Translations under genes and position numbers: made by a program
From: Octopus vulgaris
Lineage: Eukaryota
Assembly (NCBI GenBank): GCA_951406725.2
Contig: OX597837.1
Location: 28,272,001 to 28,336,000, forward strand
Reading direction: 5' to 3'
Length of the DNA stretch: 64,000 bases
Part shown: in pieces, positions 1 to 64,000 of the stretch
Layout of the letters: every line of letters begins with the position of its first letter
Position numbering within the stretch: position 1 is the first letter of the stretch
The notes under the pieces: generated by a model
The model's input: the letters and a program-made list of their open reading frames with translations, nothing else
The model's database searches: none
Told to the model about the DNA's origin: nothing

Positions 1-417
1 TGTGGTTGCTTTTTGCATGTATATTTTTATGAACATAAGTGCCAGAGACTTCCTCCATTTTGAAGTGTTGTATGCTTTGACTTGACAATAGTTCCTCCTG
101 GATCGGTAATAATCATTCTCATTGATATCTCACTCACACACGCGCATCTAACACATATTTCATTCACTATGACTTGTATTTCACACAGTTTCGATAATCC
201 CCCATCGATTTCATTAGTATCAACTCCCACCTCATCGACGCTCCCGACCCCCTTTTAAAAATCAGAGATAACAGCGTTATTACGGTTCATTATAGACTCA
301 GTTAATTCCTAATTTTCGTGCTGAAATTGTTACTTGCAAATGAGGAAAAAAAAAGGAATGAAAAATAAAAGAACAAATGTAAAAAATACTTCGTAGAATT
401 GTCAACATCATTTCTTA

Positions 418-454
<37 letters not shown>

Positions 455-827
455 CCCATTTTTACACACGTGGATCAAGCACAATTTGACACACACTCAC
501 ACACACACATATATATATATGTATAATATATATTTATATTATACATATATATATGTATAATATATATTTATATTATATATATATATAATATGTATATATA
601 CGTATATAATATATATATAATATAAATTTATATATAATATATAATATAAATATATGAATATATATATATAATATAGATATATAATATAAATTTATACATA
701 GTATAAATATATATATATATATATATAATATATATTTAATATAAATATATAATATATAATTATATATCTATATGTATATATAATAAAACTATATAATATA
801 TATATATAATATATATAACAATATATA

Positions 828-871
<44 letters not shown>

Positions 872-1198
872 TGTGGGTGTGTGTGAGTGTGCGTACACGC
901 ATGCACACATTTATTCAACACAAAATACTGACATAGATATACATGAACACACATACAGGCTCGCGCACTCGCATACACACAGGCACATCTATACTTGCAT
1001 ATGTACATATATAATATATACGTATATACATACGCATATAATATATAATGTATATACGTACATGTATGCGCCCAAACACATATAAGAGAACATTATTATA
1101 AATTCGATCTGTAGTGTGTTTGAAGTCAGATTAAATACAAGGATTGGTCCGAACGAAAATACACTTGAAAAGTGAAACAATTTGTGTGTTTGTGTGTG

Positions 1199-1253
<55 letters not shown>

Positions 1254-3788
1254 GATGTTGATGATTAATTAAATAGAAGTGTGTGTAAGAAGAAAGTAAT
1301 GCAGAGAGATGGGGATAGAAAGGGAAGTTTCATATAGAAAATGAAAGGTGGTAAAATGTAGAAGAGTATGGGTTCGTGTGTGTTGTAGGGAAGAGGAAAA
1401 TCGAACGTTTGGTTATCGACACTTTTTTTTGGGAGATATGGAAGTATTCATTTCAAGCAGTTTATAGATACATATTTACATTCATTCAAACATACACACA
1501 CTCGCGTGTGCATATGCATATATAGTACGCACGCATACATACATTTATATAAGAGAACAAATAGCGCATGGGATATATCTGTTCATATATAAAGCAAAGA
1601 CATACATACTCTCATATATAAACCGACTTTAGCGTAGTCAGAATATTTCGGTTTAACCTGGTGATTGTATTATATTATTTGCTATAAACGTTAATTAATT
1701 TACTAAAATAAATGTTATTCATAGAAATTCTACTGATTTTCCTGCCAACCCTTGTCCGATAGTCTATTCATACTTTGTTTTTTTCTCCCCCTACTTCAGC
1801 AAGTACGGCGATGTCTTTTTCACCGAAGAAATCCCTATAAGACACATACATGTCTGAAGTTGTTTCTCTTGCTGGTTCAAATTGTTGACATGATATTCAT
1901 TCAGGTAAGGTTGATTTTTCCTCACTACACATTTCTAATTAGCTAATTAATGTTGTCTGCGTTAATAATACTAGCTTTCTTTGCATCACTGATATTGGTT
2001 TAAAAGCGCTAACTAAATTCTGTAATGCATACGTGAGATGTAATTCCATTAGAGTGTTTGGTCATTGGCGATTCTTTCTGACCGTACAAATAATGCAACA
2101 TTGAACCCCTCAAATTTACAGGGACACAAGAATTGGCAACCTAAGGTGCCTCATAATTTTCCAAGAGTACCAGTGGGAAATTATTAATCAATCAACGCTA
2201 ATCAGGAATCGAAATGAGATCTGAAAGATGTGGTTTACGGTGAATTCAACATCTACTTTACAGTTGTTGACGTATGGAAATAATGAACTGAATAAAAGGA
2301 ATTTAATTACGATTATCATTAATTGAAGCAAAAGGAAAAACTTCGAAGATTATTGGCTCGTCATGAAGAAAAGAATGTCCACATAGAAAGCACTTCTCAT
2401 GATGACGGACCCTTTTCGGAAACGTCAGGTTATGAAAAGATACTAGTTGTGATGTGCGAATGCAAGCTGGTACAAGTAAAGCTTTGTTGATAGATAAATT
2501 GATTTTTGTAGAAATATATTCAGAAAAGATGAGATTGTATCATATTGAGGCTTTTCTCGGTGTTATTATTGATGTAATGATATAACATTTGTTTTATCTG
2601 AGAATGAAAGTCTACTTCTGGTTCTACGGTAGTAAAAAAAACACCGACAGTTATTTTGAAAGTCGGAATTTATACAAGAGATGGTCAAGACACTCTGAGA
2701 GAGATAGAGAGAGAGGAGAGAGAAACACAAAAAGGAGAAGAAAAAAGAGAATGCAGAATGGAAATCGATTTTTAATACAATACAAATGCTTGAAGATATT
2801 TTTACACAAAAAAATATTGAGAGAGAAAAAAAACACAAAATCAGTGCGCAGTTGGGGAGGACGGTGTGTAGACGGGGTCAAAATGAACAGAGAAACCTGA
2901 TCGACTTATTTCCTGGAATATTTAACTAATTTTCTAACGTTTCTACAGATTTGAAGATCAAATTTTGAATCAGTATTATTGCTGGTGTTTTAGCTCTTCT
3001 CATTTTATTTTTTATTTTATTTTATTTTATTTTATTTTATTTTATCTAGTTTCAGCTCACGAGCTGTGGCCATGCTGGGGCACCGCCATTTGTTGTTGTT
3101 GTTGATTTTTTTCTTTTTTTTTTTTGGTGAAGGCTAAATTACATTTGTAATGATGTCATTGTTGAGATTAGTACAGGAGGTAAATATTGAAATTTCAAAT
3201 ACTTCCAGTATTTAACAAGTTAATGTTTCTGTCGGTTGATTCTTTTAATCTCAACATCTTGTTTATCGTAACCGCCAAGCATTCCTATGTACAGAAGGGT
3301 TTCATTTTATTTGTTCGTTTCAAAGAGCTTAAAAACATTTTATATGAATTACTTCCAAATCATTATAGACAGTATTTTCAAATATTACTGCTGCTCACTT
3401 TAATAATTTCAATAAAGTTCATTGAAAATGCTGTTTCACCAGCTTTTTTATTTACTTGCCCATATTTTCCATCGTGTTATTTGCCATGAAAGTGAAAGTT
3501 TTCTTCAAATGGTTCATATTGACACGTGACTGGATTGACTTAAATAATGGGTTATGTCGTCAGCTTTGAAACTACTTTTCCCGCGCTTCGTTTACTCAAA
3601 TTGTGATTCAAACATTATTCCGCATAGACAAAAGAGAGTACCGCGTCCTTCTTCCAACATATTATCATTATCGTTGCTGCGATGTTAGAGACTTGCTTTA
3701 TCGAGTAACCAACCCTCTTCCGGTTTTCAGGATTTGAGTTGTTCCTTTCTTCCACTCTATCTATCCATCTAGCCAGATGTCTATCTGC

Positions 3789-3831
<43 letters not shown>

Positions 3832-3891
3832 GCTCCATCAATATCTCTTTCCCTCGCTTTTTGGATAAACGTATGCATACATGAACACACA

Positions 3892-3934
<43 letters not shown>

Positions 3935-4199
3935 ATATTGATTATGTCTCTATACTTATACGAACGGATTAGCCATCATCATTACCCCCCGCCTGATGTG
4001 TTTAACGTAAAAGAGTGCAGCCATATTGCCAACCAGCTTCACCTTGATACATATCATATTTACATCCCTTTTTTCTAACATTCCCTTAACCTTATACCGA
4101 ACTACCTAAACTGATAATTAACAACCCCTAATTTTTCTGGACACTCCTGCCTTCCATCACTTTTCTCTTTTACTCTCTCTCTCTTCCCCCTTTCTCTCT

Positions 4200-4470
4200 T
4201 TCCCTCTTACTCTCTTACATTCACTCTTTCCCTCTTACCCTCTCTCTTTCCCTCTTACCCCCTATCTTTCCCTATTACACCCTATCTTTCCCTCTTACAC
4301 CCTATCTTTCCCTCTTACACCCTACCTTTCCCTCTTACCCCTATCTTTCCCTCTTACCCCTTACCTTTCCCTCTTACCCCTTACCTTTCCCTCTTACCCC
4401 CTATCTTTCCCTCTTACCCCTATCTTTCCCTCTTTACCCCTATCTTTCCCCTCTTATCCTCTCTCTTTCT
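4200..4470. repeat. About 20-bp pyrimidine-rich minisatellite (CTTTCCCTCTTACCCCTAT)
   Basis: More than ten visible degenerate units. Confidence 0.9.
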
Positions 4471-5413
4471 CCCTGTGACATTCGCCTTCATGTTTTTTTC
4501 CTCTTTTGTTCCTGCGATCGAAAATAACATTTCTTTAATTGTTCACAGATTCGAAGTTGTTCACTGGTCCTCGTTAGTCTACAGTTGAGCTATTCAGTTT
4601 TCTTCAGAGATCTCCAAAAATTTTATTCTCGGCTGTTTATCGAAGTGTTCTCCGCTTTTCGGTCTTTTAAAAGCGTTCATACTTATCAGCAGCGTAACTG
4701 GTTCTTCACAACATCTCAGTTGTAAGTAGCTGTGCTTTCATCGTGTCCCATAAGCGGTATCACTTTGTATACACCAATTCCTGACTACTTAAATATACTT
4801 AACTATCAAGTCTGCCTGTCTGTTTATCGATCTCTCTATAGGTTCAAAGACGACTAGAAAGACAGACAGACAGATAGGCAGACAGATAGATAAAATGATA
4901 GATATACAGGGAAATGAACCTGCATAACATTCAGCAAACAGAAAGATAAATCAGCAGACTCTCACTGACGGTCGATTTATCGTTCCATTTACATAGAATA
5001 TTTATTAATAGGTTTATTAATAACAATAATACAACAATATAATGTATATTACGGTATTAATATCAAATAGAATAATATATATAATACTGTGTAGTATTTG
5101 TTATAATAATTATTTATATATATATATATATATTAGAAAAAATGAGGTACTCAGAAATCTGGATGGTTTTATATTTACAGATATTTATTAATATGTTACA
5201 TGTTTTTATAAATCATATAACAGCGCTTGCGTCCAATCTACAGGAGTCGTCAGATTGAACTTTTTCAGGAATTTTGTCTCTTTTTATAGTATTATTGAGT
5301 GTGTAATATATGATTTATAAAAACATGTAACATATCTGTAAATATAAAACCATCCAGACTTCTGAGTACCTCATTTCTTCTAATATATAATACCTGTACA
5401 TCATCTCTAAACC

Positions 5414-5461
<48 letters not shown>

Positions 5462-5478
5462 TTAGTAATCAATTGTGT

Positions 5479-5484
5479 TTTATT
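5479..5484 (-). promoter_or_regulatory. Candidate polyadenylation signal AATAAA for the exon-F isoform
   Basis: TTTATT on the + strand about 107 nt downstream of the stop codon. The AT-rich context makes a chance match possible. Confidence 0.4.
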
Positions 5485-5590
5485 ATAACTTATTATTTGA
5501 TTTAGCGATTAGTGTTGTGGAGAAAAATAAATTGGGAAGACGGGGATAAAATGTAGAGTTCTTGGACCACACGAAATTTATCCGGGCTTT

Positions 5591-6401
5591 TTAACTCTCG
5601 TCAGTTATATCCTTCCCGGGAGCAGTTCCTGGTCCGGCATTCCCGTCCACGGACCCCTCCTCTACGGCCAGTTGCGATTGAACCACCTTACGGCGGAACA
5701 TAATTGCAAAGATTCCGCCCTTCGTGAAATACACGTAAGCTATTATTGCGCAGAGGCAAACGAAAATAGCGACCCGAAATAGATTGAGAGTTAGCTCCTC
5801 TTCTTCTTCTTTCTTCTTGGGGGGAACAGGTTGAGAGGTCAACTCCCGCATAGGGGCGGGGGAAGGAGCCGGACGAGACGGTTTGGGCATCACAGGTGGC
5901 GGGGAAGTGAATGATGGGGGCGATGTTGTTGGAGGCTCCACTGCGGGCTCAGCTATCGACTGAGCATCAGCCTGATCTTCAGCTGGAGCTTCAGCTTCGG
6001 CTGGAGCCTGGACTTCAGCTTGAGCCTCAGCTTCAGCTTGAGCCTCGGCTTCAGCTTGAGCCTCGGCTTCAGCTCGTGCCTGAGCCTGAGCGGCAATTAA
6101 TGCCTCTCGTTGTGCTTGCGCTGCCAGACGCCGTCTCTCTGACCGACTCATAGGCTGCTCCGACTGCGTTGGAGTAGCCTCGCGCGGCGGAGTGGCCTCA
6201 TGCGATGGTGGTGGAGTGTCTGAATGTATTTGAGTGTCCTGAATAGACGTTTCGGCGGCAGCGGCTACTTTGTGTCTGACTGGTTTTGGAGGGACGGCGG
6301 GAGGTTGATCATGCTGTGTTGGTAGCTTCCCTAAATGTAATACAGTTTGGCTAACCGCTACATTATCCGAATCCTGAGTATCCGAAGGGGTTGTCGAGGA
6401 T
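5591..6401 (-). CDS. Zasp-like gene, terminal exon F with AEAEAQ repeats, PxxP motifs and a C-terminal hydrophobic (TM-like) helix
   Basis: Acceptor AAACCTTTTCTGCAG|A (phase 2), in frame with ORF 5591-6151 (83 extra open codons upstream). Stop TAA at 5591-5593. Confidence 0.8.
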
Positions 6402-7106
6402 CTGCAGAAAAGGTTTTAAAAGCTGGCGTAAGAAACAATAGTCGCACATAACAAACGGTGCTCTTTATGGAAGGAGCAAGATTTCAGATAGTGCAACAAA
6501 ACATCTAGTCGAATCTCAACTGTATACTTTTTAAAAAAAAACATAATAGCAGTAACTAAACAAACTTAATTACTGAAAGAACTTAGGTCTTTCATAACAA
6601 AAAATAATTAAGTACATCACTGAGATAGGGCTTCAATTATTTAAAAAAAAAAAAAAGGCAATAGTATACATGTAAAAACTACAAACATCCAAAAACGAGG
6701 GGAAACAAAAGGGGGAACATTAAAACATTTAGACTTAATTAACCTAATTAGAATATTTATAATTAACTTTTAACCAAAGTAGAATATTTATAATTAACTT
6801 AATTTTAAGACAAGCCATAAATTAGTGTAATTACAATAATTGCGTTGACATAATTAGATTTAACATTAATTAACCTAATTAGTTGAACAAGAACGTTTAC
6901 GTATCTTTAATTTAATTAATTAAAATAATATACATAAATTTACCTAATTGCACAATATTTTTGAAGTGTCATCAACAAAAGAATTTATAGTTTATTTTGG
7001 CAAAACAGAATGGAATTATATAACATTTTATGTATTTCTTAAGTCCTATAGATGAGCAGAGGAAGGGATGTAACTTTGAACTGGTAAAATGAAATCAGTT
7101 TTGATA

Positions 7107-7509
7107 GGCGCAGGAGTGGCTGTGTGGTAAGTATCTTGCTAATCAACCACATGGTTCCGGGTTCAGTCCCACTTCGTGGCACCTTGGGCAAGTGTCTTCT
7201 ACTATAACCTCGGGCCGACCAAAGCCTTGTGAGTGGATTTGGGAGATGGAAACTGAAAGAAGCCCGTCGTATATATGTATATATATATATGCGTGTGTGT
7301 GTTTGTGTGTCTGTGTTTGTCCCCCTAGCATTGCTTGACAACCGATGCTGGTGTGTTTATGTCCCCGTCACTTAGCGGTTCGGCAAAAGAGACCGATAGA
7401 ATAAGTACTGGGCTTACAAAAGAATAAGTTCCGGGGTCGAATTGCTCGATTAAAGGCGGTGCTCCAGCATGGCCGCAGTCAAATGACTGAAACAAAGAGT
7501 AAAAGAGTA
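7107..7509 (+). mobile_element. tRNA-derived SINE family A (octopus-type), full length
   Basis: Head GGCGCAGGAGTGGCTGTGTGGTAAG with box B GGTTCAGTCCC, internal (TA)/(TG) tract, tail GGCGGTGCTCCAGCATGGCCGCAG...AAAAGAGT. Near-identical copies occur elsewhere in the window. Confidence 0.9.
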
Positions 7510-7553
7510 TGTCCTGAAGCTTATATCTTGCTCACCGGTCTTGTAACTCATCA

Positions 7554-7605
<52 letters not shown>

Positions 7606-7606
<1 letters not shown>

Positions 7607-7903
7607 CCTTTCTTATATAGGCGCAAGGCCTAAAAATTTGTGTGGGGACAGGGCTAGTCGATTACGTCGGCCCCAGTACTCGATTGATACTTATTTTAAC
7701 GACCCCGAAAGGATCAAAGGCAAAGTCGACTTCGGCGACATTTGAACCCAGAACATAAGGATTCACAAGAGATGTCGCTAAACATTTTGTCCATTACTTC
7801 AATGATTCTGCAAGCTTGCAGCCTCAATAAAAAATATTTATAATTATATGATGAGGAGGACAATGGTTATAATTCATATCATAATACTAAGCATTTCTAA
7901 TAC

Positions 7904-7941
<38 letters not shown>

Positions 7942-8238
7942 CCTTTCTTATATAGGCGCAAGGCCTAAAAATTAGTGTGGGGAATAGGCTAGTCGATTAC
8001 ATCGGCCCCAGTACTCGATTGATACTTATTTTAACGACCCCGAAAGGATCAAAGGCAAAGTCGACTTCGGTGACATTTGAACCCGGAACATAAAGATTCA
8101 CAAGAAATGTCACTAAACATTTTGTCCATTACTTCAATGATTCTGCAAGCTTGCAGCCTCAATAAAAAATATTTATAATTATATGATGAGGAGGACAATG
8201 GTTATAATTCATATCATAATACTAAGCATTTCTAATAC

Positions 8239-8273
<35 letters not shown>

Positions 8274-8485
8274 CCTTTCTACTAGAAGCACAAGGCCTCA
8301 AATCTGGGAGAAGGGGTTAAGTCGATTACATCGACCCCAGAACGTAACTGATACTTATTTGATCGATCTCGAAAGGATGAAAGGCGAAGTTGCCTTCAGC
8401 GGAATTTGAACTCAGAACGTAGCGACGGACGAAATATCGCTAAGCATTCCGTCCAACCTGCTAACAATTCTGCCAGCTTGTCGCT
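7606..8485 (-). mobile_element. Three older family C-related SINEs in (TAA)n arrays, the first two forming a tandem duplication
   Basis: The core GACCCCGAAAGGAT.AAAGGCAAAGTCGAC recurs at about 7700, 8036 and 8365, each preceded by (TAA)n. Confidence 0.8.
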
Positions 8486-8679
8486 TTGGTAGTATTAGTG
8501 ATAATAATCTCAAATTAGCACATATGGAATATGGTCGACTACAGCGAACCAGTAAATGACTGGTGAGTATTATGTGATCGATCTTTTGCAGGATAAGTAT
8601 GTGATCACAACAGGTAGGACTTGGATTTATTGAAATATAATTTAGCATTAATAATAATAATAATAATAATAATGATAAT

Positions 8680-8760
8680 ACACAGCACATACCCAAGGCA
8701 CACAGAGCTGCGCTCGGTAGTGAAGTGAAAGCACGCTATAAAAATAAAACTACTGAATGA
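8680..8760 (+). mobile_element. Short non-LTR (R4/Dong-like) 3' end inserted in (TAA)n
   Basis: Unique block ending AAAATAAAACTACTGAA, embedded between (TAA)n arrays. Confidence 0.45.
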
Positions 8761-8959
8761 TAATAATAATAATAATAATAATAGTAATAATAATAATAAT
8801 AATGTAAAGTATACTAGCCATCTCAATATGGCTAACCACTAAGGGTGGGTGTTACTGTAGCTTTTAGCCCCAGGAGATCATCGACTCCAGCTGGCTTTAG
8901 GCACACTTTCTGTGCACTTATGGTATTTGCAAAGGGAGGTCATCCCTCTCTCATCAACC

Positions 8960-8990
<31 letters not shown>

Positions 8991-9838
8991 GTAAAATTAA
9001 CTTAGTAGTTACGTGTTAGAAATGATTTTAATGGTTCTAAACAGGGATGGTATCGACAATAACAGTGACAACAACAATATTGTGTAAAAGAGAATTTTAA
9101 AAATCCTGATATAATGAATAGGATGTATTCTAAGAACGAGCATGGATTTTAATGTAGGGTGGTGGTGATGTAGGGGGTGGGGAATCTAGTTAACAGACTG
9201 CAGATTTTAAAATATGGATGAAAGGTAAAACGGAATAAAATAGGTTATGGGAGAGAATATAAGAAATATTGCAGGTCTTGACTGAGCAGATATCTTTATG
9301 GAGGGTTTGATAAAGCGAAATAAAATAGGTTATGGGAGAAAATCTAAGAAATATTGCAGGTCTTGACTGAGCAGATATCTTTATGGAGGGTTTGGTAAAT
9401 TGTAACGGAAGCTAATATGTCGGATAAAATTAAGATGGTATTTGTTAGAGAGCCAAATTTTGTATTAAAGATGGACAGTCAGAGGGTTATTACCCGACAT
9501 TGCAAAATAAATGGGAATTAATGTTTTATTGCTATAGGGAAATATATTTAAGGTTATAATAATAATAATAACTGGGTTTTGTTTAAATGGATGTCGAGGT
9601 TCTAATCGGACTACTGGCGTGGTTAAAATAATAGTAGTTGTCATTCTCAATGGCCGGGCGTTAGATTGTATGACCGGTTAAACATGAAATAAAAGGGGTC
9701 ATTAAAATATTAACATCACGAAAAGAAAATAAATTTGAAATCGGGGGTGAATTTTTTTTTCTTTTTTTTTTTTTCTACATGTTTAAACGAAACGAAATTT
9801 GATTAAACAGCTTTTAACATAGGATAGATATGGTATAC

Positions 9839-9910
9839 CTGGACTCATGTTCAAGTGTTTCTTGGGGAACTGACGAAATTTCAGCTTTCTCGGACGCTGA
9901 TTGAAAGACG
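9839..9910 (-). CDS. Zasp-like gene, small exon E (VFQSASEKAEISSVPQETLEHES)
   Basis: Acceptor CCTTGTTTTGTTCAG|C and donor CAG|GTATAC. 72 nt, open in the phase 2-2 frame, with Glu/Ser-rich composition like exon C. Confidence 0.65.
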
Positions 9911-10500
9911 CTGAACAAAACAAGGAACATTTAAAAGAAGGGAAATATATATATATATATATTTATATAAAAGAAGCACATGAAACATGTCATTGGCTGA
10001 CACAAAGAACAGGAAAAAAATACGCATGCATTCTTCCGATGTGACAGCAATCGTGTTCACAATTTGGTAATTGTATCAGAGACATATAAATGATTCGTAG
10101 GTGTTCCATGAAGCTGAGACGATACTTCACACTAACAATATCAATGAGGAAAAAAATATATATAATAAATGAACATACAGTTGGCACATTCACTGTCTGA
10201 CTTTGTATTTTCATGTGTTATAATGGAGATACACTCATACCTTTGTATAAGTGTGTGTATATGTATATATGAAGTCCAGTAGTGGAAGTCATGTATGGGG
10301 TTACATTTAGATCATTTACCGATGTGCGTTTCGACACTACCTGACGTGTATGTATGTGTGCGAGCACACAACTACACCCACAGACAGGTTTAAAAAAAGG
10401 TAAACCGTCCACTTACATACTCTCATATGCATTCTCTGTTAGCTGGTATTCACAGAGGTGCTAATTCAGGATCCACCTCGGATTTATTAACCCCCTTTTA

Positions 10501-11354
10501 TATAGGTCTGATCAATAAGTATCCGGGCTGTTGCCATAGTAAGGAAGCTAAAACACGCAGAGTGAAGCCGCTTGACAAAGATTGACCTTGACCCCCCTCC
10601 TGTGCATGTGCACTAAGGTTTAACGTTCTAGCTAACTTCCACTGTTTATAGCAGTGCTTTGAATGAATGTGTGTAGTGTGCGATCGTCGCATTGAACATG
10701 ACAGAAGAAGTTGTCATGGTGATACCTGCTCAGAGTTGCAGAAAGTGTATGGGCCGCACACAAGACGGTTCCAAGAACCCCGAAGAAATGTCTATATTGA
10801 CGAACGTTCTGGGAGACCCGCAACCAGCAGAACTGAGAAAAACATCGCAGAAGTGCGTGAAGCTCTGTGGAGAAATCGTCGAATCACCATCCGTGAGTTA
10901 TCAGAGGATGTGCAGATTAGTTACGGCTCAGTTCAGTCCATTATCACTGACGGTCTGTGTATGAGACGCGTGTCTGCCAAATTTGTGCCAAACTGCTTCC
11001 GGTTGACCAAAAAACACTCGGGTTTCAGTTGCAGAAAGATCTTGATTGCGTCGAGAATGATGAAAACCTTTTGAAAACTTTGCGTAGGCCTCTGAGCAGG
11101 TATCGCCAAGCTTTTGGCAAAATTTGAAGCATATTCTCTGCTCAACTTTCTCTGTCATAGTCAATACGATGATCACACGCTACACACCTTCCTTCCAAGC
11201 ACTACTGTAAACAGTAGGAGTGAGGTAGAACATTAAAAGTTAATGCACATGCAGAGCAGAGCTCAAGGTCAGTCTTTGCCAAGCGGCTTCACTCTGTATG
11301 CTTTAGCTTTGTTACCTTGGCAACAATCTGGATATTTATTGATCGGACCATGTA
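10501..11354. mobile_element. Non-autonomous mariner derivative made of two inverted 5' ends
   Basis: About 210-bp inverted arms starting TA..GGTCTGATCAATAAGTATCC. The + arm encodes transposase HTH remnants (RSGRP...RRITIRELSE...MRRVSAKFVP). The - arm encodes the N-terminus MTEKVEQRICFKFCQKLG. Confidence 0.85.
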
Positions 11355-11926
11355 TATATAACTGTGTACATATACATACAATTAGCGATCATTGTCATAT
11401 ATACAATTATCTGTCATTTGAAATAAGATGTAACAGTTACTGAATAAAGAATATTGCTTATAACAAATAAAAACAATACATACATGCATAGGCACGCACA
11501 CACGCATACACACACTCATAGACATATGCATACAACAAAATATACAGAGAATCAACTACAAAATTAAGAAGATTCAAACACCCATACATACAACAGACCT
11601 TCGACATACACAAATCCATATAAACCTATAGCCGTGCAAAATATATATGTATATATTTTATCATACTAACCTGCTAAATATCCGTCATCTAGGAGTACAG
11701 ACTGATGGAAGAGGAGATAAAAATATTTTGAAATAAGGTTATTGGTCTTTATAACTTATATATAACTATATACGAGGAAACAGCTCTTACAAAATACTGC
11801 TGTGTATACGAAAGTGATCGTTGCTATCATATATATGTATATATATATATATGATACGTATATACATACATATATACACATTTTATGATTTTTGTATGCC
11901 TTATATACATATACACATGTATATAT

Positions 11927-11958
<32 letters not shown>

Positions 11959-12100
11959 GTGTAGATATACATTTTATATATTGTGTTCAGTAGATATATA
12001 ACGAACACAATATACAATGTGTATATATGCATGTCTGTATGCATGTATGTGTATTTATATATATGTTTGTATATATATACATACATATATATATATATAA

Positions 12101-12171
<71 letters not shown>

Positions 12172-12796
12172 TAAAGAGAGAGCGGGTGAGAGAAGCAAGT
12201 GTAAAATTAGGAAGAAAAGAAAGTACTCAATACAGGAGTCTGAGTTTCATAATAGCAGCAGAAAAGTAATATGTCCGTTACTCTGAGTTTCAACAAATCA
12301 ATCTTAGGATGATTGTGAAAAAATGGAACATAGATTTATGTTATATATTACCATGAAAATGCTTGGATATCGTAGTTAAATATTTGTATCAAATATTTCG
12401 TTTTCCATAATCACCTGAAGATTATTTAAGAGAAACTCGGAACAATGATTTGCGAAGTTTCAGCCCCTAATATGTTTATAAACATATATGTTATGTATAT
12501 GTATATATGTGGTGTGTGTTTGTGTAGGAAATGAATCCATGGTAGGTAGTGACTGTTTGCGTCAGCAAAATATTTTTTATAGTAATTTTTCTCCCCCATC
12601 TGCCCCCACATTCAAAGAAGAATTGTGATGCGATTGGTGCAAGTTCTTCTGAAGGAGTGAAAAAGATAATTCTTTGCCCTTAGTCTATGAGAATTTAGAA
12701 ATGGTAAAAATTTTTTTTTTTTTTAAATTGATAGAAAATGTAAAAAGAGGCTGATTCTGAAAATGGTGAGGCAGGGAATGGATGGAAGAGAGAAAT

Positions 12797-12854
<58 letters not shown>

Positions 12855-13227
12855 AGAGGAAATAAGAAACAATAAAGGGGAATAAGTGATCAGCGACTTT
12901 TTGGGATATGAAGATTAGTAAATCTGTAATGAACTTATCCATAACGATATACAGTCATATCTAATCGCATGCGTATACATATTCATGCCTTAAAACACAG
13001 ATATATAGGTTTTATTCAAATAAACTTAACTGCCATATTTCAACACATGCACACACTCATTTACGAGATCGTACGTACAGACATACATACGTACATTCAT
13101 AAATACGTACGTACGTTTTGAAGTAATCTGCTAACTCCCGTAATTTCAGACACCATTACACATGCAGGCATAAGTCTACAGAATCTCCCTACAAAACACA
13201 GCGTTTTCTTCCTTCTACACATATGAC

Positions 13228-13644
13228 TATTTCTTTACTACCCACAAGGGGCTAAACACAGAAGGGACAAACAAGGACAGACAAACGGATTAAGTCGATT
13301 ATATCGACCCCCAGTGCGTAACTGGTACTTAGTTTATCGACTCCCGAAAGGATGAAAGGCAAAGTCGACCTCGGTGGATTTTGAACCCAGAATGTAACAG
13401 CAGACAAAATAACTATTTCTTTACTACCCACAATGGGCTAAACACAGAGAGGACAAACAAGGACAGAAAACGGATTAAGTCGATTATATCGACCCCCAGT
13501 GCGTAAATGGTACTTAGTTTATCGACTCCCGAAAGGATGAAAGGCAAAGTCGACCTCGGCGGAATTTGAACTCAGAAAGTAACGGCAGACGAAATACGGC
13601 TACGCATTTCGCCCGGCGTGCTAACGTTTCTGCCAGCTCGCCGC
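13228..13644 (-). mobile_element. SINE family C (MetaSINE-like core) with duplicated 3' portion
   Basis: Core GCCTTTCATCCTTTCGGG..GTCGATAAA..AAGTACCA present twice. One TSD pair TCTACACATATGAC at 13214-13227 and 13645-13658. Confidence 0.9.
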
Positions 13645-14067
13645 TCTACACATATGACAACCACACTCAGTGTACATGTATGACATGTATGCATGCAGTG
13701 GCATACAACTGCTCATTTATAGTCATCAGCACCTATGTATTTACATACACGGTTCAGATGTATAAGTGCGGAGGTAGGTTGGTACACATTGACAGGTTCT
13801 CGCATTCATGGGAGAAATTACACTGCGATTTCGAGAGTGAGACAAACATAGGATGATGGACACCAAGAAACTATGCACTCGCACGCATTCATCAAAGAGG
13901 CCGAAACTTCGAAATCACTGTCAACAACATTCTTGTATAAGAATAATAAATTTATGCTCTACAAAAGTATAGAGCAGCCTATCAGACTGATGTATAATTG
14001 TTATTATTATAACGTCAAAATCATATATATATATTATATCATATTATATATATATATATATTATATC

Positions 14068-14098
<31 letters not shown>

Positions 14099-14875
14099 CA
14101 TATTATATATATTATATCATATTATATATATATTATATATATATATTATATTATATTATATCATATTATATTATATATATATATTATATTATGTCATTAT
14201 GTTGTATTATATTATATTATATATATTTATATTATGTTATATTATGTTAATTATGTTATATATATATATATATATTATATTATATTATATTATATGGTGG
14301 AGCGCACAAGCTTCTAAGAAAAATCAATTTGGTGTGTGGGATGAAATAGTTTGGATAGCACTGATGTAATAATGTGTATGAATGAAATTATTGGTGGTTG
14401 AAACAAGAGAATATTGTTTCTTCTCTTGCGTGTTCTTCACAGCAAAATAATAAAAGCTAAAAGATTTGGTCAGTTAGGGAGATAAAAGTGAAGAAGGGGA
14501 GATATAGGCTATGTGATGGCAATATATAGATATGGTCATTAAAAATAAACTTGCTGTCTGTCGGTTACTCTTGAAATTAACGCGTAAGTGTCTGAGTATT
14601 CCACAGACACGAGTACTTTTACCGTAGATTGCAGTTAGATATTCAGTTGCAACGTGTACTCCTTTTAAAATATAAGAATATGTAAACTAAATTTCATAAA
14701 CATTTCTCCTTTTCACGGTAGTATGTCGTACCTAATTAAATAACTCCATTAATATTGTTGTTGCCTCCTTTATAAATATTTACTTTCAACAAGACTGCTA
14801 TATCTACAACATATTGTGATACGCACTCCCTGCATAAAATATCAGACGCAGATAAGACATAGATATAGCCAAACG

Positions 14876-14918
<43 letters not shown>

Positions 14919-15140
14919 AGTAGGTGAATGAATCATCCTATGTTTATCGTCAGCATGGAAAATTCGTTTAACCGAAACCTGGGCAGCAAATTCACGTCAG
15001 AAAACACGGTTGAAGCGACCTGTCAAGGGTAGAAACTCCGGGTTCTTGTGTAGAGATTTGTGTGTTGTATATGAATAAATGAAAGAATGGAGTCGAACGA
15101 ATTTTGTTAACATCTTCGTTCGACTCCATTCTTTCATTTA

Positions 15141-15178
<38 letters not shown>

Positions 15179-15425
15179 CCTTCTTCACACTCACCCTCAG
15201 CAAAACAGTAAAGGACCAATTCTTCCAGCTTTTTTTTTTTTTGTAGTGAAGAACTCTTGAGAATATAACAATGGCACTTCTTGTTGCAATCGATCATGGT
15301 TATACAATGTTGTCGAAAATAACCTAACATTGATATTATTACTCTGGCTTGGGGCTGTATATATGTGTAAGCTTATATACTTACATACATACATACATAC
15401 ATACATATGCACGTATATGTATATA

Positions 15426-15462
<37 letters not shown>

Positions 15463-15672
15463 GTATATGTATGTATATATATATATATATATAATTATAT
15501 ATATGTATATGTATATATATATACGTATATGTAAGTATATATATATTATATTGTGTGTGTTTGCATATATATTTGTATATGCATATATATGTAAAAAGAC
15601 ATGTATATATATATGTATATAGGCATACATATTTTTACATAGGTACAAATATATCATATGTACTTATGTATA

Positions 15673-15703
<31 letters not shown>

Positions 15704-16549
15704 ATGTTTTAGATTGCATAAGATCACCTTCACTACACAAGGAATAAGTTCCCTTTTACAAATTTACCCTGTCTGTATACCCTAAGAACTTTGTTTTTTC
15801 CCCGGTTGCTAAACAACTACTGCTCTATAATGGAGAAATATATAAAAAAAAATATCGTATCAGTTTCTCCAAGGCCTTAAATATTTTCCATTTATAAGGA
15901 CTGTCTCGATTCTTAAAGAAAAAAATGCTTAATTTATAGAACTCGTGGTATATCATGCTGACGATTTCTTAAATGAATAAACTAGTACTATACACGGTTA
16001 TATATATATATATACATGCACACACAATGAGATTCTATGTATCTTCTTTATCCCTTCATTTCAATAAACTTCTAATCCCGCCAAATATTATGAAATGATT
16101 ATCTCCCTTGTACTAACTGTAGACATACATACATATATATATAATTTCTGTAAATATTGCACAATGATGTGAATCCCGCCAACAGTACATGCTTGATCAG
16201 GACTACATTCCTATAAAAATATATCTATAATATAGTATATATGAACTGATATTTCATGTGTGTATGTGTGTAATGATGGAGAAAGTTTGGCACAAATGGA
16301 ATACTGTTTGAATATGCAAATCAATTAACAAAAATTGTGCTATATATATATATATATATATATATATGGTGGTGAGATGAATATTAGGATTGATAACACT
16401 GAATATCTGTGTCTGTTGTATTTGTATGTGCATGTGTGATACATCAAATGTGTGAAATGTCTTGAAGGCATTTGAATTGCATTCGTAATAAAGCATTTTT
16501 CCGCCATACATTTTCTCATGCATGCACCCACGCAAATACGAATCTTGTG

Positions 16550-17505
<956 letters not shown>

Positions 17506-17576
17506 GTATGTGTGCTTATGATTCTGTGTGTGTTAAGGAATGTGTAGGTTTATAAGCTACTCATGTAGGTTAATAC

Positions 17577-20105
17577 CTGTTATTGCTCTCCGAGCCTTTA
17601 TCAGCTGAAGACTTGGCGTCCTCAGCAGCAGCAGCAGCAGTAACATTAGCAGTGGTTGTGTCAGTTGTAGTAGTAGTATTAGTAGTAGTTGTGTCGCTAG
17701 CAGGAATTTCCGTAGTTTTCTTGTTGCTCGTGTCTTCCGATTGGGATTGGTTCACTGATGGACCTCCTTCACTTTGAACAGTTTGGGTATCGGCTGTGGT
17801 TTCTCCTTCTCGTGGTGCCGGGGCGGCGATTTGACCGTCAGAGACTAATTTTTCTACAGGTTGGCTTTCTTGGGCTGTGGTTTCTACTACAGTAGGGGTG
17901 GGCTCGGACGGAGTGGGTGTTTCTAATGTGGTCACTTGTTCTTGGTCCCCTGCAGATTGTTCTTTTACAGCAGCAGCTGTCTCCGCTGCTGGTTCCTCTG
18001 TCTTCGAAGAAGCGGCCGGAGGGCAACTGCTTGCTTCTATTTTGTCTTCCACACCTTCTGGCGTCTTTGGTTCAGGTTTGTCCTCGGCCGCCGGAGCTGA
18101 ATGTTCCTCAGATGTAGAGCTTTCTGTTACACTGTGTTCCACTGTCTCTGTTTTTTCTGTGACTGTTGTCGTTGTTACTGTCGTTTCAACTATTGATTCG
18201 GCTGTTGGTGTTGATTTTGTTGTTGTTTCGACCGTCGTTTCTGTTTTTGTTGTTGACGTTGGATCCGATGCTGTTGAAGTTTCCGATGTCACCGTTTCTT
18301 TTACTTCTGTTGTTTTCGCTGTTTCAGATTCCTGGACAGTTTGGGCTCCTTCCTGTGAAGCAGCAGAGGCCTCCTTTTCAACCGGAGCCGCTTCTGTAGA
18401 ACTGCTGTCTGGTTGGGTTGCCGCCTCCTTCTCGACTTCTTTAACTTCGCTTACAACAACAGAAACATCTTTACCTTCCTCCTGAACACTGGCATCAGCT
18501 TGAGTATCAGCGCCCGTGGCGGCCTCTGGTGTTGATGGGGCTTCAGTCTTTGTTGTACTTTCGACGGGAGCCACAGCAGTGTCGACCTCTGGTGCTGGTG
18601 GGGTTTCAGTTTTTGTCTCAGTTTCGACGGGAGCCGCAGCCGCGTCGCCCTCTGGTGGAGCTGCAGTCTCGACTTTATCGACTTGTTCAGCTGAACTGGT
18701 TTCCTCAGCAGGTGTCGCAGCTTCTGCCGGAGCTGCTACACTTTCCTTGTCAACAGGAGGCGCTGGTGGAGCCGATTCTTCTGCAATCTCCTGTTTAGCT
18801 TCTTCTTGGACCGTTTCCGCCTTTGTTTGTGGTTCTTCAGTTGCTGTCGGTTGTGCAGCTATAACAGTTGTCTCGCTCGGCGGAGCTTCAGCCGGTTTCT
18901 CTTGCGGTGGCACTGCTGCGACATCACTAACAAGAGGTTTAATATTAATAGTTAACGGAGTGATAGAAATTACCGAAGGATCTTTTGTTGGTTGCTGAAT
19001 GGTAACTACACCTGTGCCTTCAGGCTCCGCTGTACCATGTGCAGGTGGCACATCAGAAAGCTTCAGAACGATGCCGGTGCTGACGGTCTTAGGACGTGGA
19101 GCTGGTGCGGCCTCAAATCTTTCGCCGTAATTTTCAAAAAACATTGGCGGTGTGACATAACCCGGATCAGATTCAGAATTGTTATTACCATTATCATAGT
19201 AACTGTGCGCAAAATGCACGTGACTATATGAAGTGGTACCAGTTTTGTAAACAGTTGTACCCATTCCATCACTGCTTTGGAACTCTTTCGCAGCGTAAGT
19301 TCCCCTTGGGAAAGTACTGGATTTCTTTAAAGCTGATGTTAATTCTTCGAAGACACTATGTTTTTGAGCATCCGGCTTCTGTTTCTGGGAAACCGGTGTG
19401 ACATACGATGTTTGTTGATGCACGGGTTCGTCTCTAGTTTGCTCAGCCTGTTCTTGTTGTTCCAGTTTTTTAGCGAAAGGGCTTATCATAGATGCTCCCC
19501 AAGAACGATAACTGTAGTCAGGTACATTTCCACCTGCAGCAGGTGTCGCCGGAGCAGATTTCGCAGTGGGCTGTCTGGGCTTCGGCGCTGAAGCGGTCCT
19601 CTTTACCGGAGCGGTAGGTGTGAACGGCAAATGACTTCTTGTTGGTGGAGCAGAATGTGGCGGCGGCGGTGGTGGAGGAACATATGTCTCAATCGGTGGA
19701 TTATATGTCTGAACAGGTGGAGCGACCGGTGTCCATTGTTTCTGTGGCAAGAAAGACGGGCTCGGAATATCATAAGTTTGGGGTGGGTTGTAGGTAGGTT
19801 GAGGACTGGGAGCTCTACGCCGAGGCGGCTCAACGTGGCGTATCGGCGAATGGTGTTGATTATAAGCCACAGGTTCCGGTGACTGGAGGGGTGATGACTG
19901 ATAATAAAAGGATGAAGTAGGGGAATCTACCATTTTTAGCGGTGAAGGGTATCTAACAGGGGTTTTACATGGGGATGCCCTAGATTCTCTCACGGAGGTC
20001 GCCGCCCCGCTTCTATTGCTGCTGCTGCCGCCATGTACGGGGCCGTACTCTTTCACAGGAGTCGAGCTGCTGGTAGTCTCGTATTCAACGTCGCCCAGCC
20101 ACTTG
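17577..20105 (-). CDS. Zasp-like gene, giant exon C (843 codons, Pro-rich then Glu/Thr/Ala-rich disordered region)
   Basis: 2.5-kb stop-free frame in otherwise stop-dense AT-rich DNA. Acceptor TTTCATCTTCCGTGTAG|C (phase 2, matches exon B) and donor AG|GTATTA (phase 2). Length 2529 = 3x843. Confidence 0.88.
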
Positions 20106-20946
20106 CTACACGGAAGATGAAACACGTACACATCAGTTTAATACACAACATTGCCACTACAACAGTGCTCACCATAAATCTTAAATATTTTAGCCTTCTT
20201 TTTTATCCCTTCACTTTTCCGATTCTTCTTGCTCAAAACCCTTTCAGTTTATCCTTCATTTCTATAAGTACACAAATATTTTTTCTATCTTGTGCTTGGT
20301 TGTACATTCATCTCACCCATGTTAGAAACATAGGTATTCCTTTCAACTTTTCTATAAATATTAGCACAGCTATGCTGTCATGTAACCGAAGACAAGAATT
20401 TTTTTACACCCATATTCCACCCTCCAGGCTTTCAGTTTTCTATAAGTAACATTACAGAGTTGAAGACTGTATTTTAATATCAGGAATATCAAATAGAAAA
20501 TGCAACATCACTCAACTCATCTAACTAAAACCATAAACTTACCCGAGATATTTTGTTCTATGCTGCTAAAAATCTATATCAAATTATGAAAAATACCAGA
20601 GGATTTCTTTATTGTAGAACAAAAATGATTGTTGTTCAGTGCAAAAGTTACCCAGACAAATAATATTTTGCATGATCAAAAATTTCAGAGTGAAATTCCT
20701 GCAGTAGACTAAATATTCATATAGATAATAGTTTAAATTTGTAAAGTGTGGCGTTAGAACATTCAGGAATTTAACACATATACGAACAGCTGATTTCTGA
20801 TTCGAGGTTTATTATTGTGAGGATTTTCATCTCAATACATATCGAAAAACCAATATATATATTGAGAAAGAAAATGAATCTTCACGTCAATTAACTCTTG
20901 ATTTTAAGAATAGATACATTCCCAGTAGCAGCGTCATTTTTTGTTC

Positions 20947-20977
<31 letters not shown>

Positions 20978-21154
20978 CCAGAACAATATTCACTGAATAT
21001 ATATATGTAAACATATCGTAAGATGAGCTCTCTTGCATTATTAGACCAATATTGCTCAGTTTTGAAACAAGGTAAAGTGAAAAGGGGCTGGCACTAAGAT
21101 ATATACATATAATATATCTATATATATATATATGTAATACAGATATACCTGTAC

Positions 21155-21202
<48 letters not shown>

Positions 21203-21535
21203 ATATATTTTATAAATATATATATTAAATAAACATATATATTTGTAATGTATATGTATTATAGATATAAATAATATATATCATATATGTATATACATAT
21301 TTATTACATATATGTATATATATATATATATGAATTATATACGTATATATGTGAATTATATATATGTGTGTGTGAATCATATATATATATGTATTATATA
21401 TATATATACATATAATATATATATATAATATATATATAATAAATTATATATATATACGTATATCATATATATATTTAAAACATTGTATATATATATATAT
21501 ATATATATAAGTAAAATATTATATAAATGTAAATC

Positions 21536-21568
<33 letters not shown>

Positions 21569-21662
21569 TGCATGTGTAAAACATATATATAATATACATA
21601 ATGAAAATATATATAAAATACATACGTAATAGATATATATATAACTCTCTATATATATGCAT

Positions 21663-21757
<95 letters not shown>

Positions 21758-22091
21758 CAAATGTATTAGTTCGCTTTAAACGAAAACCTCGTCATTGGTC
21801 CCTTGTAAGATGGTTAGCCACAACAATAGTTTTTTGTTTCGTTCTTGTTCCGCTTGAAATCTGTTTGTTTACATATATATATATCAGTAAATATTTTTGG
21901 CTGTACATCTTTCAATACATGCATATGTTCATGCGCACATACGTACCCTTGCGCGCTTGCGTTCACATACAATTCATGTATATATTTCTTCCAATGATAT
22001 ATATATATATACGCATACCCGTAGATATGCAGATATATAAAATAACATAGGATACACATGACATATTTATGTGCATATATATTAATATGTA

Positions 22092-22123
<32 letters not shown>

Positions 22124-22145
22124 TTATATATATATACATACACAT

Positions 22146-22179
<34 letters not shown>

Positions 22180-22221
22180 TTATACACACACACACACACA
22201 CATATATATATATTTATATAT

Positions 22222-22382
<161 letters not shown>

Positions 22383-22413
22383 CACACAAACACACACACA
22401 TACATACACACAC

Positions 22414-22473
<60 letters not shown>

Positions 22474-23482
22474 GTCACTCAAACCGTTATGGTCTTTGTA
22501 CACATTTGATATTATTAACGTAATAGAGAGAACAAGATATTTTTAAATGTCGACAATTACAACACAAACGACAAGGGAGAAAAAAAATGAATTGAAAATT
22601 AAATTAAAGACTATTGCATATATAATAAACATAGCGATTTTTTATGATCACATCGTGTTTTTAGCTTTGTCAATGGAGATTGTAAATTCGAATGAGTCTA
22701 GTTGAATATTTTTCTTGTACTCATATCCTCTTCCTCGGGAAAAAGAAGAGCAGAGTAACTGTTAAGTTAGATCAATGAGGTATTTGAGAGTTGCTTGATT
22801 GTCATGTCAAAGCAACGAAATATGATTGAAGTCGGTTCGCTACCGTTGTAGACGAAATGTCTGCAACATTATGTAGCTCTGATTCATGATACTAAACAGT
22901 CACAGTTAGACAAAAATAAACGGTATGGAAAATAAATAACAGCAACACAATCACTGAGATAGACGCGAGGTTTCAAGTCTTGTCAGTGAGCCTAGCGTCT
23001 AATGTAATTTACATTATAATTTTAATTGTTATTTAATCAAAATATTCTTTGTAAAATATGACTTGAGATATAAAACAAAAATGAAAGAGAAAATAAACAG
23101 CAAATAACTATTCACTGTTTTCATTATTTGTTCTTATCTTCAGTATGATATTCAGTATATGAAAATCTATTTGTATATCCCAGTATGCTTATTAAGTAAA
23201 GTAATTATGGAAACTACTTTCTTGTTCTGTTAATATCTGTAACTTAATTATAGGCACGATTTCTTATGGACATTTATTTGATTTCTTCGTTCGTCGAGAT
23301 GACATCAAACAACGACGAAGGTAAATTAAACACAGGTGACCTAAGAGACGGATTAACATCCTGTGATATGGCGCTCTTTGTCTTAGCGATAAAAGAGTAC
23401 AGCAAGGAAATGCTAATCCATGAGAAGACATGTGGTGTACCAAGATAGATCACAATAGACGTAGTGCAGGAGACCTTATATA

Positions 23483-23513
<31 letters not shown>

Positions 23514-23680
23514 GAAAAAACCATGCATAAATACATACACGAATAAACAAAATTACATTAATATATTATGATTCCGTGCAAATATATATATATGTATGTA
23601 TAGATATATATATATATGTATGTATATATATATATATAATAATATATATATAGATATATATATGTATATATATATGTATG

Positions 23681-23711
<31 letters not shown>

Positions 23712-23811
23712 GTATGTATATATATAGATATATATATGTATATATAAATATATATATGTATGTATATAAATATATATATATGTATGTTTATATATATGTA
23801 TGTATATAAAT

Positions 23812-23888
<77 letters not shown>

Positions 23889-24391
23889 ATAGGTACATAC
23901 ACACATATATCTACATATATATAGATGCCTATGTACGTGTGTATATAAATACACACATAGAGAGACAAAACTATATGAGGGTACATCATTAATCATCCGC
24001 AATGCACTAATAAAAAATCGTCCTGAGTGAATATTTATTCTCGCTAACGTAGCGATCCAGATGTCGTACGGTTTCAAAAAGAGTTTTCTTTGCTCGAATC
24101 TTCGAGTTGTTTTCGGATCCACCCTAAACAGACATCACTGAAGTTAAGCATGTCGTGGCTGAATTCATGGCGACAGCAATGACTTATTCACATGATATTT
24201 GTCACTTTATCAGTAATCATCCAGCTGGTCAACACAACCATGACATTCTCATTTTATGTACTAAATGAGTATAGGAAAAGTCGGGTGTCGTCTGCTTCTT
24301 TCTTGATGCGTGACAAATGTGCAACCATTATTAAAAATGTTATAAAGTATTCATAGATGGCCTGTAGCTGTACAACGCATTCCACATATGG

Positions 24392-24777
24392 AAGGAAGCA
24401 CTCCGTCGGTTACAACGACGAGGGTTCCGGTTGATCCGAACAACGGAACAGCCTGCTCGTGAAATTAACGTGCAAGTGGCTGAGCACTCCACAGACACGT
24501 GTACCCTTAACGTAGTTCTCGGGAATATTCAGCGTGACACAGAAAGTGACAAGGCCGGCCCTTTGAAATACAGGTACAACAGAAACAGGAAGTAAGAGTG
24601 AGAGAAAGTTGTGGGGAAAGAGTACAGCAGGGATCACCACCATCCCCTGCCGGAGCCTCGTGGAGCTTTCAGGTCTTTTCGCTCAATAAACACTCACAAC
24701 GCCCGGTCTGGGAATCGAAACCGCGATCCTACGACCGCGAGTCCGCTGCCCTAACCACTGGGCCATTGCGCCTCCAC
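24392..24777 (-). mobile_element. tRNA(Arg)-like SINE family B, main subtype
   Basis: Head GTGGAGGCGCAATGGCCCAGTGGTTAGGGCAGCGGACTCGCGG...TTCGATTCCC. Target-site duplication (TSD) TTCCACATAT at 24380-24389 and 24780-24789. Confidence 0.9.
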
Positions 24778-25033
24778 TGTTCCACATATAATACTTGAAA
24801 GACAGAGGACTTTGCCTAGGTATACCCTTCCAGCGACTATAAAACAAAGTCTTAAACGCTGCTTTTTTTTTTAACCAAAAGAAAGTGAAGCGGCCATGAT
24901 AACTGGCGTAATCACTAATGTCTCAACCTCAAACCGGCACTGCAATGGCCAAAGAGAGACAACATCTGATGATGTGCAACGAATTTTCCTACCAATAAGA
25001 AAAATATGTGTACAGCGGATAATTAATGACACC

Positions 25034-25070
<37 letters not shown>

Positions 25071-25163
25071 TATATATATAATATATATATATATATATGT
25101 ATGTATAATGTATGTATGTATAAAGTTAAAAACTATTTTGACATGTGAAAAATCAATAATATA

Positions 25164-25203
<40 letters not shown>

Positions 25204-25247
25204 TTGATTAATAGACTAGAATGACCTCGTGAATGAATGTGAATGTG

Positions 25248-25295
<48 letters not shown>

Positions 25296-26630
25296 TGACC
25301 AATAGACTAAAATGACTTTGTGAATGAATGTAGTGTTGGAAATGGGGGTGTAATTCATTTTCAGAGAATTAAATTTATTATTATTAGCATCATCATCATC
25401 ATCATCATCATCACTACATTGATTATAATTAGGGTCATCATCAGCATCATCATCAGCATCACCACCATCATTGCTATCATTATCACTAATACTACCGTTA
25501 CTATTTACTGTAATTATTATTATTATTATTTATATCATTATTATCATTATTATTATTATTTTCATTATTATCATTATTATTATCATTATTATTCAAGTTG
25601 AAGAATACTTGAAGTGTTGGGGCGGGGTGGGGTGGGGTGGGGTAAAATTTGCTTTCCATTATTAATAACATGAAAACGAATGGCTTTATATAACATCTCA
25701 CATCCCAATTTCTGTTCTCAAATTTTTCCCCAATCTTTTCCCCGTCATATATTCAGCTACGGATTTCATTCCGTTTTTTGTCTAGCTTTTTTTTCTTATT
25801 TGTTAGCTTCATTAATTTGATTCGATTGGATTTATATAAACTACGATCATCATCATCATCATTAACATCATCATCATCAACATCATCATCATTATCATCA
25901 TCATCATCACCATCATTGTCAGAGATATATATAATACGTCATTGACTTCGTAAATATTAGAAGTCATTGCAAAAATATTTAAGCAATATTAAATTTCTTT
26001 ATTTTAATTATGTAATATAAAGTTTAGTTTAATGCAATCCGCTTATTATTTTTCGCAATAGAAAAAAAAAAGAAATCGCATTAACTAAAGAAGCTTTTTC
26101 CTGTTCAACTTTTATGTAAATTTTTATGTGATACAAATATTAAAATAATAATTTTTACCGAATCCTTGTTTCTTCCGATATATATGGGGGAAATACTGGC
26201 AGAGAAACAAACGAGAAATATATGCAAAACGGACAGAAAGAGAGAAGAGGATAGGAACATCGTTCTAGTAATATGAAGACCGTTCGTAATCAAGTGTTTA
26301 ACAGATCTGAAGAAATAAGCAGAGAGAGAGAGAGAGAGCGAGAGATGTTTCCTGATTAGCCACATAGGGCTGAACACAGAGGGGACGAATTACAAAGTAG
26401 AGCTTTACTTTTGGGGGAGAAAAATATCTAAAATTAAAAAAAATAAAAGGGGCGGTAGGTTTTCGATCAAAAGGGATCGTAAAAAAGAAACAAAAAACGA
26501 TCAATAGAGATCGTGTATCACAGAAATGTCATAATGTAAAGTGTAAAGCGGGAAGCAGATATGGTTTATCCGTGGAGAGAAAAGCCTACGGAAAAGATCG
26601 CGGTAACCTCGGTCAATAATGTCGCATGTT

Positions 26631-26686
<56 letters not shown>

Positions 26687-26983
26687 GTATGCTGGTAGAC
26701 AGGCAAGCACAAAAAAATAAATGCAGAAACATAGATAACTCTACTCACTGATTTCTGCCTTTGTATTTGATATACTACACAACGATACAGTACAATATGT
26801 TTGTGTGTATAAAACATTGCAATGAATGTACAAGGCTACAGAATATGAACCATACAGTTGCAGTCTGGTAATACATATACCACACAACTGTTGACGATGA
26901 TAGTAAAGTAATTCTATTTTTTTCAATCGGAAGTTATTAATATGGTGAAACTAAGTTCCAAGTAACAAATCTAAAAAAATTTT

Positions 26984-27419
26984 AGGAGTGGCTGTGTGGT
27001 AAGTAGCTTGCTAACAAACCACATGGTTCCGGGTTCAGTCCCACTGCGTGGCATCTTGGGCAAGTGTCTTCTGCTATAGCCCCGGGCCGATCAATACCTT
27101 GTGAGTGGATTTGGTAGACGGAAACTGAAAGAAGCCTGTCGTATATATGTATATATATATATATGTGTGTCTGTGTATGTTTGTGTGTCTGTGTATGTTT
27201 GTGTGTCTGTGTTTGTCCCACTAGCATTGCTTGACAACCGATGCTGGTGTGTTTACGTCCCCGTCACTAAGCGGTTCGGCAAAAAGAGACCGATAGAATA
27301 AGTACTAGGCTTACAAAAAGAATAAGTTCCGGGGTCGATTTGCTCGACTAAAGGCGGTGCTCCAGCATGGCCGCAGTCAAATGACTGAAACAAGTAAAAG
27401 AGAGTAAAGAGTAAAAGAG
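26984..27419 (+). mobile_element. SINE family A, full length
   Basis: Same head, body and tail as 7107-7509. Confidence 0.9.
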
Positions 27420-27997
27420 GTACTTTACGAGTGAAGTCCCTTTCATCGGGTTAAACATACTCTGGCCTTCAGAATTGCAATGAAACTTTGATTGGACTAT
27501 AAAAAAGCAAATCCCTAACGACGCTGCAGTTCACAGACTATGTAAAACTTACCGATTAAGGGCATGGAGCCGCCAATTTCAAGGCGTCGGGATTAGTCTT
27601 CACCATCGACCCCAGTGCTTGACTGGTACTTATTTTAATAACCACTTAAAATAGAGGGGATTGGATAACTATGTAACTATAAACTCGAGGTAGGGGTCTT
27701 AGTTTAGAGCTTAATTTATATGGAGATTTGGAGACATAATGAAGATAATCAAGATAACGGTGATGTTGATAATAACAATAATAATAATAATAATAATAAT
27801 AATCCTTGCTATTATAGGCACAAGGCCTTAACTTTGGGTAAGGGGTACTTCTCGATTACATCGACTCCAGTATTTGACTGGCAATTTATTTTATCGACCC
27901 CCCGAAAGGAGGAAAGGCAAAGTTGGCCTCAATGGGATTCGAACTTGAAAAGAGTCAGAAGAAATATCATAAAACTTTTTGTTTGTCAACCCACCGC

Positions 27998-28042
<45 letters not shown>

Positions 28043-28044
28043 TC

Positions 28045-28333
28045 AGGTCTAGTAGCCCGTCCCACTCAAAAGCTCCCTGAATAAGGGCTGTTTAAGGATG
28101 TTGAACAAAACACCCATGTTTCCAAAAGGTGAATTATCCAAACCCTAAAGAATTCCTCTCAACACATGGCTGTGATGCTCCCCCACTACTTCTGCCCTTG
28201 ATCAGAGATACAAATATCGACAGCCACTCTAAGGGACATATTTGTTGTAGCCCATCTTTTACATCAAGACAAAAACACATACATGTTAACACATCCAATC
28301 ATTTAGAGCCACTGCCTGGTACTACACGAGGGC
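28045..28333. mobile_element. Interspersed repeat fragment embedded in (TAA)n, likely non-LTR derived
   Basis: Higher-complexity block flanked on both sides by (TAA)n. Class not determinable from sequence alone. Confidence 0.4.
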
Positions 28334-28334
28334 A

Positions 28335-28366
<32 letters not shown>

Positions 28367-28615
28367 TAATAATAATAATAGTAGCTCTTTTTTGCTGGGT
28401 ATAACGCAAATTTGATAATGGGATGAGGAATGAGGCTGAGAAGTGCATTAGGTTGGTTTGACCTCAATATATTACTGTTAGCTGAAAAGTAAAGCCTGAT
28501 ACAGTATGATTTATATTGGAAATGTAACGAGTGGGGTGACTACATACTATAATAAAGTATTTGGTTAGTCCTTCTACTGTTTCTCGCAGCTCACTACCCT
28601 TAATACTATGATGAT

Positions 28616-28661
<46 letters not shown>

Positions 28662-28754
28662 GTGATATAGAAATGATATAGAAATGGAATAATGGTTTTG
28701 AATGAGGATTTCCTTAAGAGTTGTAGGCGTGTGCCACATCTCTTTGAGAAGAAG

Positions 28755-28916
28755 TCAGTCGATCAGTTTCGACCCCAGTATATGACTGGTACTCATTTTA
28801 TCGACCCCGGAAGGATGAAAGGCAAAGTGGACCTCAGCAGAGAACGTTAGAAGCCGAAACAAATTCCGCAAAGAAATTTGTACGATCATCTGACGGTTCT
28901 GCCAATCCACTGCCGT
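28755..28916 (-). mobile_element. Older family C-related SINE fragment
   Basis: TGGTACTCATTTTATCGACCCCGGAAGGATGAAAGGCAAAGT core. Confidence 0.7.
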
Positions 28917-28937
28917 ATTAATAATAATAATAATAAT

Positions 28938-28968
<31 letters not shown>

Positions 28969-31040
28969 TACATGATCATCAAAAGAACTTGAACAGAATT
29001 GCTGACACAAGCAATACATTTTGAAGAACCATTACTAGAGTAGCCATTGGATTGAATTAAAAAAATTAATAGGAATAAAAGCAAAATAATAAGAACAATA
29101 AAAAAAAATGAGGGTTCTATTTGCGATTAAGATTTCACAAACAGGCAAAAGAGAGAAGAGATATTAAAATGAAAACCCCTTGAAATAATATATTAAAGAC
29201 AGGCCGTTACCAAGCAAAACTTGTAAAAGTGAATAAATAAAACGTTTAGCTAAGATATTTTTTTGGTTATTGCTGCTGTTGCTGTTTCAAAATCAAAGAG
29301 CTAAAACCAAAATTCCTTTGTAGCCGGAAACAAAATATTAAAAATATATAGAAATTTAGCAAAAATATTTGGACATGTAAAGCAGTAAAGGAATATTCGT
29401 CACAGAAATTCCACAAGCAAATACATTATTTCTGTAAAATTTGTAAATCATTGAATTTCCATAATGGTTTTTCTTGTGGAATTTTCTTGGATACTTCCTT
29501 CACGCGCAAAAAAAAATGGGGAAACAGGTCAGAATATATTTTGTTTATATTAAATGTAGACGTGGGCGCATTATGCGTAAATATATATGTGTATAAATAA
29601 ATAGATAGACATACCTAGATATATGCATGTATGTATGTATGTATGTATGTATGTATGTATGTATGTTGTAATAATGAAGTTAAGCCAAATAGTGATATTT
29701 TGAAATCATTTAATACGTATGTTTCCGTATGTAATATATAATAGGAAATGCATCCATTACGTAAGACTTTCTTCAGTTAAAACACATGTAAATATATTAC
29801 ACATATATGTGATATATTCATGTTATATTTATGAATATAAACATTATTTTGCTACCGTCTATGTAACTAACTCTCTAACTATGGTATAAAATCGAAGGCA
29901 ATCAATTGTAGATACAACTTTGAGAATATTGTCGTCTATTATTCGTTGAACAATTGACTGATAAACATTTTGTATTATATATGTCTACCTATTTCCATCA
30001 TTCTTTTACTGGTTTCAACCAGTAGGACGCAGCCATGCAAGGGCACAGTCTTCAAGAAATTTGTCGATCCTTTTGCTCACACTCCATTTTTTAATGTCAG
30101 ATGATTGTTTTATCAATTTCTATTTAAGGAAACGTCAAGTTAGTCATTAACAGCAGTACCTCATTTTACGCGGTATAAATGTAAACAAGTGCCCTCGTGT
30201 GTGTGTGTGTGTGTATGTACGTGTGTGTGTATGGGTGTGTGATGTGTATGATGTGAGAGAGAGACACACACATACATGTCGACGATGACCCCAGTTACAT
30301 TTCAACTACTTACAGCCCAGCTCATGGCTGATCGTATATTAGTTTGTTTAAGTACTACTTAAAAAGGTCGATATTTTCAATATGGTGAAAACTTTACTTA
30401 AGCCCTGGTAGTCAAGTCTCACATCCTAAAATTAGATCTAACGAGCAAGATCGTTCTACCCATACGAGAAGAAATGAAGCACTGCAAGACATTTGCTCCT
30501 GTTATGAGGAAATGCGACCAAGGAATAAAAGAGATTATCTCTCTCAGTCAATATTACCCGTTTTTGAAAAGAGTTGATAAGGAACACTTTCAAAAATTTC
30601 ATTGAAAGGAAATGGTAAAATACTGGTGTAAATACGGATTTTGGTTGAATGAAATGTAAAGTGGAGCTTGGTAGGATTTGAACTTAAAACCTGATAATTT
30701 TGGCACGAGGTCAAACATTTTGAGGAGAGCAATAGAATGAAGTTGGACCCAGAACAACTCTGGTTATTTATTATATAAAACTACCAAATCAAAGAGCATC
30801 GATAGGTTTGTCCAGTTTGATATAAATAACAGCCAAATCTCCCTCAAATGACTCTCTACCACCTTAAAACAGTGGATTCTAGGGTATACTATGTCTAAGA
30901 AGGAACGTGATGTTCATTGGTAGAACACTTTTTAACATGAAGAAAGGCTGAGGACGCCCGACCTTCATTCTCTTGAAAAACGCCGCCGCCGTGGTGATCT
31001 CATTCTCGCCCACAGCATCATAAGCGGAAAGTGTAACCTC

Positions 31041-31342
31041 TTGAAAGAGCTGTTCTTCACTCAAAATCCAGAGCGTCGGCTGCGGGGTCATTCCGAAAAG
31101 CTCTACCTGCGACGATTTCATCTCAATCGAAGGAGAGGAGCTTTCTCCGTCCGGGTTGCGGATCCGTGGAACAAGCTGCCAGACGAGATGGTGAAGATGC
31201 CGACGACCGCTTTGTTCAAAGCCTCCCTTGACCTCAAGTGGCCTGAGCTCTTTACATGAACACCACCCTGTACTTAACTCCATGTCCCCCTACATGGCCT
31301 TGCTATTTGCTTTTGAGCCAAATTAACTAACTAACTAACTAA
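31041..31342 (+). mobile_element. CR1-clade LINE 3' end (ORF2 C-terminus plus (CTAA)n tail)
   Basis: LRGHSEKL...FSVRVADPWNKLP matches the CR1 ORF2 C-terminal RGH..KL / RV...WN.LP pattern. A short 3' UTR ends in (CTAA)n. Confidence 0.85.
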
Positions 31343-31433
31343 CATGTGTCTGCTCAATCAGAATTGATCTGACGCTAAATAACAACACTAAAAAGTAGAG
31401 CCAGCCGCCAATACAGTATTGAAGCCAGGACAT

Positions 31434-31810
31434 CATCCTAGTCGCACTATGCGATGCTGTGGTCATCACGATGTCTTCCCACCTTCTCTTGTCCTCTACC
31501 CCATGGACAGCTGAGAATAAAGACAATCCTGTGGCTGCGATGTCTTTCAGCCAAGAAGTGGGGGTGGTCTGCCTCTTTTACGCCTGCGGTCGGTTCACCT
31601 TGCCAGTTATGATCGTTCGCTCAAGTCCATCCCGGCGCATGACGTGGCCAAAGAACCGTAGCTTTCGCTTCATGATGTTTTACCGAAGCGTCATCTCGCA
31701 ACCGAGCTTTTCTAGTACCCAGTTGTTCGTCCTTCTCTCCGTCCACGACACGCTAAGGATTCTGCGGTAACACCACATTTCAAAAGAGCTCACTCTTTTC
31801 TCGAGAAAAG
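31434..31810 (-). mobile_element. 5'-truncated RTE-clade LINE
   Basis: The minus strand reads SFEMWCYRRILSVSWTERRTN...KLRFFGHVMRRDGLERTIITGKV, with one stop. TSD AGCCAGGACAT at 31423-31433 and 31811-31821. Confidence 0.88.
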
Positions 31811-32810
31811 AGCCAGGACATATACGAACGCAAAATATATACTAATATTGTAGATATATAAATATAATGCTTAATAATGTTTCTGTTACCACGTCTACAG
31901 ATTAATATAGAGAAAATATATTCTTAGAACCGACCTATTTTGGAAAAAGAACAAAGAAAATAATAGTCGGGAAGCAAAAAGCTCAAAGATGGAATGAAAC
32001 AATGGCATTGAAGAAGTTAATAGGCGATAATCTCAACAATAACAACAGCAAAATCTCAAAGACAATTCATCAAAGAATCACACCAAATGTTACATTAAGA
32101 ATTCTCTAAGAGTTAAGTCAATTCAACTTCTATTACGAAACAAACCATGAACAGGTAAATAATTCTTGAAACAAACGAATATGTGTGTGTGTTGGGTGTA
32201 TGCGCGGGCATATATACATACACGAGTATTTTGTATATATATATATATATATATACACGCGCGTGTATATCATACATGTGTGTATATACATGTATATACA
32301 TATGTATATATATACGCGTATGATATATATACATCAGTATGTATATATATATATATACATACATACACACGCGTTTGTCATACTAGTATGTATATAGATA
32401 TGACATACGTGTGTGTATGTATGTATATATATATATATATATATATATACTCACACATACATACATACACACAAACACGTATGTCATACATGCGTATATG
32501 CAAACGTATATATATATATACCCGTAAGTCATACATGTGAATACATACACACTTGTCATATACATGTATATATATATATATGTGTATGCGCGCGCATATA
32601 CATACGTATACACACACCTATACGTGTATATATATATATATATATGAATCATATATCGTGAGTCTATATAATGCATATACGTATATATTTATACACGAAT
32701 ACGTATACGTGTATATATAAATATTTATGTAATGTATATATGTATCACATATGTGCTTACATGTACATACATATGCTTACAAATGTGCATATAATATATA
32801 TTTGTATATA

Positions 32811-33011
<201 letters not shown>

Positions 33012-33070
33012 TATACATATATATAATATATATATATATAATATATATATATATATATACATATATATAC

Positions 33071-33102
<32 letters not shown>

Positions 33103-33103
33103 G

Positions 33104-33203
<100 letters not shown>

Positions 33204-33295
33204 GTATATATATGTATATGTATGTATATATGTATATATATATATGTATATGTACATATGTATATATATATGATATATATATAATATATATTATG

Positions 33296-33326
<31 letters not shown>

Positions 33327-33372
33327 GTATATGTACATATGTATATATATATGAAATATATATAATATATAT

Positions 33373-33433
<61 letters not shown>

Positions 33434-34169
33434 ACAAACACACACACACACACACACACGTACTCACACATCCCGTGAAATAAATGGTGAGCAGTAAGGG
33501 GGATCACAATATAAATCCGATAACCTACGAACGTGGCTGCTACAACTCCGATTCAACCAATCAGGAAATAAATAGGATCAAGAACAACAATAACAACAAC
33601 TACAATAACAACAAGAACAAAAAAAAACAATAACAAATGTAAAACATCAGCAACAGCAAACCTCTATAAAGGTATCACACTTAACCACACAAGAAATTGG
33701 CAGACACCATCAGAAATTATGTTGGTTTTTTTAAGTTAATATATTAATTAATATTAACTAATTGTAACTTTGTTTTTCTGATCGTCTATCTTTTATTCTG
33801 TGTTTCTTATATAAAATGGAAAATGTTTCTTGTCTGAATATTGTTTGGAAAAACGTCGACGTGAAACGGTCGAGGGTACGAATCGATTGGACGTTGGACG
33901 AAAATGCCTTGAGATATATTGATCTCTCCCTGCATGTTCTAGATTCAAATCTACCAAGGTCATCTTTGCCCCTTCATCTCCTCGATGGATGTGGGCAGTC
34001 AATGAAATAACGTACCCGTTAACTATTGCGCTCGATTTCCATGACTAAATCGCACGCCCTCTCCAGATTTGTCGTTTAGTGAATGTTTTTAAAACTTGAA
34101 CGGGCCAATTCTGAGAATACACCTATGAAAAATTAAAAGGAAATATAAAAGGAGAAAGGGGCCCTCTAC

Positions 34170-34410
34170 CCCCCCCCCCCCTTTGACCAGGCTCCCGTGG
34201 CTTTTATGGGTTTTTCCACGAGTAACCTTTCGAAGCGCCTCCCCCTATTGGGAGTTTTAATTGTTACTTATTTTCCGTTGTTATCCTGCTTTTGTACACG
34301 GACCTTTTTCAAACGGACAAAACCCTTTGTAACTTTCGTTCCTGTGTTTTGTCCCTTTAATGTTTTAATTGATTTTTGTTAGCCCTTGTGGCCAATAAAC
34401 GAACGAATTA
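34170..34410 (+). mobile_element. Probable LINE 3' UTR fragment
   Basis: T-rich UTR-like block ending TTAGCCCTTGTGGCCAATAAACGAACGAA. Confidence 0.45.
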
Positions 34411-34424
34411 TTATTATTATTATT

Positions 34425-35150
34425 AGTGCAGCGAGCACGCAGAATCGTTAGTGCGCAGGCAAAATGCTTAAGAGCATTTTGTCTGTCTTTACGCTCTGGG
34501 TTCAAATTCAGCAGGGAATCGACCTTGTCTTTCAACCTTTCGGGGACGATAAATTAAGTACCAGTGAAACACTAGAGTCGATATAATCGACTTGTCCTCT
34601 CCCCACAAATTTCAGTCTATGTACCTATAAGAGAAAGGATTTTTATCATTGAAAGACGACGAGCTGGCAGAATCGTCAGTTCAAATTCCACCGGGGTTGA
34701 CCTTGCCTTTCGTCCTTTCAGGGTCGATAAAATAAGTATCAATTGAGCACCGGATCGATGAAGTCGACTAACACTCACTCCCCCGAAATCGCTGGCCTTT
34801 TGCCAAAATTTGAAATCATTTTTATTTTAGGCGGTGAGCCTGCAAAATCGTTAGAGCCTCGGAAAATGCTTTATTCCGGTTCTGAGTTGGGGCTGATAAA
34901 ATATAGCAAATGTCAAGTTGTGGGATCGATGGTGTTGCCTAGTTCCTCTCCTTATAATTGCTGACCTTCTGCCTACATATGAATCTATTTGGCGGTGAGT
35001 CGGTAGAATTCTTAGCGCATCAGACAAAATACTTAACCGTATGTAGGACTTGCTACGTTCTGAACTCAAATTCCACCGAGGTAAGTTTTGCCTTTTATCC
35101 CGCCGTGGTCGATAAAATAAAGTACAGACACGTACTGAGGTCGATAATAT
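34425..35150 (+). mobile_element. Cluster of about 4 degenerate family C-related SINEs, head to tail
   Basis: Repeated GAGCTGGCAGAATCG / TTCAAATTCC / CCTTTC..GGTCGATAAA blocks. Confidence 0.7.
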
Positions 35151-35565
35151 TTGCTACAGTGTTAAGTTATCATTTACGTTCATTTTTCTTTTTGTTTATT
35201 TTTGGGTTTTTTCTTTTCTTTGACGAGATATATTTACAGACTTTTGTTCAGAAGCAAAACATGACCGCGGGAGCGTTAATTATTTGAAACCTACGTACAC
35301 ACAGAAAATACGACGGACATTAGAAGCGATAAACTGAATGACGGAAATTTTCTATGATACTCGAAATGTTGTTGAGTAGTATGGAGTGGACGAAACGATG
35401 AAATGCCGGATTAAACGTAACCTACAATTTAGTTCCTTCATTCTTCGCCCCACATTTTGTGCTCAACCCTTCCAGTGCCGACTTTGATAGTAATTCGCCG
35501 GAGAAATCGTAGATTCCTATAGATCAAAACTATACAATAATTAACAATTAATATATTGAAAATCC

Positions 35566-35860
35566 AGTGGAGGCAAATAACCTAGTGGTTAGAGCAGCGG
35601 ACTCGCAGTCGAAGGATCGCGGGTTCGAATCTCAGACCGGATGATGTGTGTGTTTATGAGCGAAAACACCTAATCTCTACGCGGCTCCGGCAGAAGGTAA
35701 TGGCGAACTTCTGCTAAATCTTTCGCCACAACTTTCTCTCATTCTTTCTTGCAGCTCACCTGCGATGGCCCGGCTTTCCGTCCAGGTGGGGAACCTATAC
35801 GCCAAGGAAACCGGAAAACCGGCCCTTATGGGCAAGGCATGGCTCGAGAAGGAACAAACA
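35566..35860 (+). mobile_element. SINE family B head with alternative 3' tail 1
   Basis: Family B tRNA head and central block, then a different tail ending AAGGAACAAACA. TSD ATATTGAAAATC at 35553-35564 and 35861-35872. Confidence 0.85.
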
Positions 35861-36414
35861 ATATTGAAAATCTATCAATCCATACCCTACTCTACTGATG
35901 TTGATATTTTCATTTTTAGTACGTCTTTGCCTTATATCCTATGAGACGATAAACTACGGGCGTTATAATAGACGGTCTGTTACACGGTTTTATTTTTATA
36001 TCCTTCTGGAATGATTTTCTACAAACGATATAATATATGGTCTGATTAATATCTTAACATTATTATTTTATCATTTATAATCGTCAAAGTGCAATGAAAC
36101 TACAATTGAAACTTAAAATTTTTCTGTGTTAAACATTACTCGTGGCTCTCGCAGCTCAACAAATTTCTGAGTTCAGTAAATGTTTCTAACCAATGTGGTT
36201 GAATCAGTGACTTATAATAAGCAGGGAGTGGTGATAGCTACGTTGAGGGCATCGTTGGTTCGTGTCCTGTTACTGCCACCACCACACCGTTATTGTTAGT
36301 CTATCAGTAGCTAAGACATTTGACTTTTAATGGTCCAATCGACCAAGTCGTATGTAGTCACCACACGGGTAAGGTGATATATAGTTCAACAAAAAGAAGC
36401 AGCAGCAGCAACAA

Positions 36415-36790
36415 GTGGAGGCGCAATGGCCCAATGGTTAGGGCAGCGGACTCGCGGTTGGAGGATAGCAGTTTCGATTCCCAGACCGGGCGTTGTGTGT
36501 GTTTATTGAGTGAAAGCACCTAAAGCCCCACGAGGCTCCGTCAGGGGGTGATGGCGACCCCTGTTGTACTCTTTCGCCCCAACTTTCTCTCACTCTTTCT
36601 TCCTGCTTCTTGTCCCCGACTTCCAACGCAACCGCTGAGCCTGGATGCGCATTCGTCCATCCATCGATGCTCTCGGTGTCGGGGGTTGACCTGCTTTCCC
36701 TTCTGCGGGTCTTACGAATAGCAAAGGACCGCGTTTCGGACTTCTCCCATCTTGCGAGCTCTGGTACGAAGACCGTTCGCTCAATAGCAA
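36415..36790 (+). mobile_element. SINE family B head with alternative 3' tail 2
   Basis: Family B head to about 36610, then an unrelated GC-rich tail ending CGCTCAATAGCAAC. Confidence 0.8.
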
Positions 36791-37249
36791 CAGTGTTAGC
36801 TGTAGCAGTAGTAACAACAGTTCCAAAGCCCTGATGTATGTATTCTTAATTAAAGATTAAATTTTATGGTGTACCCCAAGTACCTCGTAGTACCTCCTGG
36901 GTATTAAAGAAAGTGAGGATGAGAAATAATTAATGCGAGGCATGATGGGAAAACTGTTTTCCAAAAGTGCACCAAACAACCTCAAAACTATCGACAATAC
37001 CCCACCATCATCATACTCACCACCCGACCCTATTTGTTCAATTTTTATTTTATTCAATATCGTGATTTGTGAACAGTAACGTTGTTGCTTACATGGTTCG
37101 CTGTTTTTGAGGGCAAGAGTGACAAGGGAGTGTCTACCACAATACAAGGGACTTTGTTCGTAAAGCACCGCTTCTTCGGTTATCTTGCCAATATCTATAT
37201 CCTACACCAATTCTTATATGCATATCAGCAACTGAAGCCCACACACATG

Positions 37250-37303
<54 letters not shown>

Positions 37304-37400
37304 GTATGTATGTGTATATATATAATGTATGTATGTATGTATGTATGTGTATATATATAATGTATGTATGTATGTATGCGTATATATATATATACATGTA

Positions 37401-37486
<86 letters not shown>

Positions 37487-37583
37487 TATATATGTATATA
37501 CAAACATATATGTATATACAAACATATATATATATATACATATATATGTATATACATATATACATATATATATACATATATAC

Positions 37584-37639
<56 letters not shown>

Positions 37640-37685
37640 GTATATATACATATATATATGTATATATATATTATATATATATATG

Positions 37686-37726
<41 letters not shown>

Positions 37727-37734
37727 CAAATATA

Positions 37735-37769
<35 letters not shown>

Positions 37770-38360
37770 CATATATATGTATATATATATAATATATATA
37801 TATGTATATACAATATATATATATATATATATGTATATACAAACATATATATATATATATACATATATACATATATATGTATATACATATATAGTATATA
37901 TGTATATACATATATATGTATATACATATATACATATATGTATATACATATATATGTATATACATATATACATATATGTATATACATATATATGTATATA
38001 CATATATACATATATGTATATACATATATATGTATATACATATATACATATATGTATATATATACATATATAACGCCTGAGTTCTTCAGAGTTCCCCTTC
38101 AAAAAGAATTGGTCAACCTGCTGCTTTGGTTGAAGGAACATATCCAAAGGCCCGTGCAACCTCAAGTGAGTAATTCTTCAATCACATTAGACCTGTCTAC
38201 GTCCTAGATTTCTCGGTTGGTAAAATCGAAATAAGTTGCATAATGTAACTACATCAGGTTGAGTATCTGCCAATTTTGTTAATAGTTTCGTGTTAATGAA
38301 GAACAAAGATGCCATTAGAAAGAAAGGAGGAAAAAGAAGTATTCGAGATTATCATTATTA

Positions 38361-38403
<43 letters not shown>

Positions 38404-40217
38404 ATTCCACTCGCTCTCTTTTCACCTATATATGTTGTCTAAAATAATAATAATATAACTACATGAAGATAATGATGATGATGATGATGATGATTTCTGA
38501 CGGGACCAATTAAGAAAAAGCTTGTAAATAGGATTATTTATGGATGGTTTGTATTCCATGCTTAGCTAATGACAGTGCAGACTTCGATCAAAGAAGTCAT
38601 TAGACGAAGTTGATTGAAAGGTGATCGGAGGGACTGGACCATGCGGACGAGGACGATACTTTTGGTTTTCAGCCAGCTTCTTAACATTAGAGAGAGAGGA
38701 AGATCTTTGTTATTAGATTTCTTCATGGATTTTGGCTACAAACTATGCGTGATGGCTGCTGCATGTTCAGAATTTATCACACCTCGTTAACTATAATGCA
38801 GGGATAAGCCACCATTAAATGTATTTACGTGCGCTTGCGTATTCAAATATGATTGGCCTCATCTTTGTTACTTCCTCTCGCGATGTGCTGGAACCATAAT
38901 CAGCGAAATCAAAAACAACTGTGTTTGCATAGAAACACGATATTTCTTCACGATCTTATGAACCAATCAACAAATTCAGAATAGTCGTCAAATTTCTCTT
39001 CAATCTCTCTTCATATTTTATAATCTTAGCTAACTAACCAATGTGGCTGAATCAGTGACTTATAATAAGCAGGGAGTGGTGATAGCTATGTTGAGGGCAC
39101 TATTGACTCGTGTCCTGTTACAGCCACCACCACACCGTTGTTCTGTTAGTAGCTAAGACATTTGACTTTTAACGGTCCAATCGACCAAGTCGTATGCAAG
39201 CACCACACGGGTAAGGTGGAAGGCTAGTGGCTGTTCAGTTTATGCATCATGTTTCCATCAAGAGTGTCCTATTTAAAGCTTGTAGCATAAAGGCACCATC
39301 TTTAGGTGCACTTCATGACGGCACCAAATTCTTACACAATGACTCTGAGATGAAGTAGTTCTCAAAGAACAAGAACTGCTCATTTGAATTTTTCATACGC
39401 AACAGATTTGTGGTGCTCCTAATATATTCACAACTCTTAATAGAAATAGTTTTGTCTCTTAGGAAACAAAGCAATTGAAAATTACTTTGGTAATGGAACC
39501 AAACCCAATGTCTGTGTGTGTGGGCGTAGGAGTTATGTGATTTACTAAATTTCCATTTATCTATCAACAAAACCAATTTCTGGCACATCAATATAATGGA
39601 ATCGACTGCGTCCTTATAAATAAATAAATACGAAGTAAAGCACACACCGACATAAATACATACATACGTACATAACGTTGCAAAACATCCATTAAGACGT
39701 AAACATCGGCACGTCTTATATATATATATATGTGTGTATGCATGTGTCTATGTAATGTATGTATATATGTGTGTATGTATTCCATAACGCAGAAACTATT
39801 TATATGTACAATCAAATAATGCTATGGTATTTGGTATAAACCATTTACCGAAACAGAATAAAGGAAACTTAAACGATAAATAGCAGAAAAATATGGCGGG
39901 GTTATTATAGGAGAGAAATAGAACTTATAGAAGGTTTTATTGGATCATAAAAAGGAGGGGGTAAATTACCTACCTACACACACACGCGCGCACACACGCA
40001 TTTTTGCTTCTGACGTTCATAAAATCCGTTGTTTTTTTATTTTTGTTTTTTGTCTTTTTGGAACTTTGTTCGCATGCATTATACAAGCACTTTCAGATCG
40101 AAGAGTTGAATAATGTTCTTCATGCTACTAGTGTAATAGTAATAATCGCTGTGTGTGTATGCACACAAACACAAATGTATATATATGTATGTATGTATGT
40201 ATGTATATAAACACTAA

Positions 40218-40248
40218 GATAGATAGATAGGTAGATAGATAGAAAGGT

Positions 40249-40293
<45 letters not shown>

Positions 40294-40345
40294 TATATAG
40301 ATACATAGATAGATAGATAGATAGAAAGGTAGATAGATAGAACGG

Positions 40346-40377
<32 letters not shown>

Positions 40378-40457
40378 AAGGTAGATAGATAGATAGATAG
40401 ATAGATAGAAAGGTAGATAGATAGATAGATAGATAGATAGATGGAAAGATAGAAAGG

Positions 40458-40517
<60 letters not shown>

Positions 40518-40541
40518 AAGGTAGATAGATAGATAGAAAGG

Positions 40542-40573
<32 letters not shown>

Positions 40574-40598
40574 AAGGTAGGTAGATAGATAGATAGAT

Positions 40599-40653
<55 letters not shown>

Positions 40654-40750
40654 AAGGTAGATAGATAGATAGATAGATAGAAAGGTAGATAGATAGATAG
40701 ATAGATAGAAAGGTAGATAGATAGATAGGTAGATAGATAGATAGATAGAT
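40218..40750. repeat. (GATA)n microsatellite with periodic AAAG interruptions
   Basis: Directly visible. Confidence 0.95.
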
Positions 40751-40920
40751 CGGAGACGAAGAGAGAAAGAATATGCGAGTCTTAAAAAATAAGGATTCTA
40801 TATACTATGACAAGCTCACATACCTTTCAGCAGGTGAAACATATTCAAACATCACGATAGCGACTTTGGGATTGCTCCGTACTGTAAACTGTACGCTGAT
40901 AGACGGCTTATAGATATACA

Positions 40921-41460
40921 CAAGTTCATAATCCTTTATCCGAAATTCTTGGGATTAGAAGTGTTCCGGATTTCGAAATGATTATATATTTGCATCTATA
41001 AAATGGCGTATCTTGAGAACGTTAGCCATGTTGTCCAATTATATTTTTTGTGCATACATATATATATATATATATACACTAAAGTTAGTTATATAAATTT
41101 ATTATAGGCTATGTAGTAAATTTATAAAAGTTTTAAATAATTTTGTATACATATACATAGGCAGTTATGATACTAGCCATTATTTGTACTCACATGAGTT
41201 TATGAAGAAAACATAAGAAACGATTCTTCAATCGACATTTGCTTCAATAACAAGGATCTTTTCATTGTAGAAGTCTTTAATCGTAATTTCTTGTCCTGAG
41301 AGAAATGCACCGCCTGCTGCTTTAGTTTTTCAAATTTTGGAGAATCCACTCTGCCAAACACACGAGCAGAATCTTCATGTTTGCTTCTTGTGTGGAGTTT
41401 CATTGATTCTTTCTTTTTCTCATTAACTTCTCAGCAGAGATCTTCAGTCATTTGTTCTGT
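40921..41460. mobile_element. Degenerate pogo/Tigger-like DNA transposon remnant
   Basis: CAAGTTCATAATCCTTTATCCGAAATTCTTGGGATTAGAAGTGTTCCGGATTTCG resembles Tigger4/Zombi-type ends, from memory. Minus-strand RKKKESMKLHTRSKHED weakly resembles a Jerky/CENP-B HTH linker. Confidence 0.4.
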
Positions 41461-41471
41461 TTCTAAAGCCA

Positions 41472-41783
41472 TATGAAGCGCCATCCAACCAAAATGCAAA
41501 TATATGGGAAACTACCACCTGTGTCATCTCTTGTGAAAGGTAGGAGAGTCCAGTTTGCCGGACATTGTTGTAGAGCTGAAAAAGAAGTAATTTCTACTCT
41601 TCTCCTCTGGAAGCCATCTACTCGCAATACCAGAGGGCGCACACTCTCCTACCCTGATGTAATCTCCAGGGATACAGGCATCCAGCAACAGGACCTCCGT
41701 AATGCTATGATGGACCGTGAAGTCTGGTGTAACATAGTAAATTCCATTGTCTCGACCACGGTCGAACAATGATGATGATGATG
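41472..41783 (+). mobile_element. 5'-truncated RTE-like LINE 3' end with (TGA)n tail
   Basis: RRVQFAGHCCR...LLLWKP...RGR...MMDREVW is typical of the RTE-type ORF C-terminus. The stop overlaps (TGA)n. Confidence 0.8.
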
Positions 41784-42115
41784 TTCCTATGCACAAATTT
41801 TTCAGTCAACCACACGTCGTTGTCATATTTTTCCATGAGCTTCGCTTTCTGTGGCGCTGAGAAATGTTGATGCGACCTGTTTTTCTTTTCGCTGTAACCC
41901 CTGAGGATATTTGCAGGCCTTTCTCTAAATATTCAACGTGGAGTAAGGCACACGATATGGGGTCTATAACAGCTGGACATCCCCTGAAAATCTTCCCATT
42001 GCTCTCTAAAATTTTTCTATTTGCGAAAATCCTCTCATTCGGAAAACTTTCGGTTGTTGGAATTGCGGATAAATATTAACCAATATGTGTGCGTTTGTGT
42101 GTTAATACACACTCA

Positions 42116-42146
<31 letters not shown>

Positions 42147-42457
42147 ACATGCATACATGCTCTCTAAGCAAACTTCATCATTTGACTGTGACGTCATTGA
42201 TTCTTTTATGACGTCATTGAGGTTATTTCTTGGAATTCACAAAGATAGGTTCTCTATTCTGTTTGGCTGTTGTTAATTTTGTTTATATTTGTTTCTTCTT
42301 AGAAAACTGAAAGATGTGAACAATTTGCAATTACAAATTGTAAAGAATTATAAAAAAAAAAAAGGTAAACACCAATATTTTGGTACGGGTCTCTTCCATC
42401 TCATTTCGTCTCATTCTGATATAGATATGTGTTTGTGTATGTGTATATGTATGTATG

Positions 42458-42517
<60 letters not shown>

Positions 42518-42766
42518 CATATATATATATATATGTATATCTATACATGTATGTATATATATACCTATATATATAAATGTATATATACATATATACATAT
42601 ATCTACACATTTATATATATATATACATATATATACATATATATATATAAATATATATATATACGTATATATACATATATATACATATATGTATATATGT
42701 ATATATACATATATATATGTATATATATATATATATATAAATATGCATGTATATATATATGTATAT

Positions 42767-42920
42767 TCTCTCCTTGGTTCTTTCTGTGTTCCATTCTGCG
42801 GAAGAGCGTAGGCTCGAAACATTAAAGACTTTTTCACTTCCCTAGCGTTATACAAATACATCTGTTTGTTGTTTACACCACCTATCTTCGTCTTTTGTTT
42901 TTTTCGTGAATTCTCCCTAT
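42767..42920 (+). mobile_element. Penelope-like element terminal remnant in (TA)n, with degenerate hammerhead
   Basis: Homologous to 45955-46108. Reads CTGCGGA-A-GAGC-GTAG-GCTC-GAAAC. Confidence 0.6.
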
Positions 42921-42963
42921 ATATATATAAACATATATGTATATATATATATGTATATAAATA

Positions 42964-43037
<74 letters not shown>

Positions 43038-43057
43038 CATATATAACTACATACATA

Positions 43058-43098
<41 letters not shown>

Positions 43099-43726
43099 AT
43101 ATATATATATATCAAAATAACCCTTTCATATTTAGAGACAGATTAGAAATTAACCTCGTAAAACATTTTTTGGTATGAAAATTTAAATAAAAAATTAGAT
43201 GCGTCTAGAGAACGGTCTACCTACTTTGAGTATAGCGTTACACAAAAGGACATCGCGCATTACCACATGTTAAAAAATAACGGCGCAGTTTTGAAAATGA
43301 ACAACGCATTTATGAGAGTCAACATTACATGAAATATTCATCAGCACATTTATGAAAGACAATAGCACACGAATTATATATGAGCACACCTAAACACAAC
43401 AGCAGATCTATGAGTGACACACACTCATGAGAGTCCGCAGTAAATCTATGGGAGTCAATAGCACAATTATGAGAGTCAATAGCACGCCAAATGTACACTA
43501 CCACATCTATGAGAGACAATGACACACCAGTTATACATGAGCAGATCTGTTGGAGTGAATGGCACATCAAATATATAGGAGAGTACATATGTGAGAGACA
43601 CCAGCACAGCGAGAAAGACTACCAATCAATAAAGCAAGCCTTGTTTTCTATTTCACGAAGAATGGTTTATGAAACAATATGGTAGGTCGAGAGAAAGTGT
43701 TTTTGAATCGTGTGTGCATATGTGTG

Positions 43727-43772
<46 letters not shown>

Positions 43773-44251
43773 TAAATGAGTATATATGTGTGTGCGTATG
43801 CAGGCATATATGTAAGTACATTTGTGTGTGTGTGTGTGTGTGTTATACAGAGGAAGAGAGTTTAATATGAACGCACCCATAGACACAAATTTCTATAAAT
43901 ATTTATTAGTGTCCGTTTATCGTTCATAAATTCATTGGTGCAGATTAAAGATCGTTTTGAAATTACAAAAGCGTTCATAAAGACAGTCTAAACCTTATTA
44001 TATTCGTCTGTATTCCTACTATATTGATAAAGTCGTCAAAAATAATAGCTAATGCTTGCCTTAATGATATAGCCAAAACAATCAAAAAGTGTATATCCGG
44101 TAAGACCGGATATGCAATTTTCTATTGTATGTCCTTTCGGCCATTTTACTTTGTATACTTTGTATTTATTCTTCTAATTATGAAGAAACACGTTTGTGAT
44201 GTTCGTCTGTTCCTGATTAGTCGTCAAAAATATATTTTTAAATTTTACCCT

Positions 44252-44663
44252 GGCGTAGAAGTGGCTGTGTGGTAAGTAGCTTGCTTACCAACCACATGGT
44301 TCCGGGTTCTGTCCTACTGCGTGGCACCTTGGGGAAGTGTCTTCTACTATAGCCTCGGGCCGACCAAAGCCTCGTGAGTGGATTTGGTAGACGGAAACTG
44401 AAAGAAGCCCGTCGTATATATGTGTGTATATATATGTGTGTGTGTTTGTGTGTGTGTATGTTTGTCTGTCTGTGTTTGTCCCCCCAACATCGCTTGACAA
44501 CCGATGCTGGTATGTTTATGTCTCCGTAACTTAGCGGTTCGGCAAAAGAGACCGATAGAGTAAGTACTAGGCTTACTAAGAATAAGTCCTGGAGTCGATT
44601 TACTCGACTAAGGGCGGTGCTCCAGCATGGCCGCAGTGAAATGAATGAAACAAGTAAAAGAGT
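44252..44663 (+). mobile_element. SINE family A, full length
   Basis: Same head, body and tail as 7107-7509. Confidence 0.9.
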
Positions 44664-45118
44664 AATATACGTATATATTTGCATGCATGCATATGCATAT
44701 ACATTAGAAACGTTTTGTGCGTATGTGTGTGAGTGTGCGTATGTGTGAGAGAGAGAGAGAGAGAGTGACAGACAGACAGACAGGCAAAGTGAATCTGTAC
44801 ATTGTGATACGTTTGTAGTCAGATATATAGCTAAATAGTTAAATCCGAAACTAATTATGTGAGAATCTATCTCAGGTAAAATACGCAAACGCGCACACTA
44901 ACATGCACGTACACACACACAAAGAGGGCAACGAGAGGGGGGAGACAGAGAGAGAGAGAGGGGGGTTCAAATAAAATTTTGGTTTTTAGGAACAACCATT
45001 TGTTTCAAGATTTCATAAACGCCAATAAATTCAACTGCAACAACGTCAACAACAATCGCAAAAAAAAAAAAAGAAAACACTGATCGTTCATCGCATATTA
45101 ACCGAAGTACAAATCTTG

Positions 45119-45600
45119 TTAGTCCAGAGTTTCATAGCGAAAACAGAAACGCTCTTTGGAAAAACTTTTGGACAAAATGTCCAGAAATTGCACCATAACT
45201 ATCAAACATCAGGGTTACTTCCCCTTGCGTTCTCCGTGTAATTACTATCAGTGTAAATTACAGAGTTCCCTCCCTTGCCTTCTTGCTAATAATTGTCATT
45301 AACTCTTGTAATACACCTTTTTTTTTATTACGAGTGTAATTTCAATTGATTTATTAACTGTTAGTCCAGAGTTTCATAGCGAAAACAGAAACGCTCTTTG
45401 GAAAAACTTTTGGACGAAACGTCCAGAAATTGCACCATAACTATCAAACATCAGGGTTACTTCTCCTTGCGTTCTCCGTGTAATTATTATCAGTGTAAAT
45501 TACAGAGTTCCCTCCCTTGCCTTCTTGCTAATAATTGTCATTAACTCTTGTAATACACCTTTTTTTTATTACGAGTGTAATTTCAATTGATTTATTAACT
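45119..45600. repeat. Tandem duplication, 2 x 242 bp
   Basis: TTAGTCCAGAGTTTCATAGCG... starts at 45119 and 45361. The copies differ by only a few bases. Confidence 0.95.
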
Positions 45601-45619
45601 TGTACTAAGCGAGCTAAAC

Positions 45620-46104
45620 TTATTTCGTTTAGGTCACACTTTTCGTCTCTAATCCTACTTATTTACGCTTCTTTCTCTATACTTGAACCCTCACCTCATC
45701 ATTTCATTTTGATCGAAGAACTAGCTTCACCCTTTCTCTCTTCTCCAATTTTTCATTTCTTCCCTTCTTCGTTCGACTTCACTCAATCCTCTTTTCAGCC
45801 TTTTTCCCCACTTCATCCCCCTACATCATTATTACTTTATTACATCATGTCAAACAATTGACAAAGTCATTGTTTCTCTTTCCTCCCGTCTCAGAAAAAT
45901 ACCGCACTCGTTCCGACTCTCTCATGATAGATCGTTAGCCACTACAAAACATTTTTTTCTCTCCTTGTTTTTTCTATATCCCTTTCTGAAGAAGAGCGTA
46001 GGCTCGAAACGTAAAATACTTTTTTCTATTCCTGAGCGTTATACTAATACATCTGTTTTTTTGTACACCACCTATCTTCGTCTTTTGTTTTTTTCGTAAA
46101 CTCT

Positions 46105-46108
<4 letters not shown>
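45620..46108 (+). mobile_element. Penelope-like element terminal repeat remnant with minimal hammerhead motif
   Basis: Pyrimidine-rich tract, then CTGAAGA-A-GAGC-GTAG-GCTC-GAAAC-GTA at 45986-46013, ending at (TA)n. Confidence 0.6.
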
Positions 46109-46144
<36 letters not shown>

Positions 46145-46145
46145 C

Positions 46146-46327
46146 TTTTACGTGTTTCAGTCATTTGACTGCAGCCATGCTTGAACACCGCCTTTAGTCG
46201 AGCAAATTAACCCAAGGGACTTATTTTTTGTAAGCCTAGTACTTATTCTATCAGTTCTTTTTGTCGAACCGCTAAGTTACGGGAACACAAACACACCAGC
46301 ACCGGTTGTCAAGCGATAGTAGGGGGA

Positions 46328-46331
<4 letters not shown>
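46146..46331 (-). mobile_element. SINE family A, 3' half only
   Basis: Reverse complement of the family A tail and body up to the (CA)n tract, where a family C SINE follows. Confidence 0.8.
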
Positions 46332-46400
<69 letters not shown>

Positions 46401-46630
46401 GCGGCGAGCTGGCAGAAACGTTAGCACGCCGGGCGAAATGCGTAGTCGTATTTCGTCTACCGTTACGTTCTGAGTTCAAATTCCGCCGAGGTCGACTTTG
46501 CCTTTCATCCTTTCGAGGTCGATAAATAAAGTACCAGTTTCGCACTGGGGTCGATTTAATCGACTTAATCGCTTTGTCTGTCCTTGTTTGTCCCCTCTAT
46601 GTTTAGCCCCTTGTGGGCAGTAAAGAAATA
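46401..46630 (+). mobile_element. SINE family C, full length
   Basis: GCGGCGAGCTGGCAGAAACGTTAG...GAGTTCAAATTCC...TTAGCCCCTTGTGGGCAGTAAAGAAATA. Confidence 0.9.
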
Positions 46631-47003
46631 TATATATATATTGTGTATAAAGTATTCATAACAAATATAATGTTAGAATTATATTTAAACGGATTTTTAA
46701 GGAATTAATCGTTTGTTCTGTGTATCATTTAATTATATAATTCATAGTTATATAAACAAAAGATTTGTGATACTGATTATATATTCATTACTCTTAATTG
46801 AAGTAGTTTTGTCTCTTAGGAAACAAAGCAATTGAAAATTATTTTGGTAACGAAACTAAACCCAATATATCTGTGGGCGGGCATAGGCTTTGTGTAATTT
46901 ATCAAAACTTCCTTGATGCTTCTGTTTGAAACAATTATTTTACAGTCAAGGATGGCGACCGTTCACTTGTAACATTTGGTATATCTACATGGCTGTATGA
47001 TGG

Positions 47004-47387
47004 ATGGAAGCACTCCGTCGGTTACGACGATGAGGGTTCCGGTTGATCCGAATCAACGGAACAGCCTGCTCGTGAAATTAACGTGTAAGTGGCTGAGCAC
47101 TCCACAGACACGTGTACCCTTAACGTAGTTCTCGGGGATATTCAGCGTGACACAGAGAGTGACAAGGCCGGCCCTTTGAAATACAGGTACAACAGAAACA
47201 GGAAGTAAGAGTGAGAGAAAGTTGTGGTGAAAGAGTACAGCAGGGATCACCACCATCCCTGCCGGAGCATCGTGGAGCTTTAGGTGTTTTCGCTCAATAA
47301 ACACTCACAACGCCCGGTCTGGGAATCGAAACCGCGATCCTATGACCGCGAGTCCGCTGCCTAACCACTGGGCCATTGCGCCTCCAC
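47004..47387 (-). mobile_element. SINE family B, main subtype
   Basis: Near-identical to 24392-24777. TSD GGCTGTATGATG at 46991-47002 and 47389-47400. Confidence 0.9.
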
Positions 47388-47986
47388 AGGCTGTATGATG
47401 CATGCGTAGGCAAAAGTGGTGCAGTAAAAAAGACTGAGTATCTGACTTTAAAATATGTACTTTGGTGGATTTGATCGACAAAACTCGTCAAAGCAGTGCC
47501 TCATCAAGGCCACAGTTGAAGTGCTATATTTGTGCTTCACTCTGAAGAACGTTTTTGACGTGAGAACACTGGTATGTTTATCTCCCTTGAGCCTTCTATA
47601 TGAAACTATTATATGACGTGTAAGATCTGCCATGTTTACTTATATCTCTTTATATTCAGAACTAAATTCCTGCTAGAGGGAACTTTAACTGCTAATGTTC
47701 CAGACTCCCGTATCGGAGTTGTTTTAAATCTATTGTTTTCTCCTCCTCCCAAATTGTACGGTCTTGTACAAATATCAAAAATATAAACTATGTAAAATGT
47801 ATAGAAAAATATATGTAAATATATATGTATATAAAAAAATATATAATATAAATATGATTCTACATAAATATTTATGAATATATATAATTTAAATAGTATG
47901 TTCAAAATATTTATAAGCACTTAAAGCGATATCATAAATATCTGTTAAATAGGAATATAAACTCGCATGTCTATGTAAGCGCGCGC

Positions 47987-48031
<45 letters not shown>

Positions 48032-48267
48032 TTATAAAGTAGCCAGCGTGAAAAACCAGTTCATGAAAAAATTAATACAAAATATATAAAGTTTCCCCTT
48101 TAAATATAAATACGCTAATTATATTAAGGGCTATTGTAACACGTAAATACCTCACGCTGTAATGGGACTCTGAAGTCAAACTACTTTATAGCGTGAGGAA
48201 TTTACGTGTAGTAATAGCCCTTAATATAATATAATATAATATAATATATATATATATAATATATATA

Positions 48268-48302
<35 letters not shown>

Positions 48303-48737
48303 TTTCAAACCGTTTGAAAAGTTTGAATGTAAAAATCAACTTGGAATGTTCGCGTTTCGAGATATTCACAGAGATGGGGGTAGGAAGATAATAAATGTAT
48401 TTTGTTTTGTATTTGTTTCTTTTAGAGTTTTTTTTCTTTACTAAATTATTTTTTGTGTCTTTAATTACTTTATGGGACTAGTATTCTTTTACGTACAGGC
48501 ATATAAATACCTATATACTTTTCTATACACACATTTACACACCTACATGTACATATCAACACATACATAATTCACTCGTAGGCACATACACACATACACA
48601 CACACACACACACGCATACCATATGTAACATTCAGTGAACATCGTAACCCGCAATTGCATCACCATCACTCTTATCAACACCACTACAACCACCATCATC
48701 ACCGTCAATATTTATCATTACTAGCACCACCGCCGTC

Positions 48738-48771
<34 letters not shown>

Positions 48772-48799
48772 GTATATATTTATATATATATATATATAA

Positions 48800-48990
48800 A
48801 TACAAAATGGGACAAGAACGCAAAACATTCAAATAGACGACACAAAAAAACGGACGGGTCATTCGAAGCCTCTAATCTTCAGTCAAGAACCGGATCATCC
48901 TCGCAATTTCGGCTGATTAATCTTGAGATCGCTCCGATCCGGCCAGCCCCAAGGAAAAACTAAGCTACGAGCATTAGATTTCTTGGAATA
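48800..48990. repeat. Unclassified repeat fragment embedded in (TA)n
   Basis: GC-richer block flanked on both sides by (TA)n, with no convincing ORF. Confidence 0.35.
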
Positions 48991-49001
48991 TATATATATA
49001 A

Positions 49002-49056
<55 letters not shown>

Positions 49057-50521
49057 CTCCTACTTTAATTATTTCAGTTCATTGCGTAAAATATAAACAT
49101 AGCAACTTCTATTCTTCCGCTTCTTTCCTCTAACAGTCATCAGAACTCAATGACCCATTGATGGATACATCTCAGTTCGACCACTATGATTGATTAAATA
49201 ATCGGTGCGTCGAATAAATAACTATTTACATTTCTGTTTTGCTCTTAGCCCAGATGGCGGCCACTGGAAAAATTGTGTTTCTCGTCTTTTGCTGTTCACT
49301 TAGAAAAGTTCCTTCAAATTCATTCTCAGCAATTCGGTCAGCAGAAAATATATTTTAATGCCGCCAGATCGGTGACAATATTGATTTCTGTTTATTGAGA
49401 CGATGTTTATTTCTATTTTCAGTTATTCCTAAACCCAAAAATTCCCAGGAAGTTAAGATTGTGACTACAGTTATGCGTTGTATTTGTTCTCGCTGTCCAA
49501 ATTTTGCGGCAGCTCTAACCTAATTTCGATTTCCTTGCGTTCTTCAAAGAATACGACACCAGATCCTTAGAAGTAAAGAAATCAATTATGAAATATCACT
49601 GAAATCGCTGTTTTCATTCTCGATAGTTCTTTTTTCTTCTATACATCGATCTGTTTTCATATTGATGTTATCAAGTAGTTCCGTTCGTTGTTTTTTTTTG
49701 TTTTTTTTTTGCTTTTCTTCAAACAACATATTGGTTGTCAAACAACATATTCCAGTCTCAATAAATTTCAAATCTATATTTTTGTCTAAGATTACATTAC
49801 GAGGTTGAAGAACACAGTGCCGTGCTGCTTGGATTGCAATTTTGTTACCATTAATTATGCTTCAATCTCTGTCTTCATGTCAACAAATTCAGTGTTTATT
49901 AGAGTCTCTGAGCATTATCTCCCTCTCTCCAACACACCTAAATGAGTATTTCATAATAAACGGCCGCCAAAAGATAGTTTTTACTTTTTCGAAAAATTTC
50001 TCCCCCTCAGAATTACTTCGCAACCCAACTTCTGAATAAAGTGACAAATTTTACTTAAGTATTCGATTTCTTTGTTTCAAATCAGAAATTTCTTTACATA
50101 TTATTCTCGGTATTATTATTACCTCTACCGAAATATACTTGACTTTGTAGTCTGTAAGGGGCTAAAAGTATTAAGTTCCTTCATTCATTTGCAATACAAT
50201 TTGTCTTTCAATAACTGTCAAAGTATTTTCCCAGATTCGAGTTACATACGTCGTATGACACAGGTTGGTGGACGGAAGTAATAACGTATTGATATATTTA
50301 TACTTTAGCATGCTCATGACTTTACATTAATATCAGGCATGGGTCTATTTGTGATTGCTGCACCATATTACATAACTTCGACTGAGTAACAGTTTATGGA
50401 TGATCTTCTATTCCAAATGGTTAGATAGAAAAAGTTCTGAAAAGCTACTTACACATATCTACAAAACTTCCCAAACGAGTCTTGTGAAGGACGAAAATCC
50501 ACATTCTAACCCATATCTTAT

Positions 50522-50906
50522 GGGAAGCACTCCGTCGGTTACGACGACGAGGGTTCCGGTTGATCCGAATCAACGGAACAGCCTGCTCGTGAAATTAACG
50601 TGTAAGTGGCTGAGCACTCCATAGACACGTGTACCCTTAACGTAGTTCTCGGGGATATTCAGCGTGATACAGAGAGTGACAAGGCCGGCTCTTTGAAATA
50701 CAGGTACAACAGAAACAGGGAGTAAGAGTGTGAGAAAGTTGTGGTGAAAGAGTACAGCAGGGATCACCACCATCCCCTGCTGGAGCCTCGTGGAGCTTTA
50801 GGTGTTTTCGCTCAATAAACACTCACAACGCCCGGTCTGGGAATCGAAACCGCGATCCTATGACCGCGAGTCCGCTGCCCTAACCACTGGGCCATTGTGC
50901 CTCCAC
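50522..50906 (-). mobile_element. SINE family B, main subtype
   Basis: Near-identical to 24392-24777. TSD AACCCATATCTT at 50508-50519 and 50907-50918. Confidence 0.9.
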
Positions 50907-51694
50907 AACCCATATCTTTACGTAGAAGAAAAAGATACTGCGAAGTAGATGAGGTTTTACAGTGGGTTGGGAAATATCGAAGTTCAGAAAAAGAACTATT
51001 GTTGGTTAGAAGAATGGTTGAGAAGGGGGCAAACTGACTCTTGGCGTCAGTATCAGACATGTCTAACAGCTCTTTAAGAGTCTTAAAGACTCAGAAATCC
51101 AATACGAATTCTGTACGTAATAAAAATGAGAAAACAACGGAACAAAAAGTGAAACTATTGAATGATGGAAAGGCGTCATGTACAGACCATATAAGGTGCA
51201 AATCGAATACAGGACAATGTCTATAGAAATCAGATGAGTAGAATAAATAGTAAAATACACAAATGGAGGCGGGGGTTACTTGTGAGGCAATTGCTAAAGT
51301 ATCAATATATATTTATTGCTTTCTCACTTTTGTTTTTAACGATTTTCTTTCGCGTTATTAGCGTTTAGATTTCGGCTATTATTTTCCTTATCAATTTTCT
51401 TTTGATTTTAAGAATTTTGTTTACGGATTTTTTTGTTTTTTTTTTTTTAATTTTTAAGAAGCAACCATGAAAATGAAATAATTCCAACATTGAGTAAAAG
51501 CGTTTTTCCAAGCATCAGAGTAAACTGTTATAAAGCCATTAGCAGCATCTCAGTGCGGCCGAAACATTGTGGTGTTTTTGCTACAAGGGGGGTTTATTTT
51601 TGTCTCTAGTAAGATGCAAAGGTAAGAGAGAAATAAAAAGAAAGCGTAAGACGGAACGAAAGAAAGAAAAAATAAAAAAAGGAGGAATAGAGAA

Positions 51695-51734
<40 letters not shown>

Positions 51735-52047
51735 TAAGAAAGAAAGAGTAAAATGAAATAATGGGAAAAAGGAAAAACAAAAGAAAAGAGAAAACAAAAG
51801 AAGGTTCGAAAATGAAAATAAAAACAAAAGGATGTGCGTGTGTATGTATATACATACATATATATAATTATATATATGTATATATAATATATATATATGT
51901 ATATATATGTATATATGTATATATATGATATATAATATATATATATGTATATATATGTATATATATATATATTTTTATATATATATATATTTATATATAT
52001 GTATATATATATATATTATATATATATGTATATGTATATGTATATAA

Positions 52048-52116
<69 letters not shown>

Positions 52117-52425
52117 AAATCTTTAAGAAATGTAAATAATACTAATAATAATAAAAATAATAGTAATAATAATAATAAAAATAACAACAATCATTTCATT
52201 CATATTAGGATTCATATGTATTGGCGTGGTGACGTAGGGATTGGTTAGAAACAGGGCTGCGGTGTAAAGGCTCTTATCATACCCCAGATTCATAGAACTC
52301 GTACCGCCCTTTTTTTTTTACCTCTGAACATGAAGTGGTTACAAGATATTTTTCGGTAACAAGGGATTGCTGAAGTGGGTATATTTCATACAATATATGT
52401 GTGTATTTATATATATATGTATATA

Positions 52426-52482
<57 letters not shown>

Positions 52483-53367
52483 GTATATACACGTCATATG
52501 TAAACAAACATAAGTTCGTTTTTGAAGTGTTGAAATGTATTGTAGAATAAGTAGAAAGATATATATTTTTTTAATACGTAAAAAATGAACAGTGTATATA
52601 AAGGATAAAATCCTTTTAAGGGCAGAAAAATTTACCGGCAAATTTTTTTGCTCTTAAAAGGATTTTATCCTTTATATATATACTATTCAGCATTTACGTG
52701 TTGAAAAAATATATCTTTCAACTTGTTTTATGTATGTATGTATGTATGTATGTATGTATGTATGTATGTATGTATGTATGTATGTATGTATGTATGTATG
52801 TATGTATGTATGTATGTATGTATGCATGTATGTGTGTATGTATGTATTTATATTATATGCAACAGGGGCACTATTAATACCGAGAGGTATTACTTATCTC
52901 CATTTAAACGTGAGTGTTCTGTTGGAACAAACTATACTGCGGTAGATACCATGAGAGATACTCTCGCATCGGCTTTTGGAGCAAAATGCACTTTCCTATC
53001 AGCGATATAAACCAGAATGCATTGTGCACCAAAAGCCGATACGAGAGTTTCTTTCATGGTAACTGTCGCAGTATAGTTTGTTCTAACAGAACATCCACGT
53101 GCTTTACAGTAAACTGCTAGGAGAGTACAGAGTGTAATATTAATTAACGAATGACAAAAGAATAGGAGTTTCGTAATCAGCGCCGTTAGCTTAGAGCTGT
53201 TTCCTCTATGAGGAGCAGCGCGCTCAGAAATTAGTGCTTGTGCAACATCCGATAACTTCTTCGAAGACATTAAGAAACAAAGTGCTGTTAAGACTGGATA
53301 TTTAGTTTTAATTTGCAGAATTTAAGGTTTCCTTGTCGCCAAAACTATCATAGCTGACTTGGCCATT

Positions 53368-53433
<66 letters not shown>

Positions 53434-53435
53434 GT

Positions 53436-53607
53436 CTTTTATTTTTTGTCTCAGTTTACTGTAGTTGTACTGGGGTACCGCCTTGAAGGATTTTTAGTTG
53501 AATGGACTCCAGTATTTATATTTTAAACCTAGTACTTATTTCGTCGCCGAACTGCTAAGTTACGGGGACGTAAGCACATCAACAACGGTCGGTTGTCAAA
53601 CGGTAGT

Positions 53608-53642
<35 letters not shown>

Positions 53643-53658
53643 TACATACATACATACA

Positions 53659-53694
<36 letters not shown>

Positions 53695-53858
53695 TACACG
53701 ACGGGTTTCTTTCAGTTTCCATCTACCAAATCCACTCACAAGGCTTTGGTCGGCCCGAGGTAATAATAGAGGACACTTGTCCAAGGTGTCACGCAGTGGG
53801 GCTGAACCTGGAACCATGTTGTTGGTAAGCAAGCTACTTACCACACAGCCACGCCTGC
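53436..53858 (-). mobile_element. SINE family A, diverged copy
   Basis: Reverse complement of family A, ending ...CCACACAGCCACGCCTGC. Confidence 0.85.
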
Positions 53859-54051
53859 TACATATATGTAAATTGAAAACGTCTACCCCGGAGAATGGTA
53901 GTTTTATTTTGTGATTCTTCAAACCAAGTGACAGCTATGCTTCTGAAAAGCTGGGTCCTTTTTGTACATAGTACCCCCAGAACCTTTCTTTGTTCACATG
54001 TGTATTAATTTACAAAGAAAATTATAATCTCCGTAATGTGAACATGTTTTA

Positions 54052-54265
54052 ATATCTCTCTATGTATAAACGGCAGATTGTCTGTCTGTGTGTCTGTGTG
54101 TCTGTCAGGTTGTACCCTCACCCTGACCACGGCGTTCAACCGATTCTGATGAAACTTGACACACACATAGCCCAATGTCATAATTCAAAACTAACGCAGC
54201 GAAAATTTTGAAAAGTTCCCCCAGTTCTGAGAAAAATTGATAAATTCGACATGGGGTCGAGAATC
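54052..54265 (+). mobile_element. Helitron-like 5' end fragment
   Basis: TCTATGTATAAA start, (CTGT)n/(GT)n tract and AACCGATTCTGATGAAACTTG motif, typical of non-autonomous Helitron 5' ends. Confidence 0.5.
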
Positions 54266-54526
54266 TAAGCTTTTTATATGCAACACATTTTCTGTTGTAG
54301 TTTTCGCAGTCGTTGCCTACTAGGGGCTCTTACATATGCTGCTAGTTCTTCATAAACCCGCGCAGACTTTACGATGTTCAAAGAACGAAAAAAAGTAAAA
54401 CACCAGCAGAAAAGTTAGAATTTTACGAACAAGGTTTAGAATTGTCTCCTAGTATTTGTCTCTTTCACAAGTTTCTCTCTTTCTCTCCCAAAATCTCCAA
54501 CAATATTGGATCCAACATTATGTTAC

Positions 54527-54561
<35 letters not shown>

Positions 54562-54750
54562 CTGTTATTCATTATCATAATAATCATCCTAATTGTTATT
54601 GACATTATTATCATCATCATCTCCAGCAGCTCATCCATTATCAACATCATCATCATCGCCAACCGCATTAATCAATGTTTGCAATCATCATCATCATCGC
54701 CATTGCCAGACAACGACCATTTGTATGAATCGCCCCAATTTAGGCATATT

Positions 54751-54782
<32 letters not shown>

Positions 54783-54840
54783 CCTAATCACACACAAGCA
54801 TGCATGCGAGCGCGCACACTCACACACACACATGTATGGG

Positions 54841-54874
<34 letters not shown>

Positions 54875-54914
54875 TATATACATTATATATATATACATAT
54901 ATATACATACATGC

Positions 54915-54952
<38 letters not shown>

Positions 54953-55015
54953 TATAAATAATCATATGCAATCGTGCACGCACGCACGCACACACACACA
55001 CATACACACACATGT

Positions 55016-55055
<40 letters not shown>

Positions 55056-55567
55056 TAATCGCATATACCTACATGTGTAATATAAGTAATATATACATAA
55101 TTATATTCGTATGTATTAGACGTAAATATTAAGCTATGACGTAATGTAAATAATGACATGTACGTTGTTTAATTTTCTTTTCTTTTCTTTTCTCTTTTTT
55201 TTTTTTTTTGGCTTTCTTATTTCCTTCTTCTTTCATTCCACCCGGTTTGGTTTAGTTTAAAGAGAATTATTTAGGAAAGACGGAATTAGCGAAGGAAAGA
55301 AAGGTGGGCGAGTGGGAAGAGAGGAAAGAACGATTGTAAGGAAGAAAGCAAAGAAAGAAAGGTAGGAAGGAAGGTGGGGAAAGAGAGAGAATGAAAGGAA
55401 GGAAAGAAGGAAGGAAGAAAGACAGAGACAGGATGACAGAGAAAGAGATGAGTGAAGATGTTTTTAAGGAAAACAAAACAAAAAAAACTGCCACAACCAA
55501 TCAGACATTGTTAGGTTAATATGTTTCGTTGTTGTTGATGACATTCATGGCGAAGACATGTTGTCGT

Positions 55568-55600
<33 letters not shown>

Positions 55601-55760
55601 AGTGTGTGTGTGTGTACGTATGTATGTATATATAGTTATCACTGTGTAATGACTGTGAACATGCATGTGTATATATATATATACATATACATATATATAT
55701 ATGCATATATATATATACATATACATATATATATATATACATATACATATATATATACAT

Positions 55761-55837
<77 letters not shown>

Positions 55838-55927
55838 CATATACATATATATGTATATATATATATGTATGCATGCATGTATAGTTATCAATATGTATGA
55901 CTGTGAACATGCATGTGTGTATGTGTT

Positions 55928-55960
<33 letters not shown>

Positions 55961-56432
55961 GTATGTATGTATATATGTATGTATGTATATATGTATGTAT
56001 GTATATAAGTATGTATGTATATATGTAAGTACGTATGTATGTATGTATGTATGTATATATATATACGTGTGGTTATCCGTGTGTATGACTGAGTATGCGG
56101 ATCGCGCGTGTGTATGTGTGTGTGTAGGCGTGCTTGTTCGCGTGTATATTATGTTTCTGGTTATACGACTTGTTATCCTGTATTAGTTGTACGCTGTAAA
56201 AGCCAGTGCCAATTCCGTGAGAGAGACAGAGAGAGTGAGTGCAATATATCAATCCAACAGAATTAAACAAACAAAACAATGACTACTCTAGGTTTTCTAG
56301 TATTTTTTTCCTTCAACCAACCAATGACATGCCATGCTTCAAACTGATCACCGCAGCTCTCTATCACTATCTACTAGCGAATACCATACCAAATCACGCC
56401 ACGTCACGCCACGCCAGTTTGGGGGGACTTAC

Positions 56433-56904
56433 GCAGTGTTTCCTCCCCCAAGGGCTGCTTGAGTCTGGCCCTGTAGGGTTTCTTGAACATTCTCACGTGA
56501 GTACATATCTAACGGTGAGTTGTACTGTAGATGCATGATGCGTGGACCGTCTTCAGGGTCATTCGAGAAATCTAGTGCCTGCGTTTTCGTCGGTGCAAAT
56601 TCTTGTGTGGGTCTAGGGGCGGGCGGTTTCTTGCCTGATTTTTTCGATGGAGACACTGACCTGGGAGGTGAGACATGATGACTGGGCTGGAAACCGACGT
56701 CCCACATTTTGGCGCCGCTTGCACTCGACAGTGTACCGGCCCATGCTGGAGTTTCGTCCTGGACGACTTGGCCTTCGGCAGGTCTGGACATTGGGGCGTA
56801 TACTGGTTGAACCACGGGTCTAGGGGCGGGGCGTGGAGCTGGAGGTGGAGGTGGAGCGTGGTAAGTCTGTGGTCTGCCTCTGGTTCTACTCGGCTTTCTG
56901 ACAT
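56433..56904 (-). CDS. Zasp-like gene, exon B carrying the ZM (Zasp-like) motif
   Basis: Acceptor TTTTCTCTTTTACAG|AT (phase 1, matches exon A) and donor GC|GTAAG (phase 2). Encodes [27 protein letters not shown], matching the ZM motif (VH.QYN.P..LYS..N) of ALP/Enigma/Zasp proteins. Confidence 0.9.
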
Positions 56905-57123
56905 CTGTAAAAGAGAAAAACAGACATATAATACGAAAAACAGAAAACAGGAATTCTGTAATAATGATCGCCTTTCAAGATTTTCATTCTGCACGCATGT
57001 CGTAACAAGAAACATAATATACACACGAACAAGCACGCCTACACACACATACACACACACACACGATCCGCATGCTCAGTCAGACACACGGATAACCACA
57101 CATATACATACATACATAGATAC

Positions 57124-57279
<156 letters not shown>

Positions 57280-57412
57280 CGGAGATGTACTTGCATAGCA
57301 AGTGATTTGATCTGAGATCGTGTGCTGAAACGAAAACAATTGCAGCGTGGAAGGTGTTTGTATGCCATTTAAGAAACACACAAAAGTCGTTCGATTCACT
57401 TCAACATTTAAA

Positions 57413-57461
<49 letters not shown>

Positions 57462-58062
57462 ACATATACACATGCATGTTCACAGTCATACATACATACA
57501 TACATACATACATACATACATACAATAAGAGGTAGTCCTAGGTTATAGAAATCAACATACAACGTGTGAATTTATGAGGTGGTAATAATACATATACATA
57601 GTAGTCTTATAGTCTTACTGAAAAGAGCCTTTAAAAGTCAAAAGCTTTTGTTAAAGATAAAAGAAGAAAGATTCTCTTCAAAATGTTCCTTCGCCACGAT
57701 ATTGGGTGTACTTTGGGAAAATTATTTCCTTATGGAACTCCGTGAATTTTCCTGTTCTGTATGGCATTTAGTATAGTTTTATTTACATACTTACTGTTCA
57801 TTCGACTCCGCGGTCAGCAACTGCTAAACAGAATGCAACAAACCAATTAAAATTTTTCCGTGATAATTAAAATCTGATTGTTGATTGCCTTTAATCCAGA
57901 AACAAATAAATATATTTTCATATACTTGAATATATAAAAATAATGAAATAGCAGTTTCTTTTTTCGTTTTTAAGTTTTAAGATTTTAGGTTTTGCATTCT
58001 TACATAATTCCATACAAATTAGTATAATTGACCAACTGTAGGTTCGTAAGTAAAACTGTACT

Positions 58063-58102
<40 letters not shown>

Positions 58103-58137
58103 GCTACTACTTCTACTACTACTATTACTACAACTAT

Positions 58138-58540
58138 TCTTTTACTCTTTTACTTGTTTCAGTCATTTGACTGCGGCCATGCTGGTGCACCGCCTTTAGT
58201 CGAGCAAACCGACCCCAGGACTTATTCTTTGTAAGCCTGGTACTTATTCTATCGGTCTCTTTTACCGAACCGCTAAGTTACGGGGACGTAAACACACCAG
58301 CATCGGTTGTCAAGCAATATTGGGTGGTGGGGACAAACACACAAACACACACGCATATATATATATATATATATATACGACGGGCTTCTTTCAGTTTCCG
58401 TCTACCAAATCCACTCACAAGGCTTTGGTCGGCCCGCGGCTACAGTAGAAGACACTTGCCCAAGATGCCACACAGTGGGACTGAACCCGGAACCATGTGG
58501 TTGGTAAGCAAGCTACTTGCCACACAGTCACTCCTGCACC
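58138..58540 (-). mobile_element. SINE family A, full length, inserted in (CTA)n
   Basis: Reverse complement of family A, with (CTA)n on both sides. Confidence 0.9.
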
Positions 58541-58751
58541 TACTACTATTACTACTACTACTAGTACGTCGACGACAGATGTTCCTTTCATCATATTGCT
58601 TCTGTACAAAACAATTTTTAGGTTGCGCCTACTTAGACATTAGTACACTCAAAAAATGCAATAAATTATCAGGCCGACCGTGGCAGGATTTGAACCCTGT
58701 ATATTCTCCAGTAATCTACAAGATAACGATTCCTTTGTGTTAACTACTGTA

Positions 58752-58804
<53 letters not shown>

Positions 58805-59155
58805 AACTCAAGAGTACGTCCCAATCAGAGTACCAGCACTCGTTTACATTTCTGTGGTATATGTAGCCTCGTCTTTCGTTGATTCGTTCATCACTGATCG
58901 ATATAACACGGTAAGCTCAGTTGTGAACTACGTCACACTTATCACGGATTTATCTGTGATAATACAAGTCAGCGATCACATTCAGATTCCACTAGTATCA
59001 GAAAAAACGCATGCTACACACTCAAATATAAGACCTAATGGCTATAGTTAGAACAGCTCTAATTGATAGGCCACTATATTAGCAGAACCGAAGCAACACT
59101 AAGAAATGTTCATTTCCTTATTAATGAATTCTTTGAATACATATTTAGCCTTAAA

Positions 59156-59385
59156 GGCGAGCTGGTAGAAACGTTAGCACGCCGGGCGAAATGCGTAACC
59201 GTATTTCGTCTGCCGTTACGTTCTGAGTTCAAATTCCGCCGAGGTCGACTTTGTCTTTCATCCTTTCGGGGTCGATAAATTAAGTACCAGTTACGCACTG
59301 GGGTCGATGTAATCGACTTAATCCGTTTGTCTGTCCTTGTTTGTCCCCTCTGTGTGTAGCCCCTTGTGGGTTGTAAAGAAACACT
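59156..59385 (+). mobile_element. SINE family C, full length
   Basis: Near-identical to 46401-46630, with flanking duplication TATTTAGCCTTAAAGG at 59142 and 59386. Confidence 0.9.
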
Positions 59386-59551
59386 TATTTAGCCTTAAAG
59401 GGTTACAGTAGCCCGAACACTGGATTTGTGTGTGTTCCTGTCAATTGTGTTCCCTTGCAACAGCATTTTCATTTCCTTTGGGGATTTCTTCCAATATAAT
59501 TTATTTATGGAGGCAGCTAATCAATGTAAAGCAATTATCAACTGGATTGTA

Positions 59552-60117
59552 TTGGATTGTCCGGAAAGTTCGTGCCGATTTATAGTAGCTTACCTTTCGA
59601 CTTATTTTAGAACATGGTTGAATTCATAAAACAGGATTTGACTACATCTCCATTTAGAGCACAGTTTAAGCTATCTTTTCGTGGAAGAAGGTTTATATTC
59701 CTATAACCTGTGTTAATTCTGTAACCCTTTAAAATGGAAGATAAGAAAGTTCATTTTCGGTACTTGATGCTTTGGGAACCAGACAAAATTTCCTGCAACT
59801 CGGCTGGGATGTGTTACCCCACCATCTATATTCACCAGATATTGCTCCTTCGGATTCCCACTTATTCAGGTCTCTGCAGAATAGTCTTAATGGTAAAAAT
59901 TTCAATTTCTTGGATGACGTAAAAAGATACCTTGATGAATTCTTTGCCATGAAACCACCTCAATTCTGGGAAGAGGGTATTTTCAAGTTAAAGGAAAGAT
60001 GTAGACACATTGTGCAACAAAATGGTTCATATTTGGTTGATTAAAAATGTAATGGCAAGTATTTATTGACCTTTTTCTTTCCTTTAAAAATCGGCACGAA
60101 CTTTCCGGACAACCCAA
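59552..60117 (+). mobile_element. Internally deleted mariner (mellifera-like), 566 bp
   Basis: About 30-bp terminal inverted repeats (TIRs) TTGG(A/G)TTGTCCGGAAAGTTCGTGCCGATTT with TA TSDs. The N-terminus MEDKKVHFRYLML is joined to the C-terminal catalytic part with the YSPDIAPSD motif. Confidence 0.92.
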
Positions 60118-60137
60118 TAATATATTACAAGTAACAA

Positions 60138-60360
60138 GGCTGCGAACTGGCAGAAACGTTAGAGCGTCGGGCAAAATGCTCAGTGGCTTTTCGTCCGTCT
60201 TCCCGTTTTGAGTTCAAATTCCGTTGAGGTTGACTTTGCCTTTCATCTTTTCTGGGGTCGATAAAATAAGAACTAGTCGAGTACTGGGGGGGGGGTCGAT
60301 GTAATCGACTTACCTCAACCCCCCGAAATTTCAGGCTTTGTGCCTACAGTTGAAAAGAAT
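60138..60360 (+). mobile_element. Older family C-related SINE
   Basis: Head CTGGCAGAAACGTTAG, core CCTTTCATC..GGGGTCGATAAAATAAG, tail GTGCCTACAGTTGAAAAG. Confidence 0.75.
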
Positions 60361-60421
60361 ATATTTCAAGTAACACAAGTCTACCTGTGTCAATCAGCCA
60401 TATTAGATTTAACTGCAGCAT

Positions 60422-60584
60422 GGCACAGGAGTGGCTGTGTGGTAAGTAGCTTGCTAACCAACCACATGGTTCCGGGTTCAGTCCAACTGCGTGGCATCTT
60501 GGGCAAGTGTCTTCTGCTATAGCCCTGGGCCGACCAATGCCTTGTGAATGGATTTGGTAGACGGAAACTGAAAGAAGCCTGTCG

Positions 60585-60625
<41 letters not shown>

Positions 60626-60843
60626 CTGTGTGTCTGTGTTTCTCTCCCTAGCATTGCTTGACAACCGATGCTGGTGTATTTACGTCCCCGTCACTTAGCG
60701 GTTCGGCAAAAGAGACCGATAGAATAAGTACTGGGCTTACAAAGAATAAGTCCCGGGGTCGATTTGCTCGACTAAAGGCGGTGCTCCAGCATGGCTGCAG
60801 TCAAATGACTGAAACAAGTAAAAGAGTAAAGAGTAAAAGAGTA
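60422..60843 (+). mobile_element. SINE family A, full length
   Basis: Same head, body and tail as 7107-7509. Confidence 0.9.
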
Positions 60844-61173
60844 TGGCTGCTCGACCTGTTAGAAAAGACAGCTAAACTTCTTTCAAATCACACGCTGGAC
60901 GTGACAGTTATAATTACAAATTTGATCATGCCTAGGATTAAACACCAACGATTTTTTTTCTTGTTTTGGAACACGGTCTATAAATTTGAGAGGATAGGAC
61001 AAATTGATTACATCGTCCCCAGTGCATAACTGGTACTTACTTTATCGACCCTGAAAATATGAAACGCAAAGTAGACCTCAGCGGGATTTAAACTAAGTGG
61101 GTAAATATGGACGAAACGCTGCATAGCATTTTAGACGGCATGCTGACAACAACAACAGCAACAACAACAACAC

Positions 61174-61697
61174 AGTGGAGGCGCAATGTCCCAGTGGTTA
61201 GGGCAGCGGACTCGCGGTCATAAGTACGCGGTTTCGATTCCCAGGCATTGTGAGTGTTTATTGAGCAAAAACACCTAAGCTCCACAAGGCACCGGCGGGG
61301 GGGGGGGGCGTGAACCCCACTGTACTCTTTCATCGTAACCTTCTCTCATTGTTTCCTCATACTTCTGCCACAAAGCAGAGGAACCATGGTGTGGTAAAAC
61401 TTTCAGACACTAGTCTAGATTGCGAATCATCTGTACCCCAGGATGGTTCAGCTCTCCACCCGTTGAAAGCCACCGTTTACGGAATGAGGATAACAACGTA
61501 GCTTTCGCGCCCGTGCAACCGCCAGTCTATCACGCATTCTTAGTAGCTTAGAGTAGGCTCGAATTAGAGATTATTCTTTGTGGCTAATGGCGTGAGTCCT
61601 GATTGGAAGAAGAAGCAGAAGAAGAAGAAGAAGCAGAAGAAGGAGAAGAAGAAGAAGAAGAAGAAGAAGAAGAAGAAGAAGAAGAAGAAGAAGAAGA
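61174..61697 (+). mobile_element. SINE family B head with alternative 3' tail 3 and (GAA)n tail
   Basis: Family B head, then a distinct tail and a (GAA)n run that ends about 40 nt from the exon A donor. Confidence 0.75.
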
Positions 61698-61735
61698 GCA
61701 ACAACAACGACGATAAAGTAGCATTCACAACTTAC

Positions 61736-62162
61736 CAGGGACAAAGTCCTGTTTGCTAAACTGGTTCCTCCTCTGACTGACGGGCAAAAACTCGTAATCA
61801 TCATCTTCCTCTTCAGGTTTCGGTGGAACGAAGGAAGGGAAAGGATCGATGTAGGACGAATCACTGGGTGGAGGAGGGCCTGGTACGTAAGCCGGTGGAG
61901 CCACATGTTGATAGTGGACGGGGGGTCCACCATTGTAGCTGCTCACTTGGTATTGCGATCTGTGCGCCAGAGTGTCCTGGACTTTATGAAGCATCTCGTT
62001 ATCTTCCCATGGTTTGCTGCTCTGTCTTTGCACGCCAGCTGGTGGTGTATAACTGACACCATAGCTAGGTCCACCACCGCCATATTTCATCCCACCCTTT
62101 GGTACGTGTGGATGTGCCATTTTAGTCGGTCCTTCAAGATCTAATGGAACTGTGCGATATGT
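61736..62162 (-). CDS. Zasp-like gene, exon A (TYRTVPLDLEGPTKMAHPHVPKGG...DFVP)
   Basis: Acceptor TTAAAATTCCAG|ACA at 62163, with an in-frame TGA just upstream. Donor CCTG|GTAAG at 61735 (phase 1). Pro/Tyr/Gly-rich and GC-richer than its flanks. The start YRTVPL resembles, from memory, the YRTTPLVLPG motif of insect Zasp66-type proteins. Confidence 0.8.
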
Positions 62163-62464
62163 CTGGAATTTTAATCAGGTGTTTTGGATTTTCGGTCAGG
62201 ATTTCATTGTCAGGTTTTATTAGTTCCATTAATATTTCAGTGAGGTTGTTTTGGTGTAGATTTAGTGACATTTTCGTGAGGTTTCAGGTGACAGCATCAA
62301 TGAGAATTGTTTAAAAAAGATGAAAAGAGAAAAGAAATTAAAAATTAATTGAATTTGGAGTAAAATATATCGGAGAATTATTTAATTCCTGGAAAACAAT
62401 CAGTGGATATACAGGTGTGTTTGTGACTTCTTGAATATGGCTTCATTTTAAGTGTATGTGAGTG

Positions 62465-62495
<31 letters not shown>

Positions 62496-62496
62496 A

Positions 62497-62627
62497 CAGG
62501 GTGTCCCCAAAAAATGTATACACATAGTGGTTCGGCAAAAGAGAACGATAGAATAAGTACTAGGCTTACAAAGAATAACAAATTTACAATTATTTAAGGT
62601 GTGTATACATTTTTGGGGAACACCCTG
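62497..62627. mobile_element. Tc1/mariner-type MITE (131 bp) containing a SINE A fragment
   Basis: TIRs CAGGGTGTCCCCAAAAAATGTATACACA and TGTGTATACATTTTTGGGGAACACCCTG, flanked by TA. Confidence 0.8.
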
Positions 62628-62699
62628 TATATATATATATGCGTTTGTGTATATATGTGTGTGTGCGTGTACGTGCACATATGTGTGTGTCTGTACATA

Positions 62700-63040
62700 T
62701 ATGTGTGTGTACATATGTGTATTTGTGTATATATGTGTGTGTGTGTACATATGTGTATTTGTGTATATATATATATGTGTGTGTACATATGTGTATTTGT
62801 GTATATATATATGTGTGTGTACATATGTGTATTTGTGTATATATATGTGTGTGTGTACATATGTGTATTTGTGTATATATATGTGTGTGTGTACATATGT
62901 GTATTTGTGTATATATATGTGTGTGTGTACATATGTGTATTTGTGTATATATATGTGTGTGTGTACATATGTGTATTTGTGTATATATATGTGTGTGTGT
63001 ACATATATTTGTATATATATATATGTGTGTGTGTACATAT
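62700..63040. repeat. 36-bp minisatellite built from TA/TG microsatellite (GTACATATGTGTATTTGTGTATATATATGTGTGTGT)
   Basis: About nine units, translating as the repeated HKYTYVHTHIYI artefact ORF. Confidence 0.9.
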
Positions 63041-63043
63041 GTT

Positions 63044-63085
<42 letters not shown>

Positions 63086-63469
63086 CGTGTGTGTGTGTGT
63101 GTGTGTGTGTACTTATTGAATATTGTATTCTTTCTTCAATATTACTTTAAATATCATTATTATTATCATTATCATTATTATAATTATTGTTGTTACTACT
63201 ACTATTACTATTACTATCAATAATAAGAATGATACAAGATTAAAATTACTTGGATAGAAAATACACATGGTTTTTTTCCTACATCTACATGTGTGCGTTT
63301 CTGTGTAATTACTTACATTTCTCTATGACTGTATATGCGGATACACATGTACATTGATGCATGTGGGACTACATGTACGTGTGCATGTTCGCAGAGGGGT
63401 GCATGCTCGTGGTCTATACATGATGCAATTGTTAGCTGAGGACAACTGCTACGCATTATGAAAATACAA

Positions 63470-63528
<59 letters not shown>

Positions 63529-63710
63529 GTGTGTGTGTGTGTGTGCTGCCCCTCCCCCCATACTATTGCTGAGGGAGGCTGAGGAGTATAGATCTTGTTT
63601 ATGGGCCCTCAACTCGCGGCTGCAGGAATGCCTGCAAGGGGCAAGAAAGTCGATTGGGGATGAGGACTCATTTGTGTAACAGGTTTATCGCCTCATTATA
63701 CGTATTAAGT

Positions 63711-64000
63711 GTGGAGGCGCAATGGCCCAGTGGTTAGGGCAGCGGACTTGCGGTCATAGGATCGCGGTTTCGATTCCCAGACCGGGCGTTGTGAGTGCTT
63801 ATTGAGCGAAAACACCTAAAGCTCCACGAGGCTCCGGCAGGGGATGGTGGTGATCCCTGCTGTACTCTTTCACCACAACTTTCTCTCACTCTTACTTCCT
63901 GTTTCTGTTGTACCTGTATTTCAAAGGACCGGCCTTGTCACTCTCTGTGTCACGCTGAATATCCCCGAGAACTATGTTAAGGGTACACGTGTCTGTGGAG
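63711..64000 (+). mobile_element. SINE family B, main subtype (cut by window edge)
   Basis: Same head and body on the + strand. Confidence 0.9.

Follow-up and report, generated by a model that had tools for sequence, protein, structure and literature searches.

Results

The gene and its upstream exons

The window, by which we mean the whole 64,000-nucleotide stretch of octopus DNA analysed here (G000:C24:28272001-28336000, in a genome of 2.8 Gb), contains exons of a gene whose predicted products mark it as a Zasp of the PDZ-ZM kind, apparently without LIM and with the motif PWGIRL. Exons and motifs of this gene given below by window position all lie on the reverse (-) strand. The PDZ exons themselves fall outside the window, at C24:28449244-354 and C24:28362769-930, 113 and 27 kb upstream of it, and were found by a search with the homologue P0005, which carries PF00595 and to which the PDZ exon of this genome is 87-89% identical. 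The same search placed an optional exon between the PDZ exons and exon A and left a small exon that follows the PDZ unplaced. In the first PDZ exon the sequence is PWGIRLQGGKD, marking an N-terminal PDZ as in the Zasp family, with I for F relative to the PWGFRL motif as defined in PMC5081203; the available text of that paper describes the motif as necessary for alpha-actinin binding in fly. We infer from this likeness that the octopus Zasp would bind alpha-actinin through its PWGIRL PDZ and, read from the motif alone, that it would localise to Z material.

Exon A (61736..62162), bounded by AG/GT, is a proline-rich linker 3' of the PDZ exons with 84-85% identity to P0005. Exon B, with 83% identity to a protein of Argonauta, exists in two forms. 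At full length (56433..56904, phase-2 donor at 56433) it carries the ZM motif of the Zasp family at 56450..56542 (PF15936 positions 1-31, 35.2 bits against a cut-off of 28.7), and the short form (56661..56904) stops before ZM, at an internal donor of phase 2. This internal donor falls, at 56652-56663, within the codons for the R-S-V part of RSVSP; five of six aligned cephalopod homologues retain this motif, and the sixth has RSASP. The donor itself may be conserved.

The preliminary description had supposed that exon F replaces a LIM end. None of the 42 LIM matches found genome-wide falls on C24, in a search that gives a lower bound, no LIM-like pattern occurs in the 50 kb downstream, and PF00412 is present in none of seven homologues. 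Because no LIM match was found near the gene and exon B holds a ZM, the gene appears to be of the LIM-less PDZ-ZM kind, without the C-terminal LIM of PDLIM proteins proper, and a LIM-bearing isoform was rejected on the same C24 and downstream evidence. What exon F displaces is a soluble end (...GVSDF), not a LIM end.

Three further ZM matches were found in the genome, at C7:105.96 Mb, C7:106.49 Mb and C3:144.19 Mb. A locus with both ZM and LIM sits on C7, where the ZM match 12 kb from a LIM match may represent a Zasp52-like gene. The window also contains many SINE-like repeat copies (for example 24400-24780, 47000-47390 and 50520-50900), as well as four short frames (10667-11074, 59745-60044, 30936-31259 and 41467-41772) that by eye resemble mariner-type transposase and LINE remnants.

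Alternative endings of the gene

Exon F was originally presented as the terminal exon. It is a last exon, though not the only one: the gene has three alternative endings, and the other two, exons G and H just outside the window, are soluble. Exon G (C24:28271343-28271417, 75 bases) holds a stop codon; exon H, the ordinary last exon, which encodes the end ...GVSDF, was placed by the P0005 search downstream of F, 12 kb beyond the window start, so that exons E and F both stand ahead of it. Exon E (17577..20105) is an 842-residue disordered cassette.

Transcript evidence comes from sequencing runs that are predicted to be RNA, and whose joints do fall on canonical splice sites. At least half of the sampled words of exon F occur in 20 of the 24 listed runs (8 studies), none of which is on record as RNA. 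Eight of the 24 were mapped, as contigs only: X1, X5, X11 and X19 on exon E, and X2, X6, X10 and X15 on exon F. The 5' end of exon E is joined to the end of full-length exon B in three of four runs (X1, X5, X19) and stops flush in X11. At its 3' end, X1, X5 and X11 continue into sequence absent from the window, namely exon G, and X19 carries 105 letters beyond the exon at the same place. Because exon G carries a stop codon, the giant E isoform ends soluble. Splicing of E to F would be in frame, yet no such joint is among those listed in the four runs on E and the four on F. The single chain of ZM, giant exon E and exon F that had been envisaged is not supported by the contigs, in which E joins G in three of four runs.

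Exon F as a transcribed last exon

The coding part of exon F (5591..6401) stays open for 269 codons, and the other two frames hold 15 and 13 stops. It begins with about 200 low-complexity residues rich in Ala, Pro, Glu and Gln, followed by a helix and a tail; the segment 5794-5696 reads LTLNLFRVAIFVCLCAIIAYVYF-TK-GGIFAIMF, with KKKEEEEE before it and RRK plus 31 residues after it, and the stop codon TAA stands at 5593-5591. The acceptor at 6402 is canonical and of phase 2, and its frame agrees with that of the exon B, internal B and exon E donors. The residues, coordinates and in-phase splicing first reported for this exon are accordingly as described. A candidate polyadenylation signal, AATAAA, lies at 5479..5484, about 107 bases past the stop, and contigs extend unspliced to 5482, 5476 and beyond 5470; a dinucleotide repeat starts near AATAAA, and contig ends there are no proof of polyadenylation. 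The loose end of the X2 contig at 5476 is presumably sequencing adapter.

A single contig spans the whole of exon F without other letters in three of the four runs (X2, X10, X15). The fourth, X6, gave only an intronic piece, a low-depth contig at 6406-6653 just upstream of the acceptor, for which pre-mRNA, DNA carry-over and an alternative start are candidates. Beyond F, the X10 contig extends by 27 letters (30 when the shared CAG is counted) that belong to exon B at 56664-56690, and its exon B piece ends at the internal AG/GT donor at 56661. This joint, one contig in one of four runs at depth 9.3 with 30 letters on the short side, is in frame and precedes ZM; counted from exon A, 493 residues precede the stop, and they include the helix but not ZM. 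The preliminary description had looked to transcripts joining exon B to F, and such a joint was read with the short form of B, ZM being skipped.

The X2 and X15 contigs begin exactly on 6401, without the shared CAG, which suggests that two paths meet at this point and that one of them does not end in base G. Among the exon ends read, only that of full-length exon B does not end in G, making a ZM-bearing F isoform likely; an anchored form with ZM, of 569 residues from exon A, therefore probably exists as well. The possibility that exon F is a separate gene was rejected on the X10 joint to exon B and the contigs starting at the acceptor. Exon F is a real, expressed and spliced alternative last exon of the Zasp gene.

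Predicted helix and tail

Hydropathy predicts a transmembrane helix, LFRVAIFVCLCAIIAYVYF, at 5726..5782, which AlphaFold2 also models as helical, as the earlier proposal of a tail-anchor-like hydrophobic helix would have it. The best 19-residue span of exon F has a Kyte-Doolittle mean of 2.39, a value reached in none of 2000 shuffles of the exon. Maxima elsewhere are about 1.21-1.38 in exon E and 0.50-0.66 in soluble homologous isoforms, which in this comparison cover the PDZ, A and B parts. On hydropathy scales, then, the protein has the one C-terminal hydrophobic helix of a tail anchor and none elsewhere. AlphaFold2, run on the single sequence, gives a single helix over residues 25-74 of the C-terminal 99; its pLDDT is 80, 92 and 74 over the hydrophobic-core blocks, in a model that is weak as a whole (mean 64, pTM 0.32).

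The tail (5594..5725) consists of a short hydrophobic patch, RRK and a polar/acidic end, with a net charge of -1, and extends 44 residues past the core helix or 34 past the whole hydrophobic stretch. Tail-anchored proteins have tails of about 30 residues or fewer and are inserted post-translationally. Tails of 44-83 residues, the range seen in the octopod and the decapodiforms, are borderline for a tail anchor and fit a type II signal anchor as well. The main awkward fact is one of charge: the 15 residues after the octopod helix carry +4 and those before it -2, and this basic cluster contradicts the positive-inside expectation for a cytosolic N-terminus.

Database searches returned little for exon F. 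No Pfam family matched at E up to 1; a homologue search with the exon alone gave chance matches only (four at E 0.27-0.79; one repetitive protein, P0012); an Atlas search gave no usable match for F and, for P0010, PDZ-driven matches only, under 0.8; and none of seven window ORFs had an exact match in the protein collection, which is no proof of absence.

Decapodiform relatives

A cuttlefish gene model from Acanthosepion pharaonis (P0010, CAE1241646.1; also P0013; compare CAE1241643.1), already deposited and labelled merely 'PDZ domain-containing', resembles the octopus gene in its PDZ, ZM half and E-like region followed by a helix, here 81 residues from the end. It differs in placing ZM, E and helix in one chain, for which no counterpart was seen in the octopod runs. 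Its E-like part begins with the same KWL as exon E, and both contain the conserved island YRSWGA ... ELTxALxxSxTFPRGTYAAKE. The island scores 147, where shuffles average 28.5 and none of 500 reaches that value, so the two regions are, to judge by alignment, clearly homologous. The island has no Pfam match and is a candidate binding motif.

Two more Logan clusters, P0027 and P0028, are 56-57% identical between species and keep LPRWLIPL.L..LLGAAVA.LF.YRE, a likeness on which we take them to be decapodiform. The decapodiform helix has its own exon (P0015, P0030 and P0034 read into introns), in an exon structure different from that of the octopod. P0029, found on 27 contigs, reads straight across the point where P0030 and P0034 enter an intron, and the decapodiform helix block thus appears to be spliced in RNA; the link from PDZ to helix in these animals comes from the gene model alone. 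GRAVY is 2.2-2.6 for the decapodiform helices; the tails that follow them are 66-83 residues long and carry net charges of -12 to -16.

All four lineage samples contain an uncharged stretch of 19-21 residues whose GRAVY exceeds 2.2. Common to the octopod and the decapodiforms are position and architecture, that is, a helix, a short hydrophobic patch, RRK or RGR, and a polar-acidic tail. Likeness in sequence is weak: the alignment scores of octopod against decapodiform helix regions were matched by 14, 12 and 784 of 1000 shuffles, and an Arg-rich patch seen by eye in octopod and cuttlefish was not significant (249 of 500 shuffles). The preliminary description had hung its case in part on the helix recurring in related species, and it is found there at the same gene position with little likeness of sequence, a pattern expected of either fast divergence or convergence.

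Metagenome scans with the decapodiform helix block matched none of 592 stretches, and with the PDZ block 2 of 113, both unrelated PDZ proteins at 47% identity. Two metagenome contigs (L019:130-1332 and L020:148-2076) share a distant PDZ protein whose end differs between them: LIM-type Cys/His repeats are present in one and absent from the other. They are reported here as a putative further Zasp-like gene with alternative C-termini.

Discussion

With slightly less than even confidence, we propose that the exon F isoform sits in the SR/ER with its PDZ in the cytosol and tethers the membrane to alpha-actinin in dense bodies. Because the PDZ is N-terminal and there is no other hydrophobic stretch, the simplest insertion leaves the N-terminus in the cytosol, and it could take place as a tail anchor or as a type II signal anchor. 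The strongly hydrophobic helix (GRAVY 2.39) and near-neutral tail (-1) would direct the protein to ER/SR: in the available text of PMC5450235, a hydrophobic helix and low tail charge favour the ER among mammalian tail-anchored proteins, and although these rules derive from mammalian proteins with short tails, by analogy the tail charge would favour ER/SR over mitochondria. The PDZ, on a flexible disordered spacer of about 430 residues (exon A, short B and F) anchored in the SR, would then act as a leash holding the SR network at dense bodies through alpha-actinin. In fly, the recruitment of Zasps by ZM goes through LIM domains (PMC6910826, available text), so the internal donor of exon B would decide whether the tether joins the oligomer; by dropping ZM it would leave the isoform outside ZM-LIM oligomerisation as a plain PDZ-to-membrane leash, and its use would determine whether the tether takes a form with ZM or one without. 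Muscle expression of exon F is assumed in all of this. It is possible, and we suggest it only tentatively, that coleoids made Zasp an integral membrane protein, one gene supplying both a dense-body scaffold and a Z-plane SR tether.

Entry into the ER is also the route to the sarcolemma, which counts against the SR reading. The isoform could travel there as a type II protein and anchor peripheral dense bodies as a one-molecule costamere link, an idea in keeping with tails of 44-83 residues, long for a tail anchor, with the absence of an evident ER-retention motif at the octopod C-terminus, and with the close approach of Z elements to the sarcolemma at peripheral couplings (PMC4757648, available text). 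We nevertheless regard it as unlikely, as Pfam recognises no extracellular binding domain in the tail. The tails of the decapodiforms are strongly acidic, like those found in the SR lumen, for example in junctate and triadin. We give still less credence to insertion in the outer mitochondrial membrane, where the helix would join the mitochondrial core of the fibre to Z elements in the manner of the PDZ tail-anchor protein SYNJ2BP/OMP25 or of plectin 1b: long acidic tails of 66-83 residues are unlike mitochondrial tail anchors, and GRAVY values of 2.2-2.6 with tail charges of -1 to -16 indicate ER by the rules in the available text of PMC5450235. The basic RRK cluster after the octopod helix would suit such a destination, as would the encirclement of the mitochondrial core by myofilaments (PMC4757648, in the text available).

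That the anchored ZM-less isoform is a non-muscle protein or a regulator, holding PDZ partners such as alpha-actinin or actin bundles at internal membranes of other cells, or sequestering them from Z material, strikes us as distinctly improbable. The sole F junction read directly does remove ZM, a muscle-linked motif (PMC9751615 and PMC6910826, available text), and PDLIM proteins take part in membrane traffic of non-muscle cells (PMC10754285, likewise in part). Against this, a fly PDZ without ZM still binds alpha-actinin (PMC5081203, available text), and the flush X2 and X15 contig starts hint at an additional, ZM-bearing partner. Least credible, to the point of being very improbable, is that the hydrophobic stretch forms a helix for coiling or binding and not a membrane anchor, or that exon F is a minor non-functional ending. 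Such a reading is favoured by the lack of significant likeness between the octopod and decapodiform sequences, but the strongly hydrophobic uncharged stretch in every lineage sample, the open frame of exon F set against the stop-ridden alternatives, and one decapodiform F-block protein on 27 contigs all argue the other way.

The anchored isoform has partial parallels among known proteins. SYNJ2BP/OMP25 combines a PDZ with a C-terminal mitochondrial tail anchor and differs from the octopus isoform in having no long tether and no ZM. In plectin 1b and the KASH nesprins an alternative terminal exon supplies the membrane anchor. KASH proteins have a luminal tail of about 30 residues ending PPPX, whereas the octopod C-terminus ends ...DITDES and exon F has no Pfam match. 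The closest working analogue is sAnk1.5, a muscle isoform of a soluble scaffold that has its own SR transmembrane helix and connects SR to myofibril via obscurin; unlike the octopus isoform it carries the helix at the N-terminus, lacks a PDZ and has obscurin as its partner, making the comparison a functional one only (PMC3386213, available text). An alternative terminal exon that adds a membrane anchor to a scaffold is therefore known from sAnk1.5 and would be new for the Zasp family only.

What we could consult of the Zasp/ALP/Enigma literature treats the family as soluble scaffolds. The word 'transmembrane' appears nowhere in the available text of the ALP/Enigma review PMC9751615 or of PMC6910826, and its eight occurrences in that of PMC10754285 all concern cargo, partners or references. 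In PMC5167519 zasp serves to mark striated muscle in an annelid. A literature search confined to openly available journals found no membrane-anchored Zasp/PDLIM, no study of cephalopod Zasp and no molecule proposed for the cephalopod SR-dense body link. In cephalopod obliquely striated fibres there are no T-tubules and the SR is interleaved with dense bodies, so that, if our reading is correct, the isoform would offer a candidate molecule behind an arrangement that has hitherto been known from electron microscopy, and a Zasp member with its own membrane anchor would widen what the family can do. As a candidate it is concrete, with a C-terminal epitope and splice junctions that are its own.

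Among flies, the 'blocking' Zasps Zasp66 and Zasp67 are alike in having a PDZ with PWGxRL, a ZM, no LIM and several splice isoforms (PMC6910826, available text). They are described as insect-specific, so what is shared is architecture rather than demonstrated orthology. Exon 15e of Drosophila Zasp52 resembles exon E in being very long, disordered and alternatively spliced; it is soluble and stabilises the Z-disc, and its parallel is the E-G isoform and not exon F (bioRxiv 10.64898/2026.03.10.710607, abstract). The stop codon of exon G lies about 38 bases 5' of a GT donor. A stop within 50 bases of the last junction escapes nonsense-mediated decay, and if exon G splices to exon H, the G stop falls inside this zone.
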